A stretch of DNA of 64,000 nucleotides from the sequence record NC_019521.1; one strand, written 5' to 3'. Of this stretch, positions 1 through 64,000 are shown in pieces. The notes beneath the pieces were generated by a model, which saw nothing but the letters and a program-made list of their open reading frames with translations, was not told the DNA's origin and ran no database searches. The position numbers were made by a program, and so were the translations under genes. Numbering within the stretch: the stretch's first letter is position 1; the number at the start of each line of letters is the position of its first letter.

Positions 1-1
1 A

Positions 2-2512
2 GAAAATGGTCCAATTGTTGTTATGAACTTACGTAAGTTCGAAGCTGATACAGATAAGACAGAATTCCAAGGTCTTACTACAATGCTTACAACTCAATTA
101 GTCGATCAAAACGATTCGAAAGCTAACGAAATCGAATTTTCAAAAATGTTCACTACTGACAGATTATGGACACCGAAACCTGAAGCATTATTAAACGTTA
201 CTGATAGTAACTTGTTTATGATAGCAAATATTGGTTCTAAAAATCTTTCAGTTTTTGCAAGACGTTCACAAAATGCTGGATATCGTCAAACGATAGCAAA
301 TTACTACAGTAATCAAAACCGTCCAGTTCCAGAATATTTGAATCCTCAGGATTTAATGATCGATACAATGGTTGAAATATTCGTATTTAATACCGATTTT
401 TCTGACCCTGTTAAAAATCAAGCTTCTGAAACTTATGGACAATTCTTCGACGCTAACGGTTTAGTTCAAGAATATGTTACTAACACTGGTAATTTCGATG
501 CATTACAATTACTTACGACTATAACAGAAGCTGGATTTGTTCAACGTTTCGAGGGTTCATTGATTCCAGGATCATTAGATGCTAACAAAAATCCTTTCTA
601 TATTGAAGAACTTGTTAACGCTTCAGCTTTAGTAACTGGATTAATGTTGAAAGTCAATGATATAGCTTACGAAAACTATTCAGATTTCGAACCAGAATTC
701 GATGCTAATGATGAACCAGTTTACGAAAATAACGCTTCTAAACGTCCATATCCAATCGATCTAGTCGGTCAAAACTTATTTGATATTGATGGTACTGGTT
801 CGGTTGATGAAACTAAACTTACACCTACTATCAAAACTCTATCATATGATGGATATACTTTGACTAAAGGTGAAATTAAACGTAACACTGGTCAAGAATT
901 AAGTTACGATTTAAGTGAATTCAATAGTGATGTTCTTAAAGTTCCTGTTTATACTGATGCTACAGTTTTCACAGCTGATCAATCTACTTTGATCTTACCT
1001 GATATGATTCCTGTAAACATCGGTGATAAATACATTGCAGTAAATGGTAACCTTTGTACAGTATTCGATATTAAGAACTATGGTTCTGTAAAAACTTTGA
1101 AAGGTCTTGGAACTCCTGGATTGGCTATTCAAGCTGATGGTACAGAATTCCCTAAGAACCCTCAAGGTCTTTACATCTATCCAGCAGGTTCATCTAAAGC
1201 TGGTGATTTAGTAACATTCGGTACTAATGGTTTACCTGAAGACGCTGATACTTCTGATGAAATTCCAGTTCCAACTTTAACTGAAGCACAATTCGAAACA
1301 TTATATACTAAATACGGTGCTCTTATCAACTTCTTAAAAGTTAGATTCGATGGTTTCGTTGAGAATGGTTACAATACACCTGCTACAGAAACTATAGAAG
1401 TTGTTAAATCTGATGACAATACTGAAGTTGAATTGAAAGAATCACGTGCATTCTTGTTACGTTCCGCAACTAATAAGGCTTCTTTGAAATCATTCAAATT
1501 AAAACCTTACAAAGCTAGACCTAGTCAGTTTACTAACGGTACTAACGAAAATCAAAAAGATGTATTATCAGTTTTAGGAATTCCTGGAATCGTTGCTGGT
1601 TTGAAAGCTATTCAAGAATCTGGAGTAATGAAATTCAGATATATTGTTGACGCATTCAAAACTTACATCGAACCAAATGCTAAATCTGAATTGGCTACTT
1701 TAGCACATCAAACTAATTCTAGAGCGATAGCTAACATGCCATTTATGAAAGACTTTAGTGATTCTAAAAATCCATATTTCAGAAACACTCCTCAGTCTGA
1801 TTTAGATTTATCGTTCATTCCTAAAGGTGGTAACAGAAATATAGCTTCTAACAATACGTTCTCTTTACCTAAAGATTACGCCGATAAGATTTGGTTCTTC
1901 GGACCTGGATTGAAAGCTAATCATTATGGTACAACTGTTATCGTTCCACCTGCTGGAGCTGTATCAAAAGCGTTTGTTAACAAGTTTATAGCTGGTCAAC
2001 CTTACGATACTGTTGCTAACACCACTGGTTTATTCGCAGTTGATTCGGTAGCTGACGTTGAATATCCATTAACTAAGGAAGAAACTGGACCTCTTGAGAA
2101 ATTCGGTTACAATCCAATCGTTAACGATTCACGTTTAGGTTTGAAAATCTATGGTGATTTCACAGCTAAGAATGATGTAATAACTGATTTATCTAAGATT
2201 CATATTTCTGAGCTAGTTCTTACAATTCAGGAAGAATTCGAAGCTATATTACGTAGTTATCCATTCAAAGCTAATAACCTCGGTAATCGCTTGAAATTGA
2301 AAACTGAAGCTGATCGTATCATGCAACGTATTCAAGATAATGGTGGTGTCGTTTGGTATTTGAATATCTGTGACGAATCTAACAATACTCAGGACATTAT
2401 AAATCGTGACCTTGGTATTATCGAAACTCATATCCAAGCTACTAAAAATGGTGAAAAATGGGTACATGTACTTACATTACACAATAACTTACCATCTTTC
2501 GAAATAAGATAG
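2..2512 (+). CDS. gp18: Contractile tail sheath protein (5'-truncated by window edge)
   Basis: Frame is open upstream of ATG 23 to position 2 (ENGPIVV). C-terminal sheath motifs: PPAGAVS, LEKFGYNPIV, GLKIYGDFTA, LSKIHISEL, FKANNLGNR. Confidence 0.9.
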   Translation, partial: ENGPIVVMNLRKFEADTDKTEFQGLTTMLTTQLVDQNDSKANEIEFSKMFTTDRLWTPKPEALLNVTDSNLFMIANIGSKNLSVFARRSQNAGYRQTIANYYSNQNRPVPEYLNPQDLMIDTMVEIFVFNTDFSDPVKNQASETYGQFFDANGLVQEYVTNTGNFDALQLLTTITEAGFVQRFEGSLIPGSLDANKNPFYIEELVNASALVTGLMLKVNDIAYENYSDFEPEFDANDEPVYENNASKRPYPIDLVGQNLFDIDGTGSVDETKLTPTIKTLSYDGYTLTKGEIKRNTGQELSYDLSEFNSDVLKVPVYTDATVFTADQSTLILPDMIPVNIGDKYIAVNGNLCTVFDIKNYGSVKTLKGLGTPGLAIQADGTEFPKNPQGLYIYPAGSSKAGDLVTFGTNGLPEDADTSDEIPVPTLTEAQFETLYTKYGALINFLKVRFDGFVENGYNTPATETIEVVKSDDNTEVELKESRAFLLRSATNKASLKSFKLKPYKARPSQFTNGTNENQKDVLSVLGIPGIVAGLKAIQESGVMKFRYIVDAFKTYIEPNAKSELATLAHQTNSRAIANMPFMKDFSDSKNPYFRNTPQSDLDLSFIPKGGNRNIASNNTFSLPKDYADKIWFFGPGLKANHYGTTVIVPPAGAVSKAFVNKFIAGQPYDTVANTTGLFAVDSVADVEYPLTKEETGPLEKFGYNPIVNDSRLGLKIYGDFTAKNDVITDLSKIHISELVLTIQEEFEAILRSYPFKANNLGNRLKLKTEADRIMQRIQDNGGVVWYLNICDESNNTQDIINRDLGIIETHIQATKNGEKWVHVLTLHNNLPSFEIR

Positions 2513-2521
2513 TAAGCATTT

Positions 2522-2555
2522 CATGAATGGGATATTTTTATCCCATTCATGTTTT
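2522..2555 (+). terminator. Intrinsic terminator after the sheath gene
   Basis: 13-bp stem CATGAATGGGATA, 4-nt loop, T-tract. Confidence 0.75.
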
Positions 2556-2562
2556 ATACATA
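2555..2562 (+). promoter_or_regulatory. Late promoter box TATACATA
   Basis: Abuts a terminator U-tract, upstream of 2615. Confidence 0.6.
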
Positions 2563-2614
2563 CAAAAAGGAAACACCTAATATCTTACGTAAGCATTAGG
2601 AATTAATTCGCATT

Positions 2615-3715
2615 ATGAAAAAATTAAGTACTACATTAAAACAATCTTCAAAAGCTTTAAATGAATCTGCAATCGATTCTAAAGAGTCGTTTTTCAGATT
2701 TGGTATGACAGCATTATCTATGAGCAAGGGTGCTGATTATACCGATGAAGATTCTCATTTAATTCTTACAAACATTTATGAATCTTCCTATCCGAATTAT
2801 TCAGAAATGATTCAAGAATTAACTAAAATCGTTATGACTGATTCTCAGAAATCTAAGAAAGCTGGAAAATTAATTACTGAGATTTTCACAGACTTAGCTA
2901 ACAATCCTAACGTTTCTTCATTTTATCATAAATTATCGCAAGCGATGTCTTACGACACTATCGCTACTGTCGAATGCTATGTTAATAATCTTGCTTTAAT
3001 TTCAGAACAAATAAACGTAACTGACATAGACCTAACCAAATATCTGACACCAACATGTCCAGATATTCAACCAGTCATTGAAATGATTTGTTCACCTACA
3101 CATGCTATGCAGGTTGTTGAATCAGCTTTATTATTGTATTCTTACATTTTAGCTAACAATACACCTGATATAGATTTAGGTAGTTTCAAACAATTTTATA
3201 CAGATATCATACAAGTATATAACGAATTCAAAACATCATTCGAGGTATATTCTTACGATATTACAACAGCTAAGAATTTCTTTCAAACTACGTTATCTTT
3301 CAAAGACCCTACATTTTACCTATCGGCTGATAAACTAGAAACTAACGTATCAGAAAGTATGATACCTTTGTTTTTAGGATCGTTCATGAATATCTTTTGG
3401 GAAGGATATTTAGTTAACAGTGAACAATTGATTCGTAGAGTTGATGTGAACGTATTACATAAATTCGAAAATACTTTCACAGGTTTTCTTAAGCTTAACA
3501 AATTATTTGTTAACGAATTATTCAGATTAGATCAGAATAATTTATCGTCAACAAGATTAAAACAATTGTATTATCTAGGACTTCAATTAGCTGCAAAAGT
3601 TAAAGACATGTCAACTAGAAGACTATACATGGATTTCTTAAATGTTTCGAAAGATGTTATTGATGAACTTACAGTAATCGAATCACGTCTTAATGGAATT
3701 TTAAGTACAAGATAA
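2615..3715 (+). CDS. Hypothetical virion protein with N-terminal LNE pro-peptide-like motif
   Basis: 366 aa between sheath and tube, behind the late box at 2555. Begins MKKLSTTLKQSSKALNES. Confidence 0.7.
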   Translation: MKKLSTTLKQSSKALNESAIDSKESFFRFGMTALSMSKGADYTDEDSHLILTNIYESSYPNYSEMIQELTKIVMTDSQKSKKAGKLITEIFTDLANNPNVSSFYHKLSQAMSYDTIATVECYVNNLALISEQINVTDIDLTKYLTPTCPDIQPVIEMICSPTHAMQVVESALLLYSYILANNTPDIDLGSFKQFYTDIIQVYNEFKTSFEVYSYDITTAKNFFQTTLSFKDPTFYLSADKLETNVSESMIPLFLGSFMNIFWEGYLVNSEQLIRRVDVNVLHKFENTFTGFLKLNKLFVNELFRLDQNNLSSTRLKQLYYLGLQLAAKVKDMSTRRLYMDFLNVSKDVIDELTVIESRLNGILSTR

Positions 3716-3717
3716 TT

Positions 3718-3725
3718 TATACATA
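3718..3725 (+). promoter_or_regulatory. Late promoter box TATACATA
   Basis: 23 nt before the tail tube ATG. Confidence 0.7.
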
Positions 3726-3748
3726 CAATATTAAAACATATTATACAC

Positions 3749-4303
3749 ATGAAACTACCACATACTAGAAATTCGGCTGCAGGTTCAAATATGTATGAAC
3801 CAGTTGTAGCATCGCAATTCGCAGCCTACATATTTCCAGCTGCGGGTGTTACTAATGATCCTTTGATTTTACAAGATCATATTCGTAATGTCGTTGGACT
3901 GTTCGAAGATAAAACAGGTGATAACGTTATTACACAAAAGTTCCAAACTGCTACACGTACTTATGATAGCAATGATAAAGGTGATACAAGTTATACCTTT
4001 ACTATTACTTTCACTTTGAACTTAAATGATGCAAATCAAAACTACGTTTACAAGATCATACGTGATTGGGCTCGTAAGAAATACAATCCGTTAACCGGTG
4101 AACGTGGATTAAAACGTGATTATGTTGGAACAATAGTTGTTCAAAAACATGACAGGGTTGGAAATATCTTCCATACTCGTACAGCTATTCAATGTTTCCC
4201 TAACAGTAACATTCCAGATTTAACGAATGATTACGATAACCATGAAGCTCAAGAAATTGATATCCAATTCGTAGCTGACTGGGTAGATGAAACAGAATTG
4301 TAA
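3749..4303 (+). CDS. gp19: Tail tube protein (T4 gp19-like)
   Basis: 184 aa after sheath. Motifs IRDWARKKYNPLTGERGLKRDY, IVVQKHDRVG, CFP, FVADW are typical of gp19-like tubes. Confidence 0.85.
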   Translation: MKLPHTRNSAAGSNMYEPVVASQFAAYIFPAAGVTNDPLILQDHIRNVVGLFEDKTGDNVITQKFQTATRTYDSNDKGDTSYTFTITFTLNLNDANQNYVYKIIRDWARKKYNPLTGERGLKRDYVGTIVVQKHDRVGNIFHTRTAIQCFPNSNIPDLTNDYDNHEAQEIDIQFVADWVDETEL

Positions 4304-4322
4304 GAATTAGTAAAATACAAAT

Positions 4323-4353
4323 GGAATCATCTTACTCTTAATAAGATGATTCC
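4323..4353 (+). terminator. Hairpin after the tube gene (terminator or stability element)
   Basis: 12-bp stem GGAATCATCTTA, 7-nt loop, no clear T-tract. Confidence 0.45.
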
Positions 4354-4375
4354 TAAATAATATTCAAAGAAACAA

Positions 4376-5323
4376 ATGACTAAAAAGAAAGAATCAACCG
4401 AAGAATTACAGATGCAAGCTTTGGAAGCTTTGGAAGCTGTTAAAAATCTTGGAAAAATCGAAACTCCGAAAGCACCAGAAGTAAGTGACATAGTGAAAAT
4501 CACTTTAGGTGAACATATGCTAGACTTGTCAGAACTTAGCTATGATGGTGCATTTTATCCAGAAGGTACTGTAATCAAATATCGCGCTGCTGATACTAGA
4601 GAAATCAAACATTTCTCGATGGTTAATGAAAACTCTCCAATCGCTGTAGATGACGCAATGAAGCAATTGATTAATTCATGTGTTTCTATCTATAACGAAA
4701 AAGGTAAGAAATTAGCGTTTACTAATCTACAAGCTGTTGATAGATTTATCTTCGCTTTAAAAGTTCGTGAAGCTACTTACGCAAATCCCGAATCGAAATT
4801 AACTTACGATGTTAGTTGTCCATGTGGTGAAAGTAAATTCAAAATCGAATTGACTACCGACAAAATTGTTAAACCTGAATTTAACGAATTCCAGAAACAA
4901 CATTACAAGGAACATCTTAGAGCTTTCGAAATCGTATCTAAAACTTTTGGGTCTATCATAGTCGAACCGTTAACATTATATCGTGAAAATCTTTATCGTG
5001 AATACGCTTTAGGATTAGCAGAAAAAGGTCAAGCGATCGATACATTGTTTTCTGAACTGTATTGGTTACTAGTTAATTCAAGTAATCAGTATGACAAAGA
5101 TATCATGGAAAATACTTTCTATCGTTATCAAAAGATGGATAAATACGAATTGGCTTTCTATGTTGAAGCTAACAAACGTTTAAAACTTGAACCAATCAAT
5201 CAGATAAAAGACAATTGTCAAAATAGCTCTTGTAGCCGGGAGGTCTACCATGATATTGTGTTTCCCGACGGAATCAAATATCTTTTCGTTGATACAGCTT
5301 CCGTCGCTTCGGAATTTTCTTAA
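4376..5323 (+). CDS. Baseplate hub/tail assembly protein (T4 gp26-like) with Zn-binding Cys
   Basis: 315 aa between tube and tape measure. Has CPCG and CxNxxC motifs plus DRFIFALKVR. Confidence 0.6.
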   Translation: MTKKKESTEELQMQALEALEAVKNLGKIETPKAPEVSDIVKITLGEHMLDLSELSYDGAFYPEGTVIKYRAADTREIKHFSMVNENSPIAVDDAMKQLINSCVSIYNEKGKKLAFTNLQAVDRFIFALKVREATYANPESKLTYDVSCPCGESKFKIELTTDKIVKPEFNEFQKQHYKEHLRAFEIVSKTFGSIIVEPLTLYRENLYREYALGLAEKGQAIDTLFSELYWLLVNSSNQYDKDIMENTFYRYQKMDKYELAFYVEANKRLKLEPINQIKDNCQNSSCSREVYHDIVFPDGIKYLFVDTASVASEFS

Positions 5324-5540
5324 GGAGCGTATGATGCTTCAAAAACATTTAGGAGTCCCTCCAGATTCACTGGACGGGCTTCCGTTTTATGAAGTTCAAT
5401 ACATGATAGAAGACTTACATGAACATTTAAAAGAGGAAGCTAAAGAAAACGAAAGACAAGCTGAGGAATCTAAACGTCAACAAGCAGCTATGAAACTTCC
5501 GAAACCTAGACCTAGTACAATACCAAAAATGAAACGATAA
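5250..5540 (+). CDS. Baseplate hub assembly catalyst / tail chaperone (T4 gp51-like); start uncertain (5250, TTG 5289 or 5331)
   Basis: LRNFLKERMMLQKHLGVPPDSLDGLPFYEV resembles gp51-like proteins. AAGGAG lies before ATG 5331. Confidence 0.55.
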   Translation: MILCFPTESNIFSLIQLPSLRNFLKERMMLQKHLGVPPDSLDGLPFYEVQYMIEDLHEHLKEEAKENERQAEESKRQQAAMKLPKPRPSTIPKMKR

Positions 5541-5543
5541 CAA

Positions 5544-5984
5544 ATGGACATATTGATTGACTTCGACGGTACATGTGTAACACATGATTTTCCAAACGTC
5601 GGTAAAGATATTGGAGCTAAAAGAGTTCTTAAGAAATTAGTTGACAATGGACACAGATTGATACTGTTTACTATGCGTTCAGATGTTGAAAATCCTACAT
5701 CAGAAGATACTAATATTCTTTGTAAAGGTGGAAATTATCTAACTGATGCTGTAAATTGGTTTAAAGAAAATGATATACCTCTTTACGGAATCAATACTAA
5801 TCCTACTCAGAAATCTTGGACTCATTCTCCTAAAGCTTACGGTCAATTAATAATCGACGATATTGGATTAGGTATTCCTTTAGTTTATGATAAAGATATA
5901 TCAGATAGACCATTCGTAGATTGGATCAAAATCGAATATATGTTAATCGATATGGGAATCATAAAATTTATAGAATTTAGTTGA
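5544..5984 (+). CDS. HAD-superfamily hydrolase (BT0820-like)
   Basis: DFDGT motif I, LILFTMRS motif II, SPK and IIDD motifs III/IV. Confidence 0.8.
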   Translation: MDILIDFDGTCVTHDFPNVGKDIGAKRVLKKLVDNGHRLILFTMRSDVENPTSEDTNILCKGGNYLTDAVNWFKENDIPLYGINTNPTQKSWTHSPKAYGQLIIDDIGLGIPLVYDKDISDRPFVDWIKIEYMLIDMGIIKFIEFS

Positions 5985-5992
5985 TATACATA
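5985..5992 (+). promoter_or_regulatory. Late promoter box TATACATA
   Basis: 18 nt before ATG 6011. Confidence 0.65.
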
Positions 5993-6010
5993 TAAAAATA
6001 CTTAATCAAA

Positions 6011-6319
6011 ATGCGAAAAATGAATAGGAGCGAACTTTACTTTAGATTGAACACAGCTTTAAAAGGCGTTGTTACAACTAGAGGTATTTCATATAGCGTT
6101 AATGTTTTTAACGATAATACTGGAATAGTTCAAGTAAACGTTTCTATTAGTAATATGCGAGCATCAGTTTTAGCTTGCGTTAAAGAAAATGATGACGGGA
6201 CATGGTCAGTATCAGATAATAGCTATACGATAGTTGTTGATAACTTAAATCAAGTTGGAAGCACTATAATTCGTATGGTTACAAAAATTCGTACTCTACG
6301 CTCAAGAATTAACACGTAA
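6011..6319 (+). CDS. Hypothetical late protein (3' end possibly frameshifted)
   Basis: 102-aa ORF behind the late box at 5985. Confidence 0.6.
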   Translation: MRKMNRSELYFRLNTALKGVVTTRGISYSVNVFNDNTGIVQVNVSISNMRASVLACVKENDDGTWSVSDNSYTIVVDNLNQVGSTIIRMVTKIRTLRSRINT

Positions 6320-6375
6320 TTATTACGTTAACGAAACTTGGTCTGGTCAACCTCGTCAAATGTTTCTTTGTTTCT

Positions 6376-6409
6376 ACCGGTTATGATGTGATATCGTAAC
6401 CGGTTTTTT
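6376..6409 (+). terminator. Intrinsic terminator
   Basis: ACCGGTTATGAT/ATCGTAACCGGT followed by a T-run. Confidence 0.75.
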
Positions 6410-6413
6410 AGTT

Positions 6414-6421
6414 TATACATA
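6414..6421 (+). promoter_or_regulatory. Late promoter box TATACATA
   Basis: 17 nt before the tape measure ATG. Confidence 0.7.
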
Positions 6422-6438
6422 TTTCATAAAACAATTAT

Positions 6439-9400
6439 ATGGCTACTTCAGGATCATTTACTGGAAATAAGGACGATAGTTCACCTGACATCACGGCTGT
6501 TATGTTAAATGGTTTTACTGGTTTAATGAATACGTTAAAAAAGAATCATGAAACTGTAAATAACATAAGCGAAACGTCTGAAGCTATTCTTTCTGAAATT
6601 TCAAGAGGAAACAAAAATCAAAACTTAGAAGCTAAGATTCTTATAAACGCTGTTGCGAAATCATATGATTTAGTCAAGAAAGAAACTAATCCGATACTTA
6701 ACAACATTGTTGAAGCTATAAAGAATATTAGTCTAAATGATGGTACTGTCGTAACCAATAAAGACGGTATTCAAATTGTTAAATGGGATGAAAAACAATT
6801 TCAAGCATTTCTACTAAATAAAGACGATTTACAGCAAGATGCTTCTAAGCAAATAAATTCTATAGAATCTTTATTCAAAACCGTAATAGGAGGATTATCT
6901 GAATTAAAAGAACAATCGAAAGGATTTTCTATTCGAAACATGTTCTCTTCGATATTCGAACCTTCTTTCGTTAAACAGGCTAAAGATTTTACGAAAGCTT
7001 ACAAAGTGGTTATTAACGGTATATCAGCTTCATTGATAACGTTAGATAAAGATTCTAAGAAAATTGAAAGAGCTGGAAATATTCTAACAAGTACTATCGA
7101 AAAAATAAATTCAGCAATTTCTGATAATCCAAATGCTCCAGCATACTTTAAGAAATTAGCTGGAGGTATAGCTTTACTTGGATTATCTTTAACAGCTTTT
7201 GCGTTAGTATCTCCTGCAGTTTTAGTTGCGGTTGGTGCTTTAACTTTACTAAAAGGTGTAACCTTCGTAATGACTAGAACTACTGCTAAAGACATGCTAA
7301 AAATATCAGCAGCTATAGCTTTATTTGGTTTAGCAATTTGGGGATTAAGTGAAATCGTAACTTTAGAATCTACATTAAAAACAGCTACTGCTATTATACT
7401 TCTCGGATTGGCTATCAAGGGATTTACAATGGCTATTGGTACAGGTCTTGGAAGGAATGGTTTAAGAACATTACTATTAACGACAGTTTCTGTAGCAGCT
7501 TTAGGTTTAGCATTACAAACATATAACGATGTAGAATGGGAATCGATGTTGAAAGCTGCTGGAGCGTTAACTGTTCTAACAGGGGCTATGTATTTGATAT
7601 CTAAAGTACCTAGTGCTAGTGTTGGTAGTTTAGCTTTATTAGCTGGAGCTGCTGCAATTGGAGCTATAGGTCTAGCATTACAGTTAATGCCAAAGAATAC
7701 AGACATTTATTTACCTGTAGGATTGTTCATTGCTGGATTTGGAACAACATTAGCTTTAGCTGGAACTGTTGCACCATTCATTGCAGCAGGTGCTGCGGCG
7801 ATGTTAGTTGGTGGAGCTGCATTATTAGTAATGGGTGGGGCTTTAGCTGTTATAAATGCTGTAAATTACGATAAAGCTAAAATCGATAGTTTTACTGATT
7901 CATTAGTTTATCTGATAAATTCTATCGGTGATCCAATGTTAATCGCTAAAGCTGTATCAGCTTCATTATCATCTGTACCTATGTTAGCTGTAACTTCCAT
8001 GTCAATGGTGATGGCTTTAGAATTAGCTGCGATAGGAGCTTTAGGATATAACAATGATAACGTAGCTCAATTTGGTGTTGGTGTTACTTTGTTAGCTAAC
8101 GTTCTTGGAAATCCTGTATTAATTGCTAAAGCTTTAGGTGCTACTGTATCAAGTGCTGCATTATTGGCTACAACTTCTATGTCATTAGTAATGGCTTTAG
8201 AATTAGCTGCTATCGGTGCTTTAACGTTCAATCAAGATAATATTGCTGTATTCGGTGAAGGTATGAAAATGTTATCAAAAACTTACATCGATTTAGCTAC
8301 AAGTATTGGAATCATCGGAGCAGCGAAATTAACAGGTGGTGTATTACTAGCTACTGAAATGGCTTTAGCAACACCTCCAATAGCTTTCGCTTTAATGTCA
8401 GTTAGTATAATGTCAAGATTAATCAGTAACGAATCTATTGATAGATTTGATTACGGATTAAACAAATTGATAAAAGTATTCGTTGATAACGCTCCAGCTG
8501 TTCTTAAGAATCGTGAATTACCTAAAGCTGTTAGAATGATACGAGACATGTCAGATTCTACAGTTGGTATTTCCAGAGGTATTAGTGAATTTGTTAAGAT
8601 AGCTGACAAACCAGATTTAATCAATACTGCTGTAACAGGTGTTGGGGATTTCGTTGATAGAATGATTACTATCTTATCAGATAAAGGTCAGTTACTAGCT
8701 TCATTACCTAAAGATGCTATGAGAATCCTAGGTCTAGGTAATCTAATGAAAGACATAGCAGACGGAATGGTTTCTATGGGTAAGTTGGAATATTACGAAA
8801 CTAAGTTAGTTGATGGTCAGATAGTTAAGGTTGGACAAGCTAAGAAATTTACAGCTGCAGATTTCCAAGAAGTTGGAAAATCTATCGATCTATTCATATC
8901 AGCTGTATCAGAACCTTTAGCTAAAATAGGTGACCAAGGAGGATTATTCTCTTCGAACAAAACTAAGAAAGGTATTCAAGCTTTATCAGATATAGGTAAC
9001 GTATTCAATCCAATCATAGGAATTGTTCAAGCTTTCAAATTGGGTGAGAAACAGATAACTAACGATGACGCTATAGAAATAACACAAGTTCTTAATACTA
9101 TCATATTTGGTATATCTTCTACGTTTACTAAACTTGAACAAGATGGAACTTTAGAATATTTCAATACTGAATCGGTTATGATGAAAGGATTATCTGACGT
9201 ATTCAAATCGTTAGGAGGTCTTAAAGGTGATGAATTAAATAAAGTTACTAAAGAAATCAATACAGTATTCGATCGTATAGCTGACGACAAACCATTCAAT
9301 AAACTTATAACTAATCTTGGAAAGATTCGTAAAGAAGCTACAATGATTAAGAATGAGGTTAACAAATTCGATTTGACTAAGCTAACAATGTTTAATCAAA

Positions 9401-9729
9401 TGACTAAGAATTTGATGGATGCTTCGAAAACTGGGGAATTGCATCAGTTAGTAAATGCTATACGAATGTTAGTTGATGAAATACGTGAAGTTCGTGCTAC
9501 ACCACCTCCTCAACCTCAACCACAGTTACCACAATCTATTGTTACTAACAATCAGCAAGTTAACGAAGTTGTTAGTAAAGTAACAGGTGCTAAAGTTCAG
9601 GAAAAATCTAAAGTTGAAGTTCTTGAAGAGCAATTAACACAAGCTTTAGAATTGATTAAAACCGAACTTAAAAATCTTAATAGGAAAGTACAAAATCCAA
9701 TGCCTGTTCAAGTCATTAAGGAAATCTAA
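6439..9729 (+). CDS. Tape measure protein
   Basis: 1096 aa, Ala/Gly/Leu-rich helical and hydrophobic repeats, downstream of tube/chaperones, own late box at 6414. Confidence 0.8.
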   Translation: MATSGSFTGNKDDSSPDITAVMLNGFTGLMNTLKKNHETVNNISETSEAILSEISRGNKNQNLEAKILINAVAKSYDLVKKETNPILNNIVEAIKNISLNDGTVVTNKDGIQIVKWDEKQFQAFLLNKDDLQQDASKQINSIESLFKTVIGGLSELKEQSKGFSIRNMFSSIFEPSFVKQAKDFTKAYKVVINGISASLITLDKDSKKIERAGNILTSTIEKINSAISDNPNAPAYFKKLAGGIALLGLSLTAFALVSPAVLVAVGALTLLKGVTFVMTRTTAKDMLKISAAIALFGLAIWGLSEIVTLESTLKTATAIILLGLAIKGFTMAIGTGLGRNGLRTLLLTTVSVAALGLALQTYNDVEWESMLKAAGALTVLTGAMYLISKVPSASVGSLALLAGAAAIGAIGLALQLMPKNTDIYLPVGLFIAGFGTTLALAGTVAPFIAAGAAAMLVGGAALLVMGGALAVINAVNYDKAKIDSFTDSLVYLINSIGDPMLIAKAVSASLSSVPMLAVTSMSMVMALELAAIGALGYNNDNVAQFGVGVTLLANVLGNPVLIAKALGATVSSAALLATTSMSLVMALELAAIGALTFNQDNIAVFGEGMKMLSKTYIDLATSIGIIGAAKLTGGVLLATEMALATPPIAFALMSVSIMSRLISNESIDRFDYGLNKLIKVFVDNAPAVLKNRELPKAVRMIRDMSDSTVGISRGISEFVKIADKPDLINTAVTGVGDFVDRMITILSDKGQLLASLPKDAMRILGLGNLMKDIADGMVSMGKLEYYETKLVDGQIVKVGQAKKFTAADFQEVGKSIDLFISAVSEPLAKIGDQGGLFSSNKTKKGIQALSDIGNVFNPIIGIVQAFKLGEKQITNDDAIEITQVLNTIIFGISSTFTKLEQDGTLEYFNTESVMMKGLSDVFKSLGGLKGDELNKVTKEINTVFDRIADDKPFNKLITNLGKIRKEATMIKNEVNKFDLTKLTMFNQMTKNLMDASKTGELHQLVNAIRMLVDEIREVRATPPPQPQPQLPQSIVTNNQQVNEVVSKVTGAKVQEKSKVEVLEEQLTQALELIKTELKNLNRKVQNPMPVQVIKEI

Positions 9730-9735
9730 TAAACG

Positions 9736-9764
9736 AAACCAGTTCTTAACGGAACTGGTTTTTT
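9736..9764 (+). terminator. Intrinsic terminator after the tape measure gene
   Basis: AAACCAGTTC/GAACTGGTTT followed by a T-run. Confidence 0.8.
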
Positions 9765-9768
9765 AGTT

Positions 9769-9776
9769 TATACATA
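9769..9776 (+). promoter_or_regulatory. Late promoter box TATACATA
   Basis: 23 nt before ATG 9800. Confidence 0.7.
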
Positions 9777-9799
9777 TTACCAATAAACATAATAACGAA

Positions 9800-10351
9800 A
9801 TGTCTAGAGAAAGAATTCCATTTGGTGCACAATTAGAAGTAACCGTTGCAGCACCACCAATATACGGTTCACAGGTTGCAAATATGTCAGAACTTACAAC
9901 AATAGCAGCTAAGAATGCATATTTACATAAAGTTGTTTGGGTTATATCTGAGAAAGGTTATTACTATTTATCGGCAGGTAATGGTACTAATTTGAATCAA
10001 TGGTTACCTGTAAGTATCGGAGGTATTCTAGAATATCAAAACAAAGTATATCAAAAAGGTGAAGGTGTAATTCAAAACAGTAAAGTCTACATAGCTTTAG
10101 ACAACATTGGATTAGGTGAAGACCCTGTAAACGCTCCGACTAAATGGTTATCTATTTCAGATGTTAGGTTCAATAAACAAAGTTTTACTAACGTTACTGA
10201 AGTAACTGTTACGACACCTTACGATAATCCTTCTGTTCATGTATATGATGAAAACGATAATGAAGTTTCAGCTTTCGTTAATGTATCAAATGGTATCGTT
10301 AAATTAGATTTGTTTCCTGCTCTAACAGGTTACGTTATTGTTAAAGAATAA
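9800..10351 (+). CDS. Tail-associated protein with CBM5/12-like carbohydrate-binding module
   Basis: YQNKVYQKGEGVIQNSKVYIAL...DPVNAPTKW fits the chitin-binding-type module pattern. Late box at 9769. Confidence 0.5.
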   Translation: MSRERIPFGAQLEVTVAAPPIYGSQVANMSELTTIAAKNAYLHKVVWVISEKGYYYLSAGNGTNLNQWLPVSIGGILEYQNKVYQKGEGVIQNSKVYIALDNIGLGEDPVNAPTKWLSISDVRFNKQSFTNVTEVTVTTPYDNPSVHVYDENDNEVSAFVNVSNGIVKLDLFPALTGYVIVKE

Positions 10352-10354
10352 AAA

Positions 10355-13300
10355 ATGGCTCAGAAAATCAAATCAATATATCACGGTTTAGATTTACTTA
10401 AGAATGAATTGAAGAACGCTTTAGTAAAAGCTGAAGCTTCTGACCCTCATGAAATAGTAAACCTAGAACTATTAGAAAAAGCATTCTTATATGATACAGT
10501 TAAGGCTATATCAATAAAGAATGTATATTCTACAGTAGGAGGATTGACAGCTGGAACTGACGTTTCTAATAAGAACTTGAAAGAAATATTCGATTTGATA
10601 TTTTTCAATCCTAGTTCAGCTGATTACGTTTATCCTCTTATAGCTAACGGTAAGGTTACAGTTTCTAATAATAATTCAGTAGTTTCTGAAAATACATTAG
10701 GTTCTCCGATAGTTATCGAAGAATTCCTAGATTACGAAGGTGATGTAAAAGTAAAAGTTGAATTCGATTACTTACAGAATGACGGTGGTGATTTATCAAG
10801 TATCTTACTTAACGGTAATGACTTTTTAAATGATGCTATCGTTACAGGTAATAAGTATACTGTAGAAATTCCTATTAAATCTATTATTGGAAACGTAAAC
10901 AATAAAGCTGTATCATTAAGTATCGGATATGATGAAGGTCCTCAGAAAAATGACGAATCTGGTCAACCTTCTGGTACACCGATTCCATCCGGTTCTATAG
11001 TTTTCTATAGTATCGTTACATTCAATAATCTTAGTTATCCAGCGTTCTACAAAGTTTTAGAACTAAACGAATTCATAGAAGCTACATTTAATTATCAAAC
11101 AGATGGAACTTTCATAAATGGTGATAATTACGCATCAGTTCCTTCTGATAAAGTTTTAGTTATTGGTATTCCAGTTCAAGGTAATTACGCTGATAAGATT
11201 GTACTTAAAGACAATTCCAATTTTACGAATAAAACGATAAGACGTGAAATAGGAATATCAAGTTCTAATACTACCGGAATTCAGTATAAACTGTATTACT
11301 ATTTCTCTAACGAAAGTGGTAACGATTTTACTATTGGATTAGGTCCAGATTTATCTGAATTAGCATTAGACGATTCTTATGGATGGATAGGTGTTCAAGA
11401 ATCTTTAATATGTTTGAATCAAGGTGTAGACAATTCAGCAAGATATTCTCAAGCTGAATTAACATTTGGTTCTAAACTTTCTGGTTATATTTTACAGAAT
11501 ACAACGCAAGTTCCAAATACAACATCAGCTTCATGTTTAATAGGAAGTTCTGATATCGTAATTAAACTAGCCGATTTATCAACTAACAGATTTACAACAT
11601 TAAACGATTTATATCTTAACGTTAGGGACAATGTTGACGCTAGTAATCAAATAGGTCTTGGAACAGAACAAGTAATTCTGAATGGTGATAAAGTTGAAGA
11701 TCAGAATGGAAACGAATTCACTAATAAGGGATTCTCAGTATTTCAAACTGTAAATGGATATTCTGTATTAGAAATAAAATCTGACAATACTTACGACTTT
11801 CATAGATTTCCTGGAAAATCTAATCTAGTTTATGAATGGAAAGTTGTTCCATCATCAGGTACATGTCAAGTTCTTTTCGGACAAGCTACAGGTAGATTCT
11901 TGTATCAAACTCTTGAATTGTACATTGACAACATAGCTCAAGGTGAATTCAAAGACAATTTAGCATCTGATCAAGATTATGTTGAACCTTTGTATACTGC
12001 ACAATGTTTGAATATTATTCAGAATCTTGGTAAAGGTTTAGAAGATACTAATAGAAAATATACTGACAAGAATTCATGTGATTTTTCTTTATCTGATGAT
12101 ATAGCAGCTATTGGTACTGTTCCAGATGTGGATTATTATGTTTCTGGAAACAACTCATTATGCTATCAATTAGTAAACGGTGTTTATAGTTTAGCTGGAA
12201 AGGCTAATACTATTTACATAATGGTTAAGATTTCTGGAATCTATTACAAGATACTTCAAATCAATCCAGATTCATCTTGGCAGTATCATTACTATACTGA
12301 TAATTCTATAGCTTTAGTTCCAACATCTTGGGTAGGTGATGTAAGTACTGGTGTTTGTGTAATTGGTGCTAATGGTCAACCTACTGGTTATTTGAATTTT
12401 ACTGAAATCTATCTAGTATATTCCGACACAACTTTTGGTACTGAATTACCCAGTTCTAGAAAGAATAATGGTCAGGATGGTGATACTGTACCTGACGTAT
12501 TATCCGATTTATGTAAGAACAATTTACAAGACGTTGAAGATATTACCTATAACGATTTAATCGCTAAGATAAACAATTCGATTCTAGCTAGAAATAAACG
12601 TTACAGAATAATCGATTACAAAACTGTTAGTGATTGGAGTGACGGTGTTACCAGTTTAACTTTGGAATCTGATCAGATAGAACCGTTAATAGTTTTAGCT
12701 ACTTCAGTTAATACTTTAGCTCCTATTGCATATTCTGAATCATTCCCTGATGATGTAATTTACTATAATGTTTCTAATGATAGTTCTTCGTCATTGTATT
12801 ATGGCTGTACTACAGGTCATATAACTAAACGAATCGATACTATAAATAACAGTGAGTATGATTTTGATTTCAGAAATATGAAAACTGGGGTATATATGGA
12901 CGTTAATGGGGAATATCCTAATGTAATAAGTTTAGATACTTTACATAAGATAAGTAACAGTAAGATATCGTTAGCTATATCAGACTATGGGCATTTTTCA
13001 AGTAGTGGTGCTCAATGCTGTTTCATTGACTGTGTTATTGATTATAGTGAAGTAAATCTTCAAGGTGTTCCTACTATATTCGATTCAGTGGATAATATCG
13101 TTCCTACTATACGTGACAGTAAATTAACAGTATTCAGAGATATTAAACTAATGAATACTTATGTAAATGGTAAACCTACTGAAATAATTTCAGACAAACG
13201 TTTCCCATTATCATTATATGCTTGTGATATATACGCCGAAAATCTGTTTTTAGGTTATAATGCTAATTTATCTATAACTAGATTGATAGGATGGGTAGCA

Positions 13301-13501
13301 AAATCTTTATATTTATGGAGAACTCCTATAGATGCCCCGTTTTTCAAGAACGAGAATATACAAAACGCTTTTGTAACTATGTCTAAAGGAAATTCTACTA
13401 TAGAACCTGAACCATTTTCTTATACTTATACAGCTTGTATAGCTTCATACGCTAAAGCTAATAACGAAGGAGTAATTTTCAATACCGAAACAATACTTTA
13501 A
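10355..13501 (+). CDS. Large tail fibre / virion structural protein
   Basis: 1048 aa, beta-rich N/S/T/G composition, in the tail operon, with a possible beta-helical C-terminus. Confidence 0.6.
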   Translation: MAQKIKSIYHGLDLLKNELKNALVKAEASDPHEIVNLELLEKAFLYDTVKAISIKNVYSTVGGLTAGTDVSNKNLKEIFDLIFFNPSSADYVYPLIANGKVTVSNNNSVVSENTLGSPIVIEEFLDYEGDVKVKVEFDYLQNDGGDLSSILLNGNDFLNDAIVTGNKYTVEIPIKSIIGNVNNKAVSLSIGYDEGPQKNDESGQPSGTPIPSGSIVFYSIVTFNNLSYPAFYKVLELNEFIEATFNYQTDGTFINGDNYASVPSDKVLVIGIPVQGNYADKIVLKDNSNFTNKTIRREIGISSSNTTGIQYKLYYYFSNESGNDFTIGLGPDLSELALDDSYGWIGVQESLICLNQGVDNSARYSQAELTFGSKLSGYILQNTTQVPNTTSASCLIGSSDIVIKLADLSTNRFTTLNDLYLNVRDNVDASNQIGLGTEQVILNGDKVEDQNGNEFTNKGFSVFQTVNGYSVLEIKSDNTYDFHRFPGKSNLVYEWKVVPSSGTCQVLFGQATGRFLYQTLELYIDNIAQGEFKDNLASDQDYVEPLYTAQCLNIIQNLGKGLEDTNRKYTDKNSCDFSLSDDIAAIGTVPDVDYYVSGNNSLCYQLVNGVYSLAGKANTIYIMVKISGIYYKILQINPDSSWQYHYYTDNSIALVPTSWVGDVSTGVCVIGANGQPTGYLNFTEIYLVYSDTTFGTELPSSRKNNGQDGDTVPDVLSDLCKNNLQDVEDITYNDLIAKINNSILARNKRYRIIDYKTVSDWSDGVTSLTLESDQIEPLIVLATSVNTLAPIAYSESFPDDVIYYNVSNDSSSSLYYGCTTGHITKRIDTINNSEYDFDFRNMKTGVYMDVNGEYPNVISLDTLHKISNSKISLAISDYGHFSSSGAQCCFIDCVIDYSEVNLQGVPTIFDSVDNIVPTIRDSKLTVFRDIKLMNTYVNGKPTEIISDKRFPLSLYACDIYAENLFLGYNANLSITRLIGWVAKSLYLWRTPIDAPFFKNENIQNAFVTMSKGNSTIEPEPFSYTYTACIASYAKANNEGVIFNTETIL

Positions 13502-13896
13502 TGAAAGAACAAAAATACATGATAGTACAAACGGTATCAGACTTAAGTCTGATACCGTTTCATAAACGTTTCAAAGGTCTTCTAGTTTACGTTATTGACG
13601 ATAAACGTTTTTACGTTATCAAATCTAAAATAGAAGATTTCGAACCTTTTAACGCTAATAAGCAAGTTGTAGTTTCTGCTAAAGATTTCATAAATCTTAC
13701 AGTATATCATAACTTGAATGCTAGAAATATCCAAGTGCATACAATATCTGACAAAGGTGTTTCTATGGATATTTACTGGAAACTTGGTACAAGCTTCGAT
13801 ATAAATAATACAGCTAATATCGAAAATGCCATAACTCTTATGTCTGGATATCCAATAAAGGAGCTTATACATATTATAATTTTAGAACTTAACTGA
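13501..13896 (+). CDS. Tail-fibre-associated hypothetical protein
   Basis: 131 aa, stop/start coupled to the upstream fibre gene. RFKGLLVYV resembles fibre N-terminal modules. Confidence 0.55.
   Translation: MKEQKYMIVQTVSDLSLIPFHKRFKGLLVYVIDDKRFYVIKSKIEDFEPFNANKQVVVSAKDFINLTVYHNLNARNIQVHTISDKGVSMDIYWKLGTSFDINNTANIENAITLMSGYPIKELIHIIILELN
13866..13873 (+). promoter_or_regulatory. Late promoter box TATACATA
   Basis: Inside the 3' end of the upstream ORF, 34 nt before the holin-like gene. Confidence 0.5.
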
Positions 13897-13907
13897 TACA
13901 TCTACTT

Positions 13908-14525
13908 ATGGAAATAGATTTTGTCTCATCAAGTGTCACTCTTGGGGCAGTGGCTACATTTATATGGACTCAACGTTCGAAGATTCTTGCTGCAATATCA
14001 AGAGTTCTTGACATTCAGATGACAAAGTCTTTAGAAAAGAATTCAGAAATACTTACAGAAGTCTACGAATATATGAACGAAATACTTGTTGACACTTCAT
14101 CGAAAGTAACTAATGTTGCTATCGTAAAGTATCATAACGGTATGGATAAACTTACCATACATTCAAATATTCATAAAACTATGATACATGAATTATGTAG
14201 TAAGTCTGATGGTGCTTTAAAGGACATTATTCAAGATATTTCAGTAGATTCAAAAACGTTGGAATCTTTATTGAAACTTATATCGAATAACAATAAAGAG
14301 GAAGGAAAGGTTACTTTAGTCGATACTGATGATTTTGGATTATGTCAAAGAATCTATTCAGGAAAAGGTATTAAACGATACTATTCTTATTGTATATATC
14401 GTTCAACTGCTTACTATTTAGTTGTTCATATTTACACAGATTCTGACGAACATATCGAAATGGACGACTTGACAAATATGCAAGTCAATTCTATGAAGAT
14501 AGGTAAGTTATTAACGAAAAGATAA
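13908..14525 (+). CDS. Single-pass membrane protein, possible T4 gpT-like holin
   Basis: N-terminal hydrophobic helix followed by a ~170-aa soluble domain (IVKYHNG). Size and topology resemble gpT. Late box at 13866. Confidence 0.4.
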   Translation: MEIDFVSSSVTLGAVATFIWTQRSKILAAISRVLDIQMTKSLEKNSEILTEVYEYMNEILVDTSSKVTNVAIVKYHNGMDKLTIHSNIHKTMIHELCSKSDGALKDIIQDISVDSKTLESLLKLISNNNKEEGKVTLVDTDDFGLCQRIYSGKGIKRYYSYCIYRSTAYYLVVHIYTDSDEHIEMDDLTNMQVNSMKIGKLLTKR

Positions 14526-14543
14526 AAACAATAAACCTAGATT

Positions 14544-14577
14544 ACAAAAGGTCGTATGATATCATACGACCTTTTGT
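14544..14577. terminator. 34-bp perfect palindrome / terminator
   Basis: ACAAAAGGTCGTATGAT|ATCATACGACCTTTTGT. Confidence 0.7.
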
Positions 14578-14580
14578 TGT

Positions 14581-14588
14581 TATACATA
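14581..14588 (+). promoter_or_regulatory. Late promoter box TATACATA
   Basis: 25 nt before the fibre gene at 14614. Confidence 0.7.
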
Positions 14589-14613
14589 TACTGAATACTA
14601 TAATAGACAAAAC

Positions 14614-15207
14614 ATGAAAACGAATCAATATGTTACTGTAATTAACGCAAATATAGCTGAAAATGCTGGGGAGCAATCTTCACAGAGTACTGAATTGATT
14701 GAAACTGCTCAATTCGCTGGAGCTCAATGGTATAACGCACAGGTTCCAAATAATTCATTAGGTAAAAATGGAGATTATCTTATAATCACTGAAGCTATTG
14801 ATGGAACAGGATATACAAATGGAGATTTATATCGTAAAGAAAATGGAATATGGTTCTTTCAAAACTTCAACATATCTGGAGCTAAATTAACGACCTTCAA
14901 GGATATCAAAAACATATCAGCTAACGCTTATACATTATTAGAATCTGACTGGAATCCTATATTACAGTTTACGTCTAATAATTTACAAGATACTGTTGTA
15001 ACTATTCCTTTAGGATTACCTGCTAATATTCGTTTCGAAATTAGACGAATGGGTGCTTCTAAGGTTACATTAGTTGGTGCTTCAGGTGTAACATTGAGAT
15101 ATCCTCCTGAAGAATTACCAAACTTAGATAAGATTTACACGACAGCTGCTATAGAATGGACTAGCAATAATCAGTACATAGTTTACGGACACTTAGAAGT
15201 ATTATAA
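14614..15207 (+). CDS. Tail fibre-related protein
   Basis: WYNAQVPNNSLGKNGDYLI...GDLYRKENGIW fibre module. The C-terminal ANAYTLLESD...YIVYGHL domain is typical of phage fibre proteins. Confidence 0.55.
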   Translation: MKTNQYVTVINANIAENAGEQSSQSTELIETAQFAGAQWYNAQVPNNSLGKNGDYLIITEAIDGTGYTNGDLYRKENGIWFFQNFNISGAKLTTFKDIKNISANAYTLLESDWNPILQFTSNNLQDTVVTIPLGLPANIRFEIRRMGASKVTLVGASGVTLRYPPEELPNLDKIYTTAAIEWTSNNQYIVYGHLEVL

Positions 15208-15210
15208 GAA

Positions 15211-18200
15211 ATGATTTCAAGAACAATTAAAGCATCAATTGACAGGAAGCAACCGACTCCACATATTTTCAAGATAGATACTAGATTACATACATCAGGT
15301 GTGACAAATAATAGTTTTGTTTTACCTACTTCTATAACTAGTATAGTACCTGATTCTTTTACAGTAGACTGGGGGGATGGAACACCTAAAGAAAAAATAA
15401 AAGCCACTTCTACCACATTGTCATACGTTTCTCATGATTATTCAGAACCGGGTGAATATATTATTGAAATTCAAGGTGTCGTTACAAGATGGAATCATAC
15501 CCCAACAGCCGATCCGAATTTCAATGATTATAAAAGATGTGTTGTTGAAGTATTGCAATTTGGTGAAACTCTCACAAGGAGAAGTAACAACAACCCTTCA
15601 AATTTTGGAATAACATTCAATGGATATAGTAATTGTACGTTTGAGAATGTAACGGATGTACCTAAAATAAACGATCCGTTATATCCATGGAGTTTAGCAT
15701 ATTTCTTTCAGGGGTGTACCAAACTTACATTCGTAAATAACTTAGAATTGTGGAATACATCATTGGTTTTATCCATGGAGGGAATGTTCAACGGGTGTGT
15801 ATTATTCAACCAATCATTGATTTCTTTTGATGTATCTAAAGTCATGATCATGGCTTATATGTTCGCTAATTGTAAGGTATTCAATCAGAATTTAAATTCT
15901 TGGAATGTAAGTAATGTAACCACTATGCAATCTATGTTTGTAGGGTGTAGTGTTTATAACCAACCAATGAATTATTGGGATGTGGGTAAGGTGAATAATT
16001 TCAATTCGATGTTCTCAAGGTGTGTAGTATTCAATCAAGACCTAAGTACATGGAACGTATCTCAAGCAACTAACACCACAAGCATGTTTGCCGCTTGTAA
16101 TAAATTTAATTCTGATGTTAGTAATTGGAATGTCAGTAAAATGACATCAGCTAACAATATGTTTCAGGAATGCTTCGACTTCAATTCCGATGTGAGTAAC
16201 TGGGATGTTTCCAAAGTCGTTAATTTCTCATCGATGTTCATGCGGTGTAGTTCGTTCAATCGTAATCTATCAAGTTGGTCTATGGTTTCAGCAACCAATA
16301 CTTCCAATATGTTGATAGGTTGTTCAGTATTTAATTCACCAGTACCGACTGCATATTCTGATAAACTTCTGAACGTTGCGGGTATGTTCAAAAGTTGTTT
16401 GGTATTCAATCAACCAGTTAGTTTCAATAATGCAATAAACATTAATAGTGCTGATGCTATATTTGAGTTATGTGGTGAATTTAATAGTACTGTGAACATA
16501 CCTTCTGATAAAGTTACAGCATACGGGGCAGCTTTCGCTAGTTGTAGAAAGTTTAACCAACCATTAACTGGTATTAATACTACTTCAACTACTCACGCTT
16601 CTAGAATGTTTGCTAACTGTGATGTTCTTAATCAGTCTATTAGTCATTTCAATTTGAACAAATTGATATTATCTAGCAGTATGTTCTATGGTTGTTTGAA
16701 ATTTAATCAATCATTTGCTGGAAAAATGACTTCAGGTACTGTTACTAACACTAACAATATGTTCGCTAACTGTCAAGAATTTACTGGTACTGGTGTTGAA
16801 TCCTTTAACATGAGTAACGTTACTAATACTAATGGTATGTTCTTACAATGTTATGTTTTCGACGGTAACGTAAGTGGATGGAATGTTGGTAAGGTCATTG
16901 ACATGCAAGGTATGTTCCAAGACTGTTTCGTATTTGATAGAAGTCTTAGAACATGGAATGTTAGTTCTGTACAATATATTACAAAAATGTTACATAGCTG
17001 TGCTAAATTTGACAACTGGTTACCAAGTGGATTTACTAGTTTGTTAAGTATGAACAGAGAATATCCTTTGAACAAAACTTCTTATAGTGGTGATCCTATC
17101 AATATAGTTACACAGAATCCGTTATTCAATGATGAATTCATTAAGGACATGCTTGATAATTCCAAACTGAATAACAAGACTATTAATATGTTTGGTAATC
17201 AGGTAACAGAAATAGGCGAAGCCACAATAACATCAATGAATTCTAGTGGTTGGAATGTATATAACTATACTGTTCAACAGCCTATGAAACTACGTGTAAA
17301 TGCACACACTGACGGTAAATTCGCTCTTCCAATATTATGGATGAGACGTTCTGATATACAAGTAATCATTAACATTGATACTCAGGACTTTGACTCATTC
17401 TTACCAGAAAAACAAACATTCAAGTGGATAGCACCAAATAAAAACATAGTTTCACCGACAGTAAACATAAAAAATAGTGACCCACTTGCTGATGAAATGG
17501 CATTAGGTACAGGTGTTACTGATGAGGTGATCCATGTGTACGGTAAACTTTCCACATTTGGTGAATATTCAATGTATTCAGGTACTATGAATCAAAAAGG
17601 TAAGTTGATACAATATATTGATGACTGGGGTGAGATGTTAAGATTCGGTAACGTTTCAATGTATGGGATGATCAATTTAAAAGCAATACCTGCATTCAAA
17701 CCAAATACTAGGGTTTGGAATTGTAAGTATATGTTCTCTGAAATCAAATTCAATTTTGATGTCAGTGGATTAGATACTTCATTATCTAAAAACATGTCGA
17801 ATATGTTTAGAGATTGTTGGGCTTTTAATAACCCGGTGAATTTCAACACTAGTAATGTAACTGATATGTCTAACATGTTCCTTAGAAGTTCAGTATTCAA
17901 TCAATCTGTTAATTTCGATACAAGTAATGTTACTAGTATGTTGAATATGTTCTATGGAAGTACTGCCTTTAACAAACCAGTAAATTTCAACACTAGTAAT
18001 GTAACTGACATGTATCAAATGTTTTATGACTGTTCATCATTTAATAGTTCTATTACTTTTTCTGATACTAGTAAAGTAACTAATATGTCAAGCATGTTCA
18101 GAAATTGCACTGTTTTTAATCAACTAGTAAATTTCAACACTGTTAATGTAACAAATATGTCCACTATGTTTGGTAGTTGTGTCATATTCGATCAGTCAAT

Positions 18201-20784
18201 CGATTTCAATACTAGTAATGTCACTAACATGTCAGGTATGCTAGCTGGATGTAGGATGTTCAATCAACCTTTAAATTTTGATACTAGTAACGTCACTAAC
18301 ATGTCAGCTATGTTTAGTGATTGTCGTAAGTTCAATCAGTTATTAAATTTCGATACTAAAAAGGTAACGAATATGTCAAGCATGTTTTATCAATGTTTAG
18401 TATTCAATCAACCTGTAGTATTTCAGACTCCTTTGTTAACTAATACAGCAAGCATGTTTTATAATTGCGGTGCATTCAATAATTCTGTAGAATTAGATAC
18501 TAGTAATGTAACAGACATGTCGAATATGTTTAATGAATGTCGCTTATTTGATCAACCGATCGATTTCGATACAGGTAAGGTAAAAAATATGGCACACATG
18601 TTCTATAATTGCCGAGTATTCAATCAATCGGTATTCTTCAATACTAATGAGGTTACAAATATGGCGAATATGTTCTCGAATTGTTATTTATTTAACCAAC
18701 CGATTGTATTTCAGACCCCGTTAGTAACTAATATGAGTGAAATGTTTAATGGATGTGCTGTATTCAATCAATCTATTAACTTCAATACACCGAAATTAGC
18801 AGGATCGTTGCGAAGTATGTTCGGTTCATGTGTTAAATTAACACAACCAGTAATCCTATCCGACACAAGTAGGGTTACAAACATGTCATATATGTTCAGT
18901 GAATGTGAATTATTCAACTACCCAGTCAGTTTAGATACGTCATCAGTAACTGACACCCAAGGAATGTTCAGGGGGTGTACTTCATTAAACCAAGAATTAT
19001 CATTAGATTTATCGAAATGTCAATTGAGTGGTAACATGTTTCAGAGATGTACCTCATTGAATAAGCAACTTAATTTAACTAACACTGGTTTGATTAGAGC
19101 TATGTCAGGTATGTTTAATTTATGTTCTTCTTTGAACATGAGTTTCGAATCTTTCGATTTCAAATCTATAACTACTATGCAAAGTCTTAATAGTTTCATA
19201 TCGAATGATAACAATAATTCGATACCATTATCAGTTGAAAACTATGATAGCTTGCTTAAGAGGTTATCAGAAACATTGGTGTTTAGTGGACTGAATAAGA
19301 CAAATTCTTTTAGGGCTGATGGGCTTAAATATTCATTGACTGGAAAACAATACAGGGACGTACTTACAACCAATGGAGTTACTGTGGTGGACGCAGGATT
19401 GTATGTCGATAGAAGTAATCCATTTAAATTTACCATTGATACTAGGAATGTAAGTTCAGCTAGTGCGATGGATAATGAGTTTAAGTTACCAATGTCTAGT
19501 GTTTTGTCACCATTAGTTGTTGAATGGGGTGATGGTAATGAATCGATGATTTTTAATTTATCGGAAAATAATACACATATTTACCAAACAGCAGGTATTT
19601 ACACGATTAGTATACATGGTGAGGTTAAATCATTTAACTTCCTAAATACTGACGTGCATAACTTGAAGATGCTTAGTGTTGATAACTGGGGTAAATTAAC
19701 ATTCATAAGTAATGGTATGTTTAATAGAACTATATCGTTTTTTAACTGCACTAATCTAAAACTGGATAATGTTATTGGTGTACCGATCATAGAATCAGGG
19801 GCTAATTTTGTAGAGTTATTCCATTTATGTACGTCACTGGTAACTGTTAATGGTCTAGAAAATTGGGATTTCAGTGGGGTTGTTTCGATGGAGAATATGT
19901 TCGCTTTTTGTACAAATTTCAATCAACCTATAGTAATAAATAACGCTGTTAGTTTAAACCGTACCACTAGAATGTTCATTAGATGTAGTAATTTTAACAG
20001 TACGGTATCGATGTATACAGATAATGTAGAACAAATGACCAGTATGTTTGCTGAATGTAAAAAGTTAAATAGTCAGGTAACATTTACAAATACGGGTAAT
20101 GTTAGTGATTTTTCATCATTATTTTCAGAATGTTCGTTATTCAACCAACCAATTGTTTTAGATACTACTTCGGCAGTATTATTGAGAAATATGTTTTTTA
20201 GGTGTGATAAATTCAATCAACCAATTAACTTAGATACAAAAACAGTGGTGTCTGCAAGTAGTATGTTTATGTGGTGTGTTTCATTCAACCAACCAATTAA
20301 TTTTGATATGCGTAATGCCACAGATATCAGCGATATGTTTGCTAATTGTAGTGCTTTGAATAGTCAGGTTACATTAACCAATGCTAATAAGATAACCACA
20401 TATAATTACATGTTCAGTGGTTGTACATCATTCAATAAACCAATTGATTTTGATTCTACTGAAGCATGTGAAGATTTCCACGGAATGTTCAATGAAAGTA
20501 ATGCATTTAACCAAAGTTTCCAAGGATTCAATTTCAGCAGTGTTACCGATGCCACTAAAATAAGGAGTATATTATCTAGAATGGTTACTGTAACTCCACC
20601 ACCTTTATCACCCGCTAATTACGATTCACTTCTCGAAAGATTGGCAAATACACTTGTGTTCTCAAATATATCAGGTGTTTGTGAGTTATGGGCTAGTGGT
20701 TTAAAATATACTGCACAGGGTGCTATATATAGAAATCACTTAATAGCTAACGGATTCACCATTACTGACGGTGGTCAAGTTTAA
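15211..20784 (+). CDS. BspA/DUF285 LRR-like repeat surface protein with PKD-like domains; probable receptor-binding fibre
   Basis: Dozens of W/F(D/N)(V/T)SxVxxMxxMFxxCxxFNQ repeats (25 aa, then 24 aa). Two clear VxWGDG...HxYxxxGxYxIxIxG PKD-like caps. Confidence 0.85.
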   Translation: MISRTIKASIDRKQPTPHIFKIDTRLHTSGVTNNSFVLPTSITSIVPDSFTVDWGDGTPKEKIKATSTTLSYVSHDYSEPGEYIIEIQGVVTRWNHTPTADPNFNDYKRCVVEVLQFGETLTRRSNNNPSNFGITFNGYSNCTFENVTDVPKINDPLYPWSLAYFFQGCTKLTFVNNLELWNTSLVLSMEGMFNGCVLFNQSLISFDVSKVMIMAYMFANCKVFNQNLNSWNVSNVTTMQSMFVGCSVYNQPMNYWDVGKVNNFNSMFSRCVVFNQDLSTWNVSQATNTTSMFAACNKFNSDVSNWNVSKMTSANNMFQECFDFNSDVSNWDVSKVVNFSSMFMRCSSFNRNLSSWSMVSATNTSNMLIGCSVFNSPVPTAYSDKLLNVAGMFKSCLVFNQPVSFNNAININSADAIFELCGEFNSTVNIPSDKVTAYGAAFASCRKFNQPLTGINTTSTTHASRMFANCDVLNQSISHFNLNKLILSSSMFYGCLKFNQSFAGKMTSGTVTNTNNMFANCQEFTGTGVESFNMSNVTNTNGMFLQCYVFDGNVSGWNVGKVIDMQGMFQDCFVFDRSLRTWNVSSVQYITKMLHSCAKFDNWLPSGFTSLLSMNREYPLNKTSYSGDPINIVTQNPLFNDEFIKDMLDNSKLNNKTINMFGNQVTEIGEATITSMNSSGWNVYNYTVQQPMKLRVNAHTDGKFALPILWMRRSDIQVIINIDTQDFDSFLPEKQTFKWIAPNKNIVSPTVNIKNSDPLADEMALGTGVTDEVIHVYGKLSTFGEYSMYSGTMNQKGKLIQYIDDWGEMLRFGNVSMYGMINLKAIPAFKPNTRVWNCKYMFSEIKFNFDVSGLDTSLSKNMSNMFRDCWAFNNPVNFNTSNVTDMSNMFLRSSVFNQSVNFDTSNVTSMLNMFYGSTAFNKPVNFNTSNVTDMYQMFYDCSSFNSSITFSDTSKVTNMSSMFRNCTVFNQLVNFNTVNVTNMSTMFGSCVIFDQSIDFNTSNVTNMSGMLAGCRMFNQPLNFDTSNVTNMSAMFSDCRKFNQLLNFDTKKVTNMSSMFYQCLVFNQPVVFQTPLLTNTASMFYNCGAFNNSVELDTSNVTDMSNMFNECRLFDQPIDFDTGKVKNMAHMFYNCRVFNQSVFFNTNEVTNMANMFSNCYLFNQPIVFQTPLVTNMSEMFNGCAVFNQSINFNTPKLAGSLRSMFGSCVKLTQPVILSDTSRVTNMSYMFSECELFNYPVSLDTSSVTDTQGMFRGCTSLNQELSLDLSKCQLSGNMFQRCTSLNKQLNLTNTGLIRAMSGMFNLCSSLNMSFESFDFKSITTMQSLNSFISNDNNNSIPLSVENYDSLLKRLSETLVFSGLNKTNSFRADGLKYSLTGKQYRDVLTTNGVTVVDAGLYVDRSNPFKFTIDTRNVSSASAMDNEFKLPMSSVLSPLVVEWGDGNESMIFNLSENNTHIYQTAGIYTISIHGEVKSFNFLNTDVHNLKMLSVDNWGKLTFISNGMFNRTISFFNCTNLKLDNVIGVPIIESGANFVELFHLCTSLVTVNGLENWDFSGVVSMENMFAFCTNFNQPIVINNAVSLNRTTRMFIRCSNFNSTVSMYTDNVEQMTSMFAECKKLNSQVTFTNTGNVSDFSSLFSECSLFNQPIVLDTTSAVLLRNMFFRCDKFNQPINLDTKTVVSASSMFMWCVSFNQPINFDMRNATDISDMFANCSALNSQVTLTNANKITTYNYMFSGCTSFNKPIDFDSTEACEDFHGMFNESNAFNQSFQGFNFSSVTDATKIRSILSRMVTVTPPPLSPANYDSLLERLANTLVFSNISGVCELWASGLKYTAQGAIYRNHLIANGFTITDGGQV

Positions 20785-20787
20785 TCA

Positions 20788-20815
20788 GTAACTTTCGAAA
20801 ATAGTTTGGTATTAT
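20788..20815 (+). promoter_or_regulatory. Early/middle promoter GTAACT-N16-TATTAT
   Basis: Same 16-nt spacing as 11 other copies. Confidence 0.55.
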
Positions 20816-20841
20816 ACAAAATATCAAACTATTTTTCTTTT

Positions 20842-21390
20842 ATGAGACAATTTCTTATCAAGTATGTAATGCGATACAGACTATCGCAAGGTTCGTTATC
20901 CAGTGATATTCAGTTATTCGCTGTAACTTTATCACTAGTATTGGGAATTTTATTCAAATTGTCAATTTGGACAGTTTTAGCTATTCCAGTAATACCACTA
21001 CTAGCCACAAGCATATACACGTTAATCACTAAACGTAATGATTTCGCAAGAAAGCTTTCAAGAGTTACTGGAGTTTCAACAACTTCTAGACTACATGACT
21101 TACTGAAACTTTCAATTATATTGATAACTTTAACAGTAAACTATACATCTATAGAATTTGTTCTGATATCAATAATCTTAGTAGTTTCTTTATTCTACAA
21201 CATTCAAGCATATTTTCAAAAATATCCAGTTAAAATATCAGAGATAAAACAATCTGACAGTATAGTACAATTATATTGGATTTACTCTTCGTTACAGGAA
21301 CAAGCACAATTACCGATACATAATCGTCATAATTACGAATCAGTTATGGAGCTATATCGTGACCATATATCAAGGATTAAAGCTAAGTAA
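20842..21390 (+). CDS. Hypothetical membrane protein
   Basis: Several hydrophobic helices. ATG 20842 preferred because TTG 20806 overlaps a promoter motif. Confidence 0.6.
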   Translation: MRQFLIKYVMRYRLSQGSLSSDIQLFAVTLSLVLGILFKLSIWTVLAIPVIPLLATSIYTLITKRNDFARKLSRVTGVSTTSRLHDLLKLSIILITLTVNYTSIEFVLISIILVVSLFYNIQAYFQKYPVKISEIKQSDSIVQLYWIYSSLQEQAQLPIHNRHNYESVMELYRDHISRIKAK

Positions 21391-21414
21391 CATTCGTTAA
21401 ATCTTTAGTACTAT
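21387..21414 (+). promoter_or_regulatory. Early/middle promoter GTAACA-N16-TACTAT
   Basis: Upstream of the polymerase N-part. Confidence 0.65.
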
Positions 21415-21440
21415 ACATTTATATAAATATAGTTTCAAGT

Positions 21441-22904
21441 ATGATAATAGACATTGTTCAAAAATCAACACATGTTGACATATCACATTCTACGAAGGAA
21501 GGTAAGATAGTTGTAACATCTGTACCACTTCCCGAAAATGGATATGAAAATTGGGTAATATGTTCCGAAAATGACCCAGACAAAGACCCAGTATTTAGAA
21601 ATTTCAAAGGTGAACCTGTTAAACGGTTACCAGGTGCTAGATTTTGGGATTTAAATCTTAACGAATTCGTATCTAAAAGATTATCACCAGAACTTGACGA
21701 ATCGATTCATTCGAATTATGTTCCTGAAATGTTCTCTGTAGATATTGAGACTGAGATTAAGGATGAGTTTCCCGGTGCTGAAGAAGCTAAAACAAGAATC
21801 TTAGTATTTACTATTACAGCACCTAACATGGCTACTTTAGTATTGTCATTAAAGGAGAAAGCTCATGAAATCGACGATTCAAAAGTTTCTCAGTATATCG
21901 AGGAAGCTATGGATAAACTTGAATGGGGTAAACAATTAAGACCTTCTAATGGATGGCAATGGGTTAATCAAGTTTTCGATACTGAGGGTGAAATGATTAC
22001 ATATTTCCTTGACTTAATGAGAACGACAATGGGTTACATTGGAGGATGGAATTTCCATGCATATGACTGGAAGTACATTACGAATCGTTGTTCTAAACTT
22101 GGTATCGATTTAGGTCGTTCATCACCAGAACATGAAATAGACCGTGAAGGATATCCAATCCATAGAATAGTTCATGACTATATGCATCAATATCAAAGAA
22201 GTGCATATGATTATGAAAATGAATCTTTCAGTTTGGATGCTGTATCACAATGGGAACTTGGTATTGGTAAGTTAGATTATGGAGGATTAGGACTTAAGGA
22301 ATTATACGAACAGGATTATTCAAAGTATATAGCATACGCAATTGTCGATACAGCTTTAGTACAATTAATACATAAGAAAACAGCAAGGAGTGAATGGGTT
22401 TTCGCATTTGGTGAGTATCTTAGAATTGGTGTAAAACAAGCCAACGGTTCACTTGCTCAGGCTGACGCTTTATGTTTTGAAGATATGTACGTTAACAATG
22501 TCGTATATGGTGTTCAAAAACAATCGGTTGAAAAAGAACCTTATGAGGGTGGTTTCGTTAAGAACCCAGTTCGTAAGTATTGCGATTATCCAGTAGGTTA
22601 TGATGCTAAAGCTCTATATCCAAATACAATGCGTTCTTTGAATTTGTCATTTGAAAATTACATTGGTAAAGCAGCGAATGATACTGAAGCTAAAGCTTAT
22701 TTACAGAAAGGTTATATCGTTACAGAAAGAAACAATGTTTATAAGAACGATAAGGACTATATGTACAAACGTATTCAAGAGAAACTTGCTAATCAACGTG
22801 CACAATTCCAGAATTTACAAAACGATATTTGGACTAACGCTTTATCAGTTTTAGACTCTGAAGCTGAAAGACGTGGTATCAAATTAAAGAAACATGATTC
22901 ATAA
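21441..22904 (+). CDS. gp43: Family B DNA polymerase, N-terminal part (3'-5' exonuclease + motif A)
   Basis: DIETE (ExoI), GWNFHAYDWKYI (ExoII), YAIVD (ExoIII), YEGGFV and YDAKALYPNTM (motif A). Lacks motifs B and C. Confidence 0.9.
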   Translation: MIIDIVQKSTHVDISHSTKEGKIVVTSVPLPENGYENWVICSENDPDKDPVFRNFKGEPVKRLPGARFWDLNLNEFVSKRLSPELDESIHSNYVPEMFSVDIETEIKDEFPGAEEAKTRILVFTITAPNMATLVLSLKEKAHEIDDSKVSQYIEEAMDKLEWGKQLRPSNGWQWVNQVFDTEGEMITYFLDLMRTTMGYIGGWNFHAYDWKYITNRCSKLGIDLGRSSPEHEIDREGYPIHRIVHDYMHQYQRSAYDYENESFSLDAVSQWELGIGKLDYGGLGLKELYEQDYSKYIAYAIVDTALVQLIHKKTARSEWVFAFGEYLRIGVKQANGSLAQADALCFEDMYVNNVVYGVQKQSVEKEPYEGGFVKNPVRKYCDYPVGYDAKALYPNTMRSLNLSFENYIGKAANDTEAKAYLQKGYIVTERNNVYKNDKDYMYKRIQEKLANQRAQFQNLQNDIWTNALSVLDSEAERRGIKLKKHDS

Positions 22905-23407
22905 TGACAGATTTCAAATCGATCAAATTACAAGATAATGGAGCTGTATGTTCCAATCTTAAAGTTACACAAGAAAGTCTTGATATAAGTAACGGTGACA
23001 TTCTAACAATGATTTTCAACTTACAGAAAGAACTTCAATCAGAAGTATTTAATTTCGATATGAAAGAAATTAGAAAAACTGTAGGTTCTATGAAAGAATT
23101 CTATGAATGGAACGCTGAAGGATTACGTGACGAACTTTCAGAGTTTCGTAATGCTATGGGAGGTCTTGAGAAATATCCTAACAAAGAATTCTGGAAAACT
23201 TGGAAAACTAAACATAAGGAATGTCTAGAACGTGAATTCTCAGATTTCTCAGAACAGGAAATATTAGAACTTAAATTCGAATGGATTGACATGTTCAAAT
23301 TCTTGATGAATCTTGGAATCATGATTAACATTTCACCACAGGAAATTGGTAAGATGTTTGTAGCGAAAAATGAGGAAAACATAAAACGTATGAACAATGG
23401 ATATTAA
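22904..23407 (+). CDS. gp56: Dimeric dCTPase/dUTPase (T4 gp56-like)
   Basis: DELSE, WKTWK, ELKFEWIDMFKFLMN and C-terminal KNEENIKRMNNGY match the gp56/dUTPase_2 pattern. Confidence 0.8.
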   Translation: MTDFKSIKLQDNGAVCSNLKVTQESLDISNGDILTMIFNLQKELQSEVFNFDMKEIRKTVGSMKEFYEWNAEGLRDELSEFRNAMGGLEKYPNKEFWKTWKTKHKECLEREFSDFSEQEILELKFEWIDMFKFLMNLGIMINISPQEIGKMFVAKNEENIKRMNNGY

Positions 23408-23846
23408 TTTCTTTAAAGATTTAAAAGACATTTTAAAGTTAGCTTCGAACGAATATGATTTCGAATATCTTTATCAACATAAAGAAGACATTCTTACTTT
23501 ATCGATATCAAATGAAAATATCGATATCGTTCAAAAACAGGATACGTTATTAGATTTATATTGTTTCGTTATTAATAGATTATCGAAATTAGATTTATTC
23601 AATGAATCTTTATCTTCGAATAATACATATCATCTAGGATATAATCCGTCATCTGTATGTCTTTCTATACAGTTTCATGGTTCTAAGAATCAAGTTTTCT
23701 ATCATTCAGATCATGAGAAATATAAAATCATATGTCATGAAAGAACTTCATCAGGTTGGGCAATATGTTCTGGTACTGACGCTTTAGGAAGATCTTTCGA
23801 AAGACAAATAATTTACATTAATCGTTTAAAACCATATTTCAAATAA
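23397..23846 (+). CDS. Hypothetical protein
   Basis: 149-aa ORF coupled to its neighbours. Confidence 0.6.
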   Translation: MDINFFKDLKDILKLASNEYDFEYLYQHKEDILTLSISNENIDIVQKQDTLLDLYCFVINRLSKLDLFNESLSSNNTYHLGYNPSSVCLSIQFHGSKNQVFYHSDHEKYKIICHERTSSGWAICSGTDALGRSFERQIIYINRLKPYFK

Positions 23847-23847
23847 A

Positions 23848-24390
23848 ATGTCAAAATTTACATTAATCGACAAAAACGAATTCAATTCGTTATCAAGTAA
23901 ACTTCAAAAGTTTCAACATCAATATGCATATCGTTTAGCTGAATCACAATTGTCAAGTAGATTGATCTCTGACTTACTTGATACAGTTAAGAACAAAATT
24001 CAAGTAGGTGAAAGAAGCGATAACGAAAATAAGAAAGTTCTTATCGAAGAAATCGAAAAGGTTCTTTCAAAATATTCTAAAGTAGATTTCAAAACTGTTG
24101 AAGAAACTATCGTTGAGAAAACTGAAGAAATAGTATCAGATAAAGAAGAATCAAAGGAAATTGAAGAAACTATCGTTGAGAAAGAGAAAACTGAAGAAAT
24201 CGAAGAACCTGAAACAATAACTCATATCGTTTCTAAAGAAGATATTGATAACAATCCTGGTACTGATTTAGTTGAAGGAGAAACTATTGTTATCGAAGAA
24301 TCTTTAACTGAAGAAGATTTAGAAGAATCAGATAAAAATGATTCAGATTTAGAAGAGCTTGAGAAAGCTTCAAACGAAGAGGAGGAATAA
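23848..24390 (+). CDS. Hypothetical protein with highly acidic C-terminus
   Basis: 180 aa. Internal 23-nt direct repeat at 24098-24120 and 24161-24183 (EETIVEK). Confidence 0.65.
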   Translation: MSKFTLIDKNEFNSLSSKLQKFQHQYAYRLAESQLSSRLISDLLDTVKNKIQVGERSDNENKKVLIEEIEKVLSKYSKVDFKTVEETIVEKTEEIVSDKEESKEIEETIVEKEKTEEIEEPETITHIVSKEDIDNNPGTDLVEGETIVIEESLTEEDLEESDKNDSDLEELEKASNEEEE

Positions 24391-24416
24391 AACTTCCTCT
24401 TCTAGTTTAGTATAAT
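24389..24416 (+). promoter_or_regulatory. Early/middle promoter AAAACT-N16-TATAAT
   Basis: Upstream of the clamp. The upstream element lies in the loop of GAAGAGGA/TCCTCTTC. Confidence 0.65.
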
Positions 24417-24451
24417 TAATTTTTAAATCAAGAAACAAAACAAACATTTAA

Positions 24452-25267
24452 ATGAAGACCATTAAATTAAGTAACATCGATGTAGCATCACTTAAAGGCT
24501 TATTCGGTAGATCGTTATCAGTTAATACTTCTTTGTATTTTGAACTTACTCCTCAAAAAATCGAAGCTTATGCTGCAAATCAACATGATACATTCTGTAA
24601 GGAATGGTCAACTGATCTAAAAGGAATCCTCGAACATAATAACGATTTCGAAAGATTGAAATTCTATTTCGCCCATGGTTCCGTATTCACAAACAAATTG
24701 TTAGGATTTTTCAGTACACCGGAATGGGAAATTCACTTTGATGAAGAAAATGTTGTTAAACGTATCGTAATGACTGATAAAGCTTTACGTATTGATATCA
24801 ACACTACTAACATCAATTTCGCAAATATCATTTCAAAGGATCAACAATTAAAACGTTTTGATTTATCAAACAGTCAAGCTAGTTTTGATTTGAATCCTGG
24901 AATTGTCGATTCAATCGTTTCATTATCGTCAATCACGGAATTTAGTGAACAAAAAATCGATTTCGTTGAATTCGAAGCTGCTAATGGTGTTCTAAAAGCA
25001 TCTAACAATATGTTTAACAAAGAAATCGGTACATACGAAGGTATCGAATTCAAAGCTAAACTTCATAAATCGTTCTTATCTGTTTTAGATAAAGAAGATA
25101 CTAAAGTTCATTACTGTACTAACGATAATGGTACTGTTACTTTCATATTCGATAGTAAACATGCTGAAATCGATTCTAAATCTTGTGCAGTGATTATGAC
25201 AGATTTAGCGATTATGTCAGACCTTGATTTCAACGATGATACTACTGGTTGGGCTGATTTCAACTAA
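24452..25267 (+). CDS. Sliding clamp (gp45/PCNA-like)
   Basis: 271 aa with two alpha/beta halves, acidic, lying between the two polymerase genes. Confidence 0.55.
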   Translation: MKTIKLSNIDVASLKGLFGRSLSVNTSLYFELTPQKIEAYAANQHDTFCKEWSTDLKGILEHNNDFERLKFYFAHGSVFTNKLLGFFSTPEWEIHFDEENVVKRIVMTDKALRIDINTTNINFANIISKDQQLKRFDLSNSQASFDLNPGIVDSIVSLSSITEFSEQKIDFVEFEAANGVLKASNNMFNKEIGTYEGIEFKAKLHKSFLSVLDKEDTKVHYCTNDNGTVTFIFDSKHAEIDSKSCAVIMTDLAIMSDLDFNDDTTGWADFN

Positions 25268-25285
25268 TATCATTTGACCATATAC

Positions 25286-25314
25286 GAATAGGTGGCTAAA
25301 ATTGTCACCTATTC
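25286..25314 (+). terminator. Hairpin between clamp and polymerase C-part
   Basis: GAATAGGTGGC/GTCACCTATTC, short T-tract. Confidence 0.5.
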
Positions 25315-25328
25315 TTAATTAGATTTAA

Positions 25329-26543
25329 ATGCCACACAGATACGAAAGACTTAAAGAAAAATTTCTTGACCCTGAGAAATTGAAAAATGTTTCTAATGAG
25401 GAGTTACAAGAAATCTATAATGAGTTTCAAGCTTTAATGATAACTTATAAGACACGACAAATGTCTGTTAAACTTTCAGCTAACTCATTATATGGAGCTT
25501 CTGGAAATCAACATTATAGATTCGCGAATTATGAAGTAGCTTCTGATATTACCGGAGAGGGTGCTTATCATATGATTGCAATTGACAAAGCATTAAACAA
25601 ATATCTAAGAGCTTGGGATAAGGATTTAGAAATACAGAAAATTCTTAAAGAAAAATTCCCAGAACAAGATTTCAAATTTGTTCCAATCGATTGCGATGTT
25701 TGTAATTACGGTGACACAGATTCAAGATATATCGAATATGGTAAGATATTCAAAGCTTGTAATTTCGTTCCAAAGAGTCATGATGATTTAATCGATTTTG
25801 TTAAATTGATGGATGTTCATCGTGTTTCTCCTTTATTCGAAAAGGTTTTAACAGCTGAAGTTACTAGAAAGAATGGTAATAGTACAATGAAAATGGAACT
25901 TGAAGTTATGGGTGGTCGTGGGATTTTCTTAGCTAAGAAAATGTATGTGATGTCTGTAATTTGGAAAGATGGTCGTAATGTTGCTAAAGCTGGAAAAATT
26001 AAAGCAACAGGTGTCGAACTTAAACGTAAGACTTCTTCATTATTTGCTAAGAAAATGCAAGAACGTGTAATTCGAGCATTGTTAACTCCAACTTTCCCAG
26101 TAAATGATGTTTATAGATTAGCTGCTGGAATAGTTCAACATGCTAAAACATTAAGTTTAGATGAACTTTGTAGAATTACTAAGGTCAGTAAATATCATGA
26201 ATTCGTTATTGATGATAAAGAAAACTTGATTCTAGCTAAAGGTTCAAGACCTCCACAAAAAGGTTCAGCTAGATGGAATCATTTACTTTACAAACATGGA
26301 GTACTTGATAAATATGAACCATTATACGATGGTCGATTAAAATGGTATCTTGCTGAAGATGGTCAACCAATGGCTATTCCATTATCTTTAGATTCAACAA
26401 CTTACCCAGATTGGTTACCTAAGATTAATCATGCTGCTCAAATCGAAGCTATCATTATCAAACCATTACAAAGATATCTTCCGGAAAATGCATCAATTTC
26501 GAATCTTGGTAAATCGGTAATTCAAAACTCATTTGGTAATTAA
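25329..26543 (+). CDS. gp43: Family B DNA polymerase, C-terminal part (motifs B and C, thumb)
   Basis: KLSANSLYG (motif B), YGDTDS (motif C), MELE, AKKMY and KATGVELKR. Confidence 0.9.
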   Translation: MPHRYERLKEKFLDPEKLKNVSNEELQEIYNEFQALMITYKTRQMSVKLSANSLYGASGNQHYRFANYEVASDITGEGAYHMIAIDKALNKYLRAWDKDLEIQKILKEKFPEQDFKFVPIDCDVCNYGDTDSRYIEYGKIFKACNFVPKSHDDLIDFVKLMDVHRVSPLFEKVLTAEVTRKNGNSTMKMELEVMGGRGIFLAKKMYVMSVIWKDGRNVAKAGKIKATGVELKRKTSSLFAKKMQERVIRALLTPTFPVNDVYRLAAGIVQHAKTLSLDELCRITKVSKYHEFVIDDKENLILAKGSRPPQKGSARWNHLLYKHGVLDKYEPLYDGRLKWYLAEDGQPMAIPLSLDSTTYPDWLPKINHAAQIEAIIIKPLQRYLPENASISNLGKSVIQNSFGN

Positions 26544-26549
26544 TACATA
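26542..26549 (+). promoter_or_regulatory. Late promoter box AATACATA
   Basis: At the polymerase stop, upstream of the core-like gene. Confidence 0.6.
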
Positions 26550-26585
26550 CATTATTAAACTGTAAATATACAAATTTCTAAGATA

Positions 26586-27842
26586 ATGAAAAAATCACAA
26601 GAATTATTGAATTCGTTATATGAATCGTTGGAAAATGCTACAACCGTTTCTATATCGGGTCAACAAATACAAAATAGTGCATTGAAAGCTGAACGATCGT
26701 TTAATGCTTTTAATGAAGTGTTAGCTAAAACACTTAATGAAAGTCATGACGACGGTTTAAATGCTTGGGCTAATGAAGTTGTTACATCAACTGACGTAAA
26801 CGATAAAGTTCTTGTTAACTTTAACTCAGTAATGGAACGTTTACAAACTGAATCAGAAGATTTACAAAATGCTGTAGCAGCAAGTACTTACGATGATCTG
26901 GAATATCTTACAAATCTTGACGGAAATGGATTAGTTTCAGCTATTACTAATGGAGCTTTGAAAGATTACGGATGGGTTCCAGAATTCGAAGAACTTAATC
27001 TAATGTTAACAGAAAACAAAGGATTGAAAGGTTCTACGAATTTAAGTGAAAATACTGTAATGTATTCACCTTTCTCAATGATCTGTGAGAATAACGAAAG
27101 CGGTTTACCTGTAGTTCGTATTAAGAATAAGAATTACGCGATTGGTAAAACTGGTCGTTTGTTTGAAGCTGAAGCAAGTGCTGAAGCTGATGCTGTTAAT
27201 AACGCAATCGAAAACATTCTTTACAATGACGAAAAGGATCAATGGGAATTAGAATCTCCTGTTGGAATGATTACAATATCTCCATATGAAAAATGTATTC
27301 GTTTAAATGGTGATTCTATGTCATGTGAAGAACTTAAGGAATCGTTAAGTGATGCTGTTAAATCGGAAGATTCTGTATTGACATTACAAGATACAGAATT
27401 ATTGGATGATGTAATTCATATCGTTGATAATATCGATGATATAGCAATTCTTGATCAAGTAACGATTTTTGAAAATCTTGTAGATCGCACAAATCTTGTA
27501 ATTTACCCTAACGAATCTGGAACAGAAGTTTCAGTTATCGAAGATGGTGAAGTAAAATACGCTGATAACTTTGAAGATGTTATCGAATATGCTCATGAGG
27601 AATTCAATGCTTCTAAAGCTAAACTTAACGAAGTGTATTCTAAACAGTTGAAAGCTAAAGCTCTATTCGAATCAAAGCTTAATGAAGAAAACGAAATCGA
27701 TTCCGAAACTAAAGAGGAATTAGAAAAATCACTTCTTGAAGTAGATGAAGAATTAGCATTAGTTGACGCTGACTCTGAAGCTGCAGAAGCTCTTATTGAA
27801 GTTCGTAATACAATCGTATCTGAGCTTGGAAAACTAAACTAA
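26586..27842 (+). CDS. Acidic prohead core-like protein with many L-x-E motifs
   Basis: 418 aa, late box at 26542, starts MKKSQELLNSLYES. Contains LNE x3, LFE x2, LTE, LSE, LKE. Confidence 0.55.
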   Translation: MKKSQELLNSLYESLENATTVSISGQQIQNSALKAERSFNAFNEVLAKTLNESHDDGLNAWANEVVTSTDVNDKVLVNFNSVMERLQTESEDLQNAVAASTYDDLEYLTNLDGNGLVSAITNGALKDYGWVPEFEELNLMLTENKGLKGSTNLSENTVMYSPFSMICENNESGLPVVRIKNKNYAIGKTGRLFEAEASAEADAVNNAIENILYNDEKDQWELESPVGMITISPYEKCIRLNGDSMSCEELKESLSDAVKSEDSVLTLQDTELLDDVIHIVDNIDDIAILDQVTIFENLVDRTNLVIYPNESGTEVSVIEDGEVKYADNFEDVIEYAHEEFNASKAKLNEVYSKQLKAKALFESKLNEENEIDSETKEELEKSLLEVDEELALVDADSEAAEALIEVRNTIVSELGKLN

Positions 27843-27850
27843 ACAATTTT

Positions 27851-27878
27851 GACAGACGTTTCAATTGAAACGTCTGTC
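27851..27878. terminator. 28-bp perfect palindrome / terminator
   Basis: GACAGACGTTTCAA|TTGAAACGTCTGTC, then TTTATTT. Confidence 0.7.
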
Positions 27879-27893
27879 TTTATTTATCGAAAC

Positions 27894-28316
27894 ATGACCA
27901 ACCAAAACAATATTTTAAATGAGTTGTTCAATTCTTCCGACAGGAAAATCAAAATAGCTCAGAACAAAAAGAATTTCTATGTAAATAACGATGAGTTACA
28001 TAATGAAATCGTTAAATGTAAAAAGCTTGATGAATGCTCACCTAAACTAGCAGCCATGTTCAAGAAACTAGCATATCGTGTTTCATTCATGCCAGCATTT
28101 AGATATGATAATGAAGACGATCGTAATGATTGTGTTCAACATGCTATTCTAGTAATGATGACAAATTTCAGAGACTTCGATGAAACTAGAGGTACTCAAG
28201 CCTTTTCATTCTTTACAACAACAGCTATGAACGGTTTAAGAGCTGGATGGAACGTTATCAAAAAGAATTCGAAAAACACAATTCGATTCGATATGATATT
28301 TAACGAATCTGTTTAA
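27894..28316 (+). CDS. gp55: Late transcription sigma factor (T4 gp55-like)
   Basis: YVNNDELHNEI, LAYRVSF..FRY, DCVQHAI, FDETRGTQAFSFFTT. TTG 27849 lies in a palindrome, so ATG 27894 is chosen. Confidence 0.8.
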   Translation: MTNQNNILNELFNSSDRKIKIAQNKKNFYVNNDELHNEIVKCKKLDECSPKLAAMFKKLAYRVSFMPAFRYDNEDDRNDCVQHAILVMMTNFRDFDETRGTQAFSFFTTTAMNGLRAGWNVIKKNSKNTIRFDMIFNESV

Positions 28317-28326
28317 ACTTATCGAA

Positions 28327-28569
28327 ATGGAAAAACAATGGATTAAACTGACCTTTCAGAAACCATATTCTAAATGTTTCGAAAATCTGTATTTATCTGA
28401 AACTTTAGGAAATACAAAGATTTATAGAAGCTTATCAGGTGATATGATGTTGATAATGGAATCTGAAGAACTTTATGTACTTTATATTAGTGATAAACGT
28501 TCAAGTAATTACAGACCACCTAGAAAGGCTACTGGTTCTGAATTACCGATAAAGATAGAAAAACTTTAA
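28327..28569 (+). CDS. Hypothetical protein
   Basis: 80-aa ORF in the operon after the sigma gene. Confidence 0.55.
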   Translation: MEKQWIKLTFQKPYSKCFENLYLSETLGNTKIYRSLSGDMMLIMESEELYVLYISDKRSSNYRPPRKATGSELPIKIEKL

Positions 28570-28572
28570 AAA

Positions 28573-28617
28573 CGAAACCCTTGGAAACTGAAACTTCTGA
28601 GGGTTTCGTAGTACTAT
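28573..28617 (+). promoter_or_regulatory. Hairpin-embedded promoter GAAACT-N16-TACTAT (repeat copy 1)
   Basis: CGAAACCCT/AGGGTTTCG arms enclose GAAACT at 28590. Confidence 0.7.
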
Positions 28618-28663
28618 ACATTTATAAATAAATGGATTCCGTTACAAAGTAACGTATATAAAT

Positions 28664-29470
28664 ATGAAAACTATAAGTCAATTATACGAAGGTGTATCAA
28701 ATGAATTAGTATTTAATTTTGATCAAGACTCAGAATCTGATATCATATTATTGAATACTGGTTTGAAGAAATCTGATATGTTTGATTCAGTATTTCATTT
28801 TTCTTACGAATTTACAGATAAAGCTAGTTCATCTGACAGAACTAAGTTCTTTAACGAATTTAGATTTGGTGCTAATATAAGTAAAACTGACAGTAATAGA
28901 TTTATTTCTACAGCTATATCAAGATTAGATAAAGAAATAGATTTAAGGAAATTCGACGCTATAGTTTTACCTAGATCAAGGTCTGAAATCAATTCAAGAA
29001 TGCTAAAATTCATTACTAGAACATCAAGAATTAAACCTTTCAGTTTTGAACTAGTCAAAAAACAAACATCTGACATTAATTTCGACATAGATCGATTTAC
29101 TGACGAAGTATTGAATTCGACTGTTATGATGGGTTCGAAAGAAAGACCTAGATATACCGATAAACAAAAATCTGAAGCTTTACAAAAAATGAAAAACATT
29201 ATAGATTCTGTTAGAAAGTCTGATTATTTCAGTATAGCTGAATCTATCAAAACTAATAAACTAAAAGAATATGTTGAGGAATTCTTAGAATTTGAAAACG
29301 AAGAATCTAAAAATACTTACGAAAAATTAAAAGATAAGAACATTCTAGTAATCGATGATGTTACGACAACAGGTTCTACGATAATCGAAATAATCAAAAC
29401 TTTACAAGCTGTAAACAGATCAAATAAGATAGTTATCTTTTCGTTAATAGGTAAACCAAATCTTATGTAA
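28664..29470 (+). CDS. Type I phosphoribosyltransferase-fold protein carrying the MKTISQLYE leader
   Basis: PRPP-binding loop ILVIDDVTTTGSTI plus the N-terminal shared tag. Confidence 0.75.
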   Translation: MKTISQLYEGVSNELVFNFDQDSESDIILLNTGLKKSDMFDSVFHFSYEFTDKASSSDRTKFFNEFRFGANISKTDSNRFISTAISRLDKEIDLRKFDAIVLPRSRSEINSRMLKFITRTSRIKPFSFELVKKQTSDINFDIDRFTDEVLNSTVMMGSKERPRYTDKQKSEALQKMKNIIDSVRKSDYFSIAESIKTNKLKEYVEEFLEFENEESKNTYEKLKDKNILVIDDVTTTGSTIIEIIKTLQAVNRSNKIVIFSLIGKPNLM

Positions 29471-29476
29471 AAATAA

Positions 29477-29519
29477 AAACCCTCGGAAACTGAAACTTTC
29501 GAGGGTTTCGTAGTATAAT
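29477..29519 (+). promoter_or_regulatory. Hairpin-embedded promoter GAAACT-N16-TATAAT (repeat copy 2)
   Basis: AAACCCTCG/CGAGGGTTT arms. Confidence 0.7.
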
Positions 29520-29594
29520 TACTTTATATAAATAAAGTAATTCGATTCGTTTAGAATCTATATACTTATTAATAAATCTTTAAATTATACTTAT

Positions 29595-30020
29595 ATGTCA
29601 ACTTTAAAACAACTTTCGAACCCACTTAAATTAAAAGGTAAATCTCACAAAGCGATTTACGATATCAATTACCAAATCAATAAAGGAATCGTAACACCTA
29701 ATAATCTTTCTGATATTACAGAAGATACTAAAGAAATCAATTTCAGATCAGGTGCTGACGATGTAAGAAATGCTACAGTTTTCGAAAATGATAGAATCGT
29801 TAGTTCTTGTGATGTAGGGCGTGGTTTATATCTTACTGAAGATGGAATAGCTTATCTTGTTTCACCTTACTGGGTTTGGGATTCACTTTTACGTGATAGT
29901 ATCAGAAATCATAACTTATCAAGAACTGAAATCCTTGAAATGGTTGAAGCTAATTGTTCAGCTAAAGGTACAATTTCTGGTAAAGTTATTACAATTACTC
30001 ACATCAATACTTCAAACTAA
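29595..30020 (+). CDS. Hypothetical early protein
   Basis: 141 aa downstream of the hairpin promoter at 29492. Confidence 0.6.
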   Translation: MSTLKQLSNPLKLKGKSHKAIYDINYQINKGIVTPNNLSDITEDTKEINFRSGADDVRNATVFENDRIVSSCDVGRGLYLTEDGIAYLVSPYWVWDSLLRDSIRNHNLSRTEILEMVEANCSAKGTISGKVITITHINTSN

Positions 30021-30538
30021 TGAAAACTTTATATAGCACACTCTTAGATGTTCTTTCAGAAACAAAAATGTTCGAACATGCTATGGACCGAAAATTCGTA
30101 CTGAACAGAATATTTAACAATAGTCAAAATCTAGTTAATCATTTATTGAAAACTATATTTTTTCCAAACGATTATTCTGTAAATCATTGGGAAGATGAAG
30201 TAGTAAATGTCATTGAAAAACATGTGATTGGTTTAGTTAAATCAAAGGTATCTGCTAAACAGTACTACGAATTTTTGATAGCGAAACAATATTCAAAAGG
30301 TAAAAACTTATCGATTGATGAGATTTATCGATTATTTAGAGTACATTTAAAAACTGAATATACTGAACAGTATATGAAAGATTTCGATTCACTTAAATCG
30401 GAATATTCTAGTATCATTTTGGAGAATCTTAAAAACTTCTTTACAGAATTATCAGAACTGTTAGAAACTAAAAACACAAAAATAACAGAATCTGAACTTG
30501 TTAACTTAACTAAGGCGTTCAATTCGATCAAGGAATAA
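30020..30538 (+). CDS. DUF29-like helical protein with variant leader MKTLYSTLLDVLSE
   Basis: NLVNHLLKTIFFP...NHWEDEV resembles the DUF29 L..HLLK....P.....W pattern. Confidence 0.45.
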   Translation: MKTLYSTLLDVLSETKMFEHAMDRKFVLNRIFNNSQNLVNHLLKTIFFPNDYSVNHWEDEVVNVIEKHVIGLVKSKVSAKQYYEFLIAKQYSKGKNLSIDEIYRLFRVHLKTEYTEQYMKDFDSLKSEYSSIILENLKNFFTELSELLETKNTKITESELVNLTKAFNSIKE

Positions 30539-30543
30539 TATTT

Positions 30544-31101
30544 ATGAAAACATTGACATTATCCGACTTCTTGAAAGAAAATCATTTCGATTTAGAAGTA
30601 CATAATCCGATTCATATCACTCCATATAATCTTCTTAGAAAGAATACGAAACTAGATTTCGATGTAATAGTTTTCGGTGTACCTTTACAACGTACAGTAG
30701 TTTGGAAAGAATATCAAAAACAAGAATTGATTCTAACGCTACTGAAAGGTCAGGAAATTCCTGAAATCTATGCTATTTGTCAATGCCATTACGATAAATC
30801 AGATAAAGTATATCAGATAATTGACGGTAAGCAAAGACTTACAACTATTCTAGATTTCATGGAAAATAAGTTTCCGATTCAATTCGGTAACGATTTGTTC
30901 ATGTACGATCATTTGGATGAACATTTACAGAGACGTATTTGGAATTGTTCTTTAAGAATGTCAATTGTCTATGAATATCCTGATACTATCGTTTCAGATA
31001 TTGACAAAATCAAATGGTTCAATCTTCTTAATTTCTCAGGTACTTTACAAAGTCATCAACATGAGAAAATGCTAAAAACGTTAATTAACGAAAATCAGTA
31101 A
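30544..31101 (+). CDS. Stand-alone DUF262 (GmrSD N-terminal/ParB-like) protein
   Basis: LQRTVVW...QKQELILTLLKGQEIP and IIDGKQRLTTI motifs. Confidence 0.8.
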   Translation: MKTLTLSDFLKENHFDLEVHNPIHITPYNLLRKNTKLDFDVIVFGVPLQRTVVWKEYQKQELILTLLKGQEIPEIYAICQCHYDKSDKVYQIIDGKQRLTTILDFMENKFPIQFGNDLFMYDHLDEHLQRRIWNCSLRMSIVYEYPDTIVSDIDKIKWFNLLNFSGTLQSHQHEKMLKTLINENQ

Positions 31102-31103
31102 AT

Positions 31104-31736
31104 ATGAAACTAGATCATAAAATATTCGATATTTTACATACGATAAACCTACCTATCAGAAAAGGTCTTTCTTATACCCCGAAAGACTTAATGGATGAAG
31201 ATTACTATGAAATCGATTTCGATGTAAAGTTATCAGATGGTTACAATTTACAAAGACCATTGGTTTGGAGCTATGTTCAAAAATCTGAATTGATACTTTC
31301 GATTCTGAAAGGTATTCAGTTACCTAATCTTTCAGTAATCATGAGTGAAACTGAAGAATATGTAACTAAAGTCTCCAACAAAAAGCTATTGAAAGTAATT
31401 GACGGTAAACAAAGACTTTCTACAATATTCGAATTTATTAGAGGTGAGTTTAATATCTATATTCCTGAATTGGAGGAAGCGTTACCTTCATTTAGTTTTC
31501 GAGAACTTGATGAAAAACTTCAAAGACGTATTCTTAACGCTCATCTAAGATTAGATATAGTTTACGAACATCCAGCTGATCCTGAATCAATAGTGTCAGA
31601 TATCGAATTAATCAAATGGTTTAGACTTATTAACTTCTCTGGAACTGAACAGGAAGCTGCTCATAACTTCCATCTTAATCGTAGACTATCTACACTAGTT
31701 TACGAAAGGAATCAACAAACAACTCATAAACGTTAA
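31104..31736 (+). CDS. Stand-alone DUF262 protein, paralogue of the upstream gene
   Basis: LQRPLVW...QKSELILSILKGIQLP, VIDGKQRLSTI, and shared IKWFxLxNFSGT. Confidence 0.8.
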   Translation: MKLDHKIFDILHTINLPIRKGLSYTPKDLMDEDYYEIDFDVKLSDGYNLQRPLVWSYVQKSELILSILKGIQLPNLSVIMSETEEYVTKVSNKKLLKVIDGKQRLSTIFEFIRGEFNIYIPELEEALPSFSFRELDEKLQRRILNAHLRLDIVYEHPADPESIVSDIELIKWFRLINFSGTEQEAAHNFHLNRRLSTLVYERNQQTTHKR

Positions 31737-31739
31737 ATT

Positions 31740-32795
31740 ATGGAAAACAAAGGATTCTTAAAACTAAAGAAACGCATACCGTTTAAACCTCAAACTGTTG
31801 ACAAATATGGTGATTTCGATTTGAAGGAAACGGAACAATCGATAAAACAAGTTTCGTTACTTGGTCTAAATTCTGATACTTCAGTAGTTTATTTTTCTGA
31901 CGAAATCGACAGGAACTTATCAAATACTAATATTGGAATGTATAATCATGTACGAAATACATTAATAGTTAATAATTCTAATACAGTATATTTCATATCT
32001 TCTAAAATGGAAAACAGTTACGAATTTTTCCGGAATACTGATTTAACTGAAGATATTCTTATGAATGTTTCATACGCTATTGGTACAATTAAAGATTCCA
32101 AAATCTTCATAACTCATGTTAAAGAAAGAATCAAACGAAATCAGAATTTGAAAATAGTAGCTGGTGGTTGTTATTATCTATCGAATAAAGAAAGTACTAA
32201 CATATTGCTTTACAAAACTGGACATCATTGGGATCAAGAAAGATTAGTAGACCCTGTAACAAAATACGAATGGCGAAAGGACGGTAGAAATACTATTCCT
32301 GGAAATCAATTGTACGATTTAGCTGATTATCATGAAAAGTTCAATGAAAATTACGAATGGATTATGATAATGTGTGCAGCTGCTTATTATATTCATGGAT
32401 GGTGTTTCAGAAATATATTCACAGAATACGATTGGGTTACTAAAAATCGTAAACATATTTATTATGGTGAACATGGTCAATACGAACCGCGTGAAAAAGA
32501 AACTGTTAAGTATCATGAGATTCTATCATGGTCTACAAAAAGTAAACAAGATATAGTTTCAGAACTTCGTTTAAGATGTCAAGAAATATTTGTTAAGAAG
32601 CATGCTAAATGGAAAGCTAAACCTTATACAGAAGCAGGTGGTGAATGTGGAATATATTCGATTCAAGAACCAACTAATCCAGCAAAATCTTGGAAGATTT
32701 TAGAAATCGGTCTGAAATACGATGTGAACTACGTAAAACCTGAAAAGGTTAAAACAGAACATGACGTAAGTAATATAGAAATGTTTAAAGTTTAA
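31740..32795 (+). CDS. Hypothetical protein
   Basis: 351-aa ORF in the early operon. Confidence 0.65.
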   Translation: MENKGFLKLKKRIPFKPQTVDKYGDFDLKETEQSIKQVSLLGLNSDTSVVYFSDEIDRNLSNTNIGMYNHVRNTLIVNNSNTVYFISSKMENSYEFFRNTDLTEDILMNVSYAIGTIKDSKIFITHVKERIKRNQNLKIVAGGCYYLSNKESTNILLYKTGHHWDQERLVDPVTKYEWRKDGRNTIPGNQLYDLADYHEKFNENYEWIMIMCAAAYYIHGWCFRNIFTEYDWVTKNRKHIYYGEHGQYEPREKETVKYHEILSWSTKSKQDIVSELRLRCQEIFVKKHAKWKAKPYTEAGGECGIYSIQEPTNPAKSWKILEIGLKYDVNYVKPEKVKTEHDVSNIEMFKV

Positions 32796-32805
32796 TACAG
32801 TAACT

Positions 32806-32833
32806 GAAACTTTTGACATAATCGTAGTACTAT
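32806..32833 (+). promoter_or_regulatory. Early/middle promoter GAAACT-N16-TACTAT
   Basis: Preceded by GTAACT as at 54734 and 56151. Confidence 0.7.
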
Positions 32834-32861
32834 TCTTTTAATACAAAAAATACTTTCAATT

Positions 32862-33146
32862 ATGACAAACTTATTCAGTCTTACAGAAAAAGAAATTCAG
32901 TTCTTAGAAGCTTTCACTCAATCAGACTTCTTCGAAGAAGGGATCGATTCAGTAGTATGGGATTATTCAGTACATGATAATCTTCCATATTCTGGAAAAA
33001 CTCGTTCGGGTGTAATTTCATCACTTTCCCAGAAAAACGTATTAGTTGTTTCACTCAAAGAAAAAGGTGAAATTGCTGGAACTTATCACTTAACTAAAGA
33101 AGCAAAAACTTGCGAATTAATCCAATCGATATGCAACAGAAACTAA
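32862..33146 (+). CDS. Hypothetical early protein (possible winged helix)
   Basis: 94 aa after promoter 32806. Contains SGKTRSGVISSLSQKN..V. Confidence 0.6.
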   Translation: MTNLFSLTEKEIQFLEAFTQSDFFEEGIDSVVWDYSVHDNLPYSGKTRSGVISSLSQKNVLVVSLKEKGEIAGTYHLTKEAKTCELIQSICNRN

Positions 33147-33763
33147 ATGAACTTTTAAAGTCTTCTGAACATATTGTTCAGAAGACTTTCGATATAGAAT
33201 TGAAACATAGATTACGTTTCGATAAAAATGGTGACGTAACTATCAGATTCTATACAGAACTAAAGGATCGTAAACATCATCAATATTCTTCACCTAGATT
33301 ACTTGACGATAGTAAGCATTTAGAAATTTCGAAACATTTAGAAAGTTTCGCAAAGGGTGTGAATCTTTATAAAGATTCTGTTACTAAGTTCTTAAAATCT
33401 GAAGAAATCGGATGGAATCCTTTCAAGGAAGATAAAACTTCAAAGTCTGGGAAAGCTTTGAACATGAAAGTAAATATCTATGAACTTGGTACAATGGTAG
33501 ATATTACTTGGTGCAAAGTTTTCAAGTATAAAGATGAACTTAACGAAGCTCAAAGATTGATACGAGATAAGATGGAAGAAATGAAAGTAGGTACTTCGTA
33601 CGTTTCACGTCTAACCGGATTATCTGAACGCTTTATCAAATCTCAATTAGATGGTACTGATAAAAAATTATCTATAGATGATGCTATCAAGTTTTCATCT
33701 ATTCTAAGAATTAACGTTGAACATCTTTTATCAGCTCAAAATGTCAAAATTACTGCATCCTAA
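33131..33763 (+). CDS. Protein with C-terminal XRE-like helix-turn-helix
   Basis: MEEMKVGTSYVSRLTGLSERFIKSQLDG..KLSIDDAIKFSSILRINVEHLL. ATG 33131 preferred over TTG 33110. Confidence 0.6.
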   Translation: MQQKLNELLKSSEHIVQKTFDIELKHRLRFDKNGDVTIRFYTELKDRKHHQYSSPRLLDDSKHLEISKHLESFAKGVNLYKDSVTKFLKSEEIGWNPFKEDKTSKSGKALNMKVNIYELGTMVDITWCKVFKYKDELNEAQRLIRDKMEEMKVGTSYVSRLTGLSERFIKSQLDGTDKKLSIDDAIKFSSILRINVEHLLSAQNVKITAS

Positions 33764-33959
33764 AATAGTTAAGAGTATCGAATCTTGTGAAACTTACGAT
33801 CAGCTTACTAACTGTATTAACTTTACTAATTGTATCGATCCTGAATTATATTCGATACTATTAACTATGATTTCGAATAAATCTAGAGAGTTACGACTTA
33901 GAGATTTAGATGAACATGTTTCAGAAATGAAACGTATAAACAAGAAACTAAATGACTAG
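33741..33959 (+). CDS. Hypothetical protein
   Basis: Short ORF. ATG 33741 preferred. Confidence 0.5.
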   Translation: MSKLLHPKIVKSIESCETYDQLTNCINFTNCIDPELYSILLTMISNKSRELRLRDLDEHVSEMKRINKKLND

Positions 33960-34641
33960 ATACGCTATAGGTGATCCACATGGTAGATATGACGCTTTAG
34001 TTGACTTACTGAAAGCTGTTGATTACAAAGATTTCTTAGATGAATTGTACGTACTTGGTGATATTACTGATTATCATGACGGTGTATTCGAAATCGTAAA
34101 ACTATTGAAATCTATAGGATCGATTAACATTCGTGGAAATCATGATGCAGTATTTAGATATTGGATAAAGTCTGGTAATCATTTGTACAATTGGTCACAT
34201 GGTGGTCAAGGTACTTTGAATTCGTTTAATAAGTCATTCGATTACGATTTCAATTTTCATGATAACATGCTTCATAGAGTTTATGTTCCGAAACATATCG
34301 AACTATTCTATGATAATATGCATGATTACTATCTTACAGAAGATAACATTGTATTATGTCATGCTGGTTGGAATACTGATTATTCGATTCATGGACAAAA
34401 TCCTGACGAGTTCTATAACAATCGTTCAATGTATAAATCAGCTCTAAAGAATCAATTAGACTTATCCTTTCATCCCGATTTAAATCGTGTGTTCATAGGA
34501 CATACAATTACTAAAGATTATAAACCATTTATCTCTGAAAAATTGATTAATCTTGACACAGGTGCTAAACTAGATGATGGGTATCTGACAATCATGAATA
34601 TCGATACTTTAGAATACAAACAATCCAACAAATGGAATTAA
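33952..34641 (+). CDS. Ser/Thr protein phosphatase-like metallophosphoesterase
   Basis: GDPHG, GDITD, GNHD, HAG, GHT, DTG motifs (lambda PP/ApaH family). Confidence 0.9.
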   Translation: MTRYAIGDPHGRYDALVDLLKAVDYKDFLDELYVLGDITDYHDGVFEIVKLLKSIGSINIRGNHDAVFRYWIKSGNHLYNWSHGGQGTLNSFNKSFDYDFNFHDNMLHRVYVPKHIELFYDNMHDYYLTEDNIVLCHAGWNTDYSIHGQNPDEFYNNRSMYKSALKNQLDLSFHPDLNRVFIGHTITKDYKPFISEKLINLDTGAKLDDGYLTIMNIDTLEYKQSNKWN

Positions 34642-34964
34642 GAGAAAATACTTTAAACAGACTTAAAGAAATCATAGCTGAAAATCAGTTAGAAAATCAT
34701 GAACATGTTTTAGAATTAGCATTTTTCATGAAAGGTGAAAATGTCGTAAGTATCAAACGACAAGATGTAATATCTATATGTTCGATAATTAAACCAGTTG
34801 AACATAAGAAATGGGAATTTATGATAAAGTTAGAAGATGGTACAATCATTAGATGTGACTATGCTTGGAACTTTGAAAGATTCATGGTAATTAACGTAAT
34901 CGTTCCAAAGGATATGGACATTTACGAATTTCAAAACTTAAATCAATTGAAACGTGTATTTTAG
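34632..34964 (+). CDS. Hypothetical protein
   Basis: 110 aa, overlapping its neighbours in the operon. Confidence 0.55.
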   Translation: MELRENTLNRLKEIIAENQLENHEHVLELAFFMKGENVVSIKRQDVISICSIIKPVEHKKWEFMIKLEDGTIIRCDYAWNFERFMVINVIVPKDMDIYEFQNLNQLKRVF

Positions 34965-35346
34965 TGAATCTGTAAAAGCTCTTCGAGAAGCTAAGAAATA
35001 TTGTCAAAATCGAATAGAAGAAATTGACAAAGAAATGAAATCATGTCCTAAAGGTAACGTCATTTACAGAGAACTTGACGAAACTAGCGTTTCTGGAAAT
35101 CATTTGTTAAGTTTCGTTTCTAAAACTTGGAAAGGATCACATTTTTCAGAAACTAAATCAGTTTCAGAATCTTTTGCTTTTACTGACGATGAAGAACTAT
35201 TCGATGTATTATCGATAGTTAACGAAATAGGAAATGAACCTAAGTACTTACCTATAGCTAAGATGGAAGCTTTATCAATGATTAAAGATTTAGTTCAGAA
35301 AGACTTAGATTCATTAGACGATTTACTATTTACAGCTTTAGGATAA
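34954..35346 (+). CDS. Hypothetical protein
   Basis: 130 aa with a GTG start overlapping the upstream gene. Confidence 0.55.
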   Translation: MYFSESVKALREAKKYCQNRIEEIDKEMKSCPKGNVIYRELDETSVSGNHLLSFVSKTWKGSHFSETKSVSESFAFTDDEELFDVLSIVNEIGNEPKYLPIAKMEALSMIKDLVQKDLDSLDDLLFTALG

Positions 35347-35351
35347 ATGAC

Positions 35352-35657
35352 ATGATAAAACATATAATTAACATAATCTTCGGTTATCCGAAACCTCCTA
35401 ATGTCGATATATCGAAACTGTTCGAACCTCGTAGAAACTTCTTTGAAATACATAAGATAGAACAATCCATAACTTCAGATTTTGAAATCGATAAGTTAAC
35501 AGATTCTAAAGAAGTTCTGATTAAACGTCTTTCAGAAAACATAGCTAGAGAATTGGTTAATCGTAATCTTATCAATTTGAATACTGAAATAGATTCTAAC
35601 GGATCAAAACCTGTCCATAAAATTACTGCACATCTGGAAGTTATTAAATCCTTATAA
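35352..35657 (+). CDS. Hypothetical protein
   Basis: 101-aa ORF. Confidence 0.55.
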   Translation: MIKHIINIIFGYPKPPNVDISKLFEPRRNFFEIHKIEQSITSDFEIDKLTDSKEVLIKRLSENIARELVNRNLINLNTEIDSNGSKPVHKITAHLEVIKSL

Positions 35658-35668
35658 TGACTTGAAAT

Positions 35669-35676
35669 TATACATA
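35669..35676 (+). promoter_or_regulatory. Late promoter box TATACATA
   Basis: 29 nt before the baseplate operon. Confidence 0.7.
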
Positions 35677-35705
35677 CCTTAATACTAATAAATCCGTATT
35701 AAGGT

Positions 35706-36377
35706 ATGCTATCTTTAAACCCAAGAACTGACCTCCCCCAATTTATATTTGATGATAAGTTTTGGATTCCTTCTATTTGTCAGAAATATGACAGGTTTCT
35801 AAAAGCTAAAGAATATCCTATCGATGATATTCGTGAAGTGGTTGCGGAATCATTAAAGTCTTGGGAAATTCCAGGATTATCTCAAAATCTTATAACACAA
35901 CCCCAATTTACTGGTGACGGTGATTTACCAAATGATGTAAATATTCCCGGATACGAAAACAAACGTAATGCTCAAGGTAAAACATTGACATTGACATTTA
36001 GAATGACTGATGGTCTTATAAATTGGTCATGTTTATTTGAACATTTCTGGGCTAAATTGAATGTCGAAAAGAAACTAGTATATTCAGATTTTCCAGTAAT
36101 AACAAGAAACATGTACGGTTCGAAAATGTTCACCATGATATTTAAGGGTGCTATATTCGAATCTATAGACGGATTCGGTGTCGATTATTCTAATTTCGAT
36201 AGATCGTATAAAGAATTTACATGTACCTGGCAATTGGATAAATTCGAAATCGATTTCGTACCACCATTCCAAGACGTTAAAGGTTATGATGATAAGTCTA
36301 ATTCAGTATTCGATATAGACTATGACCATTCAGAACCTTATATTTGTCCAACTCCTAAACCTAGTCTTCCGAAATAA
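35706..36377 (+). CDS. Tail-tube-fold baseplate protein (gp54/gp48-like)
   Basis: Late box at 35669. LTLTFRMTDG...FKGAIFESI...FTCTWQ resembles tube-fold proteins. Precedes the gp53-like gene. Confidence 0.5.
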   Translation: MLSLNPRTDLPQFIFDDKFWIPSICQKYDRFLKAKEYPIDDIREVVAESLKSWEIPGLSQNLITQPQFTGDGDLPNDVNIPGYENKRNAQGKTLTLTFRMTDGLINWSCLFEHFWAKLNVEKKLVYSDFPVITRNMYGSKMFTMIFKGAIFESIDGFGVDYSNFDRSYKEFTCTWQLDKFEIDFVPPFQDVKGYDDKSNSVFDIDYDHSEPYICPTPKPSLPK

Positions 36378-36378
36378 T

Positions 36379-36816
36379 ATGGTTATTAAATTTCAATCAA
36401 TAGACGAAAAGACATTAACTAAAGAAAATGATACAGATTTGCTATCTAAGTTATGGTCTTTACGAAATGCTGAAGTATCTGTTCAAGAATTAGTAGTAAT
36501 CGATAAAGTAACTGCTATGAGATTAGATTTGTTCTGTATGGCTTATTACAAGACTTTGGACGATTTCGATTTATTTCTTAAAGTCAATGGAATCGTTAAT
36601 CCATTCGAAGAACCAATAGGTAGAGTTTTGATAATGCCTGAATTGACATCTCTTAAAGCTAGTATTGATAAGATAAATCTTAATTCTATAGCTAACGATA
36701 AGATAAAAACAGTTTCAACTGATGGAATGTCTAAGTTATCGAATCGAAAGACTAGAAGAGATACGACAAGAGCTATAGGATTTAAACGTCTCGAAAATGG
36801 TAACCTTGTTTTCTAA
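36379..36816 (+). CDS. Baseplate wedge protein (gp53/LysM-like)
   Basis: RLDLFCMAYY...FLKVNGIVNPF...GRVLIMPE. ATG 36379 directly follows the upstream stop. Confidence 0.7.
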   Translation: MVIKFQSIDEKTLTKENDTDLLSKLWSLRNAEVSVQELVVIDKVTAMRLDLFCMAYYKTLDDFDLFLKVNGIVNPFEEPIGRVLIMPELTSLKASIDKINLNSIANDKIKTVSTDGMSKLSNRKTRRDTTRAIGFKRLENGNLVF

Positions 36817-38078
36817 TGATAAAAGAAATAATACACCCAACTTTAGAAGCTAAACAAATAATTGTAAGAACTGACAAAGATGAGGATATTGAAGTTCTTG
36901 AGAAAGTAGTTGGTAAAACTTATCCACTGATAAGAGTACTTGACAGAACTATTAATATCGATCAAATTCAGGACTTTAGATACAAAATAGGAGCTTCGTT
37001 ACTTCCAGAAATATCTTTGATTATAACTGACGAAAACAATCGTTTGCGTGAGAAATTGAAAACAAATATCGATACTATAACGGTTTATCTGAGTAATAAT
37101 ATCGATGGTTCGTTTTCAAAACAGGAATACATTCTTTCTACTGTATACAGCGATCCAGGTGATGACAATTTGTCAATGAGGGCTATTCTTTACGTACCAA
37201 ATCTTTTCAAACGTGAAATGAGAGCTTTCCAATCGAATTCTATAGATACGATAAAGGAAATATGTTCTGAAGTAGGATTGGGATTATCAAGTAATTTCAC
37301 TCCATCTGATGAACAGGTAAGATTACAAGATAATATTACTAATATCGATTTTATTCGTAATACTGCGGAATCCTCACAGTGTCTAGCAGTTCATATGTTT
37401 ATAGACCAATGGTCATATTTAAATGTTATCGATATTAAGAAAGCTCACGAAACTAATGACGTAATCGAATATACAGTTAACCCATATTCTGGAATCGATT
37501 TAGAAGAACCACAGAATCTAGTATTATCTAACAATTATCTAAAAACTGATATCGTTGGGAAAATAATGTTTTGGTCAGTAAATGATTCTTACGGAATCAA
37601 ATCTTTATCGTATGTTAGTTTATACGATATCGAAAACTTTGATTTAGTTGAACTTGATAAAACTGATACAGTACAGATAACAGCTGAATCTGAAGAACTT
37701 AGAGCAGAAAAACGTAAGTTACTTGTCAAAAGTGATAACGTTTGGGATGGATATTTTCAATCTAAGTATTATGGTAATTTCGTTAAAGATACTTTGAATC
37801 AATCAGCAGAATTAATCGTTAGAATGCAATATCCGTTACATGCTATTCATCCAGGATTATCATTACCTGTTGAAATCTTTAACACTCAGAAAAGAACGAA
37901 TTCGTATGATCAAGAAGATGAAAACTTATCTATCGAAGAAATGCCTCAAGAAACGGGTGATGAAGCTAGGAAATTAGTTAAGAACGAATTGTATTCAGGT
38001 CAGTATTATGTTCGACAAGTTGAAATGAACTATAACGAAAACATAATTGAACAAACACTTTATCTGAAACAGATTTAA
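36816..38078 (+). CDS. Baseplate hub-like protein (gp27/gpD-like)
   Basis: 420 aa coupled to the gp53-like gene. Has SIDTIKEICSEVGL, QDNITNIDFI and YSGQYYVRQVE. Confidence 0.45.
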   Translation: MIKEIIHPTLEAKQIIVRTDKDEDIEVLEKVVGKTYPLIRVLDRTINIDQIQDFRYKIGASLLPEISLIITDENNRLREKLKTNIDTITVYLSNNIDGSFSKQEYILSTVYSDPGDDNLSMRAILYVPNLFKREMRAFQSNSIDTIKEICSEVGLGLSSNFTPSDEQVRLQDNITNIDFIRNTAESSQCLAVHMFIDQWSYLNVIDIKKAHETNDVIEYTVNPYSGIDLEEPQNLVLSNNYLKTDIVGKIMFWSVNDSYGIKSLSYVSLYDIENFDLVELDKTDTVQITAESEELRAEKRKLLVKSDNVWDGYFQSKYYGNFVKDTLNQSAELIVRMQYPLHAIHPGLSLPVEIFNTQKRTNSYDQEDENLSIEEMPQETGDEARKLVKNELYSGQYYVRQVEMNYNENIIEQTLYLKQI

Positions 38079-38084
38079 TACATA
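38077..38084 (+). promoter_or_regulatory. Late promoter box AATACATA
   Basis: Heads the operon with three tagged genes and gp4. Confidence 0.65.
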
Positions 38085-38102
38085 TTCTTATAAAACAAAG
38101 CT

Positions 38103-38246
38103 ATGAAACAAGGAGACAAAGTAATTCATAATGTACATGGTGCTGGTATAGTTCAATCAGTAAATGGAAACGAAGTAACAGTAAATTTTCCAACATGTAG
38201 ATTGACTGTAAATATATCAGAACTTCAAAAACCTTTATTCAGTTAA
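38103..38246 (+). CDS. Small SH3-fold-like protein (not in ORF track)
   Basis: MKQGDKVIHNVHGAGIVQSVNGNEVTVNFPTCRLTVNISELQKPLFS, 47 aa, 18 nt after late box 38077. Confidence 0.6.
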   Translation: MKQGDKVIHNVHGAGIVQSVNGNEVTVNFPTCRLTVNISELQKPLFS

Positions 38247-38247
38247 T

Positions 38248-38631
38248 ATGAAAACATTAGTTCAACTTTTCGAATCTAAAGATTATTCTAAGAACGATTT
38301 AGCTCTTATCGCTAAAGACACTATCGAAAGAATGTCTACAAAACGTTTAACTGATATCGAAGCTAAAATAAATTCGAATAACTCTTTATCTATTTCAGCT
38401 AAATCGGATGGTAAAGCTTTTAGTTTTAGTCTAAGATTTGTAGTTAAAACTAGAACGGTTAGTGATAAAGTTTCAGACTATGAGATTATCGTTATTACAG
38501 AAGGTTCGAATATCAATAGTACTAATTCGTTAAAACAATATAAGAAGTTACATGAAATGATATTCCTGAAATCTACTTTCAAGAATGAAATCACTTCAAC
38601 TGTTATCAAATCACTTCAAGGGAAATTCTAA
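38248..38631 (+). CDS. Putative capsid-internal protein (leader MKTLVQLFES)
   Basis: Shared N-terminal tag, in a late operon. Confidence 0.65.
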   Translation: MKTLVQLFESKDYSKNDLALIAKDTIERMSTKRLTDIEAKINSNNSLSISAKSDGKAFSFSLRFVVKTRTVSDKVSDYEIIVITEGSNINSTNSLKQYKKLHEMIFLKSTFKNEITSTVIKSLQGKF

Positions 38632-39029
38632 TGAAAACACTTTCGAAATTATACGAAGCTTTCGTAGAAAAAGAAATCGATACTAATTCTAATACGATAC
38701 ATAGAATAATAGCTGACGCTTTCAGAAGATGTGTATCAGTTGGTGAAATCAAGAGACTTAGAAATCTTGAAAGTTTAGAAATAGAAACTAACGGTAACGA
38801 ACATAAAGGTTTACTAGAATTCGAAGCTACAGTAAATCATGTAGAAAGAAAATTCAAAGCTCTTTATTCAGTAATCGATTCTAACGAAAGGATAAAAATA
38901 TCTATTATCATAAACCTTATAAACGAAGAAGTTTCTAGCATAAACGAAGAATTAGTAATCGAAGGAATTGACTTACAGAATCAAGTTATTCTGTTAGTTG
39001 AAAAATTATTACGTAATATAGAAATATAA
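38631..39029 (+). CDS. Putative capsid-internal protein (leader MKTLSKLYEA)
   Basis: Shared N-terminal tag. Confidence 0.65.
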   Translation: MKTLSKLYEAFVEKEIDTNSNTIHRIIADAFRRCVSVGEIKRLRNLESLEIETNGNEHKGLLEFEATVNHVERKFKALYSVIDSNERIKISIIINLINEEVSSINEELVIEGIDLQNQVILLVEKLLRNIEI

Positions 39030-39030
39030 A

Positions 39031-39696
39031 ATGAAAACAATATCAAAACTATACGAATCGAGACTTAACGAAAACTTGAATACAGAGTTATCATACTTTG
39101 CTAACGTAACTAAAGTTTCTAAAACATTTTTAGAAACTTTACCAAAAGTACAAAAAATAATAGATTCACATTATCCATCAAGTAAGTCTAAACTAATACT
39201 CGAACCATCTTTCTATACTGATTCGGTGAAAGTTTCTATAGGTAATGACAAATGGGGTTATGGATATTCATATGCTAGCAGTTATACAAAAACCCCTGAT
39301 CAGAATATGTTAGCTTTATGTTCTGAATTGTTTGATCTTAATGCTTTCGATTCTGTTGCTATAAACAATGGTACATTGAATTTATCGATCAGTTTCAATG
39401 ATTCAGCATCGTTACGAAAGAAAACTTTAGATAGTATTAAGAAATCAAAACTTGACGATTCTAAATTGAATTTTATAACACCTAGAAATCGTGATAATGT
39501 TTATCTTTATATTGACAATGTCTGGGTAAGTGCTCATATAATGGAAGAGGGTGGTTCTAAAATAAAATATGTTTTAGATAAACCTGACCCTGTAACTAAA
39601 GAAAGAGTTTTCTATGCAGACATGAAATCGTTTGTTTTTTCTGACCCATTAAAGGTTAAGAATTATGATAATGATTTAATTTTCTGGAAACCTTAA
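39031..39696 (+). CDS. Putative capsid-internal protein (leader MKTISKLYESRLNE)
   Basis: Shared N-terminal tag with a second LNE. Confidence 0.65.
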   Translation: MKTISKLYESRLNENLNTELSYFANVTKVSKTFLETLPKVQKIIDSHYPSSKSKLILEPSFYTDSVKVSIGNDKWGYGYSYASSYTKTPDQNMLALCSELFDLNAFDSVAINNGTLNLSISFNDSASLRKKTLDSIKKSKLDDSKLNFITPRNRDNVYLYIDNVWVSAHIMEEGGSKIKYVLDKPDPVTKERVFYADMKSFVFSDPLKVKNYDNDLIFWKP

Positions 39697-39706
39697 ACAT
39701 CATCAA

Positions 39707-40192
39707 ATGTCAACTCATATAAAGGACTCTCTTAAACCTAGACTAAATTCTAAGTTTAAGCAAGGGTACTTTGAACAAGCTAGAACAACTGTAAACAAGT
39801 ATATAGGAAAACGTCCAATCATATATCGTAGTTCTTACGAATATGATGCCTTCGTTTGGGCTGATACTTCACCTAATGTCGTACATTGGACAACTGAACC
39901 ATTTCCTATAGAATATACTGACATGACTACAGGTAAGAAACATAAATACTGGATAGACTTGGTTGTAAAATTCAAAGACGGAAGTACAGCTCTTATCGAA
40001 ATCAAACCATTAGCTCAAGTACCTAGATCATTAAACGAGGTAAAACTCGATCCTGTAAAACGTAAGAACTTCCAGAAATGGGAAGCTACTAAAGAATTCT
40101 GTAAACGTAATTATGGTTATAAGTTTATCATACTTACAGAAAAATCTTTATTCGCTTTAACAGGATTGTCAAAATATTCAGCACATAGATAA
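39707..40192 (+). CDS. gp4: Head completion nuclease (T4 gp4 / TnsA-like)
   Basis: FKQGYF, IYRSSYE, WADTSPNVVHW..EPFPIEY, YWID, LIEIKP. Confidence 0.85.
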   Translation: MSTHIKDSLKPRLNSKFKQGYFEQARTTVNKYIGKRPIIYRSSYEYDAFVWADTSPNVVHWTTEPFPIEYTDMTTGKKHKYWIDLVVKFKDGSTALIEIKPLAQVPRSLNEVKLDPVKRKNFQKWEATKEFCKRNYGYKFIILTEKSLFALTGLSKYSAHR

Positions 40193-40204
40193 AACAATAA
40201 ACAT

Positions 40205-40708
40205 ATGAACAGACCATTCTTTAGACAATTAGTAGATTTTCTTAGAAATCATTGTATAGGAGACGTTTTAACTCGTCAACAATTTCTTAAAGAATTCAAG
40301 AATTCGAAATGTACGGAAGCTACTATCGATACTACTAGAAGACAATTAACAGTTGTAGGAATTCTATACGAAACTGATAAATTAGGAATTTACGAACTTG
40401 CAAAATATCCTGAATATGATTTAACAATAAGTCAATTAACGAAACAAGCTTATTGTGTAAATCATGAAGTTATTCTTTCGGACCGTCCAGAAATAATCCG
40501 CAAACTTAGCGATTACTATCTAGAAATCAATAACGATACTGTACCTTCTAATAACGTATTGGAAACTAACAAACTAATATCAGCTTTAATTGATTCGAAG
40601 GATTCTAACGCTTGGGAAATTCTTTATGATTATGTAAAACGAAATGATCGAAGAGAATGGCATAATTACAACAGACATATCAGTCATATAAAAGAAATGC
40701 TAAAATAA
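40205..40708 (+). CDS. Hypothetical protein (possible winged helix)
   Basis: 167 aa. TIDTTRRQLTVVGIL...LGIYEL. Confidence 0.6.
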   Translation: MNRPFFRQLVDFLRNHCIGDVLTRQQFLKEFKNSKCTEATIDTTRRQLTVVGILYETDKLGIYELAKYPEYDLTISQLTKQAYCVNHEVILSDRPEIIRKLSDYYLEINNDTVPSNNVLETNKLISALIDSKDSNAWEILYDYVKRNDRREWHNYNRHISHIKEMLK

Positions 40709-40712
40709 ATAA

Positions 40713-40758
40713 ACGAAACCCTCGGAAACTGAAACTTTCGAGGGTTTCGTAGTATAAT
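40713..40758 (+). promoter_or_regulatory. Hairpin-embedded promoter GAAACT-N16-TATAAT (repeat copy 3)
   Basis: Perfect 12-bp arms ACGAAACCCTCG/CGAGGGTTTCGT. Confidence 0.7.
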
Positions 40759-40785
40759 ATATTTAATTAAATTAAATGTTTTTAT

Positions 40786-41328
40786 ATGTCAACTATTTAT
40801 CAAACAATACTAACAGTTTCAGAAAAATTCAATAGTAAATCGTTTACTTTGGAAACGATATCAGAATTACTATTAGATCATAATCCTTCAACTATTCAGA
40901 CAATACTATCTCACTTAGTTAGAGTTTCAGCGCTAATGAACGAAGCTAATTCTTATATAGTTGAAAACGAAATCGTATTAAATTCGTATCTTGAAAATAC
41001 TGAAAAACTTGTATACGATTCGACTTACATAACTAACGAAGGTCATAAATTCGTAATGACTGAAGAAATACGTAAAGATTTAAATTGGTTGAAGGAATGT
41101 ATAGAAAACGATTCCTTCTCCGGAATAAAGCAAACTACTTCAGGTGCTGGTAAATCGATCAAATTGATATTTGAATTAGTTAAACAGAAAAACGAAACTA
41201 ACGTATTTCATATCTGGTATAGATATAGGTCAAATAACGGATGTTCTCAACGTAAAACAAACGCTTACAAATATCGTTATAGTTTACATAATGTAATACC
41301 AGAAATCAAGGACATATTTACAAACTAA
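40786..41328 (+). CDS. Hypothetical early protein (possible winged helix)
   Basis: 180 aa after hairpin promoter 40731. Confidence 0.6.
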   Translation: MSTIYQTILTVSEKFNSKSFTLETISELLLDHNPSTIQTILSHLVRVSALMNEANSYIVENEIVLNSYLENTEKLVYDSTYITNEGHKFVMTEEIRKDLNWLKECIENDSFSGIKQTTSGAGKSIKLIFELVKQKNETNVFHIWYRYRSNNGCSQRKTNAYKYRYSLHNVIPEIKDIFTN

Positions 41329-41342
41329 AAATACTTTCAATT

Positions 41343-41888
41343 ATGAACATTCAAGAACAAAAACCTTTCCAACTTTACATTCATTCTGACAATGTTGCAA
41401 GATTCAAAACACAATACTTCAATTCGTTAGAAGATGCTAAGAATTATATTCTTACAGATTTCGTAGAACTTGTTAGAGAAAGATATCACGAAAACATGTT
41501 CAAGACTATTACGTTTTCGTTATATGATAATCAGATTAAATCTGTTTCTAATCCAAAGCTTTACAGATTCAGATATAACGATAATCTAGAAATAGAACAG
41601 TTCAATGCTAAACAAGGATTTGAACTATCGTTATCAGTTTTACTTGTAGAAGATATTACATCTATCATTACACCATATTTCAATGATGTAAAACCTATCG
41701 AAGAAGCTAAACTTTCGAAACGTGAATTAGAAAGGGGTATGTGTCATTTAAGTACCACTTTCATGCATTTCGGACTAGAGTTAGGAATATCTTTCTGTAC
41801 TACAGCTTTAACCCCTATGAAAGACAACAAATATGCTAGATTCGCTATAGTGTCATTCGACGGTCAAGAAATCTATATAACTTACTAA
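41343..41888 (+). CDS. Hypothetical protein
   Basis: 181 aa with the conserved AAATACTTTCAATT leader. Confidence 0.6.
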   Translation: MNIQEQKPFQLYIHSDNVARFKTQYFNSLEDAKNYILTDFVELVRERYHENMFKTITFSLYDNQIKSVSNPKLYRFRYNDNLEIEQFNAKQGFELSLSVLLVEDITSIITPYFNDVKPIEEAKLSKRELERGMCHLSTTFMHFGLELGISFCTTALTPMKDNKYARFAIVSFDGQEIYITY

Positions 41889-42508
41889 TGAACAAAATAT
41901 TAAGATACTTCGATGTAGTAAAGGGTCGCTCACAAGGTGACCTTAAATCATGGTCAAAGTTACATGAACAAACTAAGAACTATGATAAGTTCAATACTTT
42001 ACTTGAATCAGGTGAAATCGTTAAAATTCCAAATTCTTACAATTACTGTACTAAGAAACGATTAAATGAAGCAATCTTTCAAGTTCTGAGAGAAGAATGG
42101 TTAAAGTACTTTAGAATTTTGATGCGTGACAAATATCACACTCAGCTTGAACGTGGTACATGGTTATTAAATAGTCTTGGTTCTAGTAGAGAAGACAAGA
42201 TATTCGAAATCAAAATGAATCTTAGAAATATCGAAAAGAAGGTTCAGGATTTAGGAAAAACTATTAGTCCTTACTGTTATCAGAAAGTTCTGAAAGAAAT
42301 TCTAACGAAACTATTTGAAAGAAGATCAGTAGTTAAAGATGATATCAGACATTGGAGGGAAAAACATAATTTTCCTTGTCAATCTATGTTCAACGAACTA
42401 GAACTATCTGAGAGATATATAACAGAACTTTGTCAAACGTTAAAAGAATTGTACAAAACGAAAACAAAACATTTCAAGTATTTCAAAGATAAGTATACAT
42501 ATTTCTAA
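41888..42508 (+). CDS. Hypothetical basic helical protein
   Basis: 206 aa, coupled to the upstream gene. Confidence 0.6.
   Translation: MNKILRYFDVVKGRSQGDLKSWSKLHEQTKNYDKFNTLLESGEIVKIPNSYNYCTKKRLNEAIFQVLREEWLKYFRILMRDKYHTQLERGTWLLNSLGSSREDKIFEIKMNLRNIEKKVQDLGKTISPYCYQKVLKEILTKLFERRSVVKDDIRHWREKHNFPCQSMFNELELSERYITELCQTLKELYKTKTKHFKYFKDKYTYF
42494..42501 (+). promoter_or_regulatory. Late promoter box TATACATA
   Basis: 16 nt before the gp2-like ATG. Confidence 0.65.
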
Positions 42509-42517
42509 GGATAAACT

Positions 42518-43267
42518 ATGGCTTCACTTAGAGACAGAGTTACTAGAGCTTCTAAATCAATGACTAGTACTTTCAAAGATGTAACAAAATCTATTTCAGA
42601 CTTCTTCGGAAAGTTCAAACGAATATTCCAATCATATGACTTATTCAAGGAAATAAAAAATCATCCTTGGAATGGACCACAGGGTCGTATACAAGCCTAT
42701 GACTGGTATCGTAAATATCGTAAAGATAAAAAGAACTGGCTTAAGGGTCAATTAATGAAACAAGGTCAATTATATATGTTCGATTACGTCGATCCTAAAT
42801 ACAAAGACGTTTTACCTTGGTTCGATGAGAATCCGTTGGTTATTTCATTAGGTCCTGTAAAAACCTCACTAGGTTGGAGAACGATCAACATAAACTTACA
42901 TTTATTACCACCGATTACTAGAAAGATAGTAATGTCAAAGATATTCGATTTCAATAAGAATCGTTATAAAGCTTTGATGGGTGTAAATAATCCTAAAGCT
43001 ATTCCTAGCGTTAATTACAAATCGTTAATACAGCCTTTAGAGCAGTATGGAATAGGTTTCGCAATTCGTATGTACATTCCTGAATTACAAAAGAACATTG
43101 TAGAATTTCAGTTAGAAGAATGGAAAAATGCAATATTCTTAGAATCCAGAAAATTGAACGGAATTACAGCTCCTAAACTTCAACAAGAATGGGAAACTTT
43201 CGTTGAAGAACATAACAAAAAGAAATCGACTAAACAGAAACTAAGAAAAAATTGGTTCGGATCATAA
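42518..43267 (+). CDS. gp2: DNA end protector protein (T4 gp2-like)
   Basis: GQLYMFDYVDPKYKDVLPWFDENPLVI and INLHLLPP. Late box at 42494. Confidence 0.85.
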   Translation: MASLRDRVTRASKSMTSTFKDVTKSISDFFGKFKRIFQSYDLFKEIKNHPWNGPQGRIQAYDWYRKYRKDKKNWLKGQLMKQGQLYMFDYVDPKYKDVLPWFDENPLVISLGPVKTSLGWRTININLHLLPPITRKIVMSKIFDFNKNRYKALMGVNNPKAIPSVNYKSLIQPLEQYGIGFAIRMYIPELQKNIVEFQLEEWKNAIFLESRKLNGITAPKLQQEWETFVEEHNKKKSTKQKLRKNWFGS

Positions 43268-43276
43268 ATCAAAGAA

Positions 43277-43528
43277 ATGAAAGAAACATTCAACACTAAA
43301 GACGCAACAGGTAAAGAAATTGTAATCGGTGAGAAATATGGATATTCTCAATCAACTAACGGTTATTCAGATGTTAGAATCGGTATAGCTAAATCTTTCA
43401 CACCGAAAGGATTACTGACATTAACGGAAGTAAAAGCTACAAGATCTCTGTACAACGATGAAGCTATTGAAACTGGTCATAAAGGTACTTGTTCAGTTAA
43501 ACCTTCTATGTTATTCAAAATCGTTTAA
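43277..43528 (+). CDS. Hypothetical protein
   Basis: 83 aa. DATGKEIVIGEKYGY is a common small phage beta-barrel start. Confidence 0.6.
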   Translation: MKETFNTKDATGKEIVIGEKYGYSQSTNGYSDVRIGIAKSFTPKGLLTLTEVKATRSLYNDEAIETGHKGTCSVKPSMLFKIV

Positions 43529-44025
43529 TGCGAAATCTAATCTATACTGGAATCGGGAGTCGAGAAACTCCCGATTTAGTTTTGTCAATTATGTCTAAGA
43601 TAGCAAAATTCTTAGAAACTAAAGGTTATACTGTTAGAAGTGGTGGTGCTCCTGGAGCTGACTTAGCTTTCGATATCGATATAACTAATAAAGAAATCTA
43701 TTTACCTTGGTATCGTTTTAATGATAACAATTCTAAACTATTCAAGCTTACTAATGAAGCTAGAGAAATAGCTGAGAAGTTTCACCCAGCTTGGAATAAA
43801 CTATCAGAAGCTGCTAGAAAACTAATGACTAGAAATGTTTATCAAGTATTGGGTTTCGATCTTAAATCACCTACTAATTTTATTATATGTTGGACGAAGG
43901 ATGGTAAGGCATCACGAGGTACTGGACAAGCGTTAAGAATCGCAAAATATTATAATATACCAGTTTATAATCTGTTTAATCAGAGTGATCGAAATGATCT
44001 TAAAATGAAACTTAGTATGATGTAA
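43528..44025 (+). CDS. SLOG/DprA-like Rossmann-fold protein
   Basis: YTGIGSRETP, RSGGAPGAD, EIYLPW, RNVYQVLG, GTGQALRIA. Confidence 0.8.
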   Translation: MRNLIYTGIGSRETPDLVLSIMSKIAKFLETKGYTVRSGGAPGADLAFDIDITNKEIYLPWYRFNDNNSKLFKLTNEAREIAEKFHPAWNKLSEAARKLMTRNVYQVLGFDLKSPTNFIICWTKDGKASRGTGQALRIAKYYNIPVYNLFNQSDRNDLKMKLSMM

Positions 44026-44031
44026 TACATA
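44024..44031 (+). promoter_or_regulatory. Late promoter box AATACATA
   Basis: Heads five consecutive tagged genes. Confidence 0.7.
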
Positions 44032-44050
44032 TTTCTAAATATCTTAAATA

Positions 44051-44512
44051 ATGAAATCACTTACAAACTTATACGAAAATAAGCTTAACGAAGCTTCAGG
44101 AACTTTTAGCTCTTTGGAATCTAATATGAATTCTTCTATAGATTCTGTAAAGAATCATATTGATTCGGAATTAAAGGAGCTTTTAGCTAAACAATCTAAA
44201 ATAAAGGATGCTAAATCTAAGACTGCTAAAGCTATTAAAGTAATTGAAAATGTTCTTCCAGAATTTACAGAATTACATGCAACTTATAAGATCATGACAT
44301 TCAATGACAGTATTTGCATAGAATTTACTATTCCTAGTGAAATAATGAATGACAAAACTTCGAATATAAAGAAAGATGTTGTTTATTTCAATAATTTCAT
44401 TAAAGCTAATAAATCGGAACTGGATAAAACTTTTAGTTTTGCTGGTGTAACTAGATATAATTCAGAATTCTCCGGAAATAGCTATAGTGATTTAATACTA
44501 GTTCTTAAATAA
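44051..44512 (+). CDS. Putative capsid-internal protein (leader MKSLTNLYENKLNE)
   Basis: Shared tag, first gene after late box 44024. Confidence 0.65.
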   Translation: MKSLTNLYENKLNEASGTFSSLESNMNSSIDSVKNHIDSELKELLAKQSKIKDAKSKTAKAIKVIENVLPEFTELHATYKIMTFNDSICIEFTIPSEIMNDKTSNIKKDVVYFNNFIKANKSELDKTFSFAGVTRYNSEFSGNSYSDLILVLK

Positions 44513-44520
44513 TTTAAATA

Positions 44521-44796
44521 ATGAAATCACTTACGAAATTATACGAATCTAAACTTAACGAAAGTGAGGAAATCGACAAAGTAAAAATGAAACAGGCTTT
44601 GGTTACTTTTCAGAAGTCTAACGATCTAATAAAACTTGAAAAAGACTTACTAGCACTTAATCCATATAAAAACGGTATACAATACAATGCTTATATTGAC
44701 TGGATTAATGACAATATCAAATGGTATAAGAACGGTGATACTTATGTATTTTCTTTAACAAGCTCCGGATCGGTTCTTAATTCGTTAGACGATTAA
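44521..44796 (+). CDS. Putative capsid-internal protein (leader MKSLTKLYESKLNE)
   Basis: Shared tag. Confidence 0.65.
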   Translation: MKSLTKLYESKLNESEEIDKVKMKQALVTFQKSNDLIKLEKDLLALNPYKNGIQYNAYIDWINDNIKWYKNGDTYVFSLTSSGSVLNSLDD

Positions 44797-44799
44797 ATT

Positions 44800-45426
44800 A
44801 TGAAAACTCTTACTTCCCTACTATTCGAATCTTACAATTCTGACATAAGGAAACTTGAGTTAAAGCTTCAGTCTTTTGGTTATACTGTTCGACATGATAC
44901 AAGTAGACCAAAAGGCTTTGCTTTAGAAATTAGATTACCTAAGGATCAGTTATATGTACCTGAGGATTTAGAAATACTTTCTAAGAACTTGGAAGCTTAT
45001 CCTAATCTTTTAATGATCGATGCTAAAGTCGGGGAAGATAAGAATTACGTAGATTTCATCTTTCCAGTAACAGAAAGATTCGTTGATAAAGTTTATCATG
45101 TAACTTCTAAGAAATGGATAGAATCGATAACTGAAAAAGGTTTATTATGTTCTAGACCTACTGATGCTTCTGATAACATTAAGAAACATGAATCAAAAGA
45201 ATCTTTCAGAGATAGAAAATACAAAGCTGTTTTCGTAATATCGAATTTAGAAGACGCTAAGAAAGTTTCTAAGATGTTCGACTTCGAAGAACCTCAACTT
45301 ATCGAATTAGATACAAAGAATCTTAAATTTTTCGAAGATCCAATGATGCCTGAAGAAATGGATTCATTAGTTCATTTCGATGACATAGAACCAAAAAGAA
45401 TAATTAACATAACTGACATTAAATAA
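44800..45426 (+). CDS. Tagged protein with ADP-ribosyltransferase/Tpt1-like domain (leader MKTLTSLLFES)
   Basis: VYHVTSKKWIESITEKGLL, VFVISNLEDA, LIELDT, FEDP, DIEPKRI follow the ART-fold layout. Confidence 0.55.
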   Translation: MKTLTSLLFESYNSDIRKLELKLQSFGYTVRHDTSRPKGFALEIRLPKDQLYVPEDLEILSKNLEAYPNLLMIDAKVGEDKNYVDFIFPVTERFVDKVYHVTSKKWIESITEKGLLCSRPTDASDNIKKHESKESFRDRKYKAVFVISNLEDAKKVSKMFDFEEPQLIELDTKNLKFFEDPMMPEEMDSLVHFDDIEPKRIINITDIK

Positions 45427-45428
45427 AC

Positions 45429-45806
45429 ATGAAAACAATATCAAAATTATACGAAGCTAGTTCGGATTTCCAAATGATAGAATTCGAATCGATTAAAGCT
45501 ATAGAATTAGCTATAGCTAACTATTCAGCCTCGGTTAAGGGCTTACAACAAGAAGTAACAAGCATTAAGAATCATTTATCAAAAATACTTGGAAACAAAG
45601 TATCAGACATTAAAGATCTGAATGCTTCTTTAACTGCTGAAAAAGGTATTACGTACATAGAGGTACAACTTCAAGCTGATAAAGTTGAAAAATTTGGAAT
45701 GGAGGAAAGTAAAGCCTTTTCAAAAGTTTTACAAGCTAAAGGCATTACTAAACATAAAACCCAATTTGTCGGAACTAGTTCAATGTACATTACATTATAT
45801 TTCTAA
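45429..45806 (+). CDS. Putative capsid-internal protein (leader MKTISKLYEA)
   Basis: Shared tag. Confidence 0.65.
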   Translation: MKTISKLYEASSDFQMIEFESIKAIELAIANYSASVKGLQQEVTSIKNHLSKILGNKVSDIKDLNASLTAEKGITYIEVQLQADKVEKFGMEESKAFSKVLQAKGITKHKTQFVGTSSMYITLYF

Positions 45807-45808
45807 AC

Positions 45809-46180
45809 ATGAAAACTCTATCAAAACTATTCGAAGATCAAATCTTTAACGTTTCTTCAGTTTCTCAGTACTATCGAGAAAATATAGATTTACTGTTACC
45901 AGCTAAAGAAGTTCTTGACGAAAAGGATATTCAAATAGCTAAAGATAGAATTCTGAAAGAAAAAGAAGTTTTACCTAAGGGTCATAAGTATCTTATGATT
46001 AATGAAGCTCAGACATTAATGTTTATGGTTCTAGAACTTCAAGGTTCTAGATATCATGCAGTTCTTACAAGTGATACTGAGAGTACTGTATTTCAGACAT
46101 TAATAAACTGGGAACATGTTGAAGAATATGTCAAAGCTTTAGGATTAGATTTCGATTATTTCAAAGAATCGAAACTGTAA
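45809..46180 (+). CDS. Putative capsid-internal protein (leader MKTLSKLFED)
   Basis: Shared tag. Confidence 0.65.
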   Translation: MKTLSKLFEDQIFNVSSVSQYYRENIDLLLPAKEVLDEKDIQIAKDRILKEKEVLPKGHKYLMINEAQTLMFMVLELQGSRYHAVLTSDTESTVFQTLINWEHVEEYVKALGLDFDYFKESKL

Positions 46181-46193
46181 CATCAAATACATG

Positions 46194-46231
46194 AACAAAA
46201 ACCCGTTAGATCGATCTAACGGGTTTTTGTT
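46194..46231. terminator. 38-bp perfect palindrome / bidirectional terminator
   Basis: AACAAAAACCCGTTAGATC|GATCTAACGGGTTTTTGTT. Confidence 0.75.
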
Positions 46232-46263
46232 GTTAAATAACTAAAGTTACCAAAAATTGCAAT

Positions 46264-46271
46264 TATACATA
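46264..46271 (+). promoter_or_regulatory. Late promoter box TATACATA
   Basis: 24 nt before the portal ATG. Confidence 0.75.
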
Positions 46272-46295
46272 TTTCATTATCCCAAACTATAAAAT

Positions 46296-48050
46296 ATGTT
46301 AGGTTACAATAGAAACGCAGGTAGACCCAATTCTGGGAATCTATCAAAGAAATTCAGTAAATTAGGACCGATTATCAAATCGATTGGTAACTTCGGTATC
46401 GTCATAAATAAGAAAGTTCTTGACAAAAAGACTGCTATACCTGAAGACCCAAGATTAGAAGGTGACATTTATTCGATTCTTGATACGATTGGAACTCGTT
46501 CAATGAATCAAACTTCATATCCTCAATATAATCAAAACGATCAAGTACAAAGACAAGCTAGACGTTGGCATTTAATTACAATGTCTAAACATCCAGAACT
46601 TGAAGATATTATTGAAACGTTAACTGATGAAGCTATTGTATATGATAAGAATGCTACTTACTGCTGTTCTGCTATTCTAAATACTTTGATGTTAGACGAA
46701 AAGATAATTAGTTCTAAAGATTCTAAAGACCTTGAAGAATTAGTTACAGAAAAGTTCCCAGCTTTATATAGAATGTTAGGTCTTTATAAATCTGGTGCTA
46801 AATCTTTGATGCAAGAATGGTTAGTTGAAGGTAAGAAAGCTTGGGAGATTGTATACGATTCATTAGATAATCCTAAATCGATTATAGGTTTAGTTCCGAT
46901 AGACCCATTATCATTAATTGAACATTGGGATGAAGATGGTAACAGATGGTGGATTCAGGAACCAAATCTTACTCAACAATCTAGTGCTATGGGTGTTACT
47001 AGAGCTATGGGTGGTCAAAGAACATTACATGACTCACAGGTAATATATTGGGATTGGGACCCAACAGGATTTAAGTTTTCTTATCTTGAAAGACTTTTAA
47101 GAACGTTTAATGTTTACCGAGCTATCGAAAGAATGAAAGTTAACTGGTGGGTTATGAACTCTCAGTTTAGAACTATGATCGTTATTCCAACTCATGGTAA
47201 ATCTAGACAACGCGCTGCTGAGGTATTAGCTGCAGCAATGCAAAGATATCGAGATCATGTTGAATTCTCTGATGAAGATGGAACGGTTAAAGTAAATGGT
47301 TCAGCGAACATTCCAGCGAATAAGGAATATTGGTTAGCTGATACTTCGTCTGGAAAACCTGAAGTTTCTACAGTAGGGGGTGACGGATATGACTTGTCAA
47401 GTGCTGATACTTCATGGTCTAAACGAAATCTGTTAGAACTTTCTAAAGTACCTTTGGATAGATTCGACCCTAGTTCTTCAGAATCATGGAATCTTGACCC
47501 AACATCTTCAAGACGTCAAGAATTGAAATTCGCTAAGTTTGTCCAAACGTTAAGAACTTCAATGTCTGAGATAATGCTAAAACCTCTGATTATTCAAATA
47601 TGTTTAGATCGCCCTAATCTGACAAATAATTACGAATTACTTGATGCGATTACTATAGATTTCTTATCTGAAAACATCTTTACTCAAAAGATCGAAATGG
47701 AAATCATGAAAGAACGTACTGAATTCATTGGTGAAATGATGGACAAGCTTAAACGTGTTGACGCTGACGGTAACGAAAAACCTTTCTTCTCTTTGAAATT
47801 CTTGATGGACAAATACATGATGTTAACTCCTGAAGAACTTGAACAAAATGCGAAAGCTCTTAAAGAAGAGGAAAAGGAAATGGAAGAATTCAGTAGAAAA
47901 CAGAATACAATTTCAGCTGAAATGGAAGCTGAGAAAGCTGAATATACAAAAGAATTCGAAGAAGATGATTCTAAATCTTTATACGAATCTATAAAGGCTA
48001 AAAGAATCAAACGGAAAACAACAAAAGACATTACAAAATACAGAATATAA
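46296..48050 (+). CDS. gp20: Portal protein (T4 gp20-like)
   Basis: HPELEDIIETLTDEAIV, WLVEGK, SYLERLLRTFN, KEYWL, EVSTVGG, QELKFAKFVQTLR. Late box at 46264. Confidence 0.9.
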   Translation: MLGYNRNAGRPNSGNLSKKFSKLGPIIKSIGNFGIVINKKVLDKKTAIPEDPRLEGDIYSILDTIGTRSMNQTSYPQYNQNDQVQRQARRWHLITMSKHPELEDIIETLTDEAIVYDKNATYCCSAILNTLMLDEKIISSKDSKDLEELVTEKFPALYRMLGLYKSGAKSLMQEWLVEGKKAWEIVYDSLDNPKSIIGLVPIDPLSLIEHWDEDGNRWWIQEPNLTQQSSAMGVTRAMGGQRTLHDSQVIYWDWDPTGFKFSYLERLLRTFNVYRAIERMKVNWWVMNSQFRTMIVIPTHGKSRQRAAEVLAAAMQRYRDHVEFSDEDGTVKVNGSANIPANKEYWLADTSSGKPEVSTVGGDGYDLSSADTSWSKRNLLELSKVPLDRFDPSSSESWNLDPTSSRRQELKFAKFVQTLRTSMSEIMLKPLIIQICLDRPNLTNNYELLDAITIDFLSENIFTQKIEMEIMKERTEFIGEMMDKLKRVDADGNEKPFFSLKFLMDKYMMLTPEELEQNAKALKEEEKEMEEFSRKQNTISAEMEAEKAEYTKEFEEDDSKSLYESIKAKRIKRKTTKDITKYRI

Positions 48051-48051
48051 T

Positions 48052-48717
48052 ATGCCTCCACATAAAGTAAGATTTTCATTATATCCAGAAAAACGTGATA
48101 TCGCACAAGAATCGTTTAACTGGTTACGAAGACAAAAACATGCAGGATATGATAGAACAGAATTACCACAGATTCCACAAGATAAGGAAGATTTCGTAAT
48201 TGATTTATTAGAACTTAAACCTAGACGTGTATTTGCTAGGGATTTGAAACCTGCACAAACTCAAATCAAGAAACCTAAAGTAATTGATAAGATCGGAACT
48301 AATCAGGATAAACGTAAGTATATAGTTTCTAAAGATGGCTATTTAGTTGATGGACATCATTCATGGGCTTCATTAATTCCAGATAACGATGTAATAACTA
48401 TATATCAAAGTTCTTCGAAAGATATTCACGAAATGGTTCGAATTCTGAAAGATGATTTAGGTTACGGTTCTAAATCGATAAATGAAAACTTTGACGAAAA
48501 TGAAGAACGTTGTGAAGGTGAATACTGTAATGCTACATATCAAAGAATCCTTAAACTGTATCGAAATGTTATGGAAGTTGATAAGAATCGTGCTAAATCG
48601 TTATTTCAGTTCTTAGGAAAGAAATATAACGAATCTATCAAAGATTTCTGTAAACGTTCTTCTGATACAAATTTGGAACGATTAGAAAAAGAACTTAAAA
48701 ACTTATCAAGAAAATAA
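48052..48717 (+). CDS. ParB/Srx-fold protein
   Basis: DLKPAQTQI and YIVSKDGYLVDGHHSWA. Confidence 0.7.
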   Translation: MPPHKVRFSLYPEKRDIAQESFNWLRRQKHAGYDRTELPQIPQDKEDFVIDLLELKPRRVFARDLKPAQTQIKKPKVIDKIGTNQDKRKYIVSKDGYLVDGHHSWASLIPDNDVITIYQSSSKDIHEMVRILKDDLGYGSKSINENFDENEERCEGEYCNATYQRILKLYRNVMEVDKNRAKSLFQFLGKKYNESIKDFCKRSSDTNLERLEKELKNLSRK

Positions 48718-48718
48718 A

Positions 48719-48916
48719 ATGAAAACATTAACACAATTATATGAATCTGTAATCGATGATTCGGATAAAGAATTTTTGAAATCGGAATTGAAACATATCG
48801 ATAATCAAATAGATAAGCTTATGAAGTTATCAAAGATATCTGATAAACAACAAGCTTATTGGGATAAGCTAGAGCTTGATAAAAATGAAATTATAGAACT
48901 ATTGAAAACAAAATGA
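48719..48916 (+). CDS. Putative capsid-internal protein (leader MKTLTQLYES)
   Basis: Shared tag, 65 aa, helical hairpin-like. Confidence 0.65.
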   Translation: MKTLTQLYESVIDDSDKEFLKSELKHIDNQIDKLMKLSKISDKQQAYWDKLELDKNEIIELLKTK

Positions 48917-49383
48917 AAACGTTAGTTCAACTATTCGAAGACTTATCACTCGATGTATCTAAAGCGATACGTCGAGAACTTGATACAAATTTCAAAGGGT
49001 TTCGTAAACATCAGAATCGTCATGATATCGAAGCTTTAATTGGTGATGCTATGAGAAACTCAGCTTTACCTTTTATAAGACATGCAGCTGAATACGTAAC
49101 TCCTGATAAATTCAAATCTGGTAAGCATATTAATTCTGGATATTGTGTTCAATTCGCTGAGTATATTTTAGATCATGTTCATTCTCGTAACGTTAAGATG
49201 ATGGGTGATGTCGATCATCATGTAATGTTGAAAGACAACGTAACAGGTCTTTATTATGACGCTGAGCATCCAGATGGTATAACTTTAGAAGATTTCCGTA
49301 ATACTACATGGATGAAAAATCCTGACAAAGTTGTACAGTTCTTAAGAAACAAAGAAGTTAAGGAAATTGATTACATGCAATAA
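48913..49383 (+). CDS. Tagged protein with possible Cys-His-Asp (papain/transglutaminase-like) triad (leader MKTLVQLFED)
   Basis: INSGYCVQFA...HHVML...YYDAEHPDG. Confidence 0.45.
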   Translation: MKTLVQLFEDLSLDVSKAIRRELDTNFKGFRKHQNRHDIEALIGDAMRNSALPFIRHAAEYVTPDKFKSGKHINSGYCVQFAEYILDHVHSRNVKMMGDVDHHVMLKDNVTGLYYDAEHPDGITLEDFRNTTWMKNPDKVVQFLRNKEVKEIDYMQ

Positions 49384-49386
49384 CTT

Positions 49387-49394
49387 TATACATA
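49387..49394 (+). promoter_or_regulatory. Late promoter box TATACATA
   Basis: 13 nt before the protease ATG. Confidence 0.7.
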
Positions 49395-49407
49395 TAAAAA
49401 CAAATCA

Positions 49408-50148
49408 ATGAAAAATATATCCATAATATCAAGTATTGACAAACGTTCAATGCTTTTCGAAGCTGTAAGTGACGGATTAATACCAGTACCTGATGGTATG
49501 ATGCGTGTTTCTGGAGTAATAGCTAAGATGGACGTTATGAATAATAACGGACGTTTTTATACTAAAGAAAACTATACAAAACATATTGATTCTATTCAGG
49601 ATAAAATCGCTACCGGTCTTTATGGAGAAATGGAACATCCTGATAGCTTTAATATCAATTATAATAACGTTTCTCATAAAGTTGAAAAACTTTGGTATGA
49701 TCATGCTACCGATGAAGTCAAAGGTATATTTCTACTTTTAGATAACGAAAAAGGTAAAACTGCTCAAGCTATTGTTAAATCTGGTGGTACTCTTAGATGT
49801 TCTACTAGATGTGCTGGTGATGTAGCGAAAGGTAATGAAGCTCGTATAAGTAAATTCTATACAGTCGATTTAGTCGGTACTCCTGGATTCGATGAAGCTA
49901 AATTATTCTTGATGGAATCTTTAGATTTTACATCTAAATCAAATAGTTCAGATATTAAACTTTTGAATGAAGATGATAACAGTATTGTATATGTTTCAGA
50001 ACTTAAACAAATGCTTTTAGAATCTAAGAAATATGTAACTAACGATTCAGCTTTATTAGAAGCTTTAAATGAAAGAACTAATCTAGTTTCTTCGAAGGAA
50101 TCTAAGAAGCTTTATGAATCTATTAAATCGAAAATACTTAAACGATAA
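49408..50148 (+). CDS. gp21: Prohead protease (T4 gp21-like)
   Basis: NNNGRFY, YGEMEHPD, VSHKV, GKTAQAIV..G..L.CSTR, DLVGTPGF. Confidence 0.9.
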   Translation: MKNISIISSIDKRSMLFEAVSDGLIPVPDGMMRVSGVIAKMDVMNNNGRFYTKENYTKHIDSIQDKIATGLYGEMEHPDSFNINYNNVSHKVEKLWYDHATDEVKGIFLLLDNEKGKTAQAIVKSGGTLRCSTRCAGDVAKGNEARISKFYTVDLVGTPGFDEAKLFLMESLDFTSKSNSSDIKLLNEDDNSIVYVSELKQMLLESKKYVTNDSALLEALNERTNLVSSKESKKLYESIKSKILKR

Positions 50149-50150
50149 AA

Positions 50151-50984
50151 ATGAAAACATTAACACAATTATATGAAGCTATAGTTATATCTAAAGATTA
50201 TCCTAAATTTGATTCGTCTAATAAAGATATCGAAAAATATCTTCTAAATATTGCAAACGAATTAAAGAAATCTGAAGGTTTTAACAAATATAGAGGGGTT
50301 TACGATTTTAAAAGCAGATATAACTACGGACAAGGAATAATAGATCATACTGTAATACTCGAATGGTCTGCACCATTATCAGAATGTTTTAAATCTTTAG
50401 GTGTATCTAAATCTGAAGCTATATTGATTTCAGATTTAGGTAAGAATGCTGAAAAGCTAACAACTATCAAATTTAAATTACAGGTACATATTCGTGAAAA
50501 AATATCATCTGATCAAACTATCGATAAATTTGAAAACTATTACAGTGGTACTTTAGACGCTACTATTTATAATCATAATTTCAGTAGAATAGTTTCGTAT
50601 ATGTCTGGATATTATTCTGGTGGTTCTGATGATAAGTATACTTACGATAGAACACAAGAAAGCTTTGATAAGTCTGATAGAATTTTCGATTTAATAAATT
50701 TCGTAACTAGTAATATCAACGCTTATAATAAAGAATACAATCCAGTTTTGATATCATCTAACAGTTCTATTCTTAGTAATGAAGCTTCTTCAGTTTATTC
50801 TAGAATATCAAAAAATAAAACTGACAATTTATACGACTTTACGGATTTTATTAAGAAACATGGTGAAGCTAAACTTTTAAATCTATTAAAGAAATCTTCA
50901 ACGTTTAAAGCTTTCTTAGATAAGGATCATTATAAAGATGGTATCTTATCGAAAACTTCTATCTGGTCAGAAACATACGATTAA
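50151..50984 (+). CDS. Putative capsid-internal protein (leader MKTLTQLYEA)
   Basis: Shared tag, directly after the protease gene. Confidence 0.65.
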   Translation: MKTLTQLYEAIVISKDYPKFDSSNKDIEKYLLNIANELKKSEGFNKYRGVYDFKSRYNYGQGIIDHTVILEWSAPLSECFKSLGVSKSEAILISDLGKNAEKLTTIKFKLQVHIREKISSDQTIDKFENYYSGTLDATIYNHNFSRIVSYMSGYYSGGSDDKYTYDRTQESFDKSDRIFDLINFVTSNINAYNKEYNPVLISSNSSILSNEASSVYSRISKNKTDNLYDFTDFIKKHGEAKLLNLLKKSSTFKAFLDKDHYKDGILSKTSIWSETYD

Positions 50985-50993
50985 ACTATAAAA

Positions 50994-51305
50994 ATGAAAA
51001 CGATAAATCAATTATACGAAGCTAAGCTTAATGAAGCTTATGGTACAGAACATCTCGAAGATCAAAATGCTGAATTAGGTGCATTAGTTAAAGACTTAAA
51101 GGATGTAAAAGTTGGGAAAACTTACTGCATTGTAGATTTAGGTTTAGAGGAATGGAATTCTGGATATAAACTTAAAGCGATAAAAGGTAATATGTACATC
51201 TTTGACGATTTACTAGGTTCTCCTTTAGATAAAGAAGTTTTCGAATTTACTAGAGGTGACATTTTAGAATTAATATATGACAAAGCTATAGCTTTCGAAA
51301 AATAA
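50994..51305 (+). CDS. Putative capsid-internal protein (leader MKTINQLYEAKLNE)
   Basis: Shared tag. Confidence 0.65.
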   Translation: MKTINQLYEAKLNEAYGTEHLEDQNAELGALVKDLKDVKVGKTYCIVDLGLEEWNSGYKLKAIKGNMYIFDDLLGSPLDKEVFEFTRGDILELIYDKAIAFEK

Positions 51306-51312
51306 AAACAAA

Positions 51313-51735
51313 ATGAAAACAATATCAAAATTATACGAAGCTAAATTAAATGAAGCTTCAAACTATGATCCATACGAATGGGGTGAAACTGTAATGAAGG
51401 CTGTTAAATCGTTAGCTTCATCTTTGAAACTTAAAGATATTAAAATCCATGAAGCTCATTCTGATGATGGCGAAGGTTACGGTCATGGTATAATCGATTT
51501 TAAGAAAGATGGTGTACCATATTATATCGATTATCATATAACTCTTGAATTACATCATGGACTAGAATTAGGTGATTTAGAAATCCAATTAGGTGTTTAT
51601 GAAGATTCTGATGAACCATATGCACCAAATGATGACGTTGATAAAACTTTCAAGAAAGTTTCTGGTCAAGACGAACCAAAGGTTATTTCGAAAATGGTAA
51701 CAGATTTCTTGAAATCTACTAAAGTTTTGAAATAA
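51313..51735 (+). CDS. Putative capsid-internal protein (leader MKTISKLYEAKLNE)
   Basis: Shared tag, acidic body. Confidence 0.65.
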   Translation: MKTISKLYEAKLNEASNYDPYEWGETVMKAVKSLASSLKLKDIKIHEAHSDDGEGYGHGIIDFKKDGVPYYIDYHITLELHHGLELGDLEIQLGVYEDSDEPYAPNDDVDKTFKKVSGQDEPKVISKMVTDFLKSTKVLK

Positions 51736-51753
51736 ATCAAAAATCAATACTGT

Positions 51754-51761
51754 TATACATA
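51754..51761 (+). promoter_or_regulatory. Late promoter box TATACATA
   Basis: Before the scaffold gene. Shares TATACATATAAAAACAAA with 49387 and 52866. Confidence 0.75.
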
Positions 51762-51796
51762 TAAAAACAAATAAATAAATTCAAATTAGAAATATC

Positions 51797-52824
51797 ATGT
51801 CTAAAAATAATCTAACAGTTGCTCAAAAAGTAAATGCGCTTGTTGAGTCACATATCAAAACAAAATTGATTCCAGTTTTACAAGAGAATCAAAAACAAAT
51901 GTTTGCGATGATCGATCAACATCTTATGGAGAACTTCGGTCCTGCTGTAGTTGCTTTCATTAAAGGTAAAGGTCAAGCTCTTAACGAATCTCAAAACGAA
52001 GAGATTACAAATTCTTTCCGTAATTTCCTTTTGGAAAATGCTGAAGAGGATGTAGCTGAAGAAGTTAAAGAACTTGAAGATAAACTTGAAGACAAGAAAG
52101 AAGAACTTGAAGATTTGAAACTTGAAGAATCTAAACTTGTTAAGAAAGCTAAAGCTTTAAACGAAGCTAAGGATGAAGCTCACGAAGATGAGGAATTATC
52201 TGAAGAAGAAGAAGAAGAAATCATTGATGAAATCGAACTTCAAGAATCTTTGAATACTAAATCACTTACTAAAGTTCGTCGTAAAATGAAACTTGTTGAA
52301 AGTGAATTGGAAGAAATCGCTGACGAATTACAAGATTTAGGTGCTATGGCTACTGAAGATACTGGAATTCCAGCTGATGAAGTTGAATTATCTGAAGAAG
52401 AATTGGAAGAGCTTGAAGGTGAGGAACTTTATGAAGCTTTGAAAACTCGTGTTGCTAAGAAAAGTAAACGTAATGGTAGTCTTTTAGAATCTATCAAAAA
52501 CGATATCGCTAAAGCAAAACGTCTTGACGCAAAAAAAAAGTAAACAAGCTTAACGAAAACGTTAACGAAGATACTAACGTTCTAAAAAATATTCCTGATG
52601 AATTTAAAGCTTTATATGAATCTTTAAGTCCTGAAGCGAAAGATGTTTTAAACGAAAATGCTAGAAATGCTAACCTTGATACGTTATCAGGAGTTCGCAA
52701 CTTCTTTCAGAATACAAACTTCAAAAGCTTACAACAACGTAATGCTTTGAATAAGTTAAATGAAAGTCAAGAAACTAAGCAATCTGGATTAGCGTTTGTT
52801 ACTAACTTACTTAAACCATTTTAA
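51797..52824 (+). CDS. Prohead scaffold (gp22-like); 248 aa to the stop at 52543, about 342 aa with a -1 shift at A9 (52531-52539)
   Basis: Acidic coiled coil with many L-x-E motifs, between protease and capsid. The -1 frame stays open to TAA 52822-52824 and encodes KLNEN, LYES, VLNEN, KLNES. Confidence 0.75.
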
Positions 52825-52865
52825 TTTGTATGCAAGTTTGACATTATTTTTATAAATCAAACTTG

Positions 52866-52873
52866 TATACATA
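52866..52873 (+). promoter_or_regulatory. Late promoter box TATACATA
   Basis: Before the major capsid gene. Confidence 0.75.
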
Positions 52874-52914
52874 TAAAAACAAAAATTAATTACTTACATA
52901 AATCAAAGAAAACA

Positions 52915-54672
52915 ATGTCTTTTAAATATACTAGGATTAATCCTGCACAAGCCCAGAAAAAATGGGGTGCTAAATTAAACGAATCTTTCGAGTCTATCAA
53001 AACTCTTCCAGGTTTTGCTAACAAGATGAATATGATTTCGAAACTTGCTGCTATTAAGGAACTTAATGACGGTGGAGTTAACAAGGGAGAACGTGCTCTT
53101 ATGGAGAACTATCAAATCTCTGGAACTGGTGATATTCTTGGAATGGGTCCATCTACATGGCCTTCTGATCCAGGTACTGCTCCAGGAAATGAAGAAGGTG
53201 CTTGGACTAAACCAACCTACAAAAAAGGTTCTGGTGATGTTCCTTCAATGATCTTCGGATTAGCGATGAACGTTGCTGCTTACACTGTAGGTTTCGATAT
53301 CGTTCACACTATTCCAGTTGATACTCCGACAGCAGCTTTCCAATTCTTGGATTCTATTTACGCTGGTGGTAAACTTAACGAAGCTGGAAATCCTCCTTCT
53401 TACATGAAAGTAAGTTCAGTTAAACTTCGTGCTGGATTCGATTACAGTACTTTGGTTAAAGGTGGTCATGTATTCTTCAAAACTAAAGGAGATGATACTG
53501 CAGTTCATGGTATTTTCATGGGTAAATCGTTCTTCGATGGTGGTTTAATGATCAAACTTGAATCTACTGGTACTATCGCTACTAACGTTTATACTAAAAC
53601 TGATGCTATCTCTGTAGCTGATGTATTTACTGACGCTGGTGTTGAAGTAATTCCTGGTTCTTCTGCTACTGCAGTTGATGGTACTGCTTTAGATATCGAA
53701 GTTGCACAAGCTGAATACGTTGAATCTTTCCGTGAACATGTACAAGGTTTCACTAACAGTGACCAAATTACTCCACGTTCTATGGATAGAGCAACAGGTG
53801 AGCAAGGAACTCGTTCAGTATTGAACTTACGTTTATGGTCAACTTCTTTGGAAATGCGTACAGTTGAAGTACTTGCTGATATCACTAAAACTCAGTTGAA
53901 AGACTTAAGTGCATATGGTATCGATGGTGTTGCTCAGTTGTACAAAGCTTCTCAAAACGAATTGATTCAGTCAATTAACGATGAGATCATAACTGAATTC
54001 ACTCGTTTAGGTGTTACTAACCACGCTCAATTATTCGCAGCTCAAAACTTGAACTTGAACTTATTTATCGCTCCTGCTGGAACAGCTAATAAGCCTTTGA
54101 CTCAGTTTAACTACGGAGAATTCAAAGACGTTCAAGGTGTTGATCGTGCAGCTGAATTTGGTAATATCATAAACGCTGAGAATAACTCTGCAGCAGAAAA
54201 TACTTACACTCGTCAACGTAGAATTTACTCTCGTTTATTAGCCGCTTCAGCTATTATCGGTACAATTTCTCGTTACGGTTCTGGTGATGTTGCGGTAGTT
54301 GGTCCACAAACAGCAGTTGCGTTACAAGATTCTAAATCTTTCACTGCAGTTCCAATGGAAAACAACTTAGGTTCAACAGCTGATTTACATTACATTGGTA
54401 ACGTAAATGGTATCCGTATCTATGTTAACCCTAAATGGTCATGGGATGATAAACGTATATCTGTTGGACGTCAAGGTCAAGACGATCAACCAGGTTTGAA
54501 ATTCTTTGCTTACGATTTAGCTAGCTCTGTAGAGGTTATCGATTCTTCTACTTACGCTCCTAAAATCTGTGTTACTTCACGTTTCGCAGTTCAAGCATGT
54601 GGTTTCCATCCTGAGGCTTCTTACTTAACTTTCGTTGTCAACTCCGATTTCGGTGGTGATACTTGGGTATAA
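52915..54672 (+). CDS. gp23: Major capsid protein (T4 gp23-like)
   Basis: 585 aa with VAAYTVGFDIV, TPTAAFQFL, QSINDEII, NGIRIYVNP, SRFAV. Late box at 52866 and a strong terminator after it. Confidence 0.9.
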   Translation: MSFKYTRINPAQAQKKWGAKLNESFESIKTLPGFANKMNMISKLAAIKELNDGGVNKGERALMENYQISGTGDILGMGPSTWPSDPGTAPGNEEGAWTKPTYKKGSGDVPSMIFGLAMNVAAYTVGFDIVHTIPVDTPTAAFQFLDSIYAGGKLNEAGNPPSYMKVSSVKLRAGFDYSTLVKGGHVFFKTKGDDTAVHGIFMGKSFFDGGLMIKLESTGTIATNVYTKTDAISVADVFTDAGVEVIPGSSATAVDGTALDIEVAQAEYVESFREHVQGFTNSDQITPRSMDRATGEQGTRSVLNLRLWSTSLEMRTVEVLADITKTQLKDLSAYGIDGVAQLYKASQNELIQSINDEIITEFTRLGVTNHAQLFAAQNLNLNLFIAPAGTANKPLTQFNYGEFKDVQGVDRAAEFGNIINAENNSAAENTYTRQRRIYSRLLAASAIIGTISRYGSGDVAVVGPQTAVALQDSKSFTAVPMENNLGSTADLHYIGNVNGIRIYVNPKWSWDDKRISVGRQGQDDQPGLKFFAYDLASSVEVIDSSTYAPKICVTSRFAVQACGFHPEASYLTFVVNSDFGGDTWV

Positions 54673-54692
54673 CGTAAGTTAACCTTATAACG

Positions 54693-54726
54693 AAAACCCT
54701 GTTACTATTAAGTAACAGGGTTTTTT
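54693..54726 (+). terminator. Intrinsic terminator after the major capsid gene
   Basis: 14-bp stem AAAACCCTGTTACT, loop ATTA, T-run. Confidence 0.85.
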
Positions 54727-54733
54727 AGTTTCT

Positions 54734-54768
54734 GTAACTGAAACTTTCTTTCATTTCGTAGTACTATA
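54734..54768 (+). promoter_or_regulatory. Early/middle promoter, 35 nt identical to 56151-56185
   Basis: GTAACTGAAACTTTCTTTCATTTCGTAGTACTATA. Confidence 0.75.
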
Positions 54769-54791
54769 AATAAAAACAAATACTTTCAACT

Positions 54792-55070
54792 ATGGATAAG
54801 AAAATCATTGGAACTGTTAAGTCAGTTCAAGGAGAAACTTATAATATTCGTTTACGTAATGTATTAGATCGAACACAGTTATTACTTTCATATGAAATTG
54901 GAATAACCGCAAATGTAGTCTTGAATACATCTAAATTACCAGATTTGATACCAAGTGAATTAGATGTTCAAATGTATCTAATGTATTATAACGAACATAT
55001 AGATTATCATATTAGAAACAATCAACCTTCTTTGAATAAAGTAGAAATCTCATCATTAAAAATGATATAA
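54792..55070 (+). CDS. Hypothetical early protein
   Basis: 92 aa after promoter 54740. Confidence 0.6.
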   Translation: MDKKIIGTVKSVQGETYNIRLRNVLDRTQLLLSYEIGITANVVLNTSKLPDLIPSELDVQMYLMYYNEHIDYHIRNNQPSLNKVEISSLKMI

Positions 55071-55106
55071 AAACTACATAAGTAGCAAACATAAAGAAAC
55101 AAAACA

Positions 55107-55646
55107 ATGAAACGTTTAAAAAATCTTAACATTATTGTAGCACAGACTAAGAATAATGTAATCGGAATTGGTAATAACTTACCATGGGCTATGGGTACTC
55201 AACGTATCGATATGAAAAATTTCAAACTTAGAACAACTGGAAACATTGTAATAATGGGTTACAAGACTTGGATGTCAATGGGTTCAAAACCTCTACCAAA
55301 TCGTATGAACATAGTTCTAACTTCTAAAAATATAGAAGACCAACCTGGAGTTTTCTTCGAGAATCCTAGCTGTTTAGATACATTCTTAGAGGATTTATGT
55401 CATGTAAATTCAGAATCTCAGATATTCATCATAGGTGGTGCTAATCTTATCAAACAAGTCAATCATTTAGTTACTAACGTTTATCTGACAATCATTGATA
55501 CTGAAGTCGAAGAATCGGAAGAAAACGTTATACTGAATACTTACGAGGATTTAGGTCTAATAGAATCAAAAGAAGTTCATACTTCAGAATATCCTTCTGA
55601 TGAACATAATCATTTTAAATCTACTTTCCACACTTTCACTTTCTAG
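55107..55646 (+). CDS. frd: Dihydrofolate reductase
   Basis: VIGIGNNLPW, DMKNFK..T, VIMGYKTW, KPLPNRMNIVLT, IFIIGG. Confidence 0.95.
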   Translation: MKRLKNLNIIVAQTKNNVIGIGNNLPWAMGTQRIDMKNFKLRTTGNIVIMGYKTWMSMGSKPLPNRMNIVLTSKNIEDQPGVFFENPSCLDTFLEDLCHVNSESQIFIIGGANLIKQVNHLVTNVYLTIIDTEVEESEENVILNTYEDLGLIESKEVHTSEYPSDEHNHFKSTFHTFTF

Positions 55647-55649
55647 AAC

Positions 55650-55898
55650 ATGAGACCACAATTAGAAATCGATGAATTAATAGAACAGTTAAAAGACTTA
55701 ACTGTAAGACGTTCTGATCAAGAAGAAATAGATGCTATTCTTAACGTTCTTGAAAATGATTTAAGTTATGACGAAATCGAAAGTTTATATTTCGATGAAA
55801 ATGTAACAGATGTTGAACAACAGGCTAATAAAGCTCGTGAGTTTATGGATGGAGGTCTTGAAGCTGATGAAATCATGAATTATTATATCGGATATTAA
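55650..55898 (+). CDS. Hypothetical acidic protein
   Basis: 82-aa ORF. Confidence 0.55.
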   Translation: MRPQLEIDELIEQLKDLTVRRSDQEEIDAILNVLENDLSYDEIESLYFDENVTDVEQQANKAREFMDGGLEADEIMNYYIGY

Positions 55899-55899
55899 T

Positions 55900-56154
55900 A
55901 TGCTACATGATGATATTTTCGTTACATGTCTAATAATTTTCACTTCGATTTTATCGACTGTAATGATAATCAATACTTTCAAAGCTAAACGTAAACCTGA
56001 AAAGACTTTAAAGGAAGAATCTGAAGATTTAGTTAAAAGCTACAATAATCTACTAGAACGTGTCGAGGATTTAGAAATTAGAATCAAAGCTCATAACTTA
56101 AAAGTTGGAGCTCTTAAACGTGATCGTGACATATTGTTAAGTAAATACAAGTAA
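55900..56154 (+). CDS. Membrane-anchored coiled-coil protein
   Basis: N-terminal TM helix followed by heptads. Confidence 0.55.
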   Translation: MLHDDIFVTCLIIFTSILSTVMIINTFKAKRKPEKTLKEESEDLVKSYNNLLERVEDLEIRIKAHNLKVGALKRDRDILLSKYK

Positions 56155-56185
56155 CTGAAACTTTCTTTCATTTCGTAGTACTATA
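56151..56185 (+). promoter_or_regulatory. Early/middle promoter, identical to 54734-54768
   Basis: Exact 35-nt repeat. Confidence 0.75.
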
Positions 56186-56210
56186 TACTTAATAAATCAT
56201 ACATTAAACT

Positions 56211-56432
56211 TTGTCAATTATGCTAAACTTCATCAACTCAAAAATAGGTGTTATCTCAATGGTTTTGGGATTCATTTTCGTAGCTTTAGGTGTAAATCGT
56301 GGATTTCTAGATCATGAGGATATTTCTATCATGTACTGGTTAATCGGTTCAATGCTTTCAATTTACGTTCTGATCTGGTTGTTTATATCAGTGATAGTTT
56401 ATGGATTCGTTAAGAAGTTAGGAAGATGGTAG
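56211..56432 (+). CDS. Small two-TM membrane protein
   Basis: Two hydrophobic helices, after promoter 56157. Confidence 0.55.
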   Translation: MSIMLNFINSKIGVISMVLGFIFVALGVNRGFLDHEDISIMYWLIGSMLSIYVLIWLFISVIVYGFVKKLGRW

Positions 56433-56884
56433 GCTATGTATTTTTATTCGGAAGTGTTTTAATTCTTTCATTGTATCTGATATTCAGAAATAATGGTTCT
56501 ATCGAATACGTAAAAATCAATTACGATTATTCAGAATTGATAAAGTTATTGAAAGAAACTTTTAGGATAGATTTCGAATCTGAACATTACTTTATCGAAA
56601 CTAAGATTTACAAGAATACTAACGATTCTGATGTTATCGAAATCAATAAATGTTCTTTACGTAATACATCTTACAAGTACAAACAAATTCTTTTTGATGT
56701 TAAATCAGGTACAGGTAGATACGATGATCTTTCAGCTGACGCAGGTGATTTCGATCCTTCATGTTACATAGTTTTAAGACATGGTAAGATATTCGAATAT
56801 AAAACAGGTTTCCGTAGAAACGATTATCATTTAATGCATGAAAATACTGCTAAAATCATAAAAGATAGATTAGTAAAGAAATAG
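56426..56884 (+). CDS. Membrane-anchored hypothetical protein
   Basis: N-terminal TM helix. Confidence 0.55.
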   Translation: MVGYVFLFGSVLILSLYLIFRNNGSIEYVKINYDYSELIKLLKETFRIDFESEHYFIETKIYKNTNDSDVIEINKCSLRNTSYKYKQILFDVKSGTGRYDDLSADAGDFDPSCYIVLRHGKIFEYKTGFRRNDYHLMHENTAKIIKDRLVKK

Positions 56885-56916
56885 ATTTCCATTTCATATT
56901 TATACTTTAATTTGGT

Positions 56917-56946
56917 AAACCGATTTGAACATGTTCAAATCGGTTT
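56917..56946. terminator. 30-bp perfect palindrome / terminator
   Basis: AAACCGATTTGAACA|TGTTCAAATCGGTTT. Confidence 0.7.
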
Positions 56947-56954
56947 CGTTTTTA

Positions 56955-56962
56955 TATACATA
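56955..56962 (+). promoter_or_regulatory. Late promoter box TATACATA
   Basis: After a palindrome, before 56987. Confidence 0.65.
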
Positions 56963-56986
56963 TTCCTAATAACTTAGGAATTAACT

Positions 56987-58267
56987 ATGAAACAATTTAC
57001 GTTGCAGGAGCAATCAATGCTTGATTTACATAACTTAGGTCATTCGGTTTCAGAAATAGCTGATATCATTTTTGAAACTGACAATAACGAAAAATTCACT
57101 CGAGATCAGTTACGTAGAAAAATTCGAAGAATACTAAAAGTACATAAAACTTCTCTAAACTCCGAAAAAGAAAACTTAAATCGTTTCAAGTCTGAAAATC
57201 CAGACATATACGAAGCGTTACTTGAAGAATGTGAAACTGCCGGACTAGATATAAATCTTGTCAATCATTTCTGGTATAAGTCAGAAAACTTCTCGATTAA
57301 CATGTCATCAGCTAGGAAAACTAATGACGAAATTCTCAAAGACTTTATAAGTTCAGTTTCTAAAATCGTTAAGAACATTAAAGCTGAAGCTGATACTTCA
57401 GTTTGGGATAACGTTTACAAAGCTAAAACTTTTCAGTTAGAATCGTATTCTGATGAGAAATCTGGTAAGTTATTAGTACCTTCGATATTCGATTTACATC
57501 TTGGTAAACTTGCTGATTTCGATGAAACTGGTGAGGAATACAACTACAAAATAGCTATTGAACGTTTCAATAACGCTATTGATGATTTAATACAAAAGAC
57601 TATTTCTTTTAATCCTGAAAGAATACTATTTCCAGTAGGTAACGATTTATTCAATTCTGATAAAGCTTTCCCATATTCTCAAACTACTGCTGGAACCCCA
57701 CAACATGATGATTTACGATGGCAAAAGATGTTTGTTCTAGGAAGACAATTAATATCGAATGCGATAACAAAACTTTCTGTAATAGCACCCGTTGATGTCG
57801 TTACTGTATTTTCTAATCATGATCATGAAAGGGTATTTTATCTAGGTGATGTTTTAGAAGCTGTATTTAGTAATAACGAAAGAGTAACTGTAGATAACTC
57901 TCCAAAGGGTAGAAAATACTATCAATGGGGTAAATGCATGATAGGTTTAGCACATGGTCATAATGAAGCTGTAGATAGACTACCACTTCTAATGGCTCAA
58001 GAACAACCTAAAATGTGGGCTGAGACTTATTATCGTGAGTGGTTATTGGGACATTTACATCATAAGAAAAAGTATATGACGGAACAAACTAAAGATTACA
58101 ATGGTGTAATAGTTACGTTTCTATCATCATTAAGTGCTACTGATGCTTGGCATTATTCTAAAGCATTTTCAGGTTCTATTAAATCAGCTGAAGCTTTCGT
58201 TTACGATAAGATACATGGACATGTTGGTACAGCAGTTCATAGCATTTATAACGAAATGACAGCTTAA
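56987..58267 (+). CDS. Calcineurin-like metallophosphoesterase with N-terminal HTH-like region
   Basis: DLHLG, GNDLFN, SNHD, LAHGH, GHLHH. Late box at 56955. Confidence 0.8.
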   Translation: MKQFTLQEQSMLDLHNLGHSVSEIADIIFETDNNEKFTRDQLRRKIRRILKVHKTSLNSEKENLNRFKSENPDIYEALLEECETAGLDINLVNHFWYKSENFSINMSSARKTNDEILKDFISSVSKIVKNIKAEADTSVWDNVYKAKTFQLESYSDEKSGKLLVPSIFDLHLGKLADFDETGEEYNYKIAIERFNNAIDDLIQKTISFNPERILFPVGNDLFNSDKAFPYSQTTAGTPQHDDLRWQKMFVLGRQLISNAITKLSVIAPVDVVTVFSNHDHERVFYLGDVLEAVFSNNERVTVDNSPKGRKYYQWGKCMIGLAHGHNEAVDRLPLLMAQEQPKMWAETYYREWLLGHLHHKKKYMTEQTKDYNGVIVTFLSSLSATDAWHYSKAFSGSIKSAEAFVYDKIHGHVGTAVHSIYNEMTA

Positions 58268-58268
58268 T

Positions 58269-58276
58269 AATACATA
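58269..58276 (+). promoter_or_regulatory. Late promoter box AATACATA
   Basis: Leader nearly identical to that at 44024. Confidence 0.65.
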
Positions 58277-58294
58277 TTCTTAAATATCTTAAAA

Positions 58295-58537
58295 ATGAAA
58301 ACGTTAACACAATTATACGAAGCTGAAGAAATTCCAGCAAAAAGAAAATTCTTTGTAAGTCAAAGAGGTGTTGCTGACTTTAAGAAAGATTTGAAGATGA
58401 ACGGTATGAAATATGAAGAACTTAAAGGTAACAATTTCATACTTGATAATTCAAATCCTGGTAAGGTAAACATGGCTGTAAAAATGGTAAGGGAACGTGT
58501 AGGTTCTCAAAATATCAAAGAAAAATTCGATTTTTAA
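58295..58537 (+). CDS. Putative capsid-internal protein (leader MKTLTQLYEA)
   Basis: Shared tag, with its own late box at 58269. Confidence 0.65.
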   Translation: MKTLTQLYEAEEIPAKRKFFVSQRGVADFKKDLKMNGMKYEELKGNNFILDNSNPGKVNMAVKMVRERVGSQNIKEKFDF

Positions 58538-58539
58538 TC

Positions 58540-58881
58540 ATGCCAGTCTGGTTAAAGGAACAACCCAATAACTTACAGATACTTCATTCAGAACTATTAG
58601 ACAACTACGTTCAGTCATGGATTGAACGTAGTTTTCAAATCATTCCACCACATTCTATGGATACGAATTACATTACATGGAAATGTTTCGGATGTTCTAA
58701 ACCATTATCTGTAAAATTCGATTCAGTAAATCATAAAGATTTCTGTTGTAAGAATTGTAAACATTTTGCAGTAGGTAAACCTAATGCTATAATGTTACGT
58801 TTTATGTGGTCGTTTAATATGCACATACAATCAAGAATCATAAACAATTCAGCTAATTTGTCTGAATTACTAGAACAATAA
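58540..58881 (+). CDS. Zinc-ribbon protein
   Basis: CFGC...CKNC. Confidence 0.6.
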   Translation: MPVWLKEQPNNLQILHSELLDNYVQSWIERSFQIIPPHSMDTNYITWKCFGCSKPLSVKFDSVNHKDFCCKNCKHFAVGKPNAIMLRFMWSFNMHIQSRIINNSANLSELLEQ

Positions 58882-58883
58882 AA

Positions 58884-59069
58884 ATGAAAACATTAAAGTC
58901 AATGTTCGAGTCAATCATCAAGGATGATATGTCTCCGATATATGATAAAGCTAAAGACAAATCATATAACAAGAAAACAAATGACAATTCTGAAATGTCA
59001 CCAACTTATGACAAAGTTAAAGCTGGTAAGAACAAATCAGACGATTACGAAATGTCACCAACTAAATAA
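58884..59069 (+). CDS. Tagged repeat micro-protein (leader MKTLKSMFES)
   Basis: (D/E)MSP(I/T)(YD)K repeated three times. Confidence 0.55.
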   Translation: MKTLKSMFESIIKDDMSPIYDKAKDKSYNKKTNDNSEMSPTYDKVKAGKNKSDDYEMSPTK

Positions 59070-59073
59070 GAAC

Positions 59074-59112
59074 AAGCCTCATATGAAAACATGTGAGGCT
59101 TTTTAGTATAAT
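59074..59112 (+). promoter_or_regulatory. Hairpin-embedded promoter GAAAAC-N16-TATAAT
   Basis: AAGCCTCATATG/CATGTGAGGCTT arms, then TAGTATAAT. Upstream of the exonuclease. Confidence 0.6.
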
Positions 59113-59147
59113 ATTTCTTTAAAGAATATTCATTAAAACAAAGAAAA

Positions 59148-59828
59148 ATGAAAATCGTATCCTATGACATCGAAACAACGGGTGTCAGTAAACAAAATGA
59201 CAATCAAATTCTAGAACTTGGATTTGTATTGTTCGACACTGATTCTAAAGAAAGACCAACTTTAGAAAACTGTCCAACTTTGAATCTTCGTATCATTCAT
59301 CATTTCATTTCTGGTAACCCATTCGCTTTGAATATGAATAAGCAACTTATCGAAGACTTATCATTCTATTTGAATAATGCTAACAGATTCAAGAAATCAC
59401 CTGAAACGTTTACAGAAGAAGAATACAAAATCATGGATTTGTATGTCGAATTAGAAGGTGTTCATGAAATCGTAGCAACTTGGCTTAAAGCTAATGGAGC
59501 CTATCATGAAGGTGAAAGATCGTTCAATATAGCTGGAAAGAATTTAGCTGGATTCGATATTCCATTCTCTGAAAATACTATTCCTGGATGGAACGATTTT
59601 ATAAGAGCTAAACGTAGGACAATTGATCCAGCTGTTTTCTATGTATTACCTACTGACACTTGTGTACCAAATCTTGAAGAATGTAAGAAACGTTCAGGAT
59701 TATTCGAGGATAATGTAGTTACACATAACGCAGTTGAAGACGCTTTAGATGTTGCTGTATTGGTTCATAATCAATTCAATGTAATGTACGACTTATCAGA
59801 AGGTTCGTATACCACTACAAGAAAATAA
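59148..59828 (+). CDS. DEDDh 3'-5' exonuclease
   Basis: YDIETTG, AGKNLAGFDIPF, HNAVEDA. Confidence 0.9.
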   Translation: MKIVSYDIETTGVSKQNDNQILELGFVLFDTDSKERPTLENCPTLNLRIIHHFISGNPFALNMNKQLIEDLSFYLNNANRFKKSPETFTEEEYKIMDLYVELEGVHEIVATWLKANGAYHEGERSFNIAGKNLAGFDIPFSENTIPGWNDFIRAKRRTIDPAVFYVLPTDTCVPNLEECKKRSGLFEDNVVTHNAVEDALDVAVLVHNQFNVMYDLSEGSYTTTRK

Positions 59829-59834
59829 CAACCT

Positions 59835-59875
59835 ATCATGTTTCGTGAGAGTATACATATCTCATGAAACATGAT
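59835..59875 (+). promoter_or_regulatory. Hairpin sequestering the resolvase ATG, with late box TATACATA (59852-59859) in its loop
   Basis: 16-bp stem 59835-59850/59860-59875 with one G.U pair. ATG 59864 is in the 3' arm. Confidence 0.7.
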
Positions 59876-60559
59876 TTAACCAGACATATTGGAATCATCG
59901 GTATCGATGCTTCTTATAATTCAAGTGGAATTTGTATTCGTTTCTTCGATAAGAACAAGAAAGAACAATTTCACTTATATCGTTTATTTCCCGATTACGA
60001 TAAAAAGAAAAACTCAGTACATATCAAATGTCTGACATATCCTAAAGTATATACAGAAACTAAAGATTTTGAAATCGATGATTTAGGTAAGATCGAAAAC
60101 TGTAAACGTATTACATTAACTATCAAGAATCTAATGGATAGATATGAAAAAGAATTCGATATCAAAGCTTGGGATATTAGATTTGAAGGTAACGTAATGA
60201 ATTCATTCGGTGGTGGTTTACTTAGAATAGTTGATATGGTGAACTTAACTGGTATTCTAAAAGCTAATCTTATCAATAAGAAATCAGTTGGTTCTGTTTA
60301 CGCTATTCTAGAACTTAAGAAATTGTTCTGTGGTCGTGCTAGACCAGCTACAATTAAATGTCCTAAAACTGGAAAACGTAAACCTTCTGAAGATTCTAAA
60401 ATGATGATGATAAATAAGTTCTTAACTATTTATCCAGATTTCGATACTACTGGAAAAATCGATGACGTTATTGACGCTTACGCTTTATCTACAGTACCAT
60501 TGAAACATTCAGAAGATAAACTTAGAAAACTAACCGAATACATTAAATCTTTAGAATGA
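59864..60559 (+). CDS. RuvC-like Holliday junction resolvase
   Basis: IIGIDAS, IRFEG, ELKKLFCG, KIDDVIDAYA. Confidence 0.7.
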   Translation: MKHDLTRHIGIIGIDASYNSSGICIRFFDKNKKEQFHLYRLFPDYDKKKNSVHIKCLTYPKVYTETKDFEIDDLGKIENCKRITLTIKNLMDRYEKEFDIKAWDIRFEGNVMNSFGGGLLRIVDMVNLTGILKANLINKKSVGSVYAILELKKLFCGRARPATIKCPKTGKRKPSEDSKMMMINKFLTIYPDFDTTGKIDDVIDAYALSTVPLKHSEDKLRKLTEYIKSLE

Positions 60560-61482
60560 TGATTAATAGGAGAATAGCAATAGTAGTCCCATTCTGGAAT
60601 CTATCAGAAACGAGGTATAAAGCCTTGCAAATCTGTTGGGCAAACTTAGAGAATCTTAAGAAATCGTTTGACAAATCTAAATTCGATTCAGAACTTGACA
60701 TATTCAATTTTAACTTGTCTTCAACTAAAGAAAATGAAGCCAACGGTCTAAGAATAGATTCAACGATAGATTTAGTAGTTGATAAAGTATCTACCAGTTT
60801 TGATAAATCTATACGAATAAACGAAATGATAATGTATATCAAAAATCTTGGATATGATTTCGTAATGATGATGGATTCTGACATACTGATAGACCGTAAT
60901 TCGTATTCTAAGCTTTTCAAAATATTCAATACTTCAAACGTTAACGAACTTTATAAATTTAACATGGTAAGAACGTCTGAAAAAATTTACAAAGAATTCG
61001 ATAAAAATGGATTATTCTTACATGACTCGTATAAAGATAGTAAAGATATTTGTTTATGTTTAAATTCTGAAAATAAGAAAACTAGATATATAACAGGTAT
61101 TGACGGAGACATTTTTTTCAATATAGATAGATTTATCAAAGCTGGTGGATATAACGAGAATTTTAAGGTATGGGGGTTTGAAGATTGCGAATTTGTAAAA
61201 AGATTTAAATCTGATATCGATAATAAGGTAAGGAATTCGATGATTACTATTGCACATCTTTGGCATGTTACGCATACTTCGACAGCACCAGTCGAAGAAA
61301 ATGAATATGCTAAACTACAGGTAAGGTATTTTAGAAACGTTGAAAAGTTTATGAAAAAGAACAAAGGATCGAAAATCATTTATTCAGCATTTAATTCTGA
61401 TATCGTACCGACTATAGAATTTAAACATTCAATATCAAATTCAAGATACAAAATTTCTTCGTATCTATCATTAAACATCTAA
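60556..61482 (+). CDS. GT-A glycosyltransferase (GT2/GT7-like)
   Basis: IAIVVPFW, DSD motif, FIKAGGYNENFKVWGFEDCEF, HLWH. Confidence 0.85.
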   Translation: MMINRRIAIVVPFWNLSETRYKALQICWANLENLKKSFDKSKFDSELDIFNFNLSSTKENEANGLRIDSTIDLVVDKVSTSFDKSIRINEMIMYIKNLGYDFVMMMDSDILIDRNSYSKLFKIFNTSNVNELYKFNMVRTSEKIYKEFDKNGLFLHDSYKDSKDICLCLNSENKKTRYITGIDGDIFFNIDRFIKAGGYNENFKVWGFEDCEFVKRFKSDIDNKVRNSMITIAHLWHVTHTSTAPVEENEYAKLQVRYFRNVEKFMKKNKGSKIIYSAFNSDIVPTIEFKHSISNSRYKISSYLSLNI

Positions 61483-61499
61483 CAAAGTTTTAGTATAAT
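61472..61499 (+). promoter_or_regulatory. Early/middle promoter TAAACA-N16-TATAAT
   Basis: Upstream of the second glycosyltransferase. Confidence 0.6.
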
Positions 61500-61507
61500 A
61501 TCTTTAT

Positions 61508-62488
61508 ATGAAACTATCAATAGCTCTAACAATTCCATTTTGGAACGTACATAAATCAGAAAAAGAAAGATCAGAAAACATAGGATATTGTATGAAATCC
61601 TTGAACAAATATGCTAAATGGCATAATGAACGTTCTAAGAATACAAAACTAGATATCATACTTTGTAATATGGGTGAGGAAGTTCATCCATTATATCCTG
61701 AAGCTAGATTCTATCAACATACTGGTTTGAAATATCGTTTCGAAAAACCAACTAGAATGAATACATTGTTTCTAGATTTAGATGAATATAAATTCGTTGG
61801 TATGTGCGATCCAGACTTAATAGTTCTTGAAAGCAATTATGAACGTTTATTCGAAACTTTAGAATATGAATTAGATTTAGACGTAATGCTTACATATTCT
61901 TTCGTCAGAACAAAACCAGAGTTACGTGAACTTATATCAACTTCAGATTTTGAAACTCAACATTTAGAAAATCATCCATTAATTTTAGAAGCTAATCGAT
62001 ATTCTGAAGCTTGGGGAATCTGTGGAGGTATATTTTTCATGGGTCGTGAAGCTTTCATAAAAGTTGGAGGATTCAATGAAGAATATCGAGTTTATGGAAT
62101 GGACGATGTTGACTTTACTAATAGATTTCTGTTAAACGATTATATCGTTAAGAAGTTTCCTGAAGTATTGTTTCATCACTTATTTCACCCTAGAACTTTA
62201 GAAAATTCAGATGAAGCTGAATTGGAAAGATATAAACAGGAACTTACTTACTGGTATATCAATAAGAAAAACTTTGAAGAACAAATAGAAATTCCAAAAT
62301 CTGATAGACTTGTAAGAAATCATATTTCTGAAAGATTCTTAGAATTAGCTAAACGTGATGAAAACTTCTTAGAACATGAAGTTAAATTTACTACAGATTT
62401 AACAAAATTCGATCTAACTAGATTCCCAGAAAAATTCCAAAGACAAATAGGAATTCTTAAAGATGATCCAAATAAATTTTACGGATAA
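61508..62488 (+). CDS. GT-A glycosyltransferase (GT2/GT7-like)
   Basis: TIPFW, DPD, GGFNEEYRVYGMDDVDF, HHLFHP. Confidence 0.85.
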   Translation: MKLSIALTIPFWNVHKSEKERSENIGYCMKSLNKYAKWHNERSKNTKLDIILCNMGEEVHPLYPEARFYQHTGLKYRFEKPTRMNTLFLDLDEYKFVGMCDPDLIVLESNYERLFETLEYELDLDVMLTYSFVRTKPELRELISTSDFETQHLENHPLILEANRYSEAWGICGGIFFMGREAFIKVGGFNEEYRVYGMDDVDFTNRFLLNDYIVKKFPEVLFHHLFHPRTLENSDEAELERYKQELTYWYINKKNFEEQIEIPKSDRLVRNHISERFLELAKRDENFLEHEVKFTTDLTKFDLTRFPEKFQRQIGILKDDPNKFYG

Positions 62489-62504
62489 GACCAAAACGAA
62501 ACAT

Positions 62505-63500
62505 ATGAAACATATTGCATTTACGATTCCATTTTGGAATGTAGGAAACGAAAAAGAAAGATTAGAAAACATAGGATACGTTAAACGTTCTTGTGACAAT
62601 TTCGCAGACTATTTCAACAAAAACAATAAGAACGATTTCAAGATAGATGTAATCCTAGCTAATCTTGGTGAAGAAATCAATCCGTTATATCCTGAAGCTA
62701 GATTCTATCAACATACTGGTTTAAAATATCGTTTCGAAAAACCAACCAGAATGAATACTTTGTTTCTAGATTTACTAGAAGAAGGATATGATTTCGTTGG
62801 TATGTGTGATCCTGATATCATACTATTCGAAGAATACTTTGAGAAGCTAACTAAGAATATCGAAGATAATCTTGATTATTTCTCAATGCTTACATATTCT
62901 GTAGCAAGAACAAAACCGGAATTACGAAAGGATTTAATTCTAGAAACTAGAGAATTTCAACATCTTTCAAATCATGAACTAATTATCGAATCTAATGCAC
63001 AAGCTGAAAACTGGCGAGTTTGTGGTGGTGCTTATTTCATGTCATTAGAATTCTTCCGTGATTTAGGAGGATGGAACGAAGATTACAGAGTTTATGGAAT
63101 GGACGATGACGATTATACTTTCAGATTCGAATTAACTGGTGGTAGCGTTGTAACAGATACATCGATTATTTGGCATCATCTTTGGCATCCAACAGTATTG
63201 GGTACAGCACCTGATTACGAATTAGAAAGATACGAATATGAATGCATGTATCGTAGACTTTCTAAGGATGTTTATGAAGAACAAATCAAATCGCATCTGT
63301 GTGATAGAACTAATCGATTGGAGCATCTTTCTGATAGATTCAATAAAGCATATAGTTATCCAGATTCATTCATTAAAGCTGCTAAGACTAACAATGTATT
63401 CAGTTACGAAATCGGTAAAAGGTCTATCGAAACTATGCCAATCGAAATCAAACGTAAATTGGGATTAGTTAATGATGATAAATTTTATGGTTCTTGTTAA
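62505..63500 (+). CDS. GT-A glycosyltransferase (GT2/GT7-like), paralogue of the upstream gene
   Basis: TIPFW, DPD, GGWNEDYRVYGMDDDDY, HHLWHP. ATG 62505 preferred over 62463. Confidence 0.85.
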   Translation: MKHIAFTIPFWNVGNEKERLENIGYVKRSCDNFADYFNKNNKNDFKIDVILANLGEEINPLYPEARFYQHTGLKYRFEKPTRMNTLFLDLLEEGYDFVGMCDPDIILFEEYFEKLTKNIEDNLDYFSMLTYSVARTKPELRKDLILETREFQHLSNHELIIESNAQAENWRVCGGAYFMSLEFFRDLGGWNEDYRVYGMDDDDYTFRFELTGGSVVTDTSIIWHHLWHPTVLGTAPDYELERYEYECMYRRLSKDVYEEQIKSHLCDRTNRLEHLSDRFNKAYSYPDSFIKAAKTNNVFSYEIGKRSIETMPIEIKRKLGLVNDDKFYGSC

Positions 63501-63509
63501 TCAAATGAC

Positions 63510-63545
63510 CCTAGTATGTAACTTTCGATACATACTAGGTACTAT
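63510..63545 (+). promoter_or_regulatory. Hairpin-embedded promoter GTAACT-N16-TACTAT
   Basis: CCTAGTATGTA/TACATACTAGG arms. Upstream of the kinase. Confidence 0.65.
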
Positions 63546-63574
63546 ACATTCATAATCACATATTAATATATCAA

Positions 63575-63999
63575 ATGAAATTAGTTATCGTAGAAGGAAT
63601 AGATAGAATCGGTAAAACTACATTCATATCAAATCTGAAAACAAAACTTGAAGAAACTAATTCTGATGTAATCATTGATAATAGAGTTCCGGTATGGTGC
63701 CCAAGGATAGCTTTGAATCATCCACCATATTGTTATGAATATTACAATGCTTTCGCATGGTCTCAGTTTCTTGAAATGTTGAAACTTTTCAATCATAAGG
63801 ATTCGATTATTATCATGGACAGACATCATGGTAGTTCAGAAGCTTATGGAATCATAAAACGTAAATCCATAATAGAAGAACTTTACGAATCAGTTGACAT
63901 TTTCAAAGAACGTATTCAAGAATTTGAAATCGAAATGATGAAACTTCTTGGAGAATCGAATGTTCATTATGTACAGTTTATTGCTGACAAGATTGGTAT
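63575..63999 (+). CDS. Thymidylate/dNMP kinase-like P-loop protein (3'-truncated; not in ORF track)
   Basis: MKLVIVEGIDRIGKTT and IIMDRHH. Open to the window end. Confidence 0.8.
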   Translation, partial: MKLVIVEGIDRIGKTTFISNLKTKLEETNSDVIIDNRVPVWCPRIALNHPPYCYEYYNAFAWSQFLEMLKLFNHKDSIIIMDRHHGSSEAYGIIKRKSIIEELYESVDIFKERIQEFEIEMMKLLGESNVHYVQFIADKIG

Positions 64000-64000
64000 C

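Follow-up and report, generated by a model that had tools for sequence, protein, structure and literature searches.

A late-class promoter box in the loop of a hairpin that covers the start codon of a RuvC-like resolvase gene in phage PAU: a probable T4-type translational switch

Here, we describe a strong RNA hairpin that buries the start codon of gp168, the gene for a candidate Holliday-junction resolvase of Sphingomonas phage PAU, and that carries a late-class promoter box in its loop. The features of this locus suggest that gp168 is probably controlled by a promoter-dependent translational switch of the type known from phage T4, in which long transcripts would contain the hairpin and remain silent, and transcripts started at the loop promoter would lack it and be translated. 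The window analyzed, a stretch of 64,000 nucleotides, is 100% identical to the corresponding part of the PAU genome (NC_019521.1; 219,372 bp); window positions equal PAU positions minus 62,000 (window 59864 is PAU 121864) and are used throughout unless marked as PAU positions. The PAU host strain HER1398 was later reassigned to Sphingobacterium, that is, to the Bacteroidetes (PMC3738902). The host phylum is relevant because ribosomes of Bacteroidetes do not employ Shine-Dalgarno pairing, and initiation instead responds to the local structure of the mRNA and to A-rich sequence lying upstream (PMC6847099).

Direct reading of the sequence at positions 59835–59875 reveals 16 consecutive pairs, 15 Watson-Crick and one G·U (G59845 with T59865), enclosing a 9-nt loop (59851–59859; GTATACATA). 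The box TATACATA in this loop is separated by a 4-nt spacer (TCTC) from the gp168 ATG at 59864–59866, which lies within the 3′ arm (Table 1). RNAfold predicts a free energy of -23 kcal/mol, against a mean of -9.0 ± 2.4 kcal/mol for shuffled sequences (z -5.9; 0 of 200 shuffles equally stable), with the AUG paired at a probability of 1.0 in the long RNA, and the two arms were also recovered as inverted repeat I18 in an inverted-repeat search. When the opening cost, i.e., the energy required to free the start-codon region, was computed for all 286 plus-strand ORF starts of PAU, gp168 ranked first, at 17.9 kcal/mol, with a median of 1.5 and a 99th percentile of 10.2. The hairpin is real, correctly placed, and far beyond chance expectation. 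An earlier note on this DNA, made from the letters alone, had described a 16-bp stem with one G·U pair over ATG 59864 and a 9-nt loop holding a box 4 nt before that ATG, and both parts of this description are borne out, the stem by direct reading as well as by RNAfold.

Several other readings of the same stretch were rejected. An intrinsic terminator was dismissed because no U tract follows the stem, either in PAU or in any of the 4 homologues described below. An upstream mini-ORF of 9 codons (ATG 59838 to TGA 59865–59867, overlapping the gp168 ATG) was considered as a coupling uORF and judged incidental because it results from the CATG of the palindrome and is missing from two of the homologous loci, L004 and L006. 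An ATT or another downstream start of gp168 was discarded as well, given that there is no in-frame ATG ahead of the catalytic GID motif and that the ATG is kept in all 5 genomes.

Table 1. Features of the gp168 locus and related elements, in window coordinates
Feature	Position	Strand	Remarks
AGTATAAT-type copies in the window	28606, 29508, 32822, 40747, 54756, 56173, 59105, 61492		about 45 more across PAU
gp127 element	35669..35708	+	late box 35669–35676; 13-bp stem, 35673–35685 with 35696–35708; ATG 35706
Intrinsic-terminator-like hairpin ending the gp163–gp166 unit	59074..59101	+	12 pairs, then T run; inverted repeat I15
Putative class-2 (early/middle-type) promoter for gp167	59083..59112	+	-10-like AGTATAAT at 59105–59112
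gp167, DnaQ-like 3′-5′ exonuclease	59148..59828	+	phrog_192, E 2.8e-8; Pfam RNase_T, E 7e-4
Hairpin 5′ arm (anti-start-codon arm)	59835..59850	+	present only in transcripts begun upstream
Putative late-class promoter box TATACATA	59852..59859	+	inside the 9-nt loop
Hairpin 3′ arm	59860..59875	+	4-nt spacer, ATG, gp168 codons 2–4
Predicted late transcription start site, at the A of the gp168 ATG	59864..59864	+	from spacing and promoter geometry
gp168, candidate RuvC-fold Holliday-junction resolvase	59864..60559	+	231 aa
gp169, glycosyltransferase	60556..61482	+	Pfam Glyco_transf_7C

Four close homologues of gp168, with 60–65% identity, are encoded in Logan contigs (L003–L006) and were the only ones found in the databases searched: blastn and tblastn against 50,697 phage records recovered PAU itself only, and scans of IMG/VR and JGI metagenomes yielded no further relatives. 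The genes upstream of the resolvase differ among the 4 homologous loci, and all 4 keep the arrangement ATACATA-N4-ATG. Clear hairpins are present in 3 of the 4, namely, L003 (15 + 3 bp, -20.5 kcal/mol, z -5.1), L004 (a 10-bp stem with one G·U pair, z -3.6), and L006 (a 10-bp stem, z -3.8), and that of L005 is weak, a 7-bp long-range stem with a long loop (z -1.8); for these hairpins taken together, the combined shuffle p is 2e-6. The reading frame upstream of the resolvase gene terminates within or next to the 5′ arm in L005 and L006, where ribosomes translating it could open the hairpin. Among the called genes of each homologous locus, no more than one start costs more to open than that of the resolvase gene (8.4–12.4 kcal/mol).

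The 3′ arms of the homologous hairpins vary along with the first codons of the gene (MKHD, MEQIK, MEQ, and MT), the N-terminal residues being the least conserved part of the resolvase protein, and the 5′ arms track these changes. Covariation in homologues, which the earlier note had named as a check, points the same way: in an unedited MAFFT alignment of the 5 genomes, pairing is kept by compensatory changes, with both sides altered in 9 of 17 pairs. Among these 5 sequences, 69% of the cells are paired, compared to 27–45% when the partners are slid by 1–3 columns, and 3–4 of 500 shuffles reach the observed covariation values. In 3 of the 5 genomes (PAU, L004, and L005), G·U pairs give the sense RNA a higher stability than its antisense counterpart, and therefore a structure at the RNA level is favored. 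More distant RuvC-like homologues differ in this respect. Three of them (L014–L016) lack both the box and the hairpin at the gene start, and in a fourth (L013), the box stands 22 nt upstream and its bases pair weakly with the AUG. Given that L014–L016 are devoid of the arrangement and L013 has only the displaced box and a weak stem, the putative hairpin-promoter device is specific to the PAU subclade.

The assignment of the gp168 product draws on both sequence profiles and structure prediction. Although a Pfam search gave no match, a PHROG search identified phrog_159, annotated as RuvC-like Holliday junction resolvase (E 4.6e-5), and a profile built from 32 homologues of gp168 produced a weak match to RuvC in the PDB (7w8d, E 0.058) through the GID and KK..G.G motifs. 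Residues D15, E108, D201, and D204 are invariant in the 32 homologues and would correspond to the RuvC catalytic tetrad. In a Foldseek search of the PDB with the AlphaFold (AF2) model of gp168 (pLDDT 93), the best 15 matches all belonged to the RuvC family (E 5e-6 to 7e-4), including RuvC of Thermus, Deinococcus, Escherichia coli, Pseudomonas, and Lactococcus phage bIL67, yeast Ydc2, and poxvirus resolvases, with TM-scores by target of 0.41–0.66 and about 0.6 for the RuvC entries. By its modeled structure, then, gp168 is a RuvC-fold enzyme unrelated to T4 endonuclease VII.

The stop codon of gp167, the exonuclease gene immediately upstream, lies 7 nt before the hairpin. On the other side, gp169 is probably translationally coupled to gp168 because its ATG overlaps the gp168 stop codon (ATGA). 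Three paralogous Glyco_transf_7C genes, gp169–gp171 in PAU (60556–63500), are located 3′ of the resolvase gene in PAU and its relatives. The PAU DNA has been reported to be heavily modified (PMC7824862), so that the products of these genes may be DNA glycosyltransferases.

The box in the loop belongs to a large family of sites. In the whole PAU genome, TATACATA occurs 50 times on the plus strand and twice on the minus strand, and 42 of the 50 plus-strand copies are in intergenic DNA, which makes up 5.5% of the genome; the window holds 15 copies, all on the plus strand, against 6 expected. A terminator hairpin stands directly 5′ of many copies. Alignment of the sites uncovers almost no upstream information except for a T just before the box; 3′ of it, a T follows, then the 4th nt tends to be C (17 of 42 sites, against a background of 15%) and the 5th nt A (28 of 42). 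This preference for A at the putative +1 is not distinctive, since leaders are generally A-rich. All 8 annotated virion or lysis genes that are located directly behind a promoter motif (those for capsid decoration, tail sheath, portal, prohead protease, major capsid protein, internal capsid protein, baseplate module, and endolysin) have TATACATA. By contrast, of the 15 replication and nucleotide metabolism genes behind a motif, 11 have the AGTATAAT class described below and 4 have the TATACATA box only, a split of 8:0 versus 4:11 (Fisher p 0.0013) that was tallied by hand from the motif and annotation tables. The 4 DNA-metabolism genes with TATACATA only are gp163 (Mre11-like exonuclease), the RuvC-like gp168, gp174 (UvsW-like helicase), and the gene for NrdF. 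The box is also found upstream of the DNA-metabolism genes gp41, gp163, gp174, and gp254, which counts against the label “late”; in T4, both uvsW and gene 49 count as late genes. Every related contig fetched has the ATACATA core upstream of called genes. Considering the strand bias, the intergenic placement, the gene associations, and the conserved ATACATA core, we accept TATACATA as a putative late-class promoter box, its lateness being judged from gene content.

A literature search for TATACATA as a phage promoter returned nothing relevant. The late promoter of T4 is a single 8-bp TATA-like box located about one helical turn upstream of the transcription start site (TSS), without a -35 element (PMC2988020), and the PAU site has the same layout, that is, a lone 8-bp box with little upstream information except for the preceding T, although the boxes themselves differ (TATACATA in PAU and TATAAATA in T4). 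The promoters of the host lineage provide another comparison. The -7 element of Flavobacterium johnsoniae is an 8-mer at -12 to -5, separated from the TSS by 4–5 nt, and the Bacteroidetes element, TAHHTTTG, is characterized by T-12, A-11, and T-6, with little information at -35/-33 (PMC6847099). The PAU box resembles this element in its length, the initial TA, the lack of an upstream consensus, and the implied spacing to the TSS, but differs from it at the defining positions (CATA instead of TTTG). The host-type box TAHHTTTG was also tried as an early promoter of PAU and rejected because it is not enriched in the intergenic DNA of the phage. Given this lack of enrichment and the difference between the two boxes, a phage-specified specificity factor appears to be implied as the reader of the PAU box. 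A phmmer search of all PAU ORFs for a homologue of T4 gp55, which is insensitive for this fast-evolving family, gave as its best hit a 65-aa ORF (E 0.003) that is not credible. Separately, gp1 (PAU 94–1182) matches phage sigma factors (phrog_351, E 9e-50; weak Sigma70 r2 and r4), is noted in GenBank as internal capsid vertex protein, and differs from the gp55 type. As a sigma factor carried in the virion and co-injected with the DNA, gp1 could explain why the early promoters look unlike host promoters.

These early promoters would be represented by a second intergenic motif family with about 55 copies, which reads T(C)GTAGTA(T/C)TAT or AGTATAAT. In most copies, a segment containing GAAAC, frequently the loop of a G+C hairpin, lies ahead of the motif. 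Members of this family are located upstream of the genes for DNA polymerase, clamp loader, two helicases, ligase, SSB, topoisomerase subunits, NrdH, and MazG, and of many small ORFs. Frequently, the motif merges with a repeated G+C hairpin (about 30 nt, loop GAAACTGAAAC), and the whole looks like a terminator and a -35 region combined. The gp167 gene has such an arrangement at its head: the loop and 3′ side of the terminator-like hairpin at the end of the preceding unit overlap the -35-like part of the next promoter, and a sigma-70-like scan also picks up the motif at this site. A terminator scan predicted no terminator between this promoter (59105) and the gp168 hairpin (59835). The presence of this promoter and the lack of an intervening terminator lead us to expect a read-through RNA from the earlier promoter class that contains the hairpin. 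Motifs resembling the class-2 -10 element also head the resolvase-ending operon in L003, L005, and L006.

With respect to the start of the late transcript, the spacing between the box and the ATG is particularly informative. The arrangement ATACATA-N4-ATG occurs 9 times in PAU, compared to 0–2 times for each other spacing from 0 to 15 and about 1.7 expected (Poisson p 6e-5). Five of these 9 copies are gene starts (gp38, gp168, gp255, gp260, and gp268), and all 5 have a pyrimidine at -1. At the resolvase gene, the spacing is 4 nt in 5 of 5 genomes. The RNA starting at 59864 is predicted to have its first 16 nt unpaired and its 5′ AUG free. Taken together, the geometry of the host -7 element, the C/A preference 3′ of the box, the excess of the N4 spacing, and the invariance of this spacing at the resolvase gene place the TSS at the 5th nt after the box, from which we infer that late transcription of gp168 starts at the A of the AUG and yields a leaderless mRNA. 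The same exact 4-nt spacing is seen at PAU 25070, 179695, 184472, and 198450, the sites of the other 4 genes, and at the gene for a UvsW-like helicase of a relative (L004:9139–9152). The gp255 start directly follows a terminator, so this gene would be served only by a new transcript.

Leaderless mRNAs, in which the AUG is at the 5′ end, are exemplified by that of lambda cI from PRM. What would set gp168 apart is that its leaderless form is predicted to be one of two alternative 5′ ends and the “on” state of a switch. In Bacteroides and Flavobacterium, leaderless mRNAs are a minority, at 3.7–5.5% (PMC7366714; PMC9723704). We lean toward the broader view that in jumbo phages of the PAU type that infect Bacteroidetes, part of the late program relies on precisely leaderless mRNAs, with the box N4 from the AUG at no fewer than 5 genes, and that the promoter in the loop turns gp168 into a two-state cistron, a T4-type switch independent of Shine-Dalgarno pairing.

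The proposed course of events is as follows. Transcripts from the early-type promoter at 59105 would cross gp167 into gp168 and carry both arms of the hairpin. In this long RNA, the stem would lock the gp168 AUG, and little or no resolvase would be made, as expected because ribosomes of Bacteroidetes ignore Shine-Dalgarno sequences and require an unstructured start region. Later, RNA polymerase at the loop box would initiate some 5 nt past the box, on the A of the AUG; the resulting mRNA would lack the 5′ arm, have an unstructured, leaderless 5′ end, and be translated. The resolvase, and probably the coupled gp169 product, would thus be made only late, when branched DNA needs to be resolved for packaging. 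In this scheme, we infer the activity and timing of the promoter, the exact TSS, the silencing of the long RNA, and the leaderless translation from the sequence.

Alternatively, the hairpin might merely throttle or couple translation, with the loop box inactive and the gp167 transcript as the source of low, constitutive gp168 expression, either through occasional breathing of the hairpin or through re-initiation after the gp167 stop. The short distance of 7 nt between this stop and the stem is compatible with such a scenario, as are the ends of the upstream ORFs in L005 and L006, which lie within or next to the 5′ arm, an arrangement known from classical translational coupling, and resolvases are required only in small quantities. 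However, in PAU, L003, and L004, the upstream stop is located 7–14 nt outside a stem of 10–16 bp, too far for ribosomes terminating there to free the AUG. Moreover, the box and its exact 4-nt spacing are kept in all 5 genomes despite the changing loops and arms, which is hard to explain unless the box is a promoter, and the same spacing recurs at 4 other PAU gene starts, one of them, gp255, directly after a terminator. We therefore consider throttling or coupling alone unlikely, although it deserves more credit than the alternatives discussed next.

The conservation of the hairpin also bears on the possibility that the inverted repeat is an RNA end or processing signal of the upstream gene, such as a factor-dependent terminator, a 3′ stabilizer of the gp167 mRNA, or an RNase III-type site, and that its overlap with the gp168 start is incidental. 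Many intergenic hairpins of PAU are indeed terminators placed directly before a late box. Yet, this element lacks the U tract of the real terminators of PAU, an Rfam search with the hairpin found no matching family, the AUG always falls within the 3′ arm, and the hairpin stays with the resolvase gene whatever the gene upstream, so that an end or processing signal is, in our judgment, very improbable. Least probable of all is an element acting at the DNA level. Such an element could serve as the operator of a dimeric regulator or form a cruciform that exposes or hides the late promoter, and it might even be a target of binding or cleavage by the resolvase itself in an autoregulatory fashion. 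The box does occupy the exact center of a 41-bp near-perfect palindrome, cruciforms are bound by resolvases, and T4 I-TevI binds over its own late promoter and represses it (PMC2988022). It is the complementarity of the arms, however, that is conserved and not their sequence, the reverse of what a protein operator would entail. The arm lengths and loop sizes vary (loops of 4–28 nt), as DNA or as antisense RNA, the G·U pairs of PAU, L004, L005, and L006 would be mismatched, and the higher stability of the sense RNA in 3 of the 5 genomes does not fit a DNA element either.

The promoter-dependent switch that we favor has well-studied counterparts. The statement of the earlier note that T4 silences the long transcripts of e, soc, 49, and I-TevI by hairpins that are absent from the late-promoter transcripts is correct (PMC3014915; PMC2988022), and its proposal that a similar logic operates at a structurally unrelated RuvC-type resolvase gains support from the sequence evidence on box class, read-through, hairpin conservation, and the RuvC fold. 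The closest parallel is T4 gene 49, which, like the candidate gp168, is a Holliday-junction resolvase gene; its long transcripts, begun at upstream promoters, form a hairpin that covers the initiation region, and a late promoter within this hairpin yields a shorter, translated RNA without the 5′ strand (PMC3014915). In our hands, the gene 49 region folds as expected for its hairpin control. The two differ in several respects. The late box is in the 5′ arm in T4 but in the loop in PAU; the T4 hairpin covers both the Shine-Dalgarno sequence and the AUG, whereas that of PAU buries only the AUG and the first codons, in a host lineage whose initiation does without Shine-Dalgarno pairing; the late mRNA of gene 49 keeps a leader, whereas that of gp168 is predicted to be leaderless; and the gene 49 product is endonuclease VII, whereas gp168 has an unrelated, RuvC-like predicted fold. 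More generally, e, soc, I-TevI/II/III, segB, and mobE of phage Aeh1 are late genes embedded in early or middle units, with an RBS-sequestering hairpin that is missing from the late transcripts (PMC2988022; PMC3014915). The described cases of this family are all from T4-like phages of Proteobacteria and depend on Shine-Dalgarno pairing, and none has been described as yielding a leaderless mRNA.

Like the T4 family, PAU appears to have several instances of this design: the second and third most sequestered starts of the genome, gp13 and gp127, respectively, have a layout similar to that of gp168. In gp13 (PAU 7115; element PAU 7067–7120), a 19-bp stem (-27.8 kcal/mol, z -5.7) has the box at the edge of its loop, and the design recurs in one or two of the 3 homologues of this gene. 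In gp127, the 5′ arm begins inside the box, such that a late transcript would miss most of that arm; the long form is predicted to be stable (-16.4 kcal/mol, z -5.8) and the form from the predicted TSS to be unstructured. Searches with the gp13 and gp127 proteins returned no family match.

If the switch operates as proposed, a classic T4 device would reach a giant phage that infects another bacterial phylum and a resolvase whose fold is unrelated, which would argue that premature synthesis of resolvase is strongly selected against in phages generally. The two motif families also provide a working promoter map, with a late TATACATA class and an early AGTATAAT class, for an almost unannotated genome of 219 kb, and predict that a number of late mRNAs are exactly leaderless, in a host lineage without Shine-Dalgarno pairing.

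Two further observations concern other late boxes in the window. At 52819–52879, there is a 23-nt inverted repeat (87% complementary, arms 15 nt apart) with the late box of the major capsid protein gene (52866) in its 3′ arm. The longest ORF of gp163 starts at 56987, 24 nt after a late box, and the GenBank start is 30 nt further downstream (57017; PAU 119017).
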